This document shows, piece by piece, positions 1-64,000 of a stretch of 64,000 nucleotides of DNA; positions within the stretch are counted from its first letter, which is position 1, and every line of letters begins with the position of its first letter. Source of the stretch: Paraphysomonas bandaiensis (Eukaryota; Protista; Chrysophyceae); assembly GCA_965644295.1 (NCBI GenBank), contig CBFFRP010000324.1, positions 248,001-312,000 on the forward strand. The letters are read 5' to 3'. The position numbers and the translations under genes are program-made. The notes beneath the pieces are model-generated. The model had not been told where the DNA came from. It searched no databases and saw only the letters and a program-made list of their open reading frames with translations.

Positions 1-3000
1 AACAAACAGATCCAAGTACTCGGGCTTGCGTCCATTGGTTACTATCTTTTGCATAAACTCCGCCAAGTACCTCCTTTGGCATTGCTTTATCAGAAACCTA
101 TTTCCAGAGAGTATAGAGCGAACAACATTCGAACTACGGACATCATCATCAACTCTATCCAAGAACCAAGTTAGATACGTGAAAACAATTTCTTGGTTCG
201 TCTCATTGTTTCTGACGAAGTTACTTAGTAAATCATTACATGCGCGAATGATTTTCTTAATAACAACATGAGGTTCCCCCAAACTCGCATCAAGCAGAGC
301 CACCTGAACGGCCATAATGTTGTCAATTGCACCCATGTTCGCCAATATTTTCTGAACTTCTGGGTCCTCTGTGTGCGGTGGTTCAAATTCAATTATTTTG
401 GTAGGCGCATTAACCTTTAGAAGGTCTGTCAATTCTACCATTATGTCATGAAGCTGATCCGCAACCCTGTTATCTTCAGCAGTCTTCAATTCCCCCCATA
501 TTTCAAAGTTCTCAGCAAACTTTTTCATCAATTTCAACTGCGACGATATGGAAAGGAACTTATCCTCAACTTTCGGATTTGATATTATTTGAATGTTTTC
601 CATTGCTTCACGTAAGCGTTGCTTTTCACTTTTATGTATCATAAGCAAATATAACGCCTCCTGTACTAAATTGGGATCCGAATACATAACAATATCCAAT
701 AGCGCATCATCGAACTTTGCAGGAATAAAGGCTGCACAGCTGTCGTCTGCATCCATGGTTCTCATGTAGATATCAACAGCATCACGACTTTTCCCATCAC
801 TTTCGGCATTATACCATTGCACGAACGCGTGAAATGATGACGACAGTTTTCTATCTTGAATTCTGTCGTGAACAATAGACAAAACACGCAAAATTCCGGC
901 AATAGTTCTGACTTCGCTCTCCGTTGTCGTTTTGTATCGTGCTGGCATTGTCCACGGTTTAACTACCTGTGCACCCTCAGCTATCTTTTTCAGCAACCTG
1001 GCTGCTCGAATCACTCTTATCAGTCTAAGTATACGAACCGTTTTTAGCGTTTTGGCAAAATTTGCAGCTCTTCCCAAGCCGGGAGAATCTATAGAAAGAA
1101 GAACGATATCCAAAGTGACGACGGCGATATCAATAAGATTAAATGGTGACTGGCAAAACGTGTGGACGTTTTCATACACAGCAGCGTAGCAGTACATTCG
1201 AATCGTCAATTCCAATATGAAAACAATGGAAACAGATAAATCAAAGGCATACAACCCAGCAAACGTTTCGGAGGGGTAAAACACTTGGACAGCAGAGAAA
1301 ACAGTCGTTACAACAACCAATGTGAGCACAAATGTCAAAAATTTCATCGACTCGAACACTCGCAAAAGCTTCAATTCGAATTTGTCACTGAGTTCAACTC
1401 CACCTCCTTCGTCCTTAAATCGCATGGATTTATGACTTTTTCCACGAGACAGGTTATTCGACGAAAGAGTCAGCTTCTTCGATCTCGCTCTATGTATCGC
1501 ATCACTCTTCTCCGACGGCATCACTTTTCGAGAGGCACGAAACGACTTTCCCACTGACGATAGCGATGACATGACTTGTCCTTTCACACTAGCACTTTTA
1601 CTAGCACGCGCCTTCGCAGCAGCTGCAGCAACGACGGATTCCAACGTCATGTACTCATCATTATCTTCATCATCCTCATCATCACTTGCAGCAACATCCT
1701 CCACTACAGTAGAGTACAGACGATGGTCATCAAGAGCATCCACGAGTGGGTTTATTATGTCTTGGAGTTGTTCAGGTGTACTGTAGTAGCCAAACCGAAC
1801 CAAATCAAGTAGTAGATCCATCATTTCTGCGGACAACTCATCGCACTTAGTTGTATCAAAGCTACTATGCAAGTAATCAGATATAATTTGTTGTAGCAAT
1901 CCGAAGCAGTACGGGCTACCCGAATGGTATTTATTAAAACTGCTGTGATGGCCTCCCTCTAAATCTGACGAAGTCTTAATAAGACGAGGAAATCTGGCCT
2001 CCACTTGCGGGTCTCTGTCAATATAGAGTGTGCGCAAAATGCGACACACGGGAGCTTTATACTGATTTATAGATGATTGTGTTTTCAGTATTGTAAGCAA
2101 CACCTCATAAGAATAAAATTTTTCTAAGAGCTCTATAGCCACATAATTTCGATCCAAACATAGATCAGCCACAAGGTACAGCTGGGCCACAAAATAATCC
2201 ATGATTTGTCGCTTCCTTTCGGTAATAGTTTTAGCTTTACCCGAATCCTTTCGTTTCAAACGCTTGGAACCGCCCCCAGATAATGCGGCATACGACTGCA
2301 GTCGCTTTCTACCTTGAACAGCCACCGTTGATGTACGCCTTAAGAGAGACAACTCATTCTGCATCGCCTTCGGTTCAGAGCTAGGAGGTTCGATGTACAT
2401 CGACGCCCTACCAGAAGCCTTATCACCATTAGCGCAAATGAAACGAAAAGGAACATCAGTACTGCGCCCGAAAAGAGTCTTCATCGTATAGTCGTCTGCG
2501 GAATCTGGAGATGCAAACCAACTCAATAAAAGGTTAGGAATGCCGTTCTCATGCAACGTGTATCCCCTAACGCATGATAAATTACCATCTGCAGGAAAAT
2601 ACATCTTCTTTTCCGACCACGGAATCTTCTTCAGAAACCTATCATCTTCTTTGATAGATATTAATACACTTCGGCATTTCTTCAATAAATTCGACGACGA
2701 CGATTCCATAGATATCGGAACAAACCCCAGAGGTGTTCTGTTCGGATTTCCACCACCGCGGGACTTCTTACCAGATCTAGATGGACTTGCATTGCTAAGG
2801 AACTTGGATGCCGCACCCCCTACTGAGGAATTGAGTCGAAACAAATTTTCCCTTTGAAAAAGAGCATTAGCAACTAAGCGCTGTGTGCTATCCACTCCGC
2901 TCGGACATGTGCAAGTACTCTGCACATAGCAATCACCCTCAAGTACAATAGAAATGAAGTCTTACCCTCAACAGCTTCAAAATAGTCACATTCATTTCAG

Positions 3001-5313
3001 TTTCAACTAATAAATCCAAAAATATTTTGATTTCTCTGTCTCGAACCTAAGCCACCATAAAAATACGAGCAAGCTATCATAACTTTATTGAGATATTTAC
3101 CTTCGTTTGCAACATTTGTAAATTATCTCGGAGCATTTCTTGGACACAAGCAACAGCAAGCACCTGGTCTTTGACCTATCCAGTTTGTCAAACAGCTGCT
3201 CGAAAATCATCTAGAATAGTCGCACCTGATTAAGCAGCAATGGAAAGTAATCCGCAATGCTGATTTGATTAATATGACTCTTCGATATTCCTAGAAACAA
3301 AACATTGAAGCAACTCTTCGCGAGCTCCTGCGTCAGGGACTGAGCTCGTCCGCCACCCATTGACCGGATGCTCGGCACCGTCTCGAGAGAATTTTGAACA
3401 ACTGTGTTGCCAGTCCTACGCCGAGGAATACCACTGGACACAGGCTCAGCCTCAACCAGAGTATTGCGCGACTTTTTGGTTTTATGAAGCGCCTCTATCA
3501 CCACATCCGCGAGTGACATACGACCACTGTTTTTGTCCTTCCCTAATCGCGCGGCTGAAGTCAAGCGTAGTATTTTACTTTTGCGTGCAGCGGAAGCGAA
3601 CGAAATTCGTTTTCTTGTTCCTTCGGGTTTAGGCATGACATCACGGAAGGTATCATTGTCACAATCGTCATCTTCAGCATTCTCCTTCCTCTCGTCGAAA
3701 TTGGTGCTATACGAATGTGACGTCAGTTTATTTAAACGGGTATTTTCATGTAACTCTTTCAGCATTCCCAGAGCGCACATCTCGACTATATCTAAGAGCA
3801 CATGCAATATTCCCTGTTCCCGAATCATTGTCTGCCTGATCACCACACGAGCAGATCCCACAGGCTCAAGTAGTGCAGTTATTTCATCATCAGAATGGGA
3901 CGAATCAACTGCGGGCGACAGGAAAACACATAAGAAATCCAGGCATGAAAGTAGTGTCTTGAACTCAGCTTCTACCAATGCTGACGGCATTGAAAGGATT
4001 TCTCTCGAGCGAACTGAGAGCTCAAACTTCCTTAGAATGGATGCCGCCTCCACACCCACAAATAGGTCAGCTCCCATAGTCTTGTGAGTCCTGGAAGAAA
4101 GCAGCAGCGGTAGGGCCATCGACCTGTCTTTTGAACCACAACATTCCGATCGAACTCCGTGCTTAGATTTTTTAAGAGAGAGCCAGAGGCCCTTACAGAG
4201 TAGCTGAATAACCGCGCCCTCTTGGACAGCAGTGCCAGCTTCCACTTGTTGTGACAACACCACCTCGAAAAGAGAGCAATCCCGGCGGTTCTTTACAGCA
4301 CACACACCGTCAGTTTCCATCTTCATATACAATCCTGTATTCAAGTCTCGAAGGGCAATGAGACCACCTCGATTCCCCACGGGCCCACCCTTAAACATGT
4401 CCTCGAATTCAACCATCCACAGAAGATTCGTACCAACATTGCAGTCCGACGCTGCGAACGACAGTTGTATGCTGTTGGACATAATGACATTAGCGCGTTG
4501 GGTAAGTCCTGGTTTCTGCTGATCCAATGTTAAATAGGTTGATGTCTCTGGCTCCTGAAGAGACACCAACTGCCCGGCCAGAATGTGTTTCGACTTACTC
4601 TCTTTGGCCTGCTGAAATATGTAAATAGTCCATATTGAGCTCTCGAGGGAACAGTTAATCTCTTTGTTGCCATCGGGGTTAGTCTTGGGTGCCTTTCTTG
4701 CAGCGTGAATATACTCACTTGATCTCTCATGAACTCGAATGAAACATTCGTTTTCGTTTACAATTTGCTGGCCTTCTCTGTCGTACTTATATCTAGGCAT
4801 AAATTCTACCCAGCTCATCGCATTTCCTCTTTCCATGAGTGTGACGCGCATATTCTCTCTCTCCTGCTTCGCAAGCAAAATTGATGACACCGTAAGAAAT
4901 TTCCGAGTTTTAACATGTCGCAGCTGTATCACATCACCGAAACCAACTAATTTACCAGTCTTCATAGCCATCAACTTCTCGTTTAATCTGTTTTCGTTTG
5001 ATGCAGCCATGATTAATTGTCGCTCGTGTTCCTTGTCATTCACTGTCAAAGAATTTCCACGTAAAGCTTCTGGCCCATCTTCCTCATCATCTCGCTGTAG
5101 TTGCATCATTCTGTCTTCATATTCTTTGACAGCATTGTATTGATTCTGTACAGTAACTTCCCACAGACAATTCTCAAAAGAGTGTGGATCTTTAATCAGA
5201 GACAAATCATCACTAAGAATATCTTCAGAAGAAAGCCAGCCATCATTAGGTTTGCTGTGTCGCAGACATACAATGTCACCAATGCGAAGCGACCCTGGAG
5301 CAGCCATGGCCAT
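1..5313 (-). CDS. ITPR: Inositol 1,4,5-trisphosphate receptor-like (IP3R/RyR superfamily) channel, 5' portion, with an inserted voltage-sensor domain; 3' part lies outside the window
   Basis: Exons 5313-3226, 3175-3101, 3046-2966 and 2919-1 (open at the edge), separated by three phase-0 GT-AG introns of 50, 54 and 46 nt. The translation has IP3R hallmarks: LRIGDIVCL at the N-terminus, FGDVIQLRHVKTRKFLTV (beta-trefoil/MIR), RQTMIREQGIL (RIH1), YFVAQLYLVADLCLDRNYVAI, LYIDRDPQ, LVRFGYYS, and RIH2 QKILANMGA...FVRNNETNQ...NGRKPEYL. Confidence 0.93.
985..1365 (-). other. Voltage-sensor domain (S1-S4) encoded in frame inside the IP3R-like exon 4
   Basis: Manual translation: FESMKFLTFVLTLVVVTTVFSAVQV (S1), FDLSVSIVFILELTIRMYC (S2 with FxxExxxR), PFNLIDIAVVTLDIVLL (S3 with NxxD), KTLKTVRILRLIRVIRAARLLKK (S4, a basic residue at every third position). 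Confidence 0.92.
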
Positions 5314-6475
5314 ACTAGAGTATTATATCGTCTCAATATAAATAATTCGTATACTATAATGAAGCATTCCTTACGACCTCTTTTATAAAGAAACCGATAT
5401 AACAATCTTAATCATCCTAATATTTCATTGCGTTCCATTCCATCATTCCATGAACACTGCAGTTGTTCTCTGTACTATAAATAGTAGCCTTAAGGTAGTG
5501 ATGCTCTGTGTATGTATAGTACTCGACTTACAGTATTTGCTTCCAATTTTGTGTAAAAAATCAGCAATTTTCTGTACTTTTGTGAGGTTTTGTGGTCAAC
5601 ATCTGGCATAACGGACAGAGCCATCAATTCAGTTTTGAGTTTTGAGGTAAAATGTAGAGTTTTTTTGCTGAAAAGCGCACCAGCATATCACACAAGACTT
5701 GTCTGCATACCATATTCCGGTATACACAGTACTATAAATTCCTACTGCACACTGCATACTCTGTCTACCGTATACTGCTGTATATGGCAGTACACCACAA
5801 CTGCCGTATATACGCCCTGCAGCAGTTGAAAAACGTGTGCTGAAATGGTTGGAATGAAACTACAATGAGCAGGTTAAAGGGTGCACATCAGGACACTAGC
5901 TGAGTGAGAAGTAGGAAGCGGAGAGTTTCAAGCTGGAAGAAGTTACTACAGGAGTTTCGTAGTTCTAAGTATGTATGTATTCTTATGCAGGTTTCCCTCC
6001 ATGTTGCGATAGCAGGTTTGATATTTGATTCTATTTACCTCCCCCTAAGAGTTGGCTGATTAATTTTTGAATGAACTCATACGTAGGTGAAATATATCTT
6101 ATTTTCTCAGCTATCCTTGAGAGTTATCCCACTCTTTAATATGCTTTCTTCTAATATATAGTATATCACATATCGACCTCATATTATATTACGCTGATAA
6201 ATATTGTACTACATACTATTTCGGTTCTTAGTACCTTACATATATATGAAAGCAATAGTAGGTATACTCTAAAAAAGTAATTCAAAGACAATTTCATGGG
6301 AGTATTATCATTGACTTATTACTGCTGAGGTTATTTCACCTCCCTTTGCCACTCTATTATACGAAACTACAACCCACCACAAGCGACACAACATAATACA
6401 ATCATGTGTCGAAATTCATTTAATAAACGGGTACGGAAAAACATCCAATACATGCTACAGCATGATCAGCACAGC

Positions 6476-7282
6476 TCATGTGGAATCATGAAGGATATGA
6501 CGCCGGATGGATTTTCTAAGAGATGGTTGAGTTGATGACGACCTTCGCATGTGATTGCGAGCTAGTTGAGGTGGTAGTACTTCATCGACACTACTACGAT
6601 CGCTATTGACCGAGGACTTTTCCACAGGAGGGCCATAGCCCAGAAAGCAGTGCTTGTATTCACTGCGAAAAGAATTCTCTGATTGGAGCAATGAGGCAGA
6701 TGAAGTGTGACATAGAAAAGCACACAGCTGAAGTGGTGATGCATTTTTCAAAGCGAAGTGTGTATCTCTCAAGCGGAGAGAGGTCGGAAGGGTTGACGGT
6801 TTTAAACAGCATGAAACGCATGTCTCATAATGCGAGCAGCAACCAAGAGTAGAATCACAATTGGAACAGGAGTGCGCAGGGAGAATGGATGAATCGTGAG
6901 CACAGCATTGAGACGACGTATTGATGCTACTGACCGCACAGATTTGCCCATTAGAGTCACATACGAGTCCATGATGTTGTGGGGTGGTGTGCTCACACTT
7001 TCGATTAAGACTTTCATGAATTGAGGTAGAAGACTCATACAGTTCTTCCACGATGGAGAGCGAAAGAGCGGGTACATTTTGGACACTATCAGCAACTGGT
7101 TCTAATGGCAATATTGGGATGATTTGCGACAACAAAAATAAAATGGCAACTGCAGTCACAAGTAACAAAATGCCCTTATGTTTAGAAGGGAGTCTTGTGT
7201 TGTTGGAGGGCACCTCAGAAGAGTACTTCTGAAATGTCCTAAACTTTCGATTATTTCGCTGAACAGTCGAAAGTCTTATCAT
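6476..7282 (-). CDS. SPRING1: SPRING1/C12orf49 (UPF0454)-family type II membrane protein
   Basis: One N-terminal TM helix followed by the family cysteine pattern DSNGQIC...CC...CSNC...GCCSHYETCVSCCL...LCAFLCHTSSAS...ENSFR...KHCF. Confidence 0.85.
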   Translation of the reverse strand: MIRLSTVQRNNRKFRTFQKYSSEVPSNNTRLPSKHKGILLLVTAVAILFLLSQIIPILPLEPVADSVQNVPALSLSIVEELYESSTSIHESLNRKCEHTTPQHHGLVCDSNGQICAVSSINTSSQCCAHDSSILPAHSCSNCDSTLGCCSHYETCVSCCLKPSTLPTSLRLRDTHFALKNASPLQLCAFLCHTSSASLLQSENSFRSEYKHCFLGYGPPVEKSSVNSDRSSVDEVLPPQLARNHMRRSSSTQPSLRKSIRRHILHDST

Positions 7283-7988
7283 ACCAATACTTATAATACT
7301 TTCTATACCATCTTATAACCGTTCACATGATATGAGTATGAAATAGCGGATTAATGCCATTCTATTATAGAGGTTTCTATATTCACTTGTTTACAACAGT
7401 TACTATATATTGGTTATGTATCGATACATGTGCTATACAGAATACTGTGTGCCGGAAATAAAGAACAAAGTGGGCAATGCGTGGAGGAAATGTTGGACTA
7501 ATCGAACCACGCTGCTGTCAGATATGTAGAGACATTCCAATACACACACCACAATAGATTATGCTTGTTCATACGAGAAACACACTTGGCTTGGAGCTGT
7601 GAGATCAGGTGATGCATACCTGCAGGACAATAGTGTAAAGTCCAGGTTTTTTTATACACTTCTGCAGCGTACATCCACTACAGTACAGTATATAGCCACT
7701 AATGCCTAAAAACTATCCATATTTTTTGAAACAACAAAAAAAAACCCCGAAGATTATAAAAAAAACATATTGTCAACAAAAGAGTGAACTGAAAACGTCT
7801 CTTCAAGAAGTGCATACACACCAACTGATTCCTACATAGCGGTATAATTGAAAGGCGTTTTTGCGGTGAGTGTTTCATGAGGCTCATTGACATGTAGATA
7901 TATATATATATACATACTATTATCTCAATACAGCCCTGGCGTTGTTCAAATACATTCAGTCAGCTGATATTGTGACTTTTAGTTGATC

Positions 7989-9788
7989 ATGAATACAGCA
8001 TTTCAACCACAAATTATATTGTTGAGAGAGGGGACTGATACCAGTCAGGGAAAGTCTCAGATTGTGTCCAATATTAATGCATGCATGGCTGTGGCGGAGA
8101 CAGTCCGAACGACTCTAGGTCCAAGAGGAATGGATAAACTAATGAATGATGGAAGGAGGACCACTATATCTAATGATGGTGCAACTATTATGAAGCTGTT
8201 AGATATTGTTCATCCGGCCGCTAAGACTCTAGTGGACATATCTATGGCACAGGTTACTTTACTGCACACTCATATGAAACTTGCTTATATAATAATGTTA
8301 TAGGATGCCGAAGTTGGTGATGGAACCACGTCGGTTGTTCTGCTTGCGGCAGAGATATTGAAAGAAGTCAAAGACTTTATCGAAGATGGATTACACCCAC
8401 GCATTGTTATCCGAGGACTGCGCGAGGCATCTCAGTTGGCGTGTAAGACGATAGAGAAGTTAGCTATTTTGCGTGAGGGCGAAGAATTCCGTGCACTTTT
8501 AGAGAAATGCGCAGGAACTGCTCTTAATTCTAAGCTAATCGCAAGACAGAAACATCTATTTTCTCCGATGATAGTGGATGCAGTGATGTCGCTCGATCAG
8601 CAGTTTTGTGACATCAAGCTGATAGGCATTAAGAAGATCACTGGTGGGTCTGTCACGGACTCGCAGCTCATTGATGGTGTGGCTTTTAAGAAGACTTTTG
8701 CCTATGCTGGATTTGAGCAACAACCGAAGCACTTGAGCAACCCCAAGATTCTTTTGCTAAACGTAGAGCTTGAGCTGAAGAGTGAGAAGGAGAATGCTGA
8801 GGTCCGTATCACGGACCCGGACCAGTACCAGTCCATTGTAGACGCCGAGTGGAATATTATATATGAAAAGCTTGACAACTGCGTTAAATGTGGCGCCAAT
8901 GTTGTTCTGTCCCGCCTTCCTATCGGGGATCTTGCCACCCAGTACTTCGCCGATCGGGGCATATTCTGTGCCGGTAGGGTCGCCACCGACGACCTTGACA
9001 GGGTATCCAAAGCCACCGGTGCTGCTGTGCAGACTTCCGTTAACGGCCTCACCGCTGATGTACTCGGCGAGTGCACTTTGTTTGAGGAAAAAGGTCTTGG
9101 GGACGAGAGATATAACTTCTTCAAGGGGTGCCCTAAGGCGAAGACCGCTACAATTGTGTTGCGTGGTGGAGGAGAGCAATTCCTTGAGGAAACGGAGCGC
9201 TCTGTGCATGATGCTATCATGATTGTCAAGCGTACTCTTGCCAGCCGGTCTATTGTTGCAGGTGGTGGAGCGATTGAGCTTGAGCTTTCGAAGGTTCTAC
9301 GTGAACACGCCAGAACCATTGTTGGTAAACAGCAGTTGGTGGTGACCTCGTTTGCGCGTGCTCTCGAGGTGATTCCACGACAGCTGGCGGATAATGCTGG
9401 AATTGACAGCACTGATGTCCTCAATCTCCTGCGCAAGGAGCACGCTACTGCGACTGATGGGGCAGGAATATGGATGGGTGTAGATGTGCTCAATGAAGGT
9501 ATCTGCAACACACTTGACGTGGGAGTGTGGGAACCAGCTGCGAACAAGTTGAATTCTATCGCTGCCGCCACTGAGGCTGCATGCTGCATTCTGGGCATTG
9601 ACGAAACTGTCCGAAATCCTCAAAGTGAGAAACCAGGGGCCCCCTCACAGGGTGTTGGGCTCGGTCCTGGAGGAGCGGGTAGAGGTAAGATGGTCTCCGA
9701 AGCAATGGGCGGAGGAGGTATGGCTGGAATGATGGGTAGGGGAATGAGGAAAGGTGTCAACAAGTTCAAGGGACGCGGTGGCGCTTAG
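7989..9788 (+). CDS. CCT7: T-complex protein 1 subunit eta (chaperonin CCT7)
   Basis: [49 protein letters not shown] (after splicing intron 8253-8303), [25 protein letters not shown]. Confidence 0.97.
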
Positions 9789-10556
9789 TTTGATTCGACT
9801 GTATGGTTCAACAACAGAGTACTAGTTGTAGTCTAAGCTTGTGCGTTGTAGGAAAGTGATGTTCGCTGTAGCATGGATGCGAGCGATGTTGCTCCTGCTT
9901 CAAATGCAAAAGTTTAATAATCAATAATGTTTAGAACGACACGTCGTATGCAGGTGTTGTGCATTAACATGTGTACCGAAAATCGCGAGCCTACTATTGT
10001 AGTTTTGAGAGGTGTCAGAGCCACATGGCAATGTGTGGGAAGCATTCTACAGTCGTTGTAACAAACAAGGAATCAAAAGTCACTCATATGAATTTTGAAG
10101 TGCTAGTACCTTACTTTTAAAACATGTGTTTTATCTCTGCGACTGTTGGAATATGTATGGTTCTCTAAGATTGTACTGTAGAATACGTTAAATACAATGT
10201 GAAAAACAGTAATACGTAGTCAAAGATACTATATAGCTATATAGCTATAACTGTGAAACTGAAGTATTGTATCATGACGATTCAAGATACGAAAGTTGAG
10301 CAGTGGTTGATATGAACAAAATAAATTATCATGTTGTTGACATGTCTTACATGACAACACACACAATTGTGTATGCAATTATAATAAAGAGTCTATCCAG
10401 TTTAATTACTACAAACTTTTCTCAACGATCACAACTATTAAAATGACCAATAGTCAATAGCGACGTATTCATCAAGCACTATTGATTTTGAAATTCTTAT
10501 CCCGCAAAAACAAACGCCAAAAATACCATTTCAAATATACGTACAAAGTACAAGGA

Positions 10557-12566
10557 ATGTGTGGTGCAAACGCTGTTCAAACGTGTCTTGCTATTATACT
10601 ATTAGGCCTAACACACCTAGCAATGTTGATGAGGCACTAACAGACAGACACAAAGAACAATGGGTGTGAGCCATCAACAAAGAAATCAAGTCTCTAAAGA
10701 GAGCAAAGGCTACTGGAAGATAACGACACCACCAGCAAATTCCAATATCATAAAAGGAAATATTGTGTTTAGAGTAAAGGTCAAGCGAGATGAGGTTACT
10801 TTTAAGGCGAGGTTATTAATGGCTCAAGGTTTCTCACAGGTAGAGGGCAAAGACTACAACAACGAAGCATACAGCCCAGTCGCGAAGGCCGCATCAATGA
10901 GAACCGTTATAGCCCTATAGCAACAATACTTGGGTTGGAGCTACACCAGGTAGATTTCACCACTGCTTATATCAATGCCGATCTCCAAGAGGGAATTTAC
11001 ATGTATCCACCCGCTGGCCTCGATGTTCCAAACTGGAAGGTCCTCCGACTCCTAAAGAGTATATACGGACTCAAACAATCCGGATTAAATTGGTACATAT
11101 ATGCACGAATTATTTGTTGATTGTGGTTTCACCAGATTAGTATCCGACCCGTGCATCTTCAAGAAAACTATTGATGGGCGACTCATAATTCTGGCAGTTT
11201 ACGTCGATGAAATAGGACCGACATCACTCATATCAAGAATTTATTAGCTGAAAAATTTAACAATCATGATCTCGGCGTCCTATATTACTACCTCGGAATA
11301 TTCGTTAAACAGGACCTACTGAATCGAACCACGACGTTAAAACCAATTCCAATACATTCGAGATTTACTCCACAAATTCAACATGCAAGACTGTAAACCA
11401 CGTCGTCACCCCATGACGACAAATTTCCACAATACTTATATTTTAGACATTCTCAAAAATAAACAACTATCCCAAAAAAATCTAGAACTTATCCAAATTT
11501 CACTTATAAGGGACTCATAATAGAATCACTGATGTGTATTGCTGTATGCACTAGACCCGATATTGCATAATATTATGCTGTAAACACCCTTGATAACCCC
11601 ATCTAACTACACATGCAAAGCCGCATTAAATATACTTAGGTACTACCTTAAAGGCACCATCGATCAAGGTCTCAATTACTCCGGGAAATCTGTTACATTA
11701 ACTGGATTCGCCGACAGTGATTGCAATATAACTCGCAGGTCGACTACAGCATTCTGCTTATTTATTGAAAATTGTCTCATTTCCTGTCAATCACGACTCC
11801 AGACCACTATTGCTCTCTATCCTCTACAGAAGCGGAGTACATGGCACTATCAAAAGCATGTCACTACTAAATTGGGCTTTCACATGCCATAATACTCAAC
11901 AACCATATGGTGTGACAACAAAGGTGCAATTCAACTGTGCCTAAACCCCGTACACCATCGACGAACAAAACATATTGCCATCAGATATCACTTCATAGAG
12001 AACAAGTCGCCTCGCGCTCTATTATTTGTTGATTACATGCCTACAAACGAGATGCTAGCCGACATTGTAACTAAACCTCTCACATCAATCAAACACGTTC
12101 CACAGATTGCGGGATTCACTAATGGGGGGGGAGGCATCAACATACTGCTAGCAATAAAAGAACAAGAGTATCTATCCCACCTGCAGAGAACTCAACCAAA
12201 ATACCACGATGGATGACTTAGAGATTATGACATCAGTGTAATCCACAATCTGTGATTGCACTCGTGGGTTTTACTCTCAGTAGAACTATCTCCTAATATA
12301 TACACCTATATTTATAATATCTATGTACGTCATATGATTATTATTTCATTGAGGGGAAGTATTAAGATTCATTGATTCACGTATATACGTATATCCCTTA
12401 ACGCGTGAATACAACACATAACACAACATGTATACAATGAAATATCAAATAGACTGAATAATTACCAAACTATATAAGATACGCGACTGTACAAGTTACG
12501 CACATATGTGTGGTGCTAACACGCTAACACTGTTCAAACGTGTCTTGCTATTATACTATTATGCCT
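10557..12566 (+). mobile_element. Decayed, internally deleted Ty1/copia LTR retrotransposon (RT-RNase H remnant with LTR fragments)
   Basis: Copia RT motifs FKARL..AQGFSQVEGKDY, HQVDFTTAYINADLQEGIYM, LLKSIYGLKQSG, AVYVDE and RNase H motifs GFADSD, STEAEY, CDNKGA, RTKHI, all broken by stops and frameshifts. PPT-like GAGGGGAAG at about 12351. A roughly 50-bp direct repeat sits at 10557-10609 and 12506-12566. Confidence 0.93.
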
Positions 12567-12877
12567 TATCCTTCATGTGAAGTTTATATTTTATATATAC
12601 ATTCAATCTTTATCTCTAATCTCACGAAGTTTATCTTTACTAAATACCAAGACTAGCTTTAATCTTATTTTAAAGAGTTATTTGAAAAGAATATTCAAAC
12701 GTCATGTAGTGGACACTAACAAGTTGATTATTGAATAGTACTTACCGAAGAAAGGTAAATTCAACAACATGCACAACACCACACTCAAATGCCAATATCG
12801 ACATTGGTTATTTACGTCTACCTACAAAATTCACAAATCAAATGTTCTAAATTGTACATATAGCTAACCAAAGATTG

Positions 12878-15800
12878 TTACTTCCAATCTCCAGATACTC
12901 GTACTGCTCCAATAGGGGCACTGATTGCTTTTTTCTTTTTTGCAAGGAATGCCTCTGTGGGCGCTAACCTATACCTTTGTGAAGGCGGAATATGTAGAGC
13001 AGACCTGGAGGACTTATGTCTGAACGGTGGAGATGGAGAACGTGTATCTTTACTCGTTACCGGACCGGAAAGTGGAGGGGATGCGTAAGACGGCTTTTTG
13101 AAGGCTAAATTTGGACTCTTAGAACGTAAAGCAGCATGTAACGGATGCTCCCTAGCTTTTAATTTACTATCAGGAGAAGGTGTATGTTTTGCACCGCCGG
13201 AATTGCTCCCTGGTGATCCGTAGTCAGACTCTGAGTCACGCGGGCTAGATGTGTAGAGGTCTTTTCGGCGGGCATCTATGAGGGTGGGACGAAAGCGCTG
13301 CACAGGCTTCTTATGGTGCAAGAGGTCACTCGGTGAATTATCTGCATAAGACTCATTAATTGAACGAGGAAGGCCTTCAGTAGGTGATCGACTAGACAGC
13401 TCCATAAAAGAATGTGAATTACTTAGTGATCTCTCAACTGAGGGTTGCTTCATATAGCGCTGCACCCAGGAAGTCTCTTCCGCTGGAGCCAAGAGAGATT
13501 TCTCCAAAGCATCAAGATCTACTCCATCCGCCTTAGGCTGATTAGCTAATTCTTCTTCAAAAATCTTCATATCTGCTTGGATATTACGATCTATATGGTC
13601 TGACTCATACATACTAGCTGTAGAAGGCATTTCATCAGCGAAGCAGACATTCTTCCCAGTGAGATCTGCCTCTCTATTACCACCAGTTCCTAAGCTGGAC
13701 GAGTCGGAAGAATCAGAATAATCCAATTCCTTGGTATCAAGATCACGGATTTTGGAAATTGAAACACAGGGGCTCGTGTCTGGGGAATTTATGCCATCAT
13801 TCCGGAATGCAGTCCGTGCTCTAAGCGACTCTTTACTAATGTCTGATCCACGTAATTGATCTTTACAAATCTCTAGTTCCATCTGTTGCACACCTTTCAG
13901 CGGCACATAAAAATACTTCATACAACTACACCTTGAGTCTCTTGATTTCGTCATTAGCATCGTCTAGTTCACTACGCACAGCTTCTAGCATATCTGCACT
14001 GCGACGTAACTCAGCATAAGTCTGGGCGGTAATAGGGTTCAGCGCACGTCGTAAATTCGTTGTCTCCTACAGTTCACACAACATCAAAACCCATAGGCTA
14101 ATCATATATCTACGAACCTTTATTAGGTCAGCTTTCTCTTTGTTGCTACGAATAATGAGTTCCTCTCTTTCTGCCATCCATCGTCGCCATTCAGCTCTAC
14201 TAACTACGCCATCACCATCCTGTACATTCAATATTAAAACAACAACACTCCACAAACCCCTTACACACCCTGTCGGCACCAGAAAATTCATCATCTGCAT
14301 TAGAGTGTGATTTCGATTTATTCTGTACGCCTCCGGCTCCCATGGCATCACTTCTGCTCTCAACTACCTCCTCTTCATACTAACAACCCATCAGTTTGAC
14401 ATGTCAACAATTTATGAGTCTGTATTATACCAGCATATAATCTTCCGCGAGAATCAGGTCATCCATGAGACATCCCATCACTTGTTCCGACACATCATCG
14501 ACCTGTAGATATGTAAAACAAATGTGACATCGTCACACCCACAACAAGGCCACCACTTACATGTGCATTGACTAGCATAAGTACTTCTTCGTCATCTAAG
14601 GAATCAATCGTAGGCAGGTGAAGAGCCCGAACCTGTCATAAACCTCTTAAAACTTCACTCATATCAGTACTGTCAGTTGAGTACCTCACTGGCAACCGCT
14701 CGGGCCCAAGTAGCAAACTCACATGAAAACTCTACCCTTTTACCGATATCAGGAAGTATCACACCCAACGATACTTCAATAGAACAACCTCTGGGCCGCA
14801 TATTGCGCTCGTTGAACCGAAAGAAACGGAGCAAGTCTTCCCATTGACAGCCCTCTCGAGGTAGGTGTGGAAAAGCTGATGCCGATTGATGGGCGTCGTG
14901 CATCAAGTCCTTGAGGCGTTCCTTTACATGTTTGAACTCAACCTTTCCACACGGATCGTCCCTAAATAGTTCCTTCATACGCGTACGCATCACCAGACGA
15001 TTCGCAGGATGAGAGACATTCAGGACTATGATTTGCATATTCAGATATGACTGACTCCTCGATATGCTCTCCACATTGACGGGGTTTCTGGAGGAAGAAC
15101 AAGGCCCATCGCTTTTACCCTCAGTCTCCGCACGGTAGCTATCCTGGGAAGGTAATTGATCAGTATCCTCAAAAGAACCACTGTTCTCTCGGCTTACTGT
15201 ATGTAACACAGGGGATGCTTGGGAAGAATTGAGATGATTTCCCTGTTTACTATCAATTTTCTCCGATGATTTAGGGTCGGTATCGTGCACAGTATCAGCG
15301 GCATCACAATCAGCATTGGTGGTTTCATCCGCCTCTTTCTCTGGTTGTGGCACAAGGACCACAGGAGGAGAAGGGGATATTGGAGAGGAATCAGGTACAT
15401 CAGCCATTCGATTACAATCACCATCTTCGTCGTCGATGTCGTGCATCGAAAAGCTCTCAGAGGGGCTAAACATTGTCTTAGAAGGGGAAGTAGAGGGGGA
15501 TGACGGGGAAGGAAATGTGCGAATATCCGGAATATCGGCTGAACTAGAGTCCTCCTCGTCAATGACGTGCATCGAAAAGCTCTCAGAGGGGCTAAACATT
15601 GTCTTAGAAGGGGAAGTAGAGGGGGATGACGGGGAAGGAAATGTGCGAATATCCGGAATATCGGCTGCGCTAGAGTCTTTCTTCTCCTGTTCAAGCTCGC
15701 AGTCCATGCATTCACGAAGATTCTTAATCCAGAGAGACATTTGTGCCTCATCTTTAGCGGCGAGAACTAAACTATCCCCGCTACTGGGAATCACACGGAA

Positions 15801-16560
15801 GACATGTAAACGCCCTGCTAACTCCTCCGGCATCTCTTCCACTGTTCCGCTTGTGACAGCAACAGATTGCCTAAGTACATTACTTCCTCCGCCCTCGAAG
15901 TACACCGATAGTTGGCGCGAATCCAGGTCCAGAGACAGCAATCGGGGTACCCATGGACTTGGGCCTGAACCCGAATCCGTGGCCATTTTGTGCATGCGAT
16001 CTTCTAACACACGAGTTGTCGATTCCGCTTTGGATATTTTAGATGAAGGGTTGGGTTGAGTTGCAGCTTCCCGTTTATTCATATCTGTGACCCACTTGGC
16101 TTCGCATGGAGCACAAGAAGATATAGCCAATACCCATTCGACCATCTCATGCTTTGATGGTGAAGCCAAAGTCATCACTTCTTCCACACCATTCGTCCCA
16201 AAACAACAGAGCTCGAAACTGAAGGGCTTCCCCGAGTCAGTGCACTCCTTCATCGACGCATTTTCAACACTCACTTGTCCTCTAAACGATCGCTTCCTGT
16301 GCAATTATACAATTAAAAGGATAGTACCATCATAAGGCATAAGGATATAGACCTCAAAGTAGACAAATAGATATAAATATGCGAGCTTACCCCTTGTTGA
16401 CTGTGAAGTAGCTCAGCTGTTTGGTATCAGCATCAAGAACGAATAGACGATATGCCCATCTGCGTACATTGTTATCAAGCACCTAGCAGCAGTATAAATC
16501 TTACGGTTTAATAAATGATATGTTTTTTCCCCTTCCTCTCTTATAGAGATAGCCTTCCAT
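12878..16560 (-). CDS. Multi-exon protein with two PH domains, a Ser/Pro-rich linker, an EF-hand and a coiled coil
   Basis: Spliced N-terminus MEGYLYKRGRGKNISFIKPWAYRLFVLD...EMVEWVLAI (PH1), EDRMHKM...PWVPRLLSLD...QMSLWIKNL (PH2), and spliced EF-hand DRDGDGVVSRAEW. About 8 GT-AG introns join the separate ORFs of the track. Confidence 0.8.
15430..15677. repeat. Near-perfect 126-bp (42-codon) tandem duplication inside the PH-protein exon
   Basis: GTGCATCGAAAAGCTCTCAG occurs at 15441 and 15567. Peptide DSS.ADIPDIRTFPSPSSPSTSPSKTMFSPSESFSMH.ID appears twice. Confidence 0.97.
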
Positions 16561-17253
16561 CGTCTATTACCACTACTATTGGACTACTATGACTATAACT
16601 GCTATTACTTCTACTACTAATAACACAGCTGTTATTTAACTGCTACTATACTATCGATACTATCATTGAATTGTCATTAGGATCTCAATTCAATACATCA
16701 ATGAGATTGATGACGTTTAAGTGTGAAGAGACACAACTAACCAGATATGTACTCGAGATATCTTACACATACATACATACATATATCAGCTACAGTGTGT
16801 ATATATAGTCATAGTGGTGTACTTCTGTATATTTTTTTATAGGCACTCGCACTCGAAGTTCAAGAAGTTGAAATGAAGACAACGGCTGGAAAGCTCATGC
16901 CGCTAAACGGATGGTTGTCCGTATACAGATAACATAACTTCCGTTTTGAGATATTCGACAACTATAAAAAATGAAAATCCCGAAATTTGTAAAAAATTCC
17001 TACAATTCTGTTTGCAAAATAGTGTACACCAGCATATACAGTATACAGTACAGTATACCACATCTACTCGAATGTTCTTTTCTTTTTTCCTCTTCTTTAT
17101 GGGTCGTTTTCAACATTCAGCAGCCACACAGAAAAAAAGAGGCTTGCATGCACATGTTATACACTGTGAGTCATACACACACATGGACCCACAATATACT
17201 CCACATTAATTACAGATTAATATAACTCTATATCCTCTTAAAGAAAACTAATC

Positions 17254-17780
17254 ATGTCATTCAATCCTAACAGCGCTCAGGACTGGACACCAGGTAAGAT
17301 CTTTTATTATCACATAACCCGATTAATAATAAGCTCTATCAGTTGTGGTGACTAAGTCAGCAAAGAATAGAAACTCTGGTAAGAGCCAGGCACAAATAAT
17401 TGCACAGGCCAAGAGAAGTGGACAAGTTACAACAGAGCGAAAATGTAAGAATTTTTTGATCTACAGGAAATCATAATGAACTCTATACAGTTGCGTCTGG
17501 TGAAAACAAGAGTGCCCACTCTGCGGTTGGTGGCAATTTGGCTAAATTAGAAAATGAAACCGAAGAATTCAAGCACGCAACTGTCGATAGATCTCTTAGT
17601 CAGGCAATTCAACAGGCGCGACTTGCGAGAAAAATGACTCAGAAACAGCTGGCTACAGCCATTAACGAGAAACCACAGATTATTCAGCAATACGAGTCTG
17701 GACAAGCTATTCCGAACCCTCAAATAATAAGCAAGCTTGAGCGCGCCCTTGGCGCTCGCCTTCCTCGGAAAAAGAAGTAA
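17254..17780 (+). CDS. MBF1: Multiprotein bridging factor 1
   Basis: Three exons: MSFNPNSAQDWTP/VVVTKS.../...AKLENETEE...AIQQARLARKMTQKQLATAINEKPQIIQQYESGQAIPNPQIISKLERALGARL (Cro-type HTH). Confidence 0.96.
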
Positions 17781-18267
17781 ATCTTGTTTTGTCGCTTGTA
17801 TTGCACATTGTTATGCATAGGAAGTAAGACCCTAGCTGTATGCATTGTTGCAGTCTGCATTCGACTAGTTTACGTGCTAGTGCTCCTCGTATTTTTCGCC
17901 GTCGCGGATATACATCTAATTTTAATTATTACTGTTAGTTAATAATTGTGCCCTGTTATAGTATAATTCAAACAGGATAGTATGCCTAGTGGTTGTGTAA
18001 TGATGCCAACTTCCACTCGTAACATTAAGTAATTATTAGGTTCTACATTTTGTCAGCTTTTGTCATTCTGACTACTTGTATGCTTTTGCATTGTGCTGTG
18101 AAACGGACGCACATCCATACAGTGCATGTAAATTGTAAAGTGCATGACATTTCTATTAACTATTATTATGCATAAATATGACTAGCATGCGCATTCTGTT
18201 CACATTATCGCAATCGTATATTAATTCTACAACTTATGCATCTGCATACACAAGATACATGTGTAAT

Positions 18268-20261
18268 CTAACATTTCCTAACGCAAATGTACCCTCCTCC
18301 TTTCAAGTATACTCTTTTTTGTGAGCGATTAGCTTTGTCTGGTCTGTCAGGGCCGGGAAGGGTATCAAAGGCGAGGTTCGCGTGGCTACTGCTAACAAAG
18401 ATGGCATTGGTCTTTCCTGCTGGAGATGACGAGCTCTGAGGGTGCTGTACAGGCTGAATTGTCACTGGTACCACATGTGTGAGAGATAAAAACATTTGCT
18501 TGATGGCCTCCTCCGTGCAAGTTGTAGGTATACGATGTATCAGCAGCATACATGGATCTCCTGATGGAGTACGTGGGACGGGACGGGGAGTACCATGAGT
18601 CTTTACCATTGCCGCAAGCGACAGAGCCACCTGGGCATCCTGCACAGAGTCGTGAAGTGTGGAGAGCTTTCTGTTGAGCACAGTTGCAGCAATATCACGC
18701 AGTCCAGGAGACGCATGAGGCTCATCCTCAATGCGATATAGATATGCCGTGTCTACCACACACTGATGATTAAACTTGAGCGCCCTGAGGTCGTGGTGCA
18801 AGGCGTGTCCGACTAGTATAGTGCGGTCCGAACAAATATTCATCATAGCTGCTTGCGCGTGACGAAGAGAAAACCGTACTGCCTGTAAGCTCTCCTCCGA
18901 TATACCATGGATATTAGTACGCATTTCGGATATGGGCAGTGAGGGAGCCACAAGCGAATCGATAATAACTTCACTAGGATTGAGGCCATTAACAACACTG
19001 AACCGAATCAAAGTAAGGGGGTTCTTTGCCCCGGTAACAGGGTCCATAGATTCGCACATCTCACAGTCCATCGCGAGGACTGGTGGAGCATTCATACACC
19101 TAGACGCGTAATATTAGTCGCTTAAATAGATTCAAGGTAACATGAGATCACGTACCACTCGCCATAAGGTCTAGGAGAGACCCACTCATGGTCTGCAGGA
19201 AACGTGTAGTCTTTCACAAAGCGAGGAGAAGACATAGTAGAAGCCACTAAGGGAGCCCAATCTGCAGCCCGAGAGTCCACAGGGACCTGTACTTGCGGAG
19301 GAGCCTGTCCCTGCACCGGGACAGGGGAAGGTGTTAGAGCCGGGGGCTGAGAGAGACCAGGGGCTATAGGAACAACTCCTTGGAATATATCCAAACTGGG
19401 CGGAACATTAGGGGTTGGGGCGGGAGCAGCCTTCTTTTTGGCAACAGGTCCTCGAGTGGCATGCTCTGTACCGCTTGTCTCGAGAACTTGCCCCACCGCA
19501 TCTCTGGCGACAAACATGTCTAATCCCGCAGGCTGTGGCTGCTGTTGAGGAGCATGTACTGTGACTGACTGACGGGAAATCTGTGGAGAGGGTATTTGAC
19601 CCTGGGCAAGTGCAGTATTAACGACACTGAAGAGGAACGAAGAGTCTTCCTCTTCCTCTACTTTCCGTGCAATAGTGCCCGGAGTGTGGGCATCAACAGG
19701 GTTGACTTTTGTTAGGGCACTAAATCCAGGAGGAGAAAATGGCGAAATGGGTAGATGCAAGCCAGAGAGTGCAGAACTGCCATTTACTGGGACATTTACT
19801 GCGGCGGTCTGCTGCTGCTGCTGCAGTTGTTGCTGTTGTACAGGGCGTCCTTCGCCTCGGCTGGATCGCTTTTTGTGCTTCTTCTTCTCCGAGTGATCAG
19901 CAGCTGGAGCTGGTGTTGGCACTGATGCAACGACTGTTTCAACTTTTACATGCTTCGCTTGTGTTGCAGTTTCTTGAACTGCTACTGGTGCAGCAGGTGG
20001 GGGAGATTCAGCACGAGACTTCTTGTGTTTCTTCTTCTTGTCATTGTCTTGGGCAACAGCTTCATTGGATTCAACTTGCACCTCTTTACGCTTCTTATCA
20101 TTAGTAGGTGGTGCATTAGCACCCTCATGCAAAAATGGACAAGAACTTCCACTTCTACAACCTACTTCTGTATTAAAAAATGCACACGGTCTGGGCACAT
20201 TGGAATCGCCATCCTGCTTGCATAACACGTACCGTTTCTTAGTTTTACTTTCAACAGGCAT
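18268..20261 (-). CDS. CCCH zinc-finger plus DEDDh 3'-5' RNA exonuclease (REXO1/REXO5/SDN-like) with C-terminal RRM-like domain
   Basis: CAFFNTEVGCRSGSSCPFLH (CCCH); VLAMDCEMC, TNIHGI, LVGHALHHDLRALK, VVDTA, HDSVQDA (DEDDh); one intron at about 19101-19154. Confidence 0.88.
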
Positions 20262-20711
20262 GTTTAAATCAATCTCAAATACTTTTTAAATTGAATACAA
20301 TTGACTATGACCGATAAGAAGGTGCAGAGTTGAGGTATGGCAGGTAACTGTTGCATTGCAATAGGACTTGCATTTATAGCCTACTCCGTTAGAGCCATCA
20401 AAATCCCGTAACTAAATGGCTCACATTAGCTGCATTGTATTCCAAAGAATACTGAAGAATACATATACCGTCATCATACGGTGTGTAGTTCCGCACTACG
20501 GTATATGCACATATGTATAGTCTGCTGCATACAGTGTATACAGTGTACGGTATACAGGGGTTGTATGGAGATGAGGGTTTTCGTCTATACTCTATACACA
20601 TATATACATATACACAGAGAGTACATGCAGCAGCACAAACTTATATATGCATATATATAAGCACCCCAAACCATTTGAACTCATCTTATAATCATTACAT
20701 ATTTCGGTGCC

Positions 20712-21467
20712 ATGAAACGCTTTGGAGAAGCGTTTGCGCGATTTCTGCGCCCTACTGGCATCACTCTGAGAAATTGCAATGCCCAGACTCACGTCTTAGC
20801 TGGACAGAGAAATATCTCCTATAGTGCCATACGATACTGCAATACTGATACAAATTCTTTCAAATCTAATGCGTCTAATAGATCTGATTTTGAAGATCCC
20901 GAGAATGATAATCTTAGCGAGCCACCTCCTGATTTTGTGGATGATCGCCCGCACCCGACACAGTTTAGAACGCGTAGTATTGATAAGTTTGGGGCTGCAT
21001 ATGGCACAGGGAGGCGTAAGACTGCTGTGGCTAGAGTATGGATCAAACAAGGTGTTGGGCAATTTATTGTAAACCGTAAAAATTTTGCCGAATATTTTCA
21101 ATCGGGAGCTCGTATGCACGCCCTGGAACCATTTTTGGCGACTGATACTGCCGGCCTCTTTGATGTATGGTGTACTGTTAAGGGAGGGGGGCGCATGGGT
21201 ATGCACGAATTTGGTATGCTTTTTAGTGTTATAATATTGTTTTAGGTCAGGCAGGTGCTGTCAGACATGGCATATCTCGAGCCATTGAGGCTTTTGAGCC
21301 GCTTTTCAAGCCTATCCTTAAGAAACGTAAATACAGTTCTTCTGATTTAAATGCTGTAACTAAACACTACTGCAGATAAATTACTTACCAGGGATTCAAG
21401 AATGGTGGAAAGGAAGAAAGCGGGATTCAAGAAGGCACGAAAGAGGAAGCAGTGGGTCAAGCGATAA
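20712..21467 (+). CDS. MRPS9: Mitochondrial ribosomal protein uS9m
   Basis: Arg-rich presequence; AYGTGRRKTAVARVWI, VKGGG.MGQAGAVRHGISRAI, LLTRDSRMVERKKAGFKKARKRKQWVKR; two introns. Confidence 0.95.
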
Positions 21468-22469
21468 ACTGTGTCGGAAGCAGATCACGCACACACAATT
21501 GGTTTATGTGTTGCGCCAAGGTTTCATATCCTAAAAGTGTATCCTGTTATGTACAGCAGTTGTTAGCATGCCATTTGGGGCGGTAAATTGAGTTCTGAAG
21601 TATAGTGCGATAATGTTCAAGTACTACGTAATACTTCGATAATACCGACTTCATGATTAAATTATCTCCCATCTTATTTTAGTGTTTGCAGTTGTAATAC
21701 GAATAATGCCAGGAGTGAGCTCTAGACTTGCAGAATAATGGAGCTCTTATATCCTAGAAGTACTTAATTTTATATAGCATACATCAAACGCCATTAATGG
21801 GCGACAATTTTCCAGCAACTATAATGCCCAATAATAAAATATTTTCTCGCTATTATGCATAATGAGCAGGGAGAGAGTTGAGTAACAATTAATTGACACA
21901 GGTTATAGTCAATTGATTGCAATTATTAGTTGCTGCCCCAATTAATATAATTGCAATTAGTTGATGCTCAACTACGTACTCATCAATAGCTAAGTGTACG
22001 TTAGGCATACTACGTTTTCTTCTCAATAAATCAAGTTCATATAAAGCAATAATATAAATATAATTTATCAGTCCAAACAGTTTTGCTATGAGCAATGAGG
22101 ATATTCAGTATTACACGGCACATGTATGAATTGTGAATAATTTTTTTGTCATCCACACTATTCATCAAGCACTAGGATAAACATCTAAATAATTTCGTAA
22201 ATCTTAAAAAATGATACACCAATAAAGTGGGGGACCTACACCTGAGATGCTTTTTCATTATGATAATATAGAAATAAGCAGAAAATAAATCCATATACAC
22301 AGTGCACCTGCATTCAACAGAAACATCGTCATAACTGTTTACAAGTCATAAGGATATATTGTTTTGAGTATATATAACTGCCCGCCGGTAGGTTTTTCTA
22401 CTCACTACACACTTGCACTATATTATAAGTATATTGAGTAATTTGTGCTAGCAAGAGAAATGCGAACTT

Positions 22470-23075
22470 CTATGAACTACTTTTCTCTCCATATCTCCAT
22501 TGACCTTCATATACTGTTCCATCAATTTCAACCATTCTGCCCCAACCGTGTTGCTTTCCATCGTAGAAATCGCCTTCATAGTACTTTCCACCCTTCCAAT
22601 GGTACCTTCCCTTCCCATTCTGCACACCGTCTTTCCACATCCCTAAATAATTATCTCCTCGTGGAGTCTGCAGTCGACCTATACCATTCAGCTGGTCATT
22701 TCTAAATTCGCCTTTATATATTCTCCCGTCAGGCCATACCAGACGACCTGCACCGCTCTTCATTCCTGATTCAAAGTCGCCTACACCATATACAATGTTA
22801 CTAAATCCAATTTAGAGGCGACCAGTACCTTCGTAAGTAAATCCGTTCGGCATACGGAGACGGCCCCAGCCGTGATAAACGCCATTCTTAAAGTTCCCTT
22901 CATAAGACCCACCGTCTTCGAAATACACGACACCATGACCGTCAGCTATGCCACATTGCTGACTATTCACACAAATATCTTTGGAGTTGTCAACATCATT
23001 TCCATGTAATGATTGAGCGCAAGTAATGTACAATATAGACAACGCTACAATAATATGCCCAATCTGTCCAGTCAT
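22470..23075 (-). CDS. MORN-repeat protein with a predicted signal peptide
   Basis: Repeated YEGxFxxGxxHGxGxLxxPxG units over two exons; hydrophobic N-terminus IIVALSILYITCA. The 3' end is uncertain. Confidence 0.82.
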
Positions 23076-23492
23076 TTACGGCCGATCACTGCACTCAATT
23101 CAATAATAAAATTACAGCACTGATAATAAGATGTTGAAATCTAATGGCAGTCTATCTGACATCTTATTCACCAATCAATTGGACACTGTAGCTATCATAT
23201 ATCGCTGGCCTGTAATGAATTGTATATGTAACTCTACTTGCTTTAAGTGTGTACAAAAATTAAGCGGAGTTCTAGATTGGGGCATGAAAAAACATGGCAT
23301 ATTTCTATAATTTTCCTGAATTTCACAATTTGAGACTGAAATTTGGGATATATATAGTTGAAAACTGGAGTTTCCTATAAATCAGCAAATCTTTGCTGGA
23401 GGCTGTTAAAGTGAGTAGTTGGAAGGGATGATACGATTGCAATGCAATCCATTAAGAGTCACGATCGGTAGATAAAAACAAGTGTTGATGCA

Positions 23493-25364
23493 ATGATAAA
23501 ATACGATAGTATTAATTTTGTTCTTGCTACTGCTCTGATTGTTCGTTTACTATTACTTGTAGTTGGTACTTGCAGTGTATCCGATGCCTCTTACGGTAAC
23601 GTCTCTGCATGTCTACAGGTGAATATATAGATAAGAATAACGGGGCTGTGAAGTATACTGATATTGATTACAATATATTTTCGGATGGAGCAAGGTATTC
23701 TTCGTACATTTATTCTTGTGGGTTCTATCCAACTGCAGATATTATAATGTAGACTCATGTGGGAAGGAAGGTCTCCATATGATAGAGAAACATACCGTTA
23801 TCCACCTATATTGGCCTTTATTCTTATTCCTAATCAATGGATAGGATGTTTTGGGAAGGTTTCGTGGAAATAATTTGTGTAGGGAGTGTCATGATTGTAC
23901 TCTACAGATCCTATTTGTACTGGCTGATGTTGGAGTAGTACATCAATGTAATGCAATTCTTCAGCTCGGCGGGTCGGGACGAAAATCTTTCTTCTGGTAA
24001 TACTACGGGTAGTATTGTGAGTTAAACTTTAGTACTGTTATATGTAGGGCTTTAATGACATGGTCTCTAAACCCTCTCGCTGCAAGCATCTGTACACGAG
24101 TAAGTGCCAATACCCGAGAATATATTTAGTGTTACCTACCACAGGGGAGCCTGGACTCCATTAACAACTGGATGGTTCTTCGCAGTCTAGCACTGGCGAT
24201 GAGTGGCAAACATATTGCTGCTGGGGCAATTCTGGGTCTCGCGATTCACTTCAGGTTGCTACATTTGATACGTATGCATGTATCTTATATTATTCGGTTG
24301 TTATCGAACAGAATTTATCCTGTAATATTTCTTCCTGCTCTATTCGTGCACGCACTATTGTACATTCCACCCACCTCTTCTCCAATATCTCGGACCACCC
24401 GCAGGATCCGTAGCCATTCCGCACCATTACTTTATACCTCTTCTATCCCAAGTGACTCTACAAGTGCATGGGTAGACAGAGTACTTCGACGGTTTGAGAC
24501 AGCAATTGGAACATTGCATGTTGGGAAAGTGCGGTTCACTTCTGCCACCAGGTATGTTCATGTGGCTGTCATCTTAACTCAGATTTTCTTGCAGAGCAGT
24601 TGTGGCTACCGTATCCACATTGTTCGTGATGATGATAGTATCCTATTTACTGTATGGGGATGATTACCTTCAAGAATCTCTTTTTTATCATATGAGGCGG
24701 TAATTGATTGTGTACATATTAATACTTGTGATAACTGTCGCTTTATGGGCAGGACGGACTCGAAACACAATTTTTCTCCGCATTTTCTATGGATGTATTT
24801 GCACGACATAGAATCTTTTAGTAGCCACAATGCAGTTGTTTCATTCACCTGGAAACAAGTGGGGTTCGGAGCGCTTAAAATCTTAACACTTGCACCACAG
24901 GTATGTGGTATTCGCAATTTTCATATTTCTGATGTCCGTTAGATTGTTTTATTTACGCTCACGACTGTGACTCTTGCACGGAGGGACTTACCTGCCTGCT
25001 TTCTTGTCACTTCTTTTGTATTTGTGGCATTCAATAAGGTGTTGATTTTAGTTTTTCTGCACATGTCCCTGACATACCATAGGTATGCACAGCACAGTAC
25101 TTTACGTGGTTTGCTTGCTTTATCCCTATAGTGGCTGGGCGTGCTAGTTTTCCCGTACGCAGATCGATTTGTGTGACTTGTGGATGGATCATAGCGCTTG
25201 CGTTGTGGTTAAATCAAGCATATAATCTAGAGTTCTTAGGAGTGAATAATTTTTATGTTGTTTGGCTTTGTTCATTATTGTTTCATATTGTGAGTGTACT
25301 TTGCATTGCCTTCGTCATAAATCGTGTGAAAACGTCAATTGACAGTATTGACGAAAAGGAATGA
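23493..25364 (+). CDS. PIGM: GPI mannosyltransferase I (PIG-M/GPI14), about 10 short introns
   Basis: Spliced motifs VKYTDIDYNIFSDGAR, GRSPYDRETYRYPP, FGKILFVLAD, NPLAASICTRGS, GLAIHFRIYP, RTDSKHNFSPHF, FVAFNKVCTAQYFTW. Confidence 0.95.
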
Positions 25365-25847
25365 TGTTATGTTTATTGGATTTCGTTTACTAATAAGAAA
25401 ATATATACATATAAGTGAACCGATAACTGAAATATATTTTTTTAATCTCTGTGTACTATTGAATATCGAGGCGGGCATGCAATATGCTCGGTTGCGTTCA
25501 GCTGCTTGTAAGCGATTAAAAGTTGTAGTTCTAGAATATTTGCATTATGACTGTTATTCGAAGAATACAGTAGTGGCTAACTATCTGTATTAAGAGAACT
25601 AATGCTTTGATAGCGATTATAGTAGTGAAGCGGAAATGTATTGACCGCATAAGATTGTGAATATCTGAGATCGTATGAGAATGATTGTTAACATGAAACT
25701 GGCGAATGGCAATGAATGATATGTGGCATTGATCATAATTTATACAAGCATTTTTAATTAAAGAGGACAAGGAGTGCATATCAAGTATCAAGGTATCAAA
25801 TTCAGTAACTTAAATGGTGTAATTTTTAAACCTACACAAATTTTCAT

Positions 25848-26273
25848 TTGTTGCTCCGGCAACTCCACCTATGCCTGACGCCCAGACGGTGCACGGCGAC
25901 AACGACACATTCCACCACACCATCAACCTCTCAGCACACACATCTAGTGCTCGGTACACTCAGGACCTTAATGCAGAACCCTGTACCTCAGAGCCTGGCG
26001 GAACCTTATCTCAAGGGGAGACCCCGGACAACACGCGCCAGTGAGTCCTAATACACACGAGCAGGGCGAAACTCACAAACAACATCAAGAACGGAAGTGG
26101 TTGCACCTTGGTGCTTGCGGCGACACATATAAGCAGCTTCTGTAGCGCTAAATAGTAGGATATAATAGAATTTGTGCTGATTAGTTATGGGTAGAGGTCT
26201 AACTAGTAGGTCTAGCATTCAACTATCCACTATATCGGAACTATTATATTGCTAAATAAAAAGACTTACAATA
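25848..26273 (+). repeat. Divergent member of the dispersed solo-LTR-like family (shares the 3' about 180 bp)
   Basis: 26092-26273 matches 26989-27155 (CGGAAGTGG...AGCAGCTTC.GTAGCG.TAAATAGTAGGA...GGTAGAGGTCTAACTAG...AAGACTT.CAATA). Starts TGTTG and has AATAAA near the 3' end. Confidence 0.75.
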
Positions 26274-26664
26274 AAATATACTAAAATAAAAAGTGTCGTT
26301 TGTTCCTACTAAACTATAAATCTAAGACGTCAGCAATATTTAGTAGGGACAAATATATTACCGGTCACTTAAGTTATTTCATCATCCAAGCATGACAAAC
26401 GTTGGCATTGTCTAAAGTGACCAATTAAAACTGTCAGTGAACACAAAGTAAATATTATTTTAAAGACCAATACTAAATAGTACATATGTTGCAAGACATT
26501 GACATATTTTGGGCGCTAAGAGAGAAACATTAGCTCGATCGGTAGAAACTAGCTAGTTAGTAGATATTACAACATGATGATGCAACTAGTACTCTAATTG
26601 TACCAACTCATAATAATAATATAAACATTACTATCACTCACAATGGAATAGTTAGAAGTATAAC

Positions 26665-27155
26665 TCCCTCAACAAAGTCGGACTTGCACCTTTTCGTGGT
26701 GTTCTGGGGGATAAGTACCAGAGAGATTCTCTCTGGGAAACTAACGTGAGCCGCAAACATAGTCAGCAGATATTCTTCTGCCCACTCATAGTTGAATGCT
26801 TGTGTGGTACAACGGACACTAATAAGTGTCACTTGTGTAGACGTCTTTGGGCCCTGACGAATAAACAGACATCCGGGAATGGGCCCACCTCAAGGGCATC
26901 CGGGACAGGGCCCACCTGAAGGGCAACCGGGGTATTGGGCTGCCTGCAGAAGTCAAGCATCCGGGATGTTCCCCTTAAGAACTCAGAGCGGAAGTGGTCG
27001 CACAAGCAGCTTCCGTAGCGTTAAATAGTAGGATAAAAATAGTGTGTACTGATTAGTTACAGGTAGAGGTCTAACTAGTTTTTGTCTAGCATTCATCTAA
27101 CTACTAAGTTGGTGCAGGTTTTTAACGCCTATTGCTAATAACAAGACTTTCAATA
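26665..27155 (+). repeat. Dispersed roughly 490-bp non-coding repeat, probable solo LTR (full copy)
   Basis: CCCTCAACAAAGTCGGAC...AAGACTTTCAATA. Highly similar to 31362-31639 and to the reverse complement of 45321-45810. Confidence 0.9.
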
Positions 27156-27822
27156 TATATATAGAAGCATATCTGACAATGACGATCATTATGATGACAA
27201 TCAAATATGTACATATGCCATATGCACAACACATATTTCATTGAACATTATATTTCATATATACTATTAACTATTATTATATTACGATGAATTTGTATAA
27301 TGATAATTTTGGCTCTGCTGAAAGGCCCCACAAAGTTAGTTGTATTGAATATATACTTGGTCGATCGATACTGGGTGTTAAGCTGTCGGATCTGTAGCTT
27401 GCAAATGCAGCAGCAACGTTTCTTACATTTGCCAATTCGACGGTCCTACCCATAATAAAATTGATGAGTTATGTTATTATGAAGAGTTATTCAAGATTAA
27501 CAAATTATATAATTACTCAAGACACATAAGCATGAACAATATATATCAATATATATTGCGCGGCCAAATTTTGCTAAAATAGTAATAAAGTAATAAATAT
27601 ATTGTAGCAAGCAAAAACTAATAATTGCTATATTGCAATCCCATATATTTACACCTGGCTCTGCTTCAATGTGTCGTTCGTTGGTCGTCCAAAATATGAT
27701 TGAAGCCATTTTTATTACTATAGTATAGTATTGTAGTTTAGGTATTAGAATCAATTGCATGTGATCGCACATACAAAGCATAAAAAATTAGTGCATCCAC
27801 AAGGGTACGTTTAATGGCTTCC

Positions 27823-28517
27823 TTATCCTTGAGATACTGAAAAATCAAAAGTAACACAGGCTTCTTCGCCCACAACCCATCCATCGTGATTGGGAGGAAT
27901 GACGTATCCATCATCGGCCTTGATATCCACTTCAGCTTCGTCACGTACCACATGCACAACACCAGATGTACACACACCCACGTGACACTTACCGCATCGC
28001 TCTGTCCCCAAGACTGGCTTAATACACTCGGACCACTTCCACCCGGGCTGGTCAATTATTCTTGTGACGGATACTCCTGCACTGAGGTCGAGGGCAGCAA
28101 GATCGCATTTCTCGAACGTTTTGTTCGAATCAGGAGCGTCAAAGCTTTTTAACCCAAGCAGTGCCAGGTGATATTCCCTCAGCTCTGAACTCATACATAA
28201 CAGCAGAATTATCACCGTCCTGGAGGGATGACAAAACCATCTCCAGGTCCTATCTCGAATCCAGTGCCATCAGGAAACGACACAGCAAGTCGACCAGCAA
28301 TACATATGCCAACATGATAGTTTCCACATGATTCAGTTCCAACAACAGGTTTTATACACTCTGACCATTTCCATCCCGGATGGAATACAGTCTTTGATAC
28401 AGTAACACCATTGCCAAGATCTAGTGTGTCTAACTGACACTTCTCAGGGTTCTTACTTGAATCAGGAGTTCCAAAACTCTTCTGTAATAAGTTTGTGTGA
28501 CTGTTACCAGCTCCCAT
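27823..28517 (-). pseudogene. Bacterial-type tandem cupin (bicupin) gene, broken by two apparent frameshifts
   Basis: Two homologous units KSF..PD...PGWKWSECIKPV.GTE.C...HVG.C..G...G.VIPP; the second ends HDGWVVGEEACVTFDF. The missing tail of unit 1 (DGDNSAVMYEF) lies in a third frame at about 28190-28219. Confidence 0.75.
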
Positions 28518-29045
28518 GTGTATGTATATGTGTATGTGTTCCCATATGGTGCTATCATCACATGAACAGTCATAACATTCGAAGAGTGAACTCGAGTATC
28601 TTTCTCACGCCCTCCAGCCCCGGAGAATCCCATAAAATCCCACCAAAGTATCCGTATATGTATATATATGGCCCCAATATGTGATGAAGAAGCAGGAATA
28701 GATGTAATGAATCTACATGCATATCTGGATACTGATACAGTGCAACATACTTATGATACACATATAGACACCATACTGTAGATAACATTGAAAAGTCATC
28801 GTTTTTTCAGTGAAAAGTGAAAAAAAGTGACTTTTTCACATATAACATACAGCAGTATGTATATCAGGAGACACTGGCTGTATTCTATGTATTCTATGTA
28901 TTCTGTGTTAGGATATGATGTGTGTGAAGGCAGAATCTTTTCTCAGATGTATGTGTATGTATAGCTATCTATATATGTGTGTGTATGTATATATGTGTGT
29001 GTATGTATGTGTGTATGGATCGTATCACAATTATCAGTCATACAA

Positions 29046-30189
29046 ATGAGCTCCAAAGTTTCAGGTACCTCCGACACTGATGGCCCACCATCAGGCATAT
29101 CTCCATCAGGCGAATTCATTCGCGGTATAAGTACATGCAGAGAATGGATCGGACCTGACAGTATCCACATAGCAGAGACTGATCGCTACCATCTCTATGT
29201 AGGCATTAACTGTCCTTGGTGTCATCGTGTTATACTCGCTCGAGCTGTACTTGGACTACAGAGCAGTATTACGATGGATGTATGTTTCCCTAGCAGGACG
29301 GATGAACCGGACGATAAAGGCAGGGTGGGACTCTGGCAATTTGCACCGAATGGAATTACATGCAGGAACAACAGACACACAACCTTCCCTGAATGCACTT
29401 CTGATACTGTGTTTGGCAAGAGCACTATTGTTGAGATATATGACGATTTGGGGATTGAACAGAAATCTGTCCCTATTCTCCTGGACAAGAAGACTCGCAC
29501 TATTGTGAGTAACGAGTCTGCCGATATTGTGCGAATGCTGTCGGAAAATGCCCGGGCGTTGGGATCATCCCTATCTACCGTACCGGACCTTTACCCCACT
29601 GCTCTACAGAAAACCATAGATGAATCCAATGAGTGGATTTATCATACTATCAATAATGGTGCATACAAAGCTGGATTTACAGGGTCACAGGATGCTTATG
29701 AAGATGCCTATGAGAAATACTTTTCCTCTCTTGATCGACTGAATGTTCTCTTCGCCACACAGCAGTTTGTCGCGGGCGACGTAGTCACTGAAGCGGATAT
29801 TCGTTTATTTCCAACAGTAAGTCTTACTTCTCAAATAATGCCGATTATGATACTCTTTATAACCATAGCTCTTCCGGCACGACCCGGTATACTACTCCCG
29901 CTTCAAGTTATCGCGGGCAAAGCTATTCGAGTACCCACATATTTGGCGTTGGATGGGGACCATGATTGCATCGGTACCAGGGGTGCAAGAGTGCGCGACC
30001 AAGTCAATACTTCAACACTGTAAGCAGGTAGAGGCTTTTATATTTTCTTTCGGATTTCACTAATGCCCACAGGGATACTTTGGTAGAACAGGTAGTAATA
30101 CTATTCCTGTCGGACCGGAGGGCTATCCAGAATGCATCACGGATGGGACCGATATGACTCAATCTAAGAGACCAAGAATTGATACCTGA
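29046..30189 (+). CDS. Glutathionyl-hydroquinone reductase (Xi-class GST, YqjG/ECM4 family)
   Basis: RYHLYVGINCPWCHR, SVPILLDKKTRTIVSNESADIVRM, INNGAYKAGF, TEADIRLFPT/LFRHDPVY; introns at about 29817-29868 and 30028-30071. Confidence 0.93.
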
Positions 30190-31361
30190 TCAAGGTAGTC
30201 TTGTTTCGCTATTTCAAGGAACCTGAATGATTCTAAACCTGTGAGGAGATTTTATAAATTATAACATATTATTTCATTTTTGAGTAGAAGCACATGTAGA
30301 TAATAATGCCTTTTGAATAATTAAATATGGAAATATTTTATGACCGTCGCTCACCACTGAACCAACGAGTGATTTATGTATTATTAGTCTAACTTTGAAT
30401 AGCAGACAGGCATCACACATTGTCGTTTTTTAACCCCGAGGAAAGATATACAGTCATAAGTATTCGTTTCAGAATTTAATTTTATTTACTATTTCAGCTG
30501 ACTACACTTCATTTATATCGTTCACTGAAGCCTCATCTATAATATATAACACGTACTGGCTACAAGAAATATATAATATATACCACTCGCACATGTTGAC
30601 TTGCAGGAACTAGTGTGCATTAAGCTTGTGTAACAACTAATTGGTGAGATGTATCGCTCCAGTAACAATAATAATTGCAATTAATTACGAAGCATCCAAT
30701 TTTTTCTTTCTCGAAACACTTTATGAACTGCAATCTTGTCATCCCAAAGATGCCTATATATGAACGCAAAAGCATCAACATTATAATTTTGAGGTGTCTA
30801 GGTGTCACTCGTTTTTGAAAATCAGTCAGGTAGTGCTTTATCCAACGAAAATATCATATTGAGAGTTAAGTGCGTTCTTTCTTGTGCTTCTCGGTGTATT
30901 TAAGTAAACGAATGGTCTCTTATTTCTCTTAATCCAATTCACCTTCGTCTGCAGGTATATTTACCAAAAATCGTCACACCTGTGCTTTTTTAGAGCAGTT
31001 CAGTTCTTCTTCTTGAGTGCTGCTTTCTTTAAATCTTCATTTTGAACAATGTCCGCGTGTGTACCCAGGTGGAGTTCTTTCCCAGCACGACATCAAGTAG
31101 TACCCGGATATCAATATCAGATCAATATGTTCTTCATCTGATCGTAAAAGTTTACAGACAACTTAAAATCTCTCTAAATGAGTCAAAAGCACTCCTGTCC
31201 TGGAATGATCCACGTCGTTTGGGATTAATCAAAAATATCAACATTAAAATTATAGTGCAAATAGTGGTCCCCAACGGATACATAACATTTTGAAGCCATT
31301 AAATATCTGCAATCAGCTTTCGCTATGCATCACGACGGTTGCTGTTGGGGTGCTCAGTTTG

Positions 31362-31639
31362 TTCCCTCAACAAAGTCGGACTTGCACCTTTTCGTGGTGT
31401 TCTGGGGATAAGTACCGGAGAAATTATCTCTGGGAAACTAACGTGAGCCACAAACATAGACAACAGATATTTTTCTGCCCACTCATAGACAAATGCTTAT
31501 GTGATCTAAGGGACACTAATTAGTGTGACTTGTGAAGACGTCTTCGTGGCCTGACGAATAAACAGGCATCCGGGAATGGGCCCACCTCAAGGGTATCCGT
31601 GACAGGGCTGCCTGCTGAAGTCAAGCATCCGGGATATTC
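31362..31639 (+). repeat. 3'-truncated copy of the solo-LTR-like family
   Basis: Matches 26665-26970 from CCCTCAACAAAGTCGGAC to AAGTCAAGCATCCGGGAT. Confidence 0.9.
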
Positions 31640-31963
31640 ACTATTCACCGTAAGGACACAAAAAAACCTGCAGTTAGCAAATGTCAGGTATATCAATTAA
31701 CTGATTAATCTGGTGTTCACCATAATTTAATATTTTTTCCACTATATATATTGCAATATACAATATAATACTTTCACTCCCACATCAGCACTGCTGTATA
31801 TTGTATACTGCTTCTGATCATAGCAATGTAACAGCGGATAAACAAAATGTCAATGACCACAAATAAGAGAGATCGTATTTAAATTAAGGAAAAAGTGGAT
31901 GCACTCATGAACCTATTACTTTGAACCAACACGATACACCTAAATATCAATCATAGTTCGGCA

Positions 31964-34900
31964 CTAATATAGAAGCCCAAATGCAATTCTAATAGCTTGA
32001 GCCGCTCTATTGGACGAAGCTCGATTTAGAGCAGCGTCTGTGACTGACAGTCTACTAAAGTCACTGGGAGAAAACGCAATGGATATCGTCTCTATGAAAG
32101 CCCTGTCGAACACAGACCCCTGAGGAAAAACAACACTTAAAAAATAAAGTATACATTGCCCGTACAAACCTTTGACAAGCCTGAAGGAAGTTCTGTCGAA
32201 TACTGAGTCAGATCTGAATTGAACTGATGAACTAAAAACAAATAACTTAAATATAACTGTCTAGCTAGTGTACCGCTAAAACATGTCAAAATAGAGGAGA
32301 GTGAGGATATTTGTGTAAGCCCACTTGCAATACTGGTGAGTGAACCATCTATGCCAGCAACAATTTCTGCGGCGCTCCGAATGTCCCCTTCAGTGGCACC
32401 AGGAAACACATCAGCCGCAGGCAAAGGCAGGCCAACGCTTTCCCCATGAACTAAGCGTTTGACTCGTGACACAACGGTGCATTCTCGCCAGCCCACTGCC
32501 AAAGGTCCTGCCCATGGGAGAGACACCCCAGCATCACCTAAGCTATCCACGAGATCAATAGAATGCCCTTGAATAAAGATACCGGCAGGCAAGTGAAATC
32601 TAGAGGAGTACCACAAAAGATTCCAGTAGGCAGTAGGACACGTCTCGTAGAGCCATTGGGCGTCAGTTACCATCATCCCGTGTTCTTCAACAATGTGTTC
32701 AAACATAAAACGCAAACCGAAAGGGCTTATATGTTGTACCATCTGCTCCCAAATTACTTCCACAGGCTCCTCGGGCGGCACTTCACCTGATTCTAGTCTT
32801 TTGCCTGAGGATATGACTCTGTACTGCTTCACATGGAGAATAGGCACAATATTCCCACCACACTCTGGGCAAGTTATTTCATGTGCCACAAGAATATTTT
32901 CAGTCATGCAACTTCCAATTTCACTAAACCCGGCCCATGCGGCCATTACTTCATCATCTAGCAGCACGAACCCACACAACTCACAGGGTGAGGCAGAAAA
33001 CATTCCCAATCCGGTATCTGGAGGAACCCCATTCAGTAAGCGAGACTGCAACTCCACGATGTGGTCTGCATACTGCTTCTCGGTGTCCATACCTAATATA
33101 CAGCTCGCTTCACTCGAAATTGATCCTTCTTTCACCTTGTCTCGGTTAAACTCTTCGGGTATCGTCGATATATGATTCTTTTCTATATCACTAGAGCAGG
33201 TGGCAGAAGCATCATCATCTTGCGCGTTTTCAGCGGACGGCACCTCTTGACGAGTACCATGTCGCGCGATTTCAGCGGATGGTACCTCTTGACAAGTCTC
33301 AATAATCGCAGAATCGTCGTAACTCTGTTGTATACTCTCACTGCTTTCACTATCGTCGCTTTCGTTTTCCTGTTTCTTGCCATTAGGAGAATTAAATAGT
33401 AATGGATGGCTGGTGACAGACTCCCGCCTACCGGGAGCGACTTCGTCCTTTCCTTTTTCTGAACGAAGCTCAGCAGAGTCAACAGGAGAAATACAATCAG
33501 TGATGGTTTTGTCTACTTGTTCATGCTCGTCAATATGTAGAGAAACTCCATCGTCGACAACTTCGTCGGTGCATGCCTTCAATGTGGACCCAACCTCGTC
33601 ATTCGGATCTGTAGAATAATATTCAGCATTGACTTTGTCATCTGGACTACATGAACCATTATCCACATGCTGTGGTTGTTGCTCCGGTAAATCAGCATCT
33701 GACCTGCTGCTCATCCTGCGACGAGTGGCTGATAACATACCCTTAATTGATCGGCGCTTGCTAGCTTTCGGAGTACCCGGGGATGGCGGAGAAAAAACTT
33801 CACCCCCATTCGAGTCAGTAGACACATTGGACACGTTTTCACGACTTATTCTGCGGCGAATTCGCATTCCAATACTGCTACCATGCTTACTGCGCTCAGA
33901 TGAATCTATCGTGTTGTCGTCATACGTAGATTGTTCACTCTCTCCTGTCAAAAGAGCGAACGATTTTCGCCATCGGGAACTCTTTTTTTTCTCATCATCA
34001 TCAAATAGAGGGAGCTCTCCGCTACTTTTTGATGAGGTGTCTGTGTTCTGCGCGGAAATAACTTGAGGTTGGTTTTGTGATGATTCCGATGGCAACGTTC
34101 GCAAGGACGGTGTCAGTGAGTCCAGTTTTCCTGAGGAAATTGCAGGGGAGTCAGATGCGGCGGAGTCGGACTGCGTCGCCTCTCCCTCTTCACTGTCGGA
34201 AAACTCACCAGAATCCTGGACAGTAACCGGCAACCTGTCCCGTTCGTCGATTAATTCCGCTATAGCTCGCGGAGGAGGTGTGAGGGACCGTGAGCTTTCT
34301 ATTGACTCACTTTTCAATACTCTAGGCTTGTAAAGGCCAAAACTTAGCTTACTTTTCCAATCCCACCCAGCTTTAGAACTTTCAGCGACCTTGTTGGGTC
34401 CATCGAAGAGATCACTGGTGAGGGGTTGATATATTAGATCGGCATCCTTCGTTGCTGGAGTTCGAGGTTCCACATCCAGACTGTCACGTGTGTTTTGCTT
34501 CTTTATAGCCGAGCCTTCATCTGGCCCAGAAAAGGAAAGTCGCAACACAAGCAAGAGATCCAACTCACTGTCGCTGGTGGAGTTCTTCAGAGTTATCCAG
34601 TGCTTGCTGAGGTCGATTGGATTTCCATCCAACGCCATACTTCCCATACCCAGTGACTGGTCAAACGCAAAGCATCCTCCTTCTCTGTCTCTGGAAAAAT
34701 CCCCAAAGGCTTCAACAGTAAGTGTTGTGGAGCTAGATATGAATGAGTAAAATGTTACATATTCAAGCTCTTCTAGTAAATGAAGGTCACTGTTGTAGCT
34801 ATCTTTGACAATCTTTACGCCGGGCTGGGTCTTTAGACGAAGTGAATCGTCTGAAGATAGCCACACTCTCACATATATGTTACGAGTGAATACACCCTCA

Positions 34901-37900
34901 ACCCCGTCCTTCGGCAGTTGAAGACCTTTTACAGCTACTGCAGCGACCTCCAATTTTCCTGTGCTTTCAGTATAAGCAACAAAATCATATGGGATAGTGA
35001 ACATAACCTTTAATTGGGGCGGCGACAACTGTCTTCGCATGGTCCTTTTCTCCCACTGGGAGCACAGTCAATATTTTGTCACTACTTTCCTGGGACCGAA
35101 CTCGATTATACAACTCTCGCAACTCTCCCACCCTCTCCGTAATCAGGCTGTCTGAGTAACGCACTGGCTCCCAGGTATCCGCGCTTTCATGTGCGAGTTC
35201 TAACACCCTTACAGCAGTGGGAAGAGATTCGTATCTATGGGGTTTCCTCATAGAAAATGGCGAAGAGCTTCGGTCTAGTCCCAGCACCTTTGCGAGGTCG
35301 ATGCTTGCAGTAGAAGCATTCACTGACATTCGACGCGCGCGAGGCCCTATCAACTCCATAGATGCCTTCTTCTTTCCACGTAGCATACCCCAAAGTGAGC
35401 CTGGGACAGACCTTGGAGGACTGGGGGATACAGATTGCGGAGTTAGCTGAGCACTGCTTGCTCCCGATGTTCGTACTGGAGTCGATGGAGTGCTCCCACT
35501 TGGACTATCTGTGATGGACTCAATATCATCGTCGAATGGAATCGATTTCTGAGAGTACCAACTAAGTCCGATCTGCTCCAAGTGAAAATACGGGTCCCAA
35601 TAAGTTTCTCGAGCCACAGCGCTCGACACCCCTTTCTTTGACATTCTGGAAAAGCTTTTGCAATATATTCCGTACGAAAGAACATCGGGGTCTATCCCAG
35701 CAGACTTCATCGTGCTATATACAATACATGTCGCCTTATGACTGAAATCTTGCTCTTCGATGGCACCACACGCCACCAGGAGTCCCCTCCATATAGTATC
35801 ATCCACGAGAGAGAGTAGCTTGAGTGAGTCAAGGTGGGCAAGCACCCCGAAGGCCTGAAGCACTGACCCAATAGAGTTTACTTTTCGGCTGGAGCGCAGT
35901 GAGAGCATCAAGAGAGAGGTTGAGAATAAGTCCATCACCATTCCCGTCGCCGCCTTGGACTCCGTGTACAAGTTCATATTCACTTTGCGTACCAGACATC
36001 CACTATCTTGGTAGCAAAGCCGTAGGATCGGCGGTCTAACAAAAAACTGGCACCGCGGGTCCACATGTTCAATGGACCTTTCCCTTAATTGCTTTAAATC
36101 GTGGAGTCCCTTTTTCACTATATCCTCCTCCACGCCATCCAACAGTGTGGCATCCAAATTGGGCCACCCTGACTGATAACGAAACTTAACTTCATCGTCG
36201 CTGTCCTCATCCTCCTCCTTTTCACGAAGCGGTCCTGGAATTATTAGTGCACCCTTTGATTTATCGTCCAGGTGCAAATCGACGTGGCTACGAAGTTCAC
36301 TTCTGTTGCCCAAAGACAACTTGGAATTAGTGTGGGTAGTTGGCATTCCATTCGTGCTCACGCTATCACTCAGTGTCCCCACAGAGGAAGAAGACGCGGT
36401 CATAAGGTTCATCCGACGCCGCTGGAGGTGCTCGTCCACTTGGGTTGGAACAACATTCCTAGAAGAGGGAAATGCAGTTGAGAGCAGGGCAAGTTTTTCC
36501 ACATGTTCTAACAACGGGGTATCCATATCAATGTCATATCCTGTCACAGGGGCTTTCGTGGCTGTAGCGAGTGACTGTGGCAAGCGACGGTCCGTTGGGA
36601 GGGCACTCAACCCAAGTTCTTTAAGTGTATTGAGCGCTTGGTCGAAGAAGACAAGAGGGAATGAGGGGTCTTCCGTACGTTCCTGAATCAAGTACGCAAA
36701 CATCTGGGTGTCCATCATTGCCTTCAAAAGAGGCTTCACGGACTTATCTGCATCACGAATATATTCCTGCATATTATAAGGTAAAACTATGGCGGGCGCA
36801 TATGCAACAATGCCTACCTCAATCATGAACTGCTCCGCGAAGCTCCGACTGAAGCAGTTGCCTGGGACAGATGGTACGGGCGGTCGTATGTACTTCGACA
36901 CATCCCCAAGCAAATCACACATAAACGAAAGAAACGCATCTCTCACCCAGAAAGTAGGGAAGTCAGACCATTTCCTACCAGCAGGCAGAGAGTCTCCTTC
37001 GAATGATTTGTATTCAAATGCACTATCAAACTCTGCTAGACCGAAGCTATCGAACTTCTGCGGGCACAATAGAAATTTTTTCGCAATTATTTGTAATTTG
37101 GAATGAAGCTTTCGTCCAGGTCCACTGGGAAGCATTTTCACCAGCTGCTGCACCTTTGATGCGGAAAGCGGCTCTGCTCGAACCCCATCGTGGTATCTAA
37201 TCTTGTTCTCAGTGAGATCTACAATGTAAGTACCTGGTTGCAGAGAATGCATCAGAGCGGTACCAATCACACTGCGCGGTATTCCCTGCCCAGTACCGCT
37301 TGGCAAGGAATGTTCAGAATCTCTATCTGTCGTGTTATTGTCACTCATTTTGTCAGCAATATGCATTCCTATCATGAATCCACCCGGAGCCTGCAACACC
37401 CCAGAGAGAGAGTCCGGCAGTCGCGTGATAAAACAGGAAGACCACGTCAATGGGAACAAAAGAGAACGGAAGGTTTCCATGACTTCCGTCAATAAGGCAT
37501 TAGAAGAACAAACAAAAGCAACCTTGGACTCTCTCAAAAGAAGACAAAAAACCGCTAGTAAATGTTCAGCAGAGAGACATCGCATTGGCCCGGCAAAGTC
37601 AAGATCCATTGGGGGCAGAAAATATCTCGACGGCAAATCAAAACATATTGGCGCCATTGCTCGAGAAGATTCAGATATGAGGGCAGCATCCAGAACAACG
37701 TGAAAAGGTCGCCCTCCAGGAACTGGAAGAGGTACCTGGGCCACCACAGATGCAATGAAGTGCTCAAGAGGGCAGTGGGAAGGAGAGAGAGAAAGAGAGT
37801 ATAACTGTTTCAGATATCGGCCCATAGCCCTATCACGCAATCACACGAGTCAAAAATAAAAAACTTGTAAACATTATATGATGACAAATCATAAATACGT

Positions 37901-39061
37901 TAACGACTAACAAATAGTAAGGATAATGTTACCTGTAGAATGGAAACTGGGATACCACACAAATGACTTTGGGTGCAAAAAATTCCATGCCTTCCTCGCA
38001 GGACAGACTATGTTCACTACCAAATACTTCAGACAGCACCGCTGCAACTTCGGCCTTGTCTAAAAGCTCGTAGAACCTAAGGCATGTAGTATACAGATGT
38101 CGCCCCTTAACATCAGTGAATACAAAAGTAAAGAAGTCCGGTATTGGGAAGTTGAGCTTGGGACTGTACTTGAGTCGTAGATCATGGGGAAATACAAACA
38201 TTGGAAGCTCCACCACGGGGAGTGCTAGCCCGTCGTGGTCATGTTGTGGATAACGATCAAGAGTGTATGCCTCGTACTGCATATCACAGAGACCAAGTGG
38301 GGTGCGTCGATGGTAACTGACCACCACTTTGTGAGGGTGTTGTGTCCCAGACCCACCCATTTTCGGACTGAGAGGTTTATCAATTACCTCATATTCCCTC
38401 GGCGCCTCCTCGCCCATTGTTAGATCAGCTAGAACGATATCATCAATAAGTGGTTGTCCATGAATGAACGCTGAACCTCCGGTCTCCGCTCGGCGAATAG
38501 CGAGGCGAGTGCTAGCATATGGGAACATATCCGTAACACGATCACAGGACAAGGACTTGCTTAACACTTCGTACCCATCAGGCACAGAATCACCTCTATG
38601 CAGTACTATTATCTAGATATAGACCATTAGCTTTTGATATATATGTATACGTATGCTAAACCTCGCAAATATGATCCAGGCGCTTTGATTGGCGCCGTCG
38701 CCGAACTGCCAGAAGTGATATCCCTCGTGACGGATCACCAGGGTTACAGTTAGCCAGGTCACCATCAACAGTGTACTTGACCAGCTCCCAGTCCACACCA
38801 TCAGTAGATACTATAGGGGGTGATCCACATTCGTCATCGACCGGTATTGATGCCTCGTCGTCTGTGAAATCATTTAGTGGAGTGCATAATTAATGGGAAA
38901 TCTATACCAAAATATATCACTGTAATATCTGTAATCGCATCAAGCCATATCTCTGAGGGTGGGACTGTGGATTCACTTGTTGCAGAGGGCATAGACTTGC
39001 AAGATAGTTCACCCGGTCGTCTTCCCAATGTAGCAAAATAATCAATGGCATAACTTGACAT
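31964..39061 (-). CDS. DENND4: DENND4-like Rab GEF (MABP, uDENN/cDENN/dDENN, PPR-like, C2-like, C-terminal Cys module)
   Basis: IDYFATLG and AITDITVI at the N-terminus; PDGYEVL (MABP); LDRYPQHDH...LPMFVFP...FFTFVFTD..G..LY..CLRFYE; PKVIC.VSQFPF; LLFPLTW; TQMFAYLIQER; GIDPDVLSYG; CELCGFVLLDDEVMAAW...CPECG; YWNLLWY. Several GT-AG introns link the ORFs. Confidence 0.88.
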
Positions 39062-39619
39062 GATATGAATATACGACTATGACTATATAAACAACACTAC
39101 AGCTCAATCATAATGATAATTATAGTTGAATAGACGGTAACTGTGAGGATACTAATCTCACTCGGAAAGTACATTCATGATTCAGTCGATAGATGGGGCA
39201 TATATTTGTTTTTAAATATATTCAGCTCTGTGTACGTGTATGTGTATGTGTATATATAGTACATCTTGTTATGTAGAGGTGTGTGTACATGTATGTATAG
39301 TATGTATAGGATATACTGCCTACCTGTATGTACAGAGTGTGTATACCCCGTATATGTGTTCTCGCATATATATAGTGCTCTACTCTAAGGGTGGGTCTTA
39401 TTTAGGAATACTGAATTTCTGAATACTGAATACTGAAAATTCAGTGATTTTGGTTTTCAGGGGTGAAATTCAGTGGTAGACGCAGTGTCTTATTAGTGAT
39501 CACTGAATATGATAACTGAAATCTCTTTTTTTTCGAAATTTGAATACACAATTCCATGAATGCATATATATCACATCTGAACACAACATTAAGACCTGAT
39601 ATCACCCATTTCCGTTGGT

Positions 39620-40781
39620 TGAGATGCCGCCCAAAGCATCTTCACAACTTCTGTAAGGTAATTATCCCTTCACCACTTTGGCATACCAAGCAGTGGTAGA
39701 CCATAACCGCAGAATAATGTTCATATCTTTCCTCTACGATGGACGCGAGTGCGACTAGACAATTACAGTCGAAGACGAATTCACGTATGACGTGATGATG
39801 GGAAAGCTGAAGGAAGCGGAGTTCGACTTATACAATGAGAACGGTGACCTCATGAGATGCAAAGGAGGGTACTTCATAGTAGACGGAGGTTACCAGAAAT
39901 ACCCATGTTTTGTGGATCCAATGCACAGTCCTACTGGACATCACGAAGTACATTGGTCGGAGTTTTTGGAGTCAGTAAGGAAGGACGTTGAATGTACCTT
40001 TGGGATCTTGAAAGCAAGATTTCGGTATTTGCGAAATGGACTGAAATGGAAAAGTGTAAAATATACGGGGTGGTCTCCTCGTACCCTCCGAATTAACATT
40101 AGATTGATCGGCCCTGAGATTGTGGCGCCCTTGCAACGCCATTTACCTGTATGCACAGATGGAAACTGTATGGATGTGCTGGTTGCCGATTACACGCTTA
40201 CTGTGCCAGGGCAATATAATCTCAATAAAGAATTGATCTTTATAATAGTAAAACAGTGTTGTGATTATAAGAGTGTAAGTAATGAGCACGATAGAGTGAA
40301 AATTATGAATAACAATATAGAACGTAGCTATCATGCACAACGGAATAGTTAGAAGTGTAACTGATAATGACGACGTTATGATGACGATCACGTATCTTCG
40401 ACAGATATTTCATTGAACATTATAACTCACAGATACAATCATGTATTAAGCTGCATCCTAATAATCTCGAGGCTAGGATGATGTGGTTCTATCCCAATGC
40501 GCTTTTCAACTGGACCCCTGCAGAAGTAAAGAAGGGAATCAATAGCTGGTATGCGTTGATACTGAGTTGATACTTCCACGATCGAAGGCATGCAGTTCAA
40601 TCCCTGGAGTAGAAGAGACTACGATAGGACCAGAAAAGCATTGGTCACGCACTTCAGGTTTCAGTGGCAATATGGCCAGCTTGATTGGCCAAAAAGATTT
40701 GGAGGAAAGGCTAAAGAGCTCCATCCAATGAACCGTATACAAAATGCAGTGTTGGATAGAATGTACCCAAGCGTAACATGA
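39620..40781 (+). pseudogene. Harbinger-type DDE transposase remnant
   Basis: TLAYQAVVDHNRRIM...D*TI...YFIVDGGY...FLESVRKDVECTFGILKARFRYL, with an in-frame stop and no N-terminus. A probable C-terminal piece (RKALVTHF...WP) lies at 40590-40781 after an unrelated-looking segment. Confidence 0.85.
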
Positions 40782-40839
40782 GTGTGCATAGAAGAAGAAT
40801 GTGCAATTAGATTTTCTATGAACTAATAATTCCATATAT

Positions 40840-41530
40840 TAATTACTTTCACTTCCAAGTTCGATAATCTCAGCTTTTCATATACAAGTTTGATAAGTCC
40901 TCATACAAATATATACTTTTATGGTTTCAAGTTCTCGTTTACTTTTATGGTGCGGGCGATTTTTCGGCACTCTTCGCTATCACCATCATAATCATCCTCA
41001 GTAGTCAGGCCTTTATGTGTAATAACTACGTTTGTAGTTATGGATTCCTTGGATGTAGGAGTAGGCTTCGAACTTTAAGTAGACGGAGTATGGAAGGCGT
41101 CGTCTACGGCGTGCCGGGCTTTCTTATTGAAGCTTTGTCGTAAATCCTTCACATTATCAATTGATAATCCTTTTCGCTTCTTTCCTTGGGTTAAGGAATA
41201 AGAGTTCAAAGCTCTATATTCTACTGGTTTCCCAAGAAGAATAAAAGTGGAGTTGCTTCCTCGGTCACAGTGTTCCCGGCTATTCCACTGACCAGACAGA
41301 ACAGTTGCTGTATAAACAAACACTACTTATTCCAACTGTACAAATAATATGATATGTACCTTGGCCAAACCACCCTTGGTATTCCCTTTCAGCTGCTTTA
41401 TCAATTCCTCCACTGCTGGGTAGTCCTTATCGACCTTCAAAATGTCAAGATGAAGGACCTGCTCCTCCTCTTTGTTGTCTAATTCTTTCTCCTCCTCGGA
41501 ATGTTCCGGTTCACGATCACTGGTACTCAT
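40840..41530 (-). pseudogene. Probable second (DNA-binding partner) ORF of the Harbinger element, degraded
   Basis: Convergent ORF fragments 41327-41530 and 41075-41323 inside the TIRs, in the position expected for the Harbinger accessory gene. No clear Myb/SANT motif was recognised. Confidence 0.45.
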
Positions 41531-42238
41531 ATTTCTTAATTATAGTGATATATAAGGTACTTTAAAGTGCATATATTGTGTGTATATTTCAGTAAAGAAA
41601 TTCAGTATTCAGTGCTCCGACCTCTCACTGAAAAAGCATTTTCAGGTGGATTTTTATTCAGTGATCGACACTGAATACTGAATTTTATCGCTATATTCAG
41701 TGTTCAGAATTCAGTTTTGCTTAATAAGCCACCAAAAAAGCCATTTTTGACCACTGAATTTTCAGAATTCAGTATTCAGAAATTCAGTTTTCCTAAATAA
41801 GACCCACCCTAAGAATACATGAAATACCGGAATACGGTATGGTGATAGAATATCACTCCCGTATACGGCGGTACTGTTGCTTGTTGATGAGTCAAAATAC
41901 AGTCTGTATATGGTATACGGCACTGACACCGTCATCGTCATCATTTAACTTCACGGAATCGCGATATATTGCGAGTGTATATCCGGGTGGGTATCAGTGG
42001 ACCGAAGTCACCAACACACGGATGTCCAAGTGAAAATAAAGTACGTACGTCGAGATCTCCACATCGTTTCACTTGAATCTCTATGAGATTCCCTCCAACA
42101 CTCTCCCACCACACTGCTATCTACTGACGATATACATATACCTGTATGTATGTTGACACAAGACAACATCACTCACCTCTCTATATAACTATTAATTCTA
42201 ACATGGTCCTCGTAACATTCGCCTAAGTATTCAATCAT

Positions 42239-43543
42239 ATGGAGCAATACAAGGTATCTAAACCTCGATCAAGCGACAAACAATTCGCCACAGCAGCGAA
42301 ACGATTAGAAAAACTTAAATATGAAGGTAATTCCGCTTACTATCATGGTGATGAAACGGAGAAAGTGTTTGAACACACTTATGTTATCGCACGGTACTGT
42401 GGGATTGCTTTGTGTATGTACTTTATTGTGGGGATCGGTTACTTAAGATTCATTGACAATTCAATGGCGACAAATATCTTTGATACTTTTTACTTTTGTG
42501 TTATCACTTTAACTACAATCGGATATGGAGATGTACATCCCACAAATAATTCTACGAAACTTTTCGTATCTGCGTATGTTTTTCTCGGTCTTATGATATT
42601 AAGCAGCGCTATCACTGGTATAGTCAGATACTGGCGCCAGGAGCATATGAATATTAAGAAAAGGCTTACGTTGCAACAAATAGATAGAGAGGAGAGGTCC
42701 TTACGCGAGGCACTTGATATACCTTATGAGAATGAGGACTCAAAAAGAGAAGCTGTAGGGGAACAAGACAGTATTGTAATGGGGATTGTGACTGCTCCTC
42801 TTTTGGGTAATGTGGCGGCGGTGGATGCCTTGCGGCAGTTTCTGAAAGTTAGGTTAAGTGTTCCAGCTTATGCGGTGCCCATTATTCTCAAAATGCTAGG
42901 GGGATTTGCACTCATTCTAGCTAATGTTACCTTTGGTACGCTTTTTTATTCTGTTGTGGTGGACAATCACACTGTTGTGGATGCTATTTACCTCACTGCC
43001 ATGACAATCACCACTGTTGGTTATGGGGATGTCGTTCCTTCTAGCACGAGTTCCCAGGCATTCACCGTAGTTTACGCTTTGGTTGGAACCTTGGTAACGG
43101 GTAAGGCTCTCCAGACGTTTCACAATGCTATTGATGACTATCATCGGGCACACCGAAGTGAAGTCATCCTAAAGTCACAATTTGACCTTAATATCCTGTT
43201 TGACATGGATACGGATGGGGACGAACAGGTTTCTAAAGCTGAGTTCATTGTATATAAATTGATGCACATGAATCTTGTTGAACCGAAGGTTATTGCGAGC
43301 ATTGAGCGACAGTTTCATGTCCTGGATGTAGATAATAACAACGCCCTAACTGTGAATGACATCGTCATGATGAGTAGTAAAGTTTATATACAGCCGAGGG
43401 TTACGGACGCTATGGGGGATCGTAAGACCGGTGTGTGGACAACATCCATTGCCCCTGTAAGAACAAAACAAAACCTCACTCAAGTAGCACCCACAGTTGA
43501 TGAAGAGTCTGAGGTAAATGACACTGCTGAGGTTTCTGTTTAA
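42239..43543 (+). CDS. Two-pore (4TM/2P) potassium channel with C-terminal EF-hands, TPK/KCO-like
   Basis: Pore loops TLTTIGYGD and TITTVGYGD, four TM helices, EF-hands DTDGDEQVSKAE and DVDNNNALTVND; intronless. Confidence 0.93.
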   Translation: MEQYKVSKPRSSDKQFATAAKRLEKLKYEGNSAYYHGDETEKVFEHTYVIARYCGIALCMYFIVGIGYLRFIDNSMATNIFDTFYFCVITLTTIGYGDVHPTNNSTKLFVSAYVFLGLMILSSAITGIVRYWRQEHMNIKKRLTLQQIDREERSLREALDIPYENEDSKREAVGEQDSIVMGIVTAPLLGNVAAVDALRQFLKVRLSVPAYAVPIILKMLGGFALILANVTFGTLFYSVVVDNHTVVDAIYLTAMTITTVGYGDVVPSSTSSQAFTVVYALVGTLVTGKALQTFHNAIDDYHRAHRSEVILKSQFDLNILFDMDTDGDEQVSKAEFIVYKLMHMNLVEPKVIASIERQFHVLDVDNNNALTVNDIVMMSSKVYIQPRVTDAMGDRKTGVWTTSIAPVRTKQNLTQVAPTVDEESEVNDTAEVSV

Positions 43544-44740
43544 TCTATAGTTGCAATTGGTCCTAAAATGTGTATTTGACTAAAATATTATTGGCGTCCT
43601 ACATATCTACCCATTGAATAGTCTTCCCGTGTGTTTGCATACATTCTTTGTTTTTGTTTTCGTTATAATTTGTTGAATGAAATGCATACATGATCACTAA
43701 AAAGTTGGTATCATTACATTTTATTTTTGCGTGTCGGCTCTCGTGTCAATTTGATTGGGAGTGATGCATATATATTAGGTTCACACAGCATAATTTGTTA
43801 TTGAAACAGAATGTGTCGTTGTTAATCTGGCACGACATGAAGTTCGTTGAAACTCTTCGCTTTGTCTACACTACACACATATGCTCCCTACATATATCTT
43901 ATTTTGATCGTGTGGTCGGCCTTTTCATATACGAATACATACTTTGTCTGTTCACGTAACAATCGATTCTAACCATCTTCTATCAAAGAATACATCGTCG
44001 ATATGCATAACGCTGGTGGGCGTAGCATATAAGCCATATAGTTATATGGCTATATAGTTCCACGCTGAAAATTTGGACAAGGGTGGATACCCCATATCTT
44101 CTTACTCCTTATCACCCATGGTTAAATTATAGCTTATCCTCATGATGTTGAAAACCTAGCTAGTATCTCTATTTTAAAGCAATTTGTGGCTTGTTGCATG
44201 TTTGCTGTAAGGGGAAGTGTTGAGCAATTTAAAGCTGTACTTTTAAGGTATTGGAATTATGATCGTTAGTCGAATAATACAGTAGTGGTTAACAGTACTA
44301 TGAAAACTAACAACATGATAGATACTGTAGTAATGAAACTGAATATATTATATATATATTGATCATACAAGATAGAAGATAGTGACGATGTAAGATCGTA
44401 CTAAAAATGATTGGTCGTAGAGGTAACATGAAATTGATGAATGCGAAGAGATATGATTATAATAATTTTGACAACACAATCAGTGAATACACGTCCAGTT
44501 AACTTAGTAAATCATCCAATTGTGTCATAACTTGACAAATAGGTGTTCCCTAATTAACATTAACAACACAAATGAAAACTCATATTGTCTCAAATCAATG
44601 GTATGTATACTGTATAACTAGGGAATAGCAATTACACCAGATCAACTCAAAACAAAAAACATCAAGTTTTATAATGGCTACAACAAATTCATTTTTACCA
44701 CAGAATGTAGAAAATGTAGTAGTGGATGCCCTATTATCCT

Positions 44741-45210
44741 ATTATTAGCAATAGGCGTTTAAGATCCAGTTCTTATCTCTGATATATCCTAATATTTAAC
44801 GCTACGAAGGCTGCTTGTGCAGCACCGCAACATCAAGTGCAACCACTTTCGCTCTATTAATCAAAGCAAACGCAGTGAGCAAGCAGAATGTTGAAATACC
44901 TGACATCTGCTGACTTCAGGTTTTTTGAGTCCGTAAGAGGTGAACGGCCCAGATACTTGACTTCAGGCAGCCCAAGACCCCAGATGCCCTTGATGAGGTG
45001 GGCCCAGTCCCGGATGCTATTGATTCGTCAGTGCCAAAGACGTCTACACAAGTGGTACTTTTATTTGTACCCCTTCAATTGTAACACACAAACACTTGGC
45101 TATGAGTGAAAATAATCTGCTGACTATATATGTGGCTCATATTAGTTTCCCGGAGAAATATCTCCGCTACTTATTTCTCAAAACACCACGAAAAGATGCG
45201 AGCTCGACAA
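44741..45210 (-). repeat. Older, more diverged inverted copy of the solo-LTR-like family
   Basis: ATTAGCAATAGGCGTT...TTTAACGCTACGAAGGCTGCTTGTGC...GACGTCTACACAAGTG...AACACCACGAAAAG.TGCGAG aligns with 45335-45800. Confidence 0.85.
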
Positions 45211-45320
45211 TGCCCTTGCAGAATGTAGATATGATAAATTAAGATTTTTTATTTGTTTTCATATTTCAAAATGTATATCACAAAGCAAGTTACAAATAGC
45301 TATACAGTATAGATATTATA

Positions 45321-45810
45321 TATTGAAAGTCTTGTTATTAGCAATAGGCGTTAAAAACCTGCACCAACTTAGCAGCTAGATGAATGCTAGACAAACTAGT
45401 TAGACCTCTACCTGTAACTAATCAGTACACACTTTTTTTATCCTACTATTTAACGCTACGGAAGCTGCTTGTGCGTCGCCGCAAGCACCAAGGTGCAAAA
45501 ACTTCCGCTCTGAGTGCTTAAGGTGAACATCCCAGATGCTTGACTTCAGCTGGCAGCCCAATACCCTGGTTACCCTTCAGGTGGGCCCTGTCCCGGATGC
45601 CTGTTTATTTGTCAGGGCCTAAAGACGTCTACACAAGTGACACTTATTGGTGCCCCTTGTACCACACAAGCATTCGGCTATGAGTGGGCAGAAGAATATC
45701 TGCTGACTATATATATTATGCGGCTCACGTTAGTTTCCCATAGAGAATCTCTCCGGTACTTATCCCCCAGAACACCACGAAAAGGTGCGAGTCCGACTTT
45801 GTTGAGGGCA
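45321..45810 (-). repeat. Full inverted copy of the solo-LTR-like family
   Basis: Reverse complement of 26665-27155 (TATTGAAAGTCTTGTTATTAGC...GTCCGACTTTGTTGAGGG). Confidence 0.92.
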
Positions 45811-46996
45811 GTATAGATATTAGGTTTTCAACAGAAACTCTTCCCTTGCCTAAATTTTAAAACTTGGGCTCGTATCCCTCCTTATTACGCGTGGCCCGTG
45901 GTTAAATATGACTATACCCCCATTTGGTCCAAACGTTTGTTTCGCATGGATTGGATTCAATAGTTTGCTTATATTACCTCCGGGAAAGTATACACTTACA
46001 AATTCAATACTCGGGTCGAGCAGACACTAATTCTATATCTTAACTATAATATTGGCAGTCATTCTAAAGTGACTTCATCAAACACTCCAAGTTATAAAGA
46101 CTTCAAAACAATGCTTTGAATGTTTACTTGTTTTTTATTGTTATTTAGGGAACACATGTTTCATTTAACAGCACACAAGCTATACATTCAAGTAACAGCA
46201 CACATGTTATTTAATAGCTATACATTCAAGATATATGAGGCTTTTTAGCATTATGAGGATAAGGTACAATTTACCCTTGGAGTAAGGAATATCATCCATT
46301 GTCCAACTGTTCTAGAATCCTTGTAACCCGTTGTTAAATATAACTAAAGTGAAGTGCACTCAAAAGTAGAGTCATGTATTAAATGTTAAGTGTTAAGTAT
46401 ATATTAAATGACAAATCATATTGTGACTATACTAAATACTTCTAAATACGATGTTGTGAGGGGTGTTGGTGGTATGGCTCGATAGAACACGTAGTTCAAA
46501 AAAACTTGGTTAAATATAAATAAATCAAATTACTTTTTTGAGTATCAACGTTGGCATCTCCTTGATAGAATAAGCTCAGACAATACAACATTACTGTTAG
46601 AAATCCGTCAAAGTGACTAGTCTAATCTACATGAAGCAGAGTGATTCACCGGAATGTTAACTATGCCAATGAAGTCAACTCAGTATAAAAAACTTTCAGA
46701 GCTATACCAACAGACTACTAGGGTCCCTGTCTTCAACTGATAGCAGACACCAAACTAAACATTACACCCTATCTCTCGATCTTCCCCAAGAGATATGGTA
46801 CACACTCTCCTCGTCCTAGACGAACACATATGTAGTGTGGAAAAGCTGAGTTGTAGCACTGCATGACATGCATGCTAAACAGTTTACTGCATAACTTCAG
46901 GAGAATTCAGTCCCCCAAAACATTGCGGCATATAGAATGTTTCATATTACAATTTTCGAACATGGCCATGTTGCTATTGATACGGTCTGTGTGTAC

Positions 46997-47100
46997 TCCT
47001 GTGTACCTATGCACTCCTATCTGTGTGTACCTATGCACTCCTATCTGTGTGTACCTATGCACTCCTATCTGTGTGTACCTATGCACTCCTATCTGTGTGT
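46997..47100. repeat. 24-bp minisatellite (CTGTGTGTACCTATGCACTCCTAT), about 4.3 copies
   Basis: Identical units at 47021, 47045 and 47069, with partial units on both sides. Confidence 0.97.
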
Positions 47101-47404
47101 TGTTGCCCTGTACATGCACATAGTATATATGTATGTGTATGGACTACTGTATGTACAGTATACCGTACATAATTTTCGAATTCGCACAGAGCACTGAAGT
47201 TCCAGAAACTGAAAATATTACAGTATGGAGCTTCCGGAACACCATCAGATGATGTGAAGTGGCCTTCTTTTGGACCATTTAGCAGCATCAGCGCAACGAA
47301 TATCTTGCAGCCATAAGCAGCTGATGTTGACAACATCAAGACGAGAATGTTGCGGTATTTGTATATCACATCTCGGCTACATTGCTGCCTATACAATCTC
47401 AACT

Positions 47405-48262
47405 ATGAGTGACGAGTATTACTACGATTCCGAGGATGCATTTAACTTCTACAAACATGTCTGGGGAGGCCACTTCATTCACGTTGGACTGTATCAAGAT
47501 CTGCCCAGGCAGCTGACAGGGACAGAACGAATATTCTCTGCAAGTTCTATGGCACTTGATCACCTCCTGTCGAAGCATGAGAAGCACTCTTCTCAGCCTC
47601 TTGATAACTCTTCTCGAATAATGGATATGGGAGCGGCGTTAGGAGGTGCTGCTCGTCACTGTGCTAAAAAGTATGGGTGCCGGGTGACTTGCATCGACCT
47701 TTCTGCTAAAGAGAACGCTGCTAACCGTCTAGAGTCTGCGCAGCAGGGATTGGGTGACCTAATCTATATTCCTGGTGAGAAAGACTTCTCCCACACAGGC
47801 GAGGAGTCCGGAACATATGACTTCATATTTTCCGAGGACTGCTTTCTACATGTTCCAGGCCCTGCCAGAGAGAGTGTTATGGCAGAAGCAGCACGGCTAC
47901 TGAAGCCTAATGGTCTGATGGTATTCTCAGATATTATGCAAATTGATAATGCGGATACTGAGAAACTAGCCCCCGTGTATCAGCGACTGAACCTTGTTGA
48001 TCTCGGTAGTCCTGGTCGGTACAAAGAGTGGGGAGCCAAACATGGCCTTTCTCTTCTGGAGTATGATGACCGTACATCTGACTTGTGTACTCACTATGGA
48101 ACTGTGAAGGATGTCTTGCTTGCTAAAATGCCTGAGTTGAGAGGACTTGTGTCCGAACGGTATATCCAGGACATGTTGAGAGGTTTGGATTCATGGGTAC
48201 AACACTCATCAGGGGAGAACGCCAATATTTGTTGGGGGTTCCAAGTGTTCCGCAAAGACTAA
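47405..48262 (+). CDS. SAM-dependent methyltransferase, sarcosine/dimethylglycine N-methyltransferase (SDMT)-like
   Basis: YYDSEDAFNFYKHVWGGHFIHVGLY, IMDMGAALGGAAR (SAM motif I), EAARLLKPNG, LAPVYQRLNLVDLGS, MLRGLDSWV...CWG; intronless. Confidence 0.85.
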   Translation: MSDEYYYDSEDAFNFYKHVWGGHFIHVGLYQDLPRQLTGTERIFSASSMALDHLLSKHEKHSSQPLDNSSRIMDMGAALGGAARHCAKKYGCRVTCIDLSAKENAANRLESAQQGLGDLIYIPGEKDFSHTGEESGTYDFIFSEDCFLHVPGPARESVMAEAARLLKPNGLMVFSDIMQIDNADTEKLAPVYQRLNLVDLGSPGRYKEWGAKHGLSLLEYDDRTSDLCTHYGTVKDVLLAKMPELRGLVSERYIQDMLRGLDSWVQHSSGENANICWGFQVFRKD

Positions 48263-48624
48263 AGAAATAAATTATTTTCTCGAAAGAAAAATCTACATTG
48301 ACACCTAAAAGTTACACGAAGTGAATTGTTTTTTATAACTATTGGCACCCCAAAGCTTCCGGTGGTGTTACGCTGATCTAAAATGCGTTGTCAAGCTAAA
48401 GTACAAGGGCTAAGCTGTTTTTCCATTGATTAGAGCTCGTCCAATTATACAACTTACACCACTGTGATGCTGTAAGTTAATAACGTTAAATCTTTCTTTT
48501 CCCTTTTAAAATTGTCACAAAATAAGCAACTCAATAGTCATTCTTTTTTATTTACCGTCAACAATTATTGAATATCAGTAATATTTTAGAGTATTATCCG
48601 TGACGCACATAACACATCAAATAA

Positions 48625-51040
48625 TCATAACGGTCTAATATTCACAACAATATTGAAGTGCCTTACAGCTGAAAACACCTCATCTTCCTTCAAATCTTCG
48701 AGCCAGAGTATATCACACAGTGGTGTCTTCCCATCAAGATAAGGTGAGAGTTTTTTTCTAATAACGCGCATATCACGGTCCGTTTGAATCATCATATCAT
48801 AGCTGTGCTCTCTCGTGTGGCCTCTCTTTTGAAATGCTGACCCAAAATTTCCACTCTGTCGGGGGACGGACCCAGTGTCATTGAGACTCATGTGCAGTTG
48901 ACCTCTAGAATTTCTCACACTCATAAGGAGAGAAACATCTACAAAAAAGTAGTGAAGCTCCCTAATCATATGCCATCTCAACAGCCATACAACGATATCG
49001 ACACCATGAGCTTGTAGATGACGCGGAAATCGTGTAATAGCATCGTGAAGGGGGACTTTACCAGTGAACGCCGAAAGAACAGAGTTAATATCCCCTCCTC
49101 CAAAACACGATGCGAATGAATGTGCTACGCGTCCACCAGCTGACCTGCGGGCGGGATCCGAAGTGGTCTCACATTGAAGTGGGGCATCAGGGTGTACCTG
49201 ATAGAGGGAGTGAGCCGTTATAGTACCAATAATTTCACCCAATCCCCATTCACAGAGGTGGTTCACGGCGGAGTACACCTGCCAGGAATATTGCCATTAG
49301 ATCAACACGAGAAAGGAGTAGACAACGTTTCTAACCTCGGCTAACGGCGTGTCGACAGCGTGTCTAATCTCTGCAAATGACTGAGTCGGGTTCATGGCCA
49401 GTAGAAGTCGCCACATCTTCGGCGAGCAGTGATGGCTGGGTGTCCTCAGTGCAGGTTTAGTGGTTGCTGTGGCACGAACTCCTTGTCCAGGTAAACACCT
49501 CGCAGCTGCTGCCCTGCTACGGAGAGAACCCTTTCCAGGAGCAGGTGCCGCATCTGAAGCAGCAGGGAGATCAGAGTCAGCAGGAGCGGCGTTGCGCGGA
49601 GAGTTTGTTTGTATATGTCCCCCTACTGGATTCACAATTGAACATCCCAGGGTCTGCATAACTGCTCCCAAAGCTTCTGGATCTGCTATGGGGAGAAACG
49701 TTTGAAACGGCATAGGACCAGATCCACGTGAGTGGAAACTAATTGGTTCGAGGGCAGTACCCGATGAGCGTCGGGAAGATACTGCTGGGGCGGACTGTGA
49801 GCGAATGACAGGCTCACTGGACGCCGCTAGTGAATCGATTCGTCGACTAACCTCAGAAATTTCTTTCAAAGGAGAAGTAGGAGACGGCGCAGTCAGTGGA
49901 GAAAGCAAAGGAATATTTATTGAAACTACCCCATTAACTGTCATGCTTACACAGTATCCACCTATACAACTCATTACAATGGATTACAAAGTAGGGAAGG
50001 AACACACCAACGAGACTATGATAGAGTGCTCGTAATTCATTTGCGAGGCTAGACTGCTGCAAAACGCACTCACACCGCGCCACGTCTCTATTAATCTGTG
50101 CCTCCTCCTGCGACACCAATGTACGCTCAACTAGCATCGGCGCCTGCTGAGTGGGGGACGGGGACGATAATGACCCGGTAGAGTTGGACTTAATGGCTGG
50201 CGCAGGTGTCGAATGCTTGTCCACCTCTTGTACACTATCTGCAGCCCCTGTGGAGGAATTAAGTGGGGCCGATACAACAGCAGCAGGATTTGAAGCCTCA
50301 GTTGTAGGATGGTTACTAAATGACGATCGAACATCCTCATTTATTTTGAATATGAGAGACACCTCCTTGCTGACATACCCTGCGCGTTTCTCTTGGTGAT
50401 GTAATGCCCGAGCAAAGCTCTCTACAACTCTAAATATTCAATATCAAATGAAAACACTAAATTGGGCGACATCCGTACCTATGAAGTACAGCAATACTAA
50501 GAGGGTTACGTCCATTTCCAAGGCCTAGGAGTTCAGCCACAGGATCTTCTCCCGGTTGACGCCTTCCAGTGGGTCTTGGTTTGGACTGTGCCTTTGCAAT
50601 AGCTCCCTCGCGAACAGTGGATATGATAACGCTGAACATGGTAATGTCGTCCGTTATATCCGGATCGTCCCCAGATAACAACTGAGGATCACGTTGACAG
50701 GGTATAGGTAAACTCACATATTGTAAGTCGTCAATAACAAGGTCCAAAACCTGGTAATGTATCAAATTAACTAAAAAATGAACAAGTCCTTACTTTATTA
50801 AACATGGAATGGTTAGGACGAAAGAGTCTCGCAAAGTTATCTGGACTACATGAGGTGATGTTATGTATGACTAGACATCGTATAGATTTCGTATCACCTC
50901 AATGCCAGATAATCCTTATGAAACTTCAAGAAATTTTCACCGTAATTAATAACAGAAGATGGAACCGCTTCAGGGTATCTAAATACAAGGCGCTGACCTT
51001 TTCTAATATCATCTACAACTAAAGCCACTCCAATAATCAT
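48625..51040 (-). CDS. NPRL3: GATOR1 complex subunit NPRL3/Npr3
   Basis: Spliced MIIGVALVVDDIRKGQRLVFRYP, FARLFRP...LDLVIDDLQYVSLP, FARALHHQEKRAGYVSKEV, SSLANELRALYHSL, AVNHLCEWG, IVVWLLRWHMIRELHYF, LSPYLDGKTPLCDILW; about 5 introns. Confidence 0.88.
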
Positions 51041-51235
51041 AATCAATTAAACAGAGATGTAATGGTTAGTGTGGATATATTTCATATGAAGTAACATCTA
51101 ACGAGACTTTAGTAATTGCATTAGATTGCTGATTAATCCAGTTATCTAGGCACTAAGTTGTTCCACAGTCCATCTCTGGTTAACTATATGCATGGTATGA
51201 TCTATAGATACACCACGGCATACATGTAATATACA

Positions 51236-51424
51236 TATACATACATATTATTAACGGGCTACATTGTATCAGAACGGACATTCTCCGGTCTGTAGACGTA
51301 GCCGGGCTACATACCCCTCCAGCCTTCAGCATACATACATATTATTAACGGGCTACATTGTATCAAAACGGATATTATCCGGTCTGTAGACGTAGCCGGG
51401 CTACATACCCCTCCAGCCTTCAGC
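51236..51424. repeat. 94-bp tandem duplication about 200 bp upstream of the NPRL3 start
   Basis: CATACATACATATTATTAACGGGCTACATTG...CCAGCCTTCAGC occurs twice with about 3 differences. Confidence 0.95.
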
Positions 51425-52469
51425 TCAGTCAGAGGCAGAGTATTAAGTTCTTTAGCTATATTGACTCACGTCAACGCTAAAACTATACCAAATCATATTT
51501 CCTTCCCGCCATAATGGAGTAGGAGCTTACAAGCACGTAGAACGATTATGCCGACATGGATTGGGAGACACTTATATGTCAAATGAAATTATTAAGCTGC
51601 GATGCATGTGTCCAGTCCTTGTACACTATGGGCATATATATGAGTCCAGAGGAGTAGCTCTGGAGAAGATATATCACCTTCTGTACTGCCTTTATACAGG
51701 GTCGGTCAATTTGTTTATATTACCAAATGACAAGGTGACCTTGAATAGTGGCTGTGGAGAAGACAGTGGGTGGGATCTGCATGCTAAGTACAGCGGGCTA
51801 ACAGGCTGATTTAAGACCCGTATCGAATCTGCCATGTCATGAGGTTCTCACATGAATGCACAATGGAATTAAAGTACCATATCCAAGAAGGATAAACTCG
51901 TTTCAATGATATCCTTTTGAAATGTAGCAACTCTAATATATATTATATATTCTGCATATAAATAGTAACCCTCGAAGTGAGAGAAATATATTGTAATATA
52001 ATGGATTTATTGGAAGTGTGTAATGATATGTAGTAAAATTAAGTAATTCTTTGTCAATAGTAGACCTTTCCCTCGTGTTTGTGTGTGTCAATTAGAGTGC
52101 ATTTTGCAGTAACTTCAGAGATCAGCAGTTAATCCCAAAAGTGCCATATATACTCATGCGTCGACAACTGAATTTACATACTTCGCAAAATTTCGCTATT
52201 CGAAAGTAAGCATTAAGTGTATAGAATAGTACCGTTGGTATACACATCCAATAGAAAATTTTGCATCACGCTATGTAATGCTAATAGTACGTATAAAAGC
52301 TAGTGAATATATACATTAACGATTATTCTACAATACAGATATTCACAACAACCGGAAAGCATCAACAGACGAACGACATTTTCCACATAATACTTACACT
52401 CCAAACACACGGGTCAAATACAACAGAAACAAATATCGACGCATCTTTGACGGTAGCTTGTCGATAATC

Positions 52470-53447
52470 TTAGTGCTTAAATTTCTTTCTCTTCATTGAC
52501 GCTTCTTTTTCCCATGTTTCAAACATATGTGTCGTTGCATCAACATCTCCTTCCTGTTTTACACAGCTACCAGGAGTAAAAAAACCGCCACTTCGCCCTC
52601 CAACCCAACAGTGGTCTAGTCCGACAAGTGTGCAATCTTCGACGGGGGCTCCTGGACATTCTTTTCTTTTACATATTGTCGTCTCACTTTTATATGTCAC
52701 GGTCGCAGTTTCATTAGTGCAACCATTTCGCTTCTCCCACATAGCAGTGACATCCGGTTGTGACTCCCAGTCAATGTTTCCATCATAAGGTACTGTCTGA
52801 TCGTCTTTAGAGTGGAATGACAAATAAGAAATTGGAGCCCCGTCTACGCACTGGTCGTAATACGCCCTGCCAAGAGACCCCGCAACTGGAGCGATACCTG
52901 CAAATTTATCAGTCATACTGCAACCCAACGCATTGGAATGAAAAGCTCCTGTACTAAACCCAGTGGAGTAAATTCTCGACATATCCACACATAAATTATT
53001 CTGAATGTATTCCAGAAGCTTCTCAGCGAATAAAAAATCATCCGCTTCGAGGGCCCCACATTTGATACCATATGTGTTCCAGGCATATTTTTCAATAAAT
53101 GGTTCCATACTCCCAACTGGCGTTATGCTATAGTAATTAAAATCACTTGCAGCTTGCTCTATTTTAGATATTTGCTCTTGATAAGCCACCACTGGAACAT
53201 GAGCATTGCAACCATGCCAATTAATGACCAGTGGACGAGGCTCTTTGGGAGGACCAACACAATAGTTGTTCTTTCCGCAAGAGAATTCATTCCATGGAGT
53301 GAATAACTGAAAGGTTCGCATCCATCCATTGATATCAATACTGACATTAAACGAACCTGATGGATATAACGGATAGTCATCGCATACTTGTGCTACAGAT
53401 ACAGCAGGGAGTAGATAGAGAATATAGAGAATCTTATAATTCATCAT
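52470..53447 (-). CDS. Secreted alpha/beta-hydrolase, LpqC/PHB-depolymerase/feruloyl-esterase (CE1)-like
   Basis: Signal peptide MMNYKILYILYLLPAVSVA, PLVINWHG, LCVDMSRIYSTGFSTGA (nucleophile Ser), FAGIAPVAG, FHSKDDQTVPYDG, GLDHCW. The 5' extension in the ORF track is probably UTR. Confidence 0.85.
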   Translation of the reverse strand: MMNYKILYILYLLPAVSVAQVCDDYPLYPSGSFNVSIDINGWMRTFQLFTPWNEFSCGKNNYCVGPPKEPRPLVINWHGCNAHVPVVAYQEQISKIEQAASDFNYYSITPVGSMEPFIEKYAWNTYGIKCGALEADDFLFAEKLLEYIQNNLCVDMSRIYSTGFSTGAFHSNALGCSMTDKFAGIAPVAGSLGRAYYDQCVDGAPISYLSFHSKDDQTVPYDGNIDWESQPDVTAMWEKRNGCTNETATVTYKSETTICKRKECPGAPVEDCTLVGLDHCWVGGRSGGFFTPGSCVKQEGDVDATTHMFETWEKEASMKRKKFKH

Positions 53448-53936
53448 AGATAGATCTTCTTTACTTATGCTTATGCTGTGTGTCGTGTGTGATGTAGCAG
53501 ATGTGATGTGGCTTACAGGTGTGCGTATAGTTATCTCCATCCTATACTGCTGCAGAGTACATACAGTCCATGTACGGATGTAGCTATGTATATGTAGGAA
53601 TTCCAAGTACGAAAGTTGTGTATTGTATTGTATATTTTTTTTCAAAGATGTCTCATATATTGAGACAACAATTATCTGTATTACAGCCGTAGTTGTATGT
53701 TAGTAATATAGAGTATTTTTACTTCCATTAATTACCGAAAACAATACCAATACGATGGGCTGCTGGTATGTCACTGTATGCTGCTGTATACCATATCTTT
53801 ACAGTGTATTCCCATAAACCCATACATTACACTGAGGTCGATAGATCATCTGGAGGTCTATATATACACCACCATATCTTTTCATGTAACACTACTGAGA
53901 ACTCACTCCTGGAGATTGTGATCCTCCTTATAAATC

Positions 53937-54947
53937 ATGTTGTTAACTTCATCAATTCTTGACTCTCGGTGGACAGTGTACACTCTCCTCGGCATTGTTG
54001 GTGCTCAAGTATTCTACACTGTATACAGCGCCTTGACATACCCAACAAGTAATAAGGCAGAAACCGCACCAGACCACGGAGAAGATGTGGATGAACCTGT
54101 ACAAGCCTATGTATTTCCTGGGAACGATCAGTGCGCATCAGCATCTAATTTTTCCATAAAACTATTGGCGTATCTCAGATTTGCAGGAATTCCACACACT
54201 GTTCATGAAGCAGATTTTCAAAGTGCCCCCAAAGGAAAGGTCCCTTACATTAAACACAACGGAAATATAATAGGTGACTCTCAGCTAATTATTCGATATC
54301 TGGAGAACACCTATGACATCAAAACAATGGCCAAAATCGTATCTTCATCAAAGGTCAATTTAAAGCCGTTTGTCCCTTTCACTGAGCTATCAGCCCACGA
54401 TCAAGCCCTTTCTGAATCTATTCGCCTTTTGTGTGAAGGGCAGATTTATTGGACTATTATATCGGTCCGTTTTCTTGGAGCTTCAGGATTATCGGAACGT
54501 GAATCGAACTGGACCGCCACGTGCAGCGCGTATTTTGCAGACATGCCTTTTTTTATTCGGCCTATTCTGACTCGAATAATCAGAAATGACGTTTTCAAAA
54601 GCTGCTGGGCATTTGGTTTGGCCCGTCACTCTGCAGCGGATCAAATGTATCTATTGAAACGCGCAATACGTTCACTATCCACCTTGTTGGGGGACAAATT
54701 ATTTTTCTTGGGAGATTTTCCTTCGGAAGTGGACTGTGCTGCGCTTGGCATCATCCAGTGTATGTGTGACGACTCCCTTGGCTATTCTCCTCACTTGGGT
54801 TTTATCAAAGAAGAATGCATGAATCTTTGGGAGTACAAGTCGCGCATGAGACCGCTGGTGTTTCCTGATATGTCACCTGGCATGAAGCTTGCACCGGCAG
54901 TGGTGGAAGGATGTAAGCCAAAGGCTAAGAAGCAGAAAACTGGTTAA
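53937..54947 (+). CDS. FAXC/metaxin-like GST-fold membrane-anchored protein
   Basis: N-terminal TM helix, SASNFSIKLLAYLRFAGIP, APKGKVPYI..NG..IGDSQLIIRYLE, LSTLLGDKLFFLGDFPSEVDCA. Confidence 0.87.
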   Translation: MLLTSSILDSRWTVYTLLGIVGAQVFYTVYSALTYPTSNKAETAPDHGEDVDEPVQAYVFPGNDQCASASNFSIKLLAYLRFAGIPHTVHEADFQSAPKGKVPYIKHNGNIIGDSQLIIRYLENTYDIKTMAKIVSSSKVNLKPFVPFTELSAHDQALSESIRLLCEGQIYWTIISVRFLGASGLSERESNWTATCSAYFADMPFFIRPILTRIIRNDVFKSCWAFGLARHSAADQMYLLKRAIRSLSTLLGDKLFFLGDFPSEVDCAALGIIQCMCDDSLGYSPHLGFIKEECMNLWEYKSRMRPLVFPDMSPGMKLAPAVVEGCKPKAKKQKTG

Positions 54948-55288
54948 TTTTTTCTGTTGAAACGACGTATGCGTATTTGAAATCGGTTTGGCTATCGGTA
55001 AATATATAATAATTGCGTTATGAAATAAATACTTAGTTTTTAACGTAGTAATATTGGAATTGATTACTCGAGCTTGATTGGTTTCTATTCTACAATTAAC
55101 TACAAAATTACTAGAATGGTCAATAATAGTTATATATTACTAGTACTAGCATTATAAACAATAAATTTATATAACCACGTTCAGACTTTCAGTACCACAT
55201 GGTGTGATATATGGTTAGAAGGAGTAGGCTGTAGCACCGGTTGATTAAATCATACTGATAGCTAGTCCACACAACTCAAATGCAGCAT

Positions 55289-55597
55289 TTACATATACCA
55301 GGTACCAGATACATATGATTGCAAAATCACTATATTCCGAACCAGATACACGACCACAAAACGTACCATGCTGTAACACTTGAACACTTTCATCTGTTTG
55401 ACTTGCCAATGCATTGTCATGAGCACACCTGTTACTCCCAACAAGTTGTACGCATGTACGATGTATCTGCTCAGGCCGTAATGATAGTTGAGGTAGATAT
55501 AGTGGCCTGCTATTGCGGCGAAGCAGACCAAAGTAAAAGATTCAATGGTAACATGGAATTTCTGATAAATTTTACTCTTGTGAAGGCACGTGTACAC
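55289..55597 (-). CDS. Possible exon of a small hydrophobic (membrane) protein
   Basis: 102-codon ORF with hydrophobic stretches, downstream of a promoter-like RY tract at about 55900-56160. No family was recognised and the splice model is unresolved. Confidence 0.25.
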   Translation of the reverse strand: MYTCLHKSKIYQKFHVTIESFTLVCFAAIAGHYIYLNYHYGLSRYIVHAYNLLGVTGVLMTMHWQVKQMKVFKCYSMVRFVVVYLVRNIVILQSYVSGTWYM

Positions 55598-56371
55598 AGT
55601 TCCGGTGGAATAATAAGCGTATTAAAAATCGTTTATCTATTGCTTTATACGACACATTAGTGACAAAAGCGTCCACGCTAGTCATTATACGGCCGTTAAT
55701 CCAGATTCATTTTACATTAACGTAATTCATAAGCGATACATGTGAATCTGACGGGGGGAAATGCAGGGTTCCATCTAACAGAGGTGTAATAAGCGCGTAC
55801 TTGACAAACAAACCTGTATCACAGGTCTTATTAAACTTCCTGGAAAGTACTTAGCGGTAATACTAGTGAGAAGATGATAGAATATATATATATCTGTGTT
55901 ATTGTATGGGTCCATCATATCTGGATATATGTAGATATATATGGATATGGATATATGGACATGGCTGTGTGTGTACCGTGTACATGATGCATAATGTAGT
56001 GCTGTACGTGTACAGCAGCACGTGTACAGCAGCACGGGTCTGCTGTATACAGTACTTCGTATCAGCTGTATAATTGTATATGGTATACAGCTCTGTATAC
56101 AGCACATTTGATTGTACAGTTTCTATATGTATGTGTATATATATATGCATGTATATTCATATGGAATAGTGTTGTTGAGGAGGGATGCATGCATTGTCCA
56201 ACCAAGAGTATATGCAGACCACCTATCCAATGTACATGATTGCCACAGATCCGTGGTGAACCCCATCCGTATCATGCTCTGATACTCCTGGTCGTGGAGA
56301 AAGTAGCAGTGGTGCTGTTCACGGTCATTGTTTTATACGGATTCAACAGTTTGAAAATATCAGTATTGTAA

Positions 56372-56692
56372 ATGACTCGATACGATCGATTGTTGAAAGA
56401 ACTTCAGGCTACTGGTATGGGTAAAATTAAGGTGTTTGGTCAATCTATGCTCCCTATCATTCGCAGTGGTTCACTCCTCACGTTTAAACGTCAGAAAGAA
56501 TACACGACTGGAGATATTGTATGTTGTAAAGTGAAGGGAAATATGATTGGTGCACACCACATTGTTTCAGTGTGTGATTCACGAGGATATTTAATTGCGA
56601 ATAACAAAGGTCATCAGAATGGATACACACGTACTGTATATGGAAAAGTAGTTAAAGCTCAATATAAAAATAACACCAAGGAATTCGAATGA
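56372..56692 (+). CDS. Small stand-alone S24/S26 (signal peptidase/LexA-fold) peptidase-like protein, prokaryote/virus-like
   Basis: VFGQSMLPIIRSG (catalytic Ser box), GDIVCCKVKG...AHHI, YLIANNKGHQNG...VYGKV; 106 aa, intronless, no TM anchor. Confidence 0.75.
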   Translation: MTRYDRLLKELQATGMGKIKVFGQSMLPIIRSGSLLTFKRQKEYTTGDIVCCKVKGNMIGAHHIVSVCDSRGYLIANNKGHQNGYTRTVYGKVVKAQYKNNTKEFE

Positions 56693-58338
56693 TGTTATTC
56701 TCGTCAAATGATTATCTTAAAATAGATTTAATTAATTGTAAATGCTGCTATTAAAAATCGATAGTGATGTACTGAGTATTATGGCAGTACCTCATTGGCG
56801 GCGATGTATTAACAATGAGTGCTATATGGTCCATATTTGTGTATTTGTATCAAGTAGATTAATCGGTCCCACTGTATCAACGACTGTCATTCAACGTTAC
56901 CTCATCAGTTGAACTCAGGGTAGCACTTTAGCCATTTAGAGTCACTTATGTAAGTTACGCTGCTTGACTCTGCGTCACAAGTTGAATGGGTTGCACTTCT
57001 ATCTAGAATGGGTTCTGCTATATAAAATCTAGGTCATTACTTTATTCGTTATTAAACTCGATTTTTATTCACATCACTCAATAGTAAGTAGATACTCATA
57101 TATATCGTAATAACTACTTTCCTCTTATTTGTACATAATTCATTAGCATGGCTGCTTCATGTTCCGTACACTGATGAAATTTATTGCTCAAAATAACTCA
57201 TTCCGTAGCATCAAACTGGACACCGCTTTCGATATCAAGTCAATATTGACCATCAGTATTTGTGTTGTATTTTTCCAATAAAGATAACACTTCGATCTGT
57301 AATTCAGGAAGCAGAGTGCAGCAACATTCAAGTTATAGGCATCTCACAGTCTCAACTGGTATCACGTATGTACGCAGGAGAATATCTCTTCAAATTGACT
57401 TATAGACTACTCTGGTACTAGTACGCATCTGTTAAAAATGGGAGTGAGGTGTGAGTATGGAGTACATAGTATGTGTTTTTCACAAAATAAATACATCATA
57501 GAAATGATTTAAACAACCAAAACATGCATCCCAATATAGCTCGTCCGACTCATCTCCACAGTATAGATAATTATAATCTGTGTATGGTATCGTAGTGTTC
57601 GTCATATTGTGCAGTTCCATGATTGGCTATTACGTTGATATGTTCAGTTCGCATGTGTATAGGCTTCTGCCTCATAGAGCAAACAGTTTCCATCAATCGC
57701 TGGAACCCTGAATACTGTTATCAGGTCACGACCAAACTCTCAGACCACCATGACTGTGAAAATCTATTCTCCAAGCAAATGATTCATAGTTTACAAGACA
57801 CATGGTTGATATTACGTTCTTAATTATAAGCAACACATGTGGATATTGCACACAGGCTCTCAGTCCAATGGTCAGGTCTAACCGTCAGTAGTGGTATAGT
57901 CATATACAGTCACAGTATAGTATAGTGGTATACGGCACTGTAGTTTACTTGGATTTGACTTTCAAAAATATGTTCCATAGCAGCAGTGTGTGTGTATGTA
58001 TGTGTAGGGTCTGCCTGTTAAAGCTGTGAGATGTATGTATATGTATATGTATGTATGTATGTGTAGGTATGCATAGTTCTCATATCATCATAATCCACAT
58101 CTATACTCCCATATATACCACTACTATATTACTAAGAGATCAGGATACCATTCGAGTTACTATCAACCATATTCTCTTCAAGAGATTGATATGAATGGGC
58201 TCTATTATCAGTCCGAACTGTAGGTTGGATTGTTCATCCCTCTTACCTCAATATACACACATAACACACATACTAACATACAATCCGATCAATCTAATAC
58301 ATTAAAATAACTATTAAATATCACTATAAAGGTGAAGT

Positions 58339-60218
58339 ATGCTGATGGACTGTGAATTGTCTCGTATATCAGAGACACCTAAAGATCCTCATGAATCACT
58401 GGCTGTTAACTCATCTGTCGATAAGGTTTCCAGATATCTAAAAAAAATTGAAGGAGCTAGTAAAGTTCAACGATATTTACTACGTGTTGTGCTTCCTACA
58501 ACGAATGATAAAGCAAAACAACAAGTTATATATGATGACTTGGATAAGCTTTCAGCGTATATACGATCATGCTCTAAGGAATGCCAAAGCTCCATTGCTG
58601 CTTCGTATACTGAAGAAAAGTGTGATACGGAAAATAGTCATATGTACACACCAGATAGACATTCAAGTTCTAATGCTGCTTCTACTCCTGGGTCTTTCGA
58701 TAGACTCTTATGTAAACTGATGTCACCAGCAACACCAAGAAAGTCTACGAGGGGTTCCACTGCTGTTAGTAATGATAAGGAGTTGGGTATTCCTTGCACG
58801 ACAGGGGTGTCTGTCTACACTCCTCAGACGCCACCTCGTTCGTCCGGAAAATCCGTGTATGTTCCTCAGGATTACGAGACCGAGCAATTTTTTGAGAAAT
58901 CTCACGATTGTGCGGCACCGAAGGCGACTCTCACTGACGCTCCTGCCAATAGAACTTGCACTCGTGGTACAACAGAGCCACATTCTCTTGTTGATACTAA
59001 TGAAGTATCACAAGCAGTACAGTCTGCTACCTCTGAGGTAGCTGTCGAGGAAAATTCATTGAAAAGAGATAATACATTAGACCGCACGAGTGAATCCACA
59101 TCGGCAACGATTGGCACTGACAGTAAAGCGGATACTACTAAATTCGTGGTAGCCACCGAACCGGATACATCGAAAGCTGTAAATGCGAATAATACTTTAA
59201 ATTGTGTTGGAGTTGCTGCAACGTCTTCTGCATCTGACACTGATAGTAATGTGGAAGCTGCGACGCATGGAACTCAAACTCCTGAACGCAAAAGGATTAC
59301 TTTTAGATTAAGTACTCAAAGTATATCTCCCTATCACTCTGACGATTCTGAGAGCCTATCTTCGCCTTCTTCTCCTCCTCCTCCACCACCACCGATATCT
59401 CCTGAGCCTGATTCGGAGTTGCAGCACGAAAGTGGTGTTTACCTCTCTAATAACTACACTGCCTCCACTGCCAGTCCTAGCAATGAACTATGTAATATAG
59501 ATCAGGCATGGCGCAGTCCACCGAACTCGATGCAGAATGTTTCAATCGAAAGGAATGTATCTTCTGATATTAATCTACACCCCGAGGATCTTTATTTGAC
59601 AGTTAAAGAAGATGATAATATTTCTACAAGCATCTGTAATCAGTCGTATATATCCCCTCCTTCCCCATATTCCTTTGGTCCGAACTACTCTCCCCCGTCT
59701 TCCCCGCCCATGTCTCACGACACTGTAATTAAATCACCGTCCACAAGCTCTGGGGCCTCGTCAACTAGTGAAAACATGGTTGGAACACATGTGCAACACA
59801 ATCCGTCGAATATGTTTGGTAAGCCCTCGTCTGCTGTGGTAGTGAGACCCATGCCACTTAGCAGTCAATCTCTGCGTCCTAATCAAACGGGTACAAATCA
59901 TAGACGTGGTCCCACTATACCCGGTATTTCTCCTACTGCTCGTCACATCAGGCAACCGCGCGGAGTTGGATCGTCTATTCCACCTAATAAATTGAATTTA
60001 CGGCAGGTATGTTTTCGTCAATTGTTTAATGCAATAATTACTAAAATGTACTGTGTATTACTATCAAAGCTTATGACGTTTATATGGGATGTATTGTTTG
60101 TAATAGTCATTTATATTTATGTATAATTGACTCTCGTATTTAGTCGTGGCAGCTTGCCCAGACTGGAAATTCCACAACTGTGGAGACGAATCGTATGTCC
60201 AGTGCGTCTAAGGAATAG
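58339..60218 (+). CDS. Hypothetical Ser/Thr/Pro-rich, largely disordered protein
   Basis: 595-codon ORF. Probable intron 60007-60152 (CAG/GTATG...GGCAG) followed by a short last exon ending TAG at 60218. Confidence 0.6.
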
Positions 60219-62057
60219 ACGTTGCGATACGTCGTAAACTCTACGTGGTATTGTTCTTGTATTTATTGTGAGGTGATAAAATAGTTGTATTGGCAATTCT
60301 TTTCGGTATATCATGCAGTATGCATTGTTCCTAATATGTGGTAAATTATTATCATAACTCAAAGTACTCGATACCTATGTTAAGTAAACAATATGCAAAC
60401 GTGGGAAAAAAAATTTCCCACGTTTTTGACGTACATTCCTCGTTAAAGCTAGCTAGTTACTAGAGTGCTAATAAATAGTTCTCTGCATTTGTATTGATAT
60501 ATTACTGACTAATATTGCAAATTAATATTATTTTCAGTATAAAAATGGGTTCAACTAACCGTTTGATTGCTATGTACGTGAATGAGCTACAAACTAGTTC
60601 TAGCTAGTCATTGTATAAACATAACACCACATAATTATTGAAAAGAAGAGCAATAAACATACAATGCATACTCTACTCTTCTCTATATTCAATAACATTC
60701 TACAGAATTCCTTGTTCTTCTCCTTCCGATTCTGAAGCTCGAGGAGCTGGGCTTCAGCTTTGAAGTTGTCACGTTCATAAGCCATACGAACGTGTCCACA
60801 AGAAGACTTTCTGTGTAGGAGTTCTTCGTGCTCTTCTTCGTGCTCTTCTTTCTATCTTTGCTTCGTTTTTGACGGGGAGGTCTCATCTTTCGACGAAGCT
60901 GTGTTCTAGCACTGAATGATTCCTCCTCTTAACGACTGCTGGAATGCCCATCAATGCATGCAGGGAACTCCTCAGAGCTCTCTATCTCTTTCTTCCGACG
61001 ACTCTTTCTTCAAGTAGGTTTAGAATTAGACAGGACATGCTATTCTAGCTACTTACGGCAGGTTAAAAGCTTAAATGAAATGCCTTTGAAGCACTAAGCT
61101 TCCGTAGTGGCAGTCCTTTCTTCTGCATCATGTAATCTACACAATCAATCATTCTGATATTGTAAAGTAGACATATACATAAATGAATTGCAGCATATGA
61201 GATCGTGTATAGTGCTACATACCAGCAGTAGGTGTATTGTTGGCAACCCCAAGGAGAGTGACCGAAGGTGCATGTCCACTCTCCTCAATCCACTGTATGA
61301 GGCTCTGTGCTACAGCCTCGTGACCAAACGCTGTCATGAAGACACATGTGACTTTCCTGGAAGGCAGTTATAAGCCTGCAACTCTGAACCACTCAGTAAG
61401 AGTATCATCTGAGAGTGGTATCAGCTCTGCAGCATTCGGAAGTATGTATGTGTGTGTCTGTCTGTCTGTGTGCTCAGGAGGTGTGATCCACACAACAATG
61501 AACACCTCATCCGATAAACCACACCTCCTGAGCACTCCTCACTGTCATCAACAATGTCACGATCTAAGCACCAGAAGATACTGACTCAGAAGATCCATCC
61601 CTCTATATGTATGTGTGTATGTATGTGTGTGTGTGTGTGTTAAGTTATGCATATGTATTATGGTCATGATGTGCGTGTTGTAGTCACTGCTCGTGCAGTG
61701 TGGTTGCGGCGTAGTGTATGCACACCGCGTCCTCACCACACACTCATGACGCGTGTTCGATGCTCTTGTGGGGTGTTTTTGTCAATTCAATTTTTTTTGT
61801 ACGTGTTTTTCTATATGTTATGCTGCGCTGTGCTGTGTGCATGAATGTATCCGGTGCGAGGAACACATTTTGAAATGCGCACATCATACGCAACACAACA
61901 AACACAGTAACACTCGGGATGCAGGCTGTGCTGAGTGATGCGCGATGCATCTATTCCTACCTCATGTCGAAAGTGTATGTTTTTCGACAGCAGATGTCTT
62001 TCCACGACAAGGTTAGTTTGCTAGTACTGTGTGTTCGTATGTGCGTTCTGTGCCTGT

Positions 62058-62828
62058 TCAACACTGTGCTCATTGATGTAATAAATGATACGTGTGAGTC
62101 AAGTGGGGGCACAGTGGGGGTTCATCGCTTTCGGTTTGTTCAATTGCTTGATCACTTTTGATACAAACCGAGAAGCTTGATGATTTAGGGTCTGCTCTCT
62201 AGTCTTTGCACTGGATTTGAGCTGGTTCCCACCTAAACGGGGCTTTGTTGCATGTGACGTGAGTTTCATTGCAGCAATTAAGAGGTGTGTATTGAGCAAT
62301 CAGAAAACCACCCCCGCATCACTGTTTCGTAGTATGTCATCTCGAGTTAATGACGAACCGATTTAGTTGTACCTTCTCACTGTATCTGTAATGCATGAAG
62401 TATGTATATAAATGCTATTCTATTAATGATTATATGTTGCATGTGCCTTATCAACACTGTGCTCATTGATGTAATAAATGATACGTGTGAGTCAAGTGGG
62501 GGCACAGTGGGGGTTCATCGCTTTCGGTTTGTTCAATTGCTTGATCACTTTTGATACAAACCGAGAAGCTTGATGATTTAGGGTCTGCTCATCTAGTCTT
62601 TGCACTGGATTTGAGCTGGTTCCCACCTAAACGGGGCTTTGTTGCATGTGACGTGAGTTTCATTGCAGCAATTAAGAGGTGTGTATTGAGCAATCAGAAA
62701 ACCACCCCCGCATCACTGTTTCGTAGTATGTCATCTCGAGTTAATGACGAACCGATTTAGCTGTACCTTCTCACTGTATCTGTAATGCATGAAGTATGTA
62801 TATAAATGCTATTCTATTAATGATTATA
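62058..62828. repeat. Near-perfect 393-bp tandem duplication
   Basis: TCAACACTGTGCTCATTGATG at 62058 and 62451. The copies differ by a few bases, including a 1-nt indel (CTGCTCTCTAG vs CTGCTCATCTAG). Confidence 0.96.
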
Positions 62829-63159
62829 TATGTGTTTCTAATACCTAGTTTCTTTGTGTGTGTTTTAGAGTGTGCGTTGCTTTTGAATCGGGCTGATGTC
62901 ATAACACGCTTTCATTGTTGCAATGATCTCTGCCTTCTGAACTCTGTCGGCTGTCTTCGTGGAAAGGAAATTATATTGAGATGCTGGACTGAGATTCCAT
63001 GATCAGTATTGACAGAACTGGTAGTGGAGCGTTATACTCTGAGTTCAACTGGAAAGTTGATGATGTTTCTCAAGGTTAAGTAGAGGGGGTGTGCAAGAAT
63101 TGTTTATGCAGCTGCTATGTATGACGTATAGTGGTTGCGCGATGGATTTATGTTGTACA

Positions 63160-64000
63160 AGTTATACAGCTGCTACGTGTGTTCTTTCGTGTAGCTGACA
63201 CCTGTGTTCTCTCGTTGCGCTAATTGAATGCTAGGCTCATGTTGCATCGAGAGATTGTAGTGTATGACGTGTGTAGGCGTTGTGTGATGGCTATATGTTA
63301 TACAGTTATACAGCTGCTATGTGTGTTCTCTCGTGTAGCAGTACATTGTTATGCTACACTTGTGTTCTCTCGTTGTGCTAATGAATGCTAGGCTCATGTT
63401 GTATCGAGAGATAGCAGTGTATGACTTGTGTAGGCGTTGTGTGATGGCTATATGTTATATAGTTATACAGCTGCTGTGTGTGTTCTCTCGTGTACAGTAG
63501 CTGAGTGAATATACGTGTAGCAGTACATTGTTATGCTACACTTGTGTTCTCTCGTTGTGCTAATGAATGCTAGGCTCATGTTGTATCGAGAGATAGCAGT
63601 GTATGACTTGTGTAGGCGTTGTGTGATGGCTATATGTTATACAGTTATACATCTGCTATGTGTGTTCTCTCGTGTACAGTAGCTTTGTGAATATACGTGT
63701 AGCAGTACATTGTTATGCTACACTTGTGTTCTCTCGTTGTGCTAATGAATGCTAGGCTCATGTTGTATCGAGAGATAGCAGTGTATGACTTGTGTAGGCG
63801 TTGTGTGATGGCTATATGTTATACAGTTATACAGCTGCTATGTGTGTTCTCTCGTGTACAGTAGCTGAGTGAATATACGTGTAGCAGTACATTGTTATGC
63901 TACACTTGTGTTCTCTCGTTGTGCTAATGAATGCTAGGCTCATGTTGTATCGAGAGATAGCAGTGTATGACTTGTGTAGGCGTTGTGTGATGGCTATATG
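63160..64000. repeat. 182-bp tandem satellite running off the right edge
   Basis: GTACATTGTTATGCTACAC occurs at 63341, 63523, 63705 and 63887 (period 182). A shorter, diverged monomer lies at the left border. Confidence 0.97.

What the first reader, a model, noticed from the sequence alone, without database searches (positions are those of the whole stretch)
850..1850. IP3-receptor-like channel with a complete voltage-sensor domain inserted into its cytosolic ARM region
Seen in sequence: exon 4 (2919 to 1, minus strand, absent from the ORF track) is stop-free. It reads IP3R ARM1 sequence (LLLDLVRFGYYSTPEQLQDIINPLVDALD), a low-complexity linker, four TM helices with voltage-sensor signatures, then returns directly to IP3R sequence (EVRTIAGILRVLSIVHDRIQDRKLSS, then RIH2). 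The signatures are S2 VFILELTIR, S3 FNLIDIAV and S4 KTLKTVRILRLIRVIRAARLLK with eight K/R at 3-residue spacing. No S5-P-S6 pore follows this S4. Established: canonical IP3R/RyR have TM helices only at the C-terminus, their own S1-S4 lacks a charged S4, and the insertion point matches a variable loop of ARM1. In skeletal muscle, voltage gating of RyR1 needs a separate protein, Cav1.1. Inference: sensor and release channel may be fused in one chain here. The VSD could sit in the plasma membrane and pull on an ER/vacuolar pore at a contact site, or it could sense organelle potential or pH in cis. I do not know of this architecture being described.
Basis: partly seen in the sequence, partly recalled or inferred. 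Interest (0 to 1): 0.95.

Follow-up and report, generated by a model that had tools for sequence, protein, structure and literature searches.

The report
Voltage sensor built into IP3-receptor channel
A marine protist, and about 90 related sequence clusters including pelagophyte and chrysophyte algae, make an IP3-receptor-type calcium channel with a complete voltage sensor spliced into a known regulatory loop of its cytosolic body, a combination I could not find described anywhere.

Summary
Window 5313..1 (minus strand), continuing 3.8 kb left of the window, encodes one 2990-aa IP3R-family channel. Domain order: Ins145_P3_rec, MIR, RIH, central linker domain, about 115-aa disordered linker, S0-S4 voltage-sensor domain (VSD), return to the linker domain, RIH, RIH_assoc, 6-TM pore, zinc finger. 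Spliced mRNA contigs remove three 46-54-nt GT..AG introns and keep the VSD. An independent DNA contig is collinear. The fusion is a family: at least 90 clusters at 50% identity, 8 paralogs in this genome (plus one VSD-less gene), and named members in Chrysophaeum and Epipyxis. In 104 sequences the gating charge-transfer centre and S4 arginines are nearly invariant. The AlphaFold VSD matches Nav/Cav/KCNQ/Ci-VSP sensors at Z 13-14.5. The module replaces the "wedge loop" of the central linker domain, a latch on priming in human IP3R3, not an ARM1 loop. Six of seven IP3-contact residues checked are lost. Best reading: a voltage-controlled IP3R-type channel with sensor and pore in the same membrane. 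Nine literature searches found no prior description. Function is untested.

The parts
3226..5313 (-). Exon 1, starting at the ATG at 5313. It encodes the N-terminal suppressor/IP3-binding-like beta-trefoils and the start of RIH1.
   Evidence: Pfam Ins145_P3_rec aa 8-238 (E=9.6e-24), MIR aa 247-345, weak RIH aa 657-697. PDB match to IP3R3 residues 7-319. Exon end taken from spliced contigs.
4600..5292 (-). Ins145_P3_rec (suppressor / beta-trefoil 1) domain.
4279..4575 (-). MIR / beta-trefoil 2 region. The strand that carries IP3R1 R265-T-T-G-R269 reads M-S-N-S-I here.
3176..3225 (-). Intron 1, 50 nt, GT..AG.
   Evidence: Skipped in RNA contigs of X1 and X3 and present in the DNA contig of X8. 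Ends checked.
3101..3175 (-). Exon 2, 75 nt.
3047..3100 (-). Intron 2, 54 nt, GT..AG.
2966..3046 (-). Exon 3, 79-81 nt depending on the equivalent cut position.
2920..2965 (-). Intron 3, 46 nt, GT..AG.
1..2919 (-). Window part of exon 4. The exon continues to window -3806 (L003:6194-10000) and encodes aa 749-2990.
1723..2238 (-). N-terminal half of the central linker domain (CLD), up to the insertion point. It corresponds to IP3R1 718-886 and IP3R3 718-883.
   Evidence: phmmer against the PDB, profile search against the PDB, VIA superposition Z 24.8 on 8tk8_A 717-1198.
1384..1722 (-). Low-complexity, K/R/S-rich linker of about 115 aa before the VSD, predicted disordered.
   Evidence: AlphaFold pLDDT below 50 for model residues 188-284. 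Length is variable across homologs.
970..1380 (-). Voltage-sensor domain: amphipathic S0, then S1 (1279-1347), S2 (1174-1260), S3 (1090-1167) and S4 (970-1065).
   Evidence: Pfam Ion_trans E=3.5e-12. PDB sequence hits to Cav3.2, Cav1.2 and NavAb VSDs. AlphaFold pLDDT 86.8. VIA Z 13-14.5 to Nav, Cav, KCNQ, CatSper and Ci-VSP sensors. Residue conservation.
922..969 (-). Post-S4 connector carrying the family-conserved W-x-x-P-x-R-Y motif.
   Evidence: Of 104 sequences: W/Y/F 94, P 91, R 96, Y/F 101.
853..921 (-). Return helix of the CLD. It is the counterpart of the animal IP3R helix that immediately follows the wedge loop.
   Evidence: The profile C-flank resumes at fish IP3R residue 963 (type-3-like) and 972 (type 1). 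Model helix 174-196 has pLDDT 96-98.
7..354 (-). Second RIH domain, in ARM2.
   Evidence: Pfam RYDR_ITPR E=1.1e-09. Aligns to IP3R1 1200-1310.

Best explanation
This is a real, expressed 2990-aa member of the IP3R/RyR channel superfamily. A complete, apparently functional Cav/Nav-type voltage-sensor domain (S0-S4) has replaced the wedge loop of the central linker domain (CLD). Most likely the four VSD helices and the six pore-domain helices sit in the same membrane (cis), giving 10 TM helices per subunit and 40 per tetramer, with the VSDs at the periphery. Voltage-driven movement of S4 would pass through the short conserved W-x-x-P-x-R-Y connector to the CLD helix that follows the wedge loop. 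That would bias the resting-to-primed transition of the cytosolic assembly (ARM2 retraction, CLD torsion), which IP3 binding drives in animal IP3Rs. Because the canonical IP3-contact residues are largely lost, voltage, probably together with cytosolic Ca2+, is proposed to replace IP3 as the controlling input. Shown here: gene structure, expression, architecture, insertion point, family-wide conservation of sensor residues, and loss of IP3 contacts. Inferred: cis topology, the coupling route, and voltage control of gating. Unknown: the polarity of the voltage response, which membrane the channel sits in, and its ion selectivity.
For: Gene and expression. The spliced mRNA contigs of X1 (8319 nt) and X3 (8481 nt) skip three GT..AG introns and run unbroken through window 1-2919. 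The DNA contig of X8 is collinear. The CDS is 8973 nt with one terminal stop.

Domains.

VSD identity. Pfam Ion_trans E=3.5e-12. PDB sequence hits to Cav3.2, Cav1.2 and NavAb. AlphaFold pLDDT 86.8 with VIA Z 13-14.5, rmsd 1.9-4 A over 112-135 residues, and every top match a voltage sensor.

Functional constraint in 104 family sequences. S2 Phe 99, S2 Glu/Asp 104, S2 Arg 96, S3 Asp 103. The four central S4 positions are Arg in 81-99 (Arg or Lys in 93-101). 78 of 104 keep 7-8 periodic basic residues.

Family. 94 clusters at E<=1e-30. At least 55 match the N-flank, VSD and C-flank. There are 8 paralogs in this genome, falling in at least 3 well-supported clades interleaved with other organisms.

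Insertion point. Profile positions 4-190 align to animal IP3R 716-913 and positions 425-565 to 963-1122. The flanks superpose on hIP3R3 717-1198 at Z 24.8. The wedge loop Pro897-Glu958 is a regulatory latch on ARM2 retraction (PMC10613215).

IP3 site. R265, R269, K508, Y567, R568 and K569 are substituted; only R511 is kept.

Topology. The VSD has an even number of helices with both ends cytosolic, which is compatible with insertion into a cytosolic loop (direct reading).
Against: There are no functional data of any kind. The height of the CLD above the membrane in solved IP3Rs may be hard to bridge. Only about 10 protruding S4 residues plus a 16-residue connector follow S4, and I could not measure the distance because model coordinates and full-length folding were unavailable. 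In muscle the SR membrane voltage barely changes during Ca2+ release (PMC6080890, PMC6080887). A cis sensor in an ER-like store might therefore see little signal, unless the channel lives in the plasma membrane, a vacuole or another energised membrane. The selectivity filter here is T-E-G-L-G-Q rather than G-G-G-V-G-D, so Ca2+ selectivity is not assured. Conserved sensor residues show constraint, not that S4 movement gates this pore. Helical-bundle Z scores near 13-14 can arise by chance, so the fold result rests on its agreement with the sequence evidence.
Confidence: 0.6

Rival explanations
1. Trans, or contact-site, coupling. The VSD sits in the plasma membrane or another apposed membrane and the pore in the ER or vacuole, so one chain bridges two membranes and performs DHPR-RyR-type excitation-release coupling by itself.
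For: The cytosolic faces of both modules point the same way, so it is topologically conceivable. The long disordered linker before S1 would allow reach. The CLD lies on the lateral periphery of the cytosolic assembly (PMC10613215).
Against: S1 is the first hydrophobic segment to emerge, at about aa 1272. It should act as a signal-anchor that brings the ribosome to the ER, after which all ten helices are inserted at the same translocon (established biogenesis; inference). No pathway is known that inserts a four-helix domain with a charged S4 post-translationally into a second membrane. Only about 20 residues, carrying a conserved motif, connect S4 to the CLD, which argues for a packed connector rather than a long tether.
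Confidence: 0.07
2. The four-helix module is a voltage-insensitive membrane anchor, lipid sensor or assembly element. It keeps a VSD fold but only tethers or positions the cytosolic domain.
For: Several VSD-like domains, including the S1-S4 of IP3R, RyR and TRP channels, have no voltage-sensing role. One named homolog model (Aureococcus, P0250) lacks S4 altogether, so S4 may be dispensable in some lineages.
Against: An anchor would not need the S2 Phe, S2 Glu/Asp, S2 Arg, S3 Asp and 5-8 periodic S4 arginines. These are kept in 94-104 of 104 sequences despite only about 28% mean column identity. The missing S4 in Aureococcus may be a mis-called intron.
Confidence: 0.15
3. The VSD is itself a conduction pathway (Hv1-like proton path or omega-type path) that supplies counter-ion current during Ca2+ release, rather than gating the pore.
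For: Store Ca2+ release needs charge compensation. VSD-only proton channels exist in many protists (PMC10377628, listed).
Against: S1 has no acidic residue in its core where Hv1 has its selectivity Asp (S1 read directly). S4 carries 8 rather than 3 charges, with no Hv1-type R-x-W-R-x-x-R pattern. The nearest sequence and fold relatives are Cav, Nav and KCNQ sensors, not Hv1.
Confidence: 0.05
4. Artefact: an assembly chimera, a retained intron or a mis-joined gene model.
For: None found.
Against: Independent DNA and spliced RNA contigs are collinear across the VSD borders. The same architecture occurs in 8 paralogs, two of which have different intron positions inside the VSD, and in at least 90 clusters from other organisms.
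Confidence: 0.01

Closest known systems
Animal IP3 receptors (IP3R1-3; e.g. PDB 8tk8, 8ear)
   Same: Same order of Ins145_P3_rec, MIR, RIH, CLD, RIH, RIH_assoc, 6-TM pore and zinc finger. The CLD/ARM2 flanks superpose at Z 24.8. S6 and the post-S6 H-N-M-W-N-Y-L-Y-F motif are conserved.
   Different: The wedge loop (hIP3R3 Pro897-Glu958) is replaced by a linker plus a charged VSD. Six of seven IP3-contact residues checked are lost. The filter is T-E-G-L-G-Q instead of G-G-G-V-G-D in this gene.
Voltage sensors of Cav/Nav/Kv7 channels
   Same: S1-S4 fold, S2 F-x-x-E-x-x-x-R, S3 Asp and periodic S4 arginines. Sequence E down to 4e-9 and Z 13-14.5.
   Different: No S4-S5 linker and no S5-P-S6 follow. 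S4 leads into a cytosolic helical domain, and the pore it may control lies about 1100 residues downstream and belongs to another channel family.
VSD-effector fusions: voltage-sensing phosphatase Ci-VSP, and the sperm Na+/H+ exchanger SLC9C1
   Same: A VSD whose S4 is linked to something other than a canonical pore. The Ci-VSP sensor matches at Z 13.3 (4g7v). The SLC9C1 comparison rests on my own knowledge and was not tested here.
   Different: Here the VSD is inserted inside the effector's cytosolic domain, with both ends attached, and the effector is a giant tetrameric release channel.
Cav1.1-RyR1 excitation-contraction coupling
   Same: Conceptually, a voltage sensor controlling a Ca2+-release channel of the IP3R/RyR superfamily.
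   Different: That system uses two proteins in two membranes, with auxiliary proteins. This is one chain, most likely in one membrane. The resemblance is functional analogy only.
Oomycete PKDRR proteins (PMC7399828)
   Same: Another stramenopile case in which IP3R/RyR-type domains are recombined with a different channel module.
   Different: PKDRR proteins join a polycystin channel to RyR-type domains. No VSD is inserted into an IP3R body, and Phytophthora and Saprolegnia IP3Rs gave no match to the fusion profile.

Membership tests
IP3R/RyR Ca2+-release channel superfamily | N-terminal beta-trefoil domains (Ins145_P3_rec, MIR) | tested here: met
   Pfam E=9.6e-24 and 5.1e-08. PDB IP3R3 residues 7-319, E=8e-24.
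IP3R/RyR Ca2+-release channel superfamily | RIH and RIH_assoc domains | tested here: met
   RYDR_ITPR E=1.1e-09. RIH_assoc E=6.5e-08.
IP3R/RyR Ca2+-release channel superfamily | C-terminal 6-TM pore domain with IP3R-type S6 and a C-x-x-C...H...H zinc finger | tested here: met
   PDB IP3R3 E=7e-40, with the alignment showing S6, C-F-I-C-G and both His. TM scan.
IP3R/RyR Ca2+-release channel superfamily | Selectivity filter G-G-G-[VI]-G-D | tested here: not met
   This gene has T-E-G-L-G-Q. Other VSD-bearing members, including Chrysophaeum P0228, keep G-G-G-I-G-D.
IP3-gated IP3 receptors (sensu stricto) | IP3-coordinating residues R265, R269, K508, R511, Y567, R568, K569 (IP3R1 numbering) | tested here: not met
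   They read M, I, T, R, S, H, I respectively. The pattern is similar across the family.
IP3R/RyR Ca2+-release channel superfamily | Tetrameric Ca2+-permeable channel activity; juxtamembrane Ca2+ site | not tested
   Needs expression. The Ca2+-site residues (hIP3R3 E1882, E1946, T2581) were not mapped because I held no human reference sequence.
[quoted passage not shown] | Significant sequence match to S1-S4 | tested here: met
   Pfam Ion_trans positions 4-112, E=3.5e-12. Cav3.2 E=4e-9.
[quoted passage not shown] | Four-helix antiparallel bundle fold | tested here: met
   pLDDT 86.8. Z 13-14.5, rmsd 1.9-4 A over 112-135 aa, all top matches being VSDs.
[quoted passage not shown] | S4 with at least 4 basic residues at every third position | tested here: met
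   Eight here. 78 of 104 family sequences have 7-8.
[quoted passage not shown] | Gating charge-transfer centre (S2 Phe, S2 acidic, S3 Asp) | tested here: met
   99, 104 and 103 of 104 sequences.
[quoted passage not shown] | Gating charge movement in response to voltage | not testable with these tools
   Needs electrophysiology.
Hv1 voltage-gated proton channels | Selectivity Asp in mid-S1 and a three-Arg S4 (R-x-W-R-x-x-R) | tested here: not met
   The S1 core has no acidic residue and S4 has eight charges without the Trp.

The most novel reading that the evidence does not exclude
This is a self-contained voltage-gated Ca2+-release channel. In a widespread family of marine algal and protist IP3R homologs, a Cav-type voltage sensor grafted into the wedge-loop latch of the central linker domain has taken over from IP3 as the primary gating input. 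Membrane potential would then open a giant IP3R-type pore directly, within one polypeptide. This would be a third solution to voltage-to-Ca2+ coupling, beside canonical Cav channels and the two-protein Cav1.1-RyR1 system.
Probability: 0.4. Interest if true: 0.92.

Novelty: new variant of a known kind. Interest (0 to 1): 0.85.

Why it matters
Voltage sensors are known attached to pores of their own superfamily, to a phosphatase and to a transporter. IP3R/RyR channels are known to sense voltage only indirectly, through a separate Cav1.1 protein.

A conserved natural fusion would offer three things. First, it shows that the IP3R cytosolic machinery can accept a mechanical input at the wedge-loop position, giving structural biologists a handle on how that latch controls priming. 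Second, it is a candidate mechanism for fast Ca2+ signalling in ecologically important algae, including brown-tide pelagophytes and chrysophytes, whose Ca2+ channels are poorly known. Third, it is a possible template for engineered voltage-controlled store release.

The family has sat unnoticed in public databases. One member, UniProt A0AAD7UD70, is auto-named simply "Inositol 1,4,5-trisphosphate receptor".

Tried and rejected
Assembly chimera and retained intron were rejected (plus paralogs and homologs).

Splicing-out of 985-1365 was not seen in either mRNA contig. Minor isoforms cannot be excluded, because contigs drop rare variants.

The Hv1-like reading was rejected on S1 and S4 residues.

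The trans two-membrane model was judged unlikely on biogenesis grounds. It was not tested.

Foldseek alone on the VSD-only model gave weak E-values (2e-3 and worse), so I relied on VIA Z-scores and sequence evidence instead.

ESM Atlas by features and by shape gave no family-level or taxon information. The search of earlier findings by words returned nothing.

The organism could not be named. Its own proteins are absent from or masked in the protein database, and run labels are coded. The nearest named family members are ochrophyte algae, and the 2024 survey's report that diatoms lack IP3Rs (PMC11085791) argues against a diatom.

Aureococcus P0250 was not counted as a full member, because its gene model lacks S4.

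My initial statement that all IP3R-type genes here carry the VSD was corrected. A ninth, VSD-less gene lies on contig C144.

Complex prediction was not used, since no protein-protein binding claim is made. The Ca2+-binding-site residues and the geometric reach of the S4-CLD connector could not be evaluated.
Full report
**1.
Joined to the left-adjacent DNA of the same contig (the window is G000:C324:248001-312000), the open frame runs from window 2961 to -3806, 2256 codons.

Pfam places Ion_trans (E=3.5e-12) at exon-4 residues 527-646. It covers only profile positions 4-112 of 241, which is S1-S4 without a pore. RYDR_ITPR follows at 856-971. The upstream ORF carries Ins145_P3_rec (E=9.6e-24), MIR and the start of RIH1.

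The left-adjacent 1269 residues carry RIH_assoc, six hydrophobic helices, an IP3R-type S6 and a C-F-I-C-G...H...H zinc finger. They match solved IP3R3 at E=7e-40. So a channel domain is present downstream.

**2. It is one expressed gene, not a chimera.**
Contigs from four public runs were laid on window 1-5400.
- Two runs (X1, 8319 nt; X3, 8481 nt) skip three short stretches of 46, 54 and 50 nt. These are canonical GT..AG introns on the minus strand, so these contigs are spliced mRNA.
- Both mRNA contigs run without a joint through 1-2919, including the VSD at 970-1380.
- A third run (X8) gives an unspliced 10.3-kb contig collinear with the assembly.
- A marine-plankton metatranscriptome (X4) holds an identical 269-nt piece over 771-1039.

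The spliced CDS is 8973 nt, 2990 aa, with a single terminal stop. The runs differ from the window by a synonymous G>A at 1123 and an in-frame extra Gln codon in the linker. Both are ordinary strain variation.

**3. The inserted module is a bona fide voltage-sensor domain under selection.**
- By sequence it matches VSDs of Cav3.2 (E=4e-9), Cav1.2 and Cav1.1 domain III, and NavAb/Nav1.7-VSD2.
- An AlphaFold model built on 76 homologs (pLDDT 86.8, pTM 0.72) shows an amphipathic S0, four long helices and a 32-residue S4.
- All 50 top Foldseek hits are voltage sensors.
- VIA-align gives Z 13-14.5, rmsd 1.9-4 A over 112-135 residues, to Nav1.7, Cav3.2/3.3, Cav1.2, KCNQ5, CatSper and the isolated Ci-VSP sensor.

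Conservation across 104 family sequences with about 28% mean column identity:

| Position | Residue | Count of 104 |
|---|---|---|
| S2 | Phe | 99 |
| S2 | Glu/Asp | 104 |
| S2 | Arg | 96 |
| S3 | first Asp | 103 |
| S3 | second Asp | 95 |
| S4 | four central positions, Arg | 81-99 (93-101 counting Lys) |

78 of 104 keep 7-8 basic residues at the eight periodic S4 positions; this gene has all eight. That pattern is the gating charge-transfer centre plus gating charges (established knowledge of Kv/Nav sensors). It would not be maintained in a mere anchor. S1 lacks the mid-helix Asp of Hv1.

**4. It is a family, not a singleton.**
- An exhaustive profile search with N-flank, VSD and C-flank found 94 clusters (50% identity) at E<=1e-30.
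- At least 55 match the whole profile inside 2000-3700-aa proteins. About 40 more are fragments with the VSD plus one flank. Four-domain Cav/Nav-type channels come next.
- Named members are two paralogs of the chrysophyte Epipyxis sp. PR26KG and a protein of the pelagophyte Chrysophaeum taylorii (KAJ8601792.1, UniProt A0AAD7UD70), auto-named "Inositol 1,4,5-trisphosphate receptor".
- An Aureococcus protein has S1-S3 and the post-S4 motif, but its gene model lacks S4. This is unresolved.
- Animal, Phytophthora and Saprolegnia IP3Rs give no match.
- The window's genome has eight loci with the fusion, the same eight that hold strong RIH_assoc/pore matches. Two of them split the VSD with introns at other positions. 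A ninth, divergent IP3R-type gene on C144 lacks the VSD; a positive control with the same method scored above 100.
- In a maximum-likelihood tree the own-genome paralogs fall in at least three well-supported clades interleaved with sequences from other organisms. So do the two Epipyxis paralogs. The family therefore diversified long ago.

**5. Where exactly it is inserted.**
- The N-flank aligns to IP3R1 718-886 and IP3R3 718-883. Downstream, exon-4 residues 738-809 align to IP3R1 1062-1133.
- With the family profile, positions 4-190 align to animal IP3R 716-913. Positions 425-565 resume at residue 963 (type-3-like) or 972 (type 1). Positions 190-425 (linker, S0-S4 and connector) have no animal counterpart.
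- A 633-residue AlphaFold model (pLDDT 77, pTM 0.63) has a disordered 97-residue linker before S0. Its helical flanks superpose on human IP3R3 717-1198 at Z 24.8, with about 340 residues at 3.1 A.
- In the nomenclature of PMC10613215 this is the central linker domain (CLD, 665-1100), not ARM1. The replaced segment coincides with the "wedge loop", Pro897-Glu958.
- That paper shows the wedge loop plugs a cavity between CLD, ARM1, ARM2 and ARM3 in the resting state, stabilises ARM2 in the extended conformation, carries the PKA site Ser934, and leaves on priming.
- The connector from S4 to the return helix is short, about 16-20 residues, and carries a conserved W-x-x-P-x-R-Y motif.

**6. Other functional residues.**
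- Of the seven IP3-contact residues checked, R265, R269, K508, Y567, R568 and K569 are substituted and only R511 is kept. Most of the family shows the same. This agrees with the scan's sister note s1-442409.
- The selectivity filter is T-E-G-L-G-Q here. The family has three filter types, including canonical G-G-G-[IV]-G-D in Chrysophaeum and others. So the fusion arose on an ordinary Ca2+-release channel, while the selectivity of this particular paralog is uncertain.

**7. Mechanism.**
Shown: the architecture, the insertion point, the constraint on sensor residues, and the loss of IP3 contacts.

Inferred:
(a) Sensor and pore share a membrane. S1 is the first hydrophobic segment to emerge and should target the nascent chain to the ER, where all ten helices are inserted at one translocon.
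(b) S4 movement is passed through the conserved connector to the CLD return helix. This would bias the ARM2-extended to ARM2-retracted priming step that the wedge loop controls in animals.
(c) Voltage, probably with Ca2+, substitutes for IP3.

Caveats. I could not measure whether the connector can span the CLD-to-membrane distance. In addition, SR voltage is nearly constant in muscle (PMC6080890, PMC6080887). A cis sensor would therefore be most useful in a plasma, vacuolar or otherwise energised membrane. The location is unknown.

**8. Novelty.**
Nine full-text searches were run, eight of them aimed at novelty and one at IP3R domain nomenclature. I also read an oomycete InsP3 review, the Aravind-lab paper on ER Ca2+-system evolution and a 2024 algal Ca2+-channel survey. 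None of these described a VSD inside an IP3R/RyR-type protein. The library lacks most subscription journals, so absence is not proof.

I classify this as a new variant of a known kind: two known modules in an undescribed, conserved arrangement. Interest is high because it makes voltage control of an IP3R-type channel, and the role of the wedge-loop position, directly testable.

Noticed in passing
L003:6194-10000 (window -3806..0), pore region; full-protein aa about 2693-2700: The selectivity filter reads T-E-G-L-G-Q where IP3R has G-G-G-V-G-D. Across VSD-bearing homologs there are three filter classes: G-G-G-[IV]-G-D, x-E-G-[LIV]-G-x and G-E-Y-G-[VI]-S-H-E. This suggests divergent ion selectivity within the family.
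   Followed up: partly
G000:C144:about 123800-134200 (L017, L018), minus strand: A ninth, divergent IP3R-type gene (Ins145_P3_rec, MIR, RIH, RIH_assoc) without a VSD. It is a natural comparator. A Na+:neurotransmitter symporter (SNF) gene lies just upstream at C144:136561-138522.
   Followed up: partly
P0250 (Aureococcus anophagefferens, NCBI 'Inositol 1,4,5-trisphosphate receptor'), residues about 1174-1340: It has S1-S3 and the W-x-x-P-x-R-Y motif, but the 22 residues of S4 are missing from the gene model. This is either a mis-called intron or a genuine loss that would break the topology.
   Followed up: partly
window 2920-2965, 3047-3100, 3176-3225: Introns are unusually short (46, 54 and 50 nt) and canonical GT..AG. 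This may help identify the lineage and tune gene prediction for this genome.
   Followed up: no
window 1123 and 1507: All three organism-A runs laid (X1, X3, X8), DNA and RNA alike, differ from the window by a synonymous G>A at Ala1347 in S3 and an in-frame TTG insertion (one extra Gln in the linker). This points to a strain or allele difference between the assembly and these runs.
   Followed up: partly
G000:C426:39139-43918 and C409:4607-9490: Two paralogs of the fusion gene carry introns inside the VSD, near the S3-S4 boundary and S4, at positions not shared with the window's gene. The C409 pore region shows several in-frame stops that may be introns or decay.
   Followed up: no
window 284-307 and 1343-1362 (run X4, record 7): A 4622-nt metatranscriptome contig touches the window only by two stretches of 20-24 nt with 2295 other letters between them. 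This is a spurious or unrelated match, not evidence for splicing out of the VSD.
   Followed up: yes

Follow-up and report, generated by a model that had tools for sequence, protein, structure and literature searches.

Degenerate IP3-contact residues in an IP3 receptor-like channel of Paraphysomonas bandaiensis with an inserted voltage-sensor domain

Gene structure and domain composition

The window analyzed here is a stretch of 64,000 nucleotides from P. bandaiensis, which begins within a minus-strand gene for a channel of the IP3 receptor (IP3R) family. Exon 1 (3226..5313) encodes 696 aa comprising a suppressor-like domain, beta-trefoil 2, and ARM1 of the channel. The three motifs that correspond to the IP3-contacting segments of mammalian IP3R1 all lie within it, on an open reading frame spanning positions 5313-3214 of the minus strand, where a preliminary description of this DNA had placed them. 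On the same strand follow intron 1 (3176..3225, 50 nt), exon 2 (3101..3175; 25 aa, VKDQ...LQTK, which continues ARM1/RIH1 and matches the family consensus), intron 2 (3047..3100, 54 nt), exon 3 (2966..3046; 27 aa, VRDREIKIF..., matching the profile consensus 'irereieifveklre'), and intron 3 (2920..2965, 46 nt). Exon 4, of which 1..2919 (973 aa) lie in the window, extends a further 3,806 nt past the window start (G000:C324, locus L002) and takes in RIH2, RIH_assoc, the pore, and a C-terminal zinc finger. The whole protein is ∼2,990 aa long, and its reading frame is intact.

The gene is transcribed and spliced. Spliced contigs were present in two RNA runs from two studies (X1 and X2); exon 1 is contiguous in these contigs, and all three introns, each with GT-AG boundaries, as well as exon 3, are defined by them. 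Intron 1 is unspliced in DNA run X7. A model with one 181-nt intron after exon 2 was rejected, as the RNA contigs contain two introns flanking the 27-aa exon.

For domain assignment, the exons were translated and searched separately and not as one joined spliced protein. In exon 1, Pfam PF08709 was matched at aa 8-238 (E 9.6e-24; 84.2 bits, cut-off 23), which, together with the IP3R3 alignment, delimits a suppressor-domain/beta-trefoil 1 homologue (4600..5292, minus strand), and MIR was matched with 33.5 bits (E 5.1e-8; cut-off 25.6). The match to RIH (RIH1, aa 657-697) was weak at 18.2 bits, below the cut-off of 22.3, because RIH1 is split by an insert. Exon 4 gave matches above cut-off to RIH (RIH2; E 1.1e-9, 38.5 bits) and RIH_assoc (E 6.5e-8, 32.8 bits), together with a match to Ion_trans (E 3.5e-12). 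The pore and CxxC...H zinc-finger region was aligned by phmmer with IP3R3 (aa 802-941 of the C-terminal piece with residues 2462-2603; E 2.8e-36). The hallmarks of the IP3R/RyR superfamily, namely Ins145_P3_rec, MIR, RIH, RIH_assoc, and an S5-P-S6 pore with zinc finger, are present. Neither SPRY domains nor RyR repeats were found in a Pfam scan of three pieces that together cover the large exons 1 and 4. Between RIH1 and RIH2 lies an inserted S1-S4 voltage-sensor domain (VSD; 982..1341, minus strand), which matches PF00520 at profile positions 4-112 with 46.5 bits; relatives of the protein also match the VSD model.

The N-terminal ∼700 residues, from the suppressor domain through beta-trefoil 2 to ARM1, are homologous to the ligand-binding region of IP3Rs and are predicted to be well folded. 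The AlphaFold model of this region has a mean pLDDT of 83 and a pTM of 0.80, with pLDDT >90 at 475 of 700 residues. All top Foldseek matches are IP3Rs, the best being IP3R3 (E 7.8e-31), and ryanodine receptors (RyRs) appear from rank 30; the TM score against the IP3R1 ligand-binding domain (3uj4) is 0.75. A profile of 76 family sequences likewise matched solved IP3Rs (E 1.8e-80). Residue Tyr-175 is the equivalent of IP3R1 Tyr-167 and IP3R3 Trp-168, in a column that holds Tyr, Phe, or His in 53 of 72 family members.

The insert in ARM1/RIH1 occupies aa 516-655 (3349..3768, minus strand) and lies between the last two contact motifs, which are separated by 180 aa here as against 55-56 in metazoa. 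The preliminary description of a basic, Ser-rich insert of ∼130 aa holds for its size (∼125 extra residues) and only partly for its composition. The first third is acidic (13 Asp/Glu in the first 50 aa), and only aa 566-655 are basic and Ser/Thr-rich, with 19 Lys/Arg and 19 Ser/Thr in 90 aa as well as RxxS/T motifs. Most of the insert is predicted to form a disordered loop of ∼120 residues (pLDDT <50 at aa 536-600 and 613-654), which is interrupted by a short helix (aa 602-615). Loop length varies between 28 and 298 aa across the family. The segment may be a lineage-variable linker that is possibly phosphoregulated. Its interpretation as an IRBIT-like phospho-pseudoligand was not retained, since phospho-IRBIT is bound by basic residues (PMC13319452) that are missing from this pocket.

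Residues of the IP3-binding cleft

Computed alignments support each of the motif pairings that had been proposed by eye. Against human IP3R3 (phmmer, E 8.5e-24), M-S-N-S-I-Q pairs with L-R-T-T-L-R, so that the beta-trefoil 2 segment IMSNSIQ (4465..4485, minus strand; aa 277-283), which in the model is a loop following strand 274-278, is the counterpart of LRTTGR. In IP3R1 numbering, Arg-265, Thr-266, Thr-267, Gly-268, and Arg-269 correspond to Ser-279, Asn-280, Ser-281, Ile-282, and Gln-283. A metazoan-only IP3R profile aligned divergent proteins piecemeal and was used as a cross-check; the mapping therefore rests on the alignment of the family profile with solved IP3Rs. There, kiRQtmlrEQG pairs with reRQklmrEQ, and kdnhanq pairs with edyrknq. 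The ARM1 helix VIRQTMIREQ (3814..3843, minus strand; aa 491-500) is thus the counterpart of RERQKLMREQ, with Arg-504 and Lys-508 replaced by Val-491 and Thr-495. Arg-511 is kept as Arg-498, as had been described, but it is not the only Arg of this motif to remain, since the equivalent of Arg-506 is also kept (Arg-493). The ARM1 helix KSHINQ (3265..3282, minus strand; aa 678-683) aligns with DYRKNQ, and the Tyr-567/Arg-568/Lys-569 feature is absent, replaced by Ser-679, His-680, and Ile-681. As a positive control, all 16 metazoan IP3Rs passed through the same pipeline read RTT(G/A)R, R.R.K..R, and YRK.

Among 11 IP3-contact positions, Arg-498 is the sole survivor; the change of Thr-267 to Ser is conservative, and nine positions are replaced non-conservatively. 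A single basic contact out of seven remains, as does one of the three residues of the Arg-265/Lys-508/Arg-511 triad (here Ser-279, Thr-495, and Arg-498). The beta-trefoil 2/ARM1 cleft is therefore predicted to lack the basic residues by which the IP3 phosphates are coordinated. Given that both Arg-265 and Lys-508 are lost, and that K508Q alone is reported to abolish IP3 binding in IP3R1 (PMC13319452), IP3 gating via the canonical site is unlikely, and we infer that it has quite probably been lost.

Distribution of the pocket and the Ca2+-sensor glutamate

A canonical pocket was found in none of 75 N-termini of the family, which keep 0-3 of the seven basic positions, with a mode and median of 1. 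The seven other VSD paralogues of the same genome are likewise non-canonical, as are eight further VSD proteins, for which the Lys-508 position of the ARM1 motif was inspected. The genome also holds four VSD-less IP3R/RyR-like loci (C363/C148, C144, and C395) without the triad, a reading in which the RTTGR loop was taken from a weak HMM alignment alone and the ARM1 motifs were aligned partly by eye; for the beta-trefoil piece of C363, the weak phmmer match to solved structures did not suffice to locate this loop. P0195 and P0197, which group with C395, are VSD-less and similarly degenerate. In total, the genome has 12 IP3R-like loci, none with a canonical pocket. The sequences compared directly were those of metazoan IP3Rs, the loci of this genome, and their relatives.

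Within the family, the Arg-506 column is Arg in 73 of 76 sequences and the Arg-511 column in 56 of 76, the Lys-508 column is Thr, Asn, or Ser in 52 of 76, and Asn is conserved at the Tyr-567 position (58 of 75). Entropy of the pocket columns is average or higher, with the exception of Arg-506, Arg-511, and this Asn.

The studied gene falls inside a VSD clade with an SH-aLRT value of 97, in a tree (LG+G4, 'quick' setting) for which SH-aLRT is the only support measure. The C363/C148 branch lies outside that clade, although a long-branch warning covers its join to the metazoa. From these sequences, the degenerate pocket appears to have been present already in the common ancestor of all VSD-bearing IP3R-like channels, and it is found in other IP3R/RyR-like families of the genome as well. 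The position of C363/C148 suggests that loss of the pocket preceded VSD insertion or was independent of it. Two family members, P0056 and P0124, are VSD-less with degenerate pockets and are nested deep within the VSD clade; P0056 has a clean deletion of S1-S4 that leaves an S4 remnant.

The Ca2+ sensor was also compared. The positions of human IP3R3 Glu-1882 and Glu-1946 read Asp and Gly in the studied channel; the first change is conservative, and the second glutamate is lost. Throughout the subclade of this gene (the studied locus, C426, C409, P0003, P0009, P0019, and others), the Glu-1946 position is Lys, Arg, Gly, Val, Ser, or Cys, whereas the other subclade has Glu. In human IP3R3, E1946Q abolishes function (PMC9522344). 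What is new here is this replacement of the Glu-1946 equivalent in the subclade of the gene. With this second site replaced as well, the inserted VSD would be the only recognizable candidate input there.

Gating of the channel and comparison with known systems

The N-terminal domains A, B, and C of RyRs have the same fold as those of IP3Rs, lack the IP3-coordinating basic residues, and form a gating ring. By analogy, the N-terminal module of the studied channel would most likely serve as a ligand-free gating ring that transmits or stabilizes conformational change and would not act as a second-messenger receptor. The activating input would then come from elsewhere in the protein, with gating presumably driven by the VSD. 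As a whole, we regard this explanation as the best of those considered and as reasonably likely. Counting against it, Arg-493, Arg-498, Lys-677, His-680, and Arg-489 lie near the cleft and could bind phosphate weakly. Moreover, trypanosome IP3Rs with a poorly conserved pocket (PMC9694693) evoke Ca2+ release in response to IP3 in IP3R-null DT40 cells (PMC6027440), and loss of these residues is therefore no proof of loss of the ligand.

The same precedent, together with a proposal made for oomycete IP3Rs (PMC9694693), bears on the idea that a remodelled, non-canonical site binds IP3, another inositol phosphate, or a phosphoinositide. Such a site would be in keeping with the high-confidence fold of the cleft-forming domains in the AlphaFold model, with the conservation of Arg-493, Arg-498, and the Asn at the Tyr-567 position, and with the PI-PLC X domains at no fewer than five loci of the genome, from which it follows that IP3 is probably made. 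Set against these points are the family median of one basic contact in seven, the variability of the lost positions, at which no new consensus has become fixed, and the lack of a compensating conserved basic column around the three motifs; we consider such a site improbable. That the degeneracy is an artefact of alignment or gene model, or marks a decaying pseudogene, is scarcely credible. Identity to metazoan IP3Rs is only ∼22-24%, and the genomic frame has an in-frame stop after exon 1, but three independent alignments concur, the RQxxxREQG and NQ anchors beside the lost residues are nearly invariant in the family, the stop sits in the 50-nt GT-AG intron that is spliced out in RNA contigs, the ∼2,990-aa reading frame is intact, and the family is under clear constraint.

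In the preliminary description, IP3 gating was proposed to have been traded for voltage gating, with pocket loss taken as independent evidence for the role of the VSD. The pocket is indeed degenerate, it is absent from every VSD-bearing member examined and retained in VSD-less metazoan IP3Rs, and in the subclade without the Ca2+-sensor glutamate the VSD is the sole recognizable input left. However, functional coupling of pocket loss to VSD gain is unsupported by its distribution. Equal degeneracy in VSD-less relatives, which the preliminary description itself named as an outcome that would refute its reading, is what was observed. The families of this genome that have no VSD (C363/C148, C144, and C395 with P0195 and P0197) are degenerate too, C363/C148 from outside the VSD clade, and the secondary VSD losers P0056 and P0124 have regained no pocket. 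Degenerate pockets have also been published for oomycete and trypanosomatid homologues, for which no VSD is described (PMC9694693, PMC3194816). VSD gain and pocket loss each fall on a single deep branch, so that n is effectively 1, and no more than one of the three independent contrasts runs in the predicted direction (p=1). Coupling of the two is therefore unlikely: as the whole family and its VSD-less cousins share the loss, the loss alone says little about the VSD and lends no independent support to a function for it.

Cav1.1 drives RyR1 in skeletal muscle, acting as its voltage sensor in trans. With a complete VSD and without both canonical agonist sites (the IP3 pocket and the Glu-1946-type Ca2+ sensor), members of the subclade of the studied gene might, tentatively, be release channels driven by voltage alone, with the roles of Cav1.1 and RyR1 united in one polypeptide, and the sister subclade, with both glutamates, might combine voltage and Ca2+. 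For the VSD-bearing family the value of these results is one of constraint, in that a canonical IP3 site is missing family-wide and one subclade also lacks a key Ca2+-sensor residue. The two natural subclades (VSD only versus VSD plus Ca2+ site) offer a contrast for the role of the inserted VSD. The results also urge caution in deducing a switch of gating mode from pocket degeneracy; this genome encodes PI-PLC and yet has no canonical pocket at any IP3R-like locus.

Oomycete and trypanosomatid homologues of IP3Rs have already been described as conserving the mammalian IP3-binding residues poorly (PMC9694693, PMC4820453, PMC3194816), and the observation alone is therefore not new. The studied channel resembles these in being a protist member of the IP3R family with a poorly conserved IP3-binding core. 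It differs in its inserted VSD, which is undescribed for them in the same three reports, and in being known from sequence, whereas for TbIP3R and TcIP3R a response to IP3 has been shown by experiment (PMC6027440).

With metazoan IP3R1-3, its best sequence and fold match among solved structures, the studied channel shares the domain order from suppressor/beta-trefoil 1 to six-TM pore and zinc finger. Unlike them, it keeps only one of the seven basic contacts, has Gly at Glu-1946, and carries both an ARM1 loop longer by ∼125 aa and an S1-S4 VSD in the cytosolic solenoid. Ryanodine receptors have SPRY domains and RyR repeats and are ∼5,000 aa long. With the RyR N terminus the channel has in common the three-domain fold without IP3-coordinating basic residues. 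By contrast with RyRs, it is ∼2,990 aa long, yielded no SPRY domain or RyR repeat in the exons scanned, bears its voltage sensor in cis, and is closer to IP3Rs in sequence and fold (Foldseek E 7.8e-31 versus 6e-22).

Gene model and domain order of the channel

The 700-codon open reading frame at 5313-3214 on the minus strand contains the first exon of a channel gene. Exon 1 (5313-3226, 696 aa) is followed on the same strand by a 50-nt intron (3225-3176), exon 2 (3175-3101; 75 nt, 25 aa), a 54-nt intron (3100-3047), exon 3 (3046-2966; 81 nt, 27 aa), a 46-nt intron (2965-2920) and exon 4, which begins at 2919, leaves the window at position 1 and continues for a further 3,806 nt, encoding 2,242 aa in all (contig stretch L002). 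All three introns are GT-AG, and their splicing was observed in RNA-derived contigs of transcriptome-like runs X1 and X2, made from this organism in two studies; contigs of the DNA run X7 were collinear with the genome. The stop codon after exon 1 is explained by its position within intron 1, and the full protein comprises ~2,990 aa.

Exons were translated and searched separately. In exon order, Pfam matches were obtained to Ins145_P3_rec and MIR, to Ion_trans (profile positions 4-112, S1-S4 only), and to a second RIH domain followed by RIH_assoc; the C-terminus could be aligned with IP3R3 over the region of the pore and zinc finger. Given the observed splicing, this domain order and the C-terminal alignment, the gene is an intact, transcribed IP3R-family channel carrying an inserted voltage-sensor domain (VSD). 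Single-base differences at 4846 (G>A), 5200 (A>C), 5339 (T>C) and 5353 (A>C) were present in contigs of all three covering runs (X1, X2 and X7); none falls within the three IP3-pocket motifs, and they probably represent allele or strain variation.

The IP3 pocket of the N-terminal module

The preliminary description had matched three motifs by eye to the IP3-contacting residues of IP3R1. These motifs lie exactly where it placed them (aa 277-283, 491-500 and 678-683), and the correspondences were reproduced by phmmer and by family-profile alignments. Human IP3R3 aligned with aa 8-334 (phmmer, E 8.5e-24), with M-S-N-S-I-Q opposite L-R-T-T-L-R, and a profile of 76 family N-termini (A1), drawn from an exhaustive representative search, matched solved IP3Rs (E 1.8e-80), pairing kiRQtmlrEQG with reRQklmrEQ and kdnhanq with edyrknq. 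In IP3R1 numbering, the replacements are R265S, T266N, T267S, G268I and R269Q in the beta-trefoil 2 loop, R504V and K508T in the first ARM1 motif, and Y567S, R568H and K569I in the second. As described, the R511 equivalent is the sole survivor among R504, K508 and R511; R506 is also retained. All listed residues were retained by 16 of 16 metazoan IP3Rs in the same pipeline, which is therefore able to detect an intact pocket, and with these controls the computed alignments confirm the degeneracy.

The AlphaFold model of exon 1 (pLDDT 83, pTM 0.80) is confident except in a loop. Its top structural matches were the N-terminal regions of IP3R3 and IP3R1 (E 7.8e-31), with a TM score of 0.75 against the IP3R1 ligand-binding domain 3uj4; RyRs were absent from the match list above rank 30. 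The exon 1 module thus retains the IP3R fold and has lost the ligand-contact chemistry, and this channel very probably has no canonical IP3 site.

The equivalents of R511 and Y567 are 180 residues apart here, against 55-56 in metazoa, and pLDDT falls below 50 at residues 536-600 and 613-654. The characterization of this insert as basic and Ser-rich holds for its last 90 residues (19 K/R, 19 S/T and several RxxS/T motifs) and fails for the first 50, which are acidic. Family members have between 28 and 298 residues in this segment, and the insert is a hypervariable loop rather than a conserved module; a phosphoregulatory role would be a guess.

Pocket loss and the voltage sensor across relatives

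A canonical pocket was found in none of the 75 A1 relatives, which keep 0-3 of the 7 canonical basic positions (mode 1). Entropy at the lost positions is average or above, and so gives no sign of a newly fixed basic cluster; conservation is confined to R506, R511 and an Asn in the Y567 column. By profile, 35 of the 75 carry the VSD, most others being fragments too short to judge, and K508 was lacking in all eight further VSD proteins, examined at the ARM1 motif only. The VSD-type family spans a prasinophyte green alga (Cymbomonas tetramitiformis; P0080, P0151) and chrysophyte stramenopiles (P0206, Ochromonadaceae sp. CCMP2298; P0165, a chrysophyte). One Cymbomonas gene has two gene models, one including the VSD and one missing it; P0080 was rejected as a third VSD-less protein because it is the alternative model of this gene; the NCBI model is the one that includes the VSD.

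The same genome holds at least eight VSD-type loci: the gene under study (C324) and paralogues on contigs C426, C409, C238, C182, C288, C46 and C152 (L013-L019), each matching the inserted S1-S4 sensor. None of the eight has a canonical pocket. Four further IP3R/RyR-superfamily loci lack the VSD: C395 (121459-131749; L024-L025), C144 (123203-134165; L026-L027), C363 (135229-145292) and C148 (94312-104205; L028-L031 jointly with C363). The C363 and C148 paralogues are multi-exon genes, near-identical to each other; C395 is a single open reading frame of 2,886 codons with only four database relatives. In weak HMM alignments, read partly by eye, the canonical IP3 triad was seen in none of these four, ARM1 reading ..QNCAREQ.. 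in C363 and C148 (K508N, with the RTTGR loop missing), ..RNQLITQH.. in C144 (K508Q, R511T) and ..RQN(L/I)(L/I/V)SDS.. in C395 and the database proteins P0195 and P0197 (K508N, R511S). A canonical pocket was accordingly found in 0 of 12 IP3R-like loci, the VSD-less ones being read from those weak alignments. PI-PLC X-domain matches occur at no fewer than five loci (C308:29752-30226, C331:29278-29763, C188:14694-15164, C255:172791-173258, and on C84 and C218), and the organism probably makes IP3.

It had been proposed that the channel traded IP3 gating for voltage gating, with pocket loss as independent support for VSD function. A tree of the C-terminal ~1,000 residues (LG+G4, SH-aLRT support, metazoan IP3Rs as outgroup) placed the VSD proteins in a single clade (support 97), with the VSD-less C363/C148 pair outside it and two long database proteins that lack the VSD (P0056 and P0124) nested deep within. 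S1-S4 is cleanly deleted from P0056 (aa ~1000-1060, compared with aa 1050-1190 of P0078), leaving a short basic S4-like stretch as a remnant. P0056 and P0124 are secondary VSD losses, and both retain the degenerate pocket. P0056 constitutes a natural VSD-loss variant. The VSD changes three times on the tree and the pocket once; with only three independent contrasts, at most one in the predicted direction (sign test p = 1), the co-variation test is unable to support a trade. The one informative outgroup points to pocket loss before, or independent of, VSD insertion. Since VSD-less loci and secondary VSD losses are equally degenerate, the proposal keeps its premise of a very probably absent IP3 site and loses its independent support for the VSD. 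Pocket loss remains a useful constraint on the VSD-IP3R family.

A probable ligand-free gating ring and comparison with known IP3Rs

The most likely reading, held with fair though not high confidence, is that the N-terminal module would serve as a ligand-free gating ring, as in RyRs. The aromatic equivalent of IP3R1 Y167 is retained as Y175, and 53 of 72 relatives carry Y, F or H in that column; its retention would agree with a preserved coupling role. In the alignment of an ARM3-to-pore profile with hIP3R3 (E 2.6e-99), the Ca2+-sensor glutamates E1882 and E1946 correspond to Asp and Gly, respectively, in this protein (minus strand, ~1,550-1,750 nt before the window start; aa 353-409 of L002:6631-9511). 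The VSD clade comprises two subclades: throughout that of C324, C426 and C409, E1946 is replaced by K, R, G, V, S or C, whereas the other, including the paralogues on C238, C182, C288, C46 and C152, keeps both glutamates. Given the lost pocket, the replacement of E1946 and the abolition of hIP3R3 function by E1946Q (PMC9522344), neither canonical agonist site, for IP3 or Ca2+, is predicted from sequence to be intact in the first subclade. This double absence is the strongest, albeit circumstantial, argument that the VSD matters there, and it differs from the argument originally advanced. The two subclades, with and without the Ca2+-sensor glutamates, provide a natural contrast within the family.

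In IP3R1, R265, R504, K508, R511, Y567, R568 and K569 are the pocket residues discussed in PMC13319452, which cites K508Q as abolishing IP3 binding. Oomycete and trypanosomatid IP3R homologues are described as conserving the IP3-contacting residues poorly (PMC9694693, PMC3194816); TbIP3R and TcIP3R nevertheless support IP3-evoked Ca2+ release in IP3R-null DT40 cells (PMC6027440), and Phytophthora has one ITPR paralogue in which the IP3-binding domain is not discernible (PMC4820453). In light of these cases, a degenerate pocket is not proof that IP3 is without effect, and pocket degeneracy among protist IP3R-like channels is an already known pattern.
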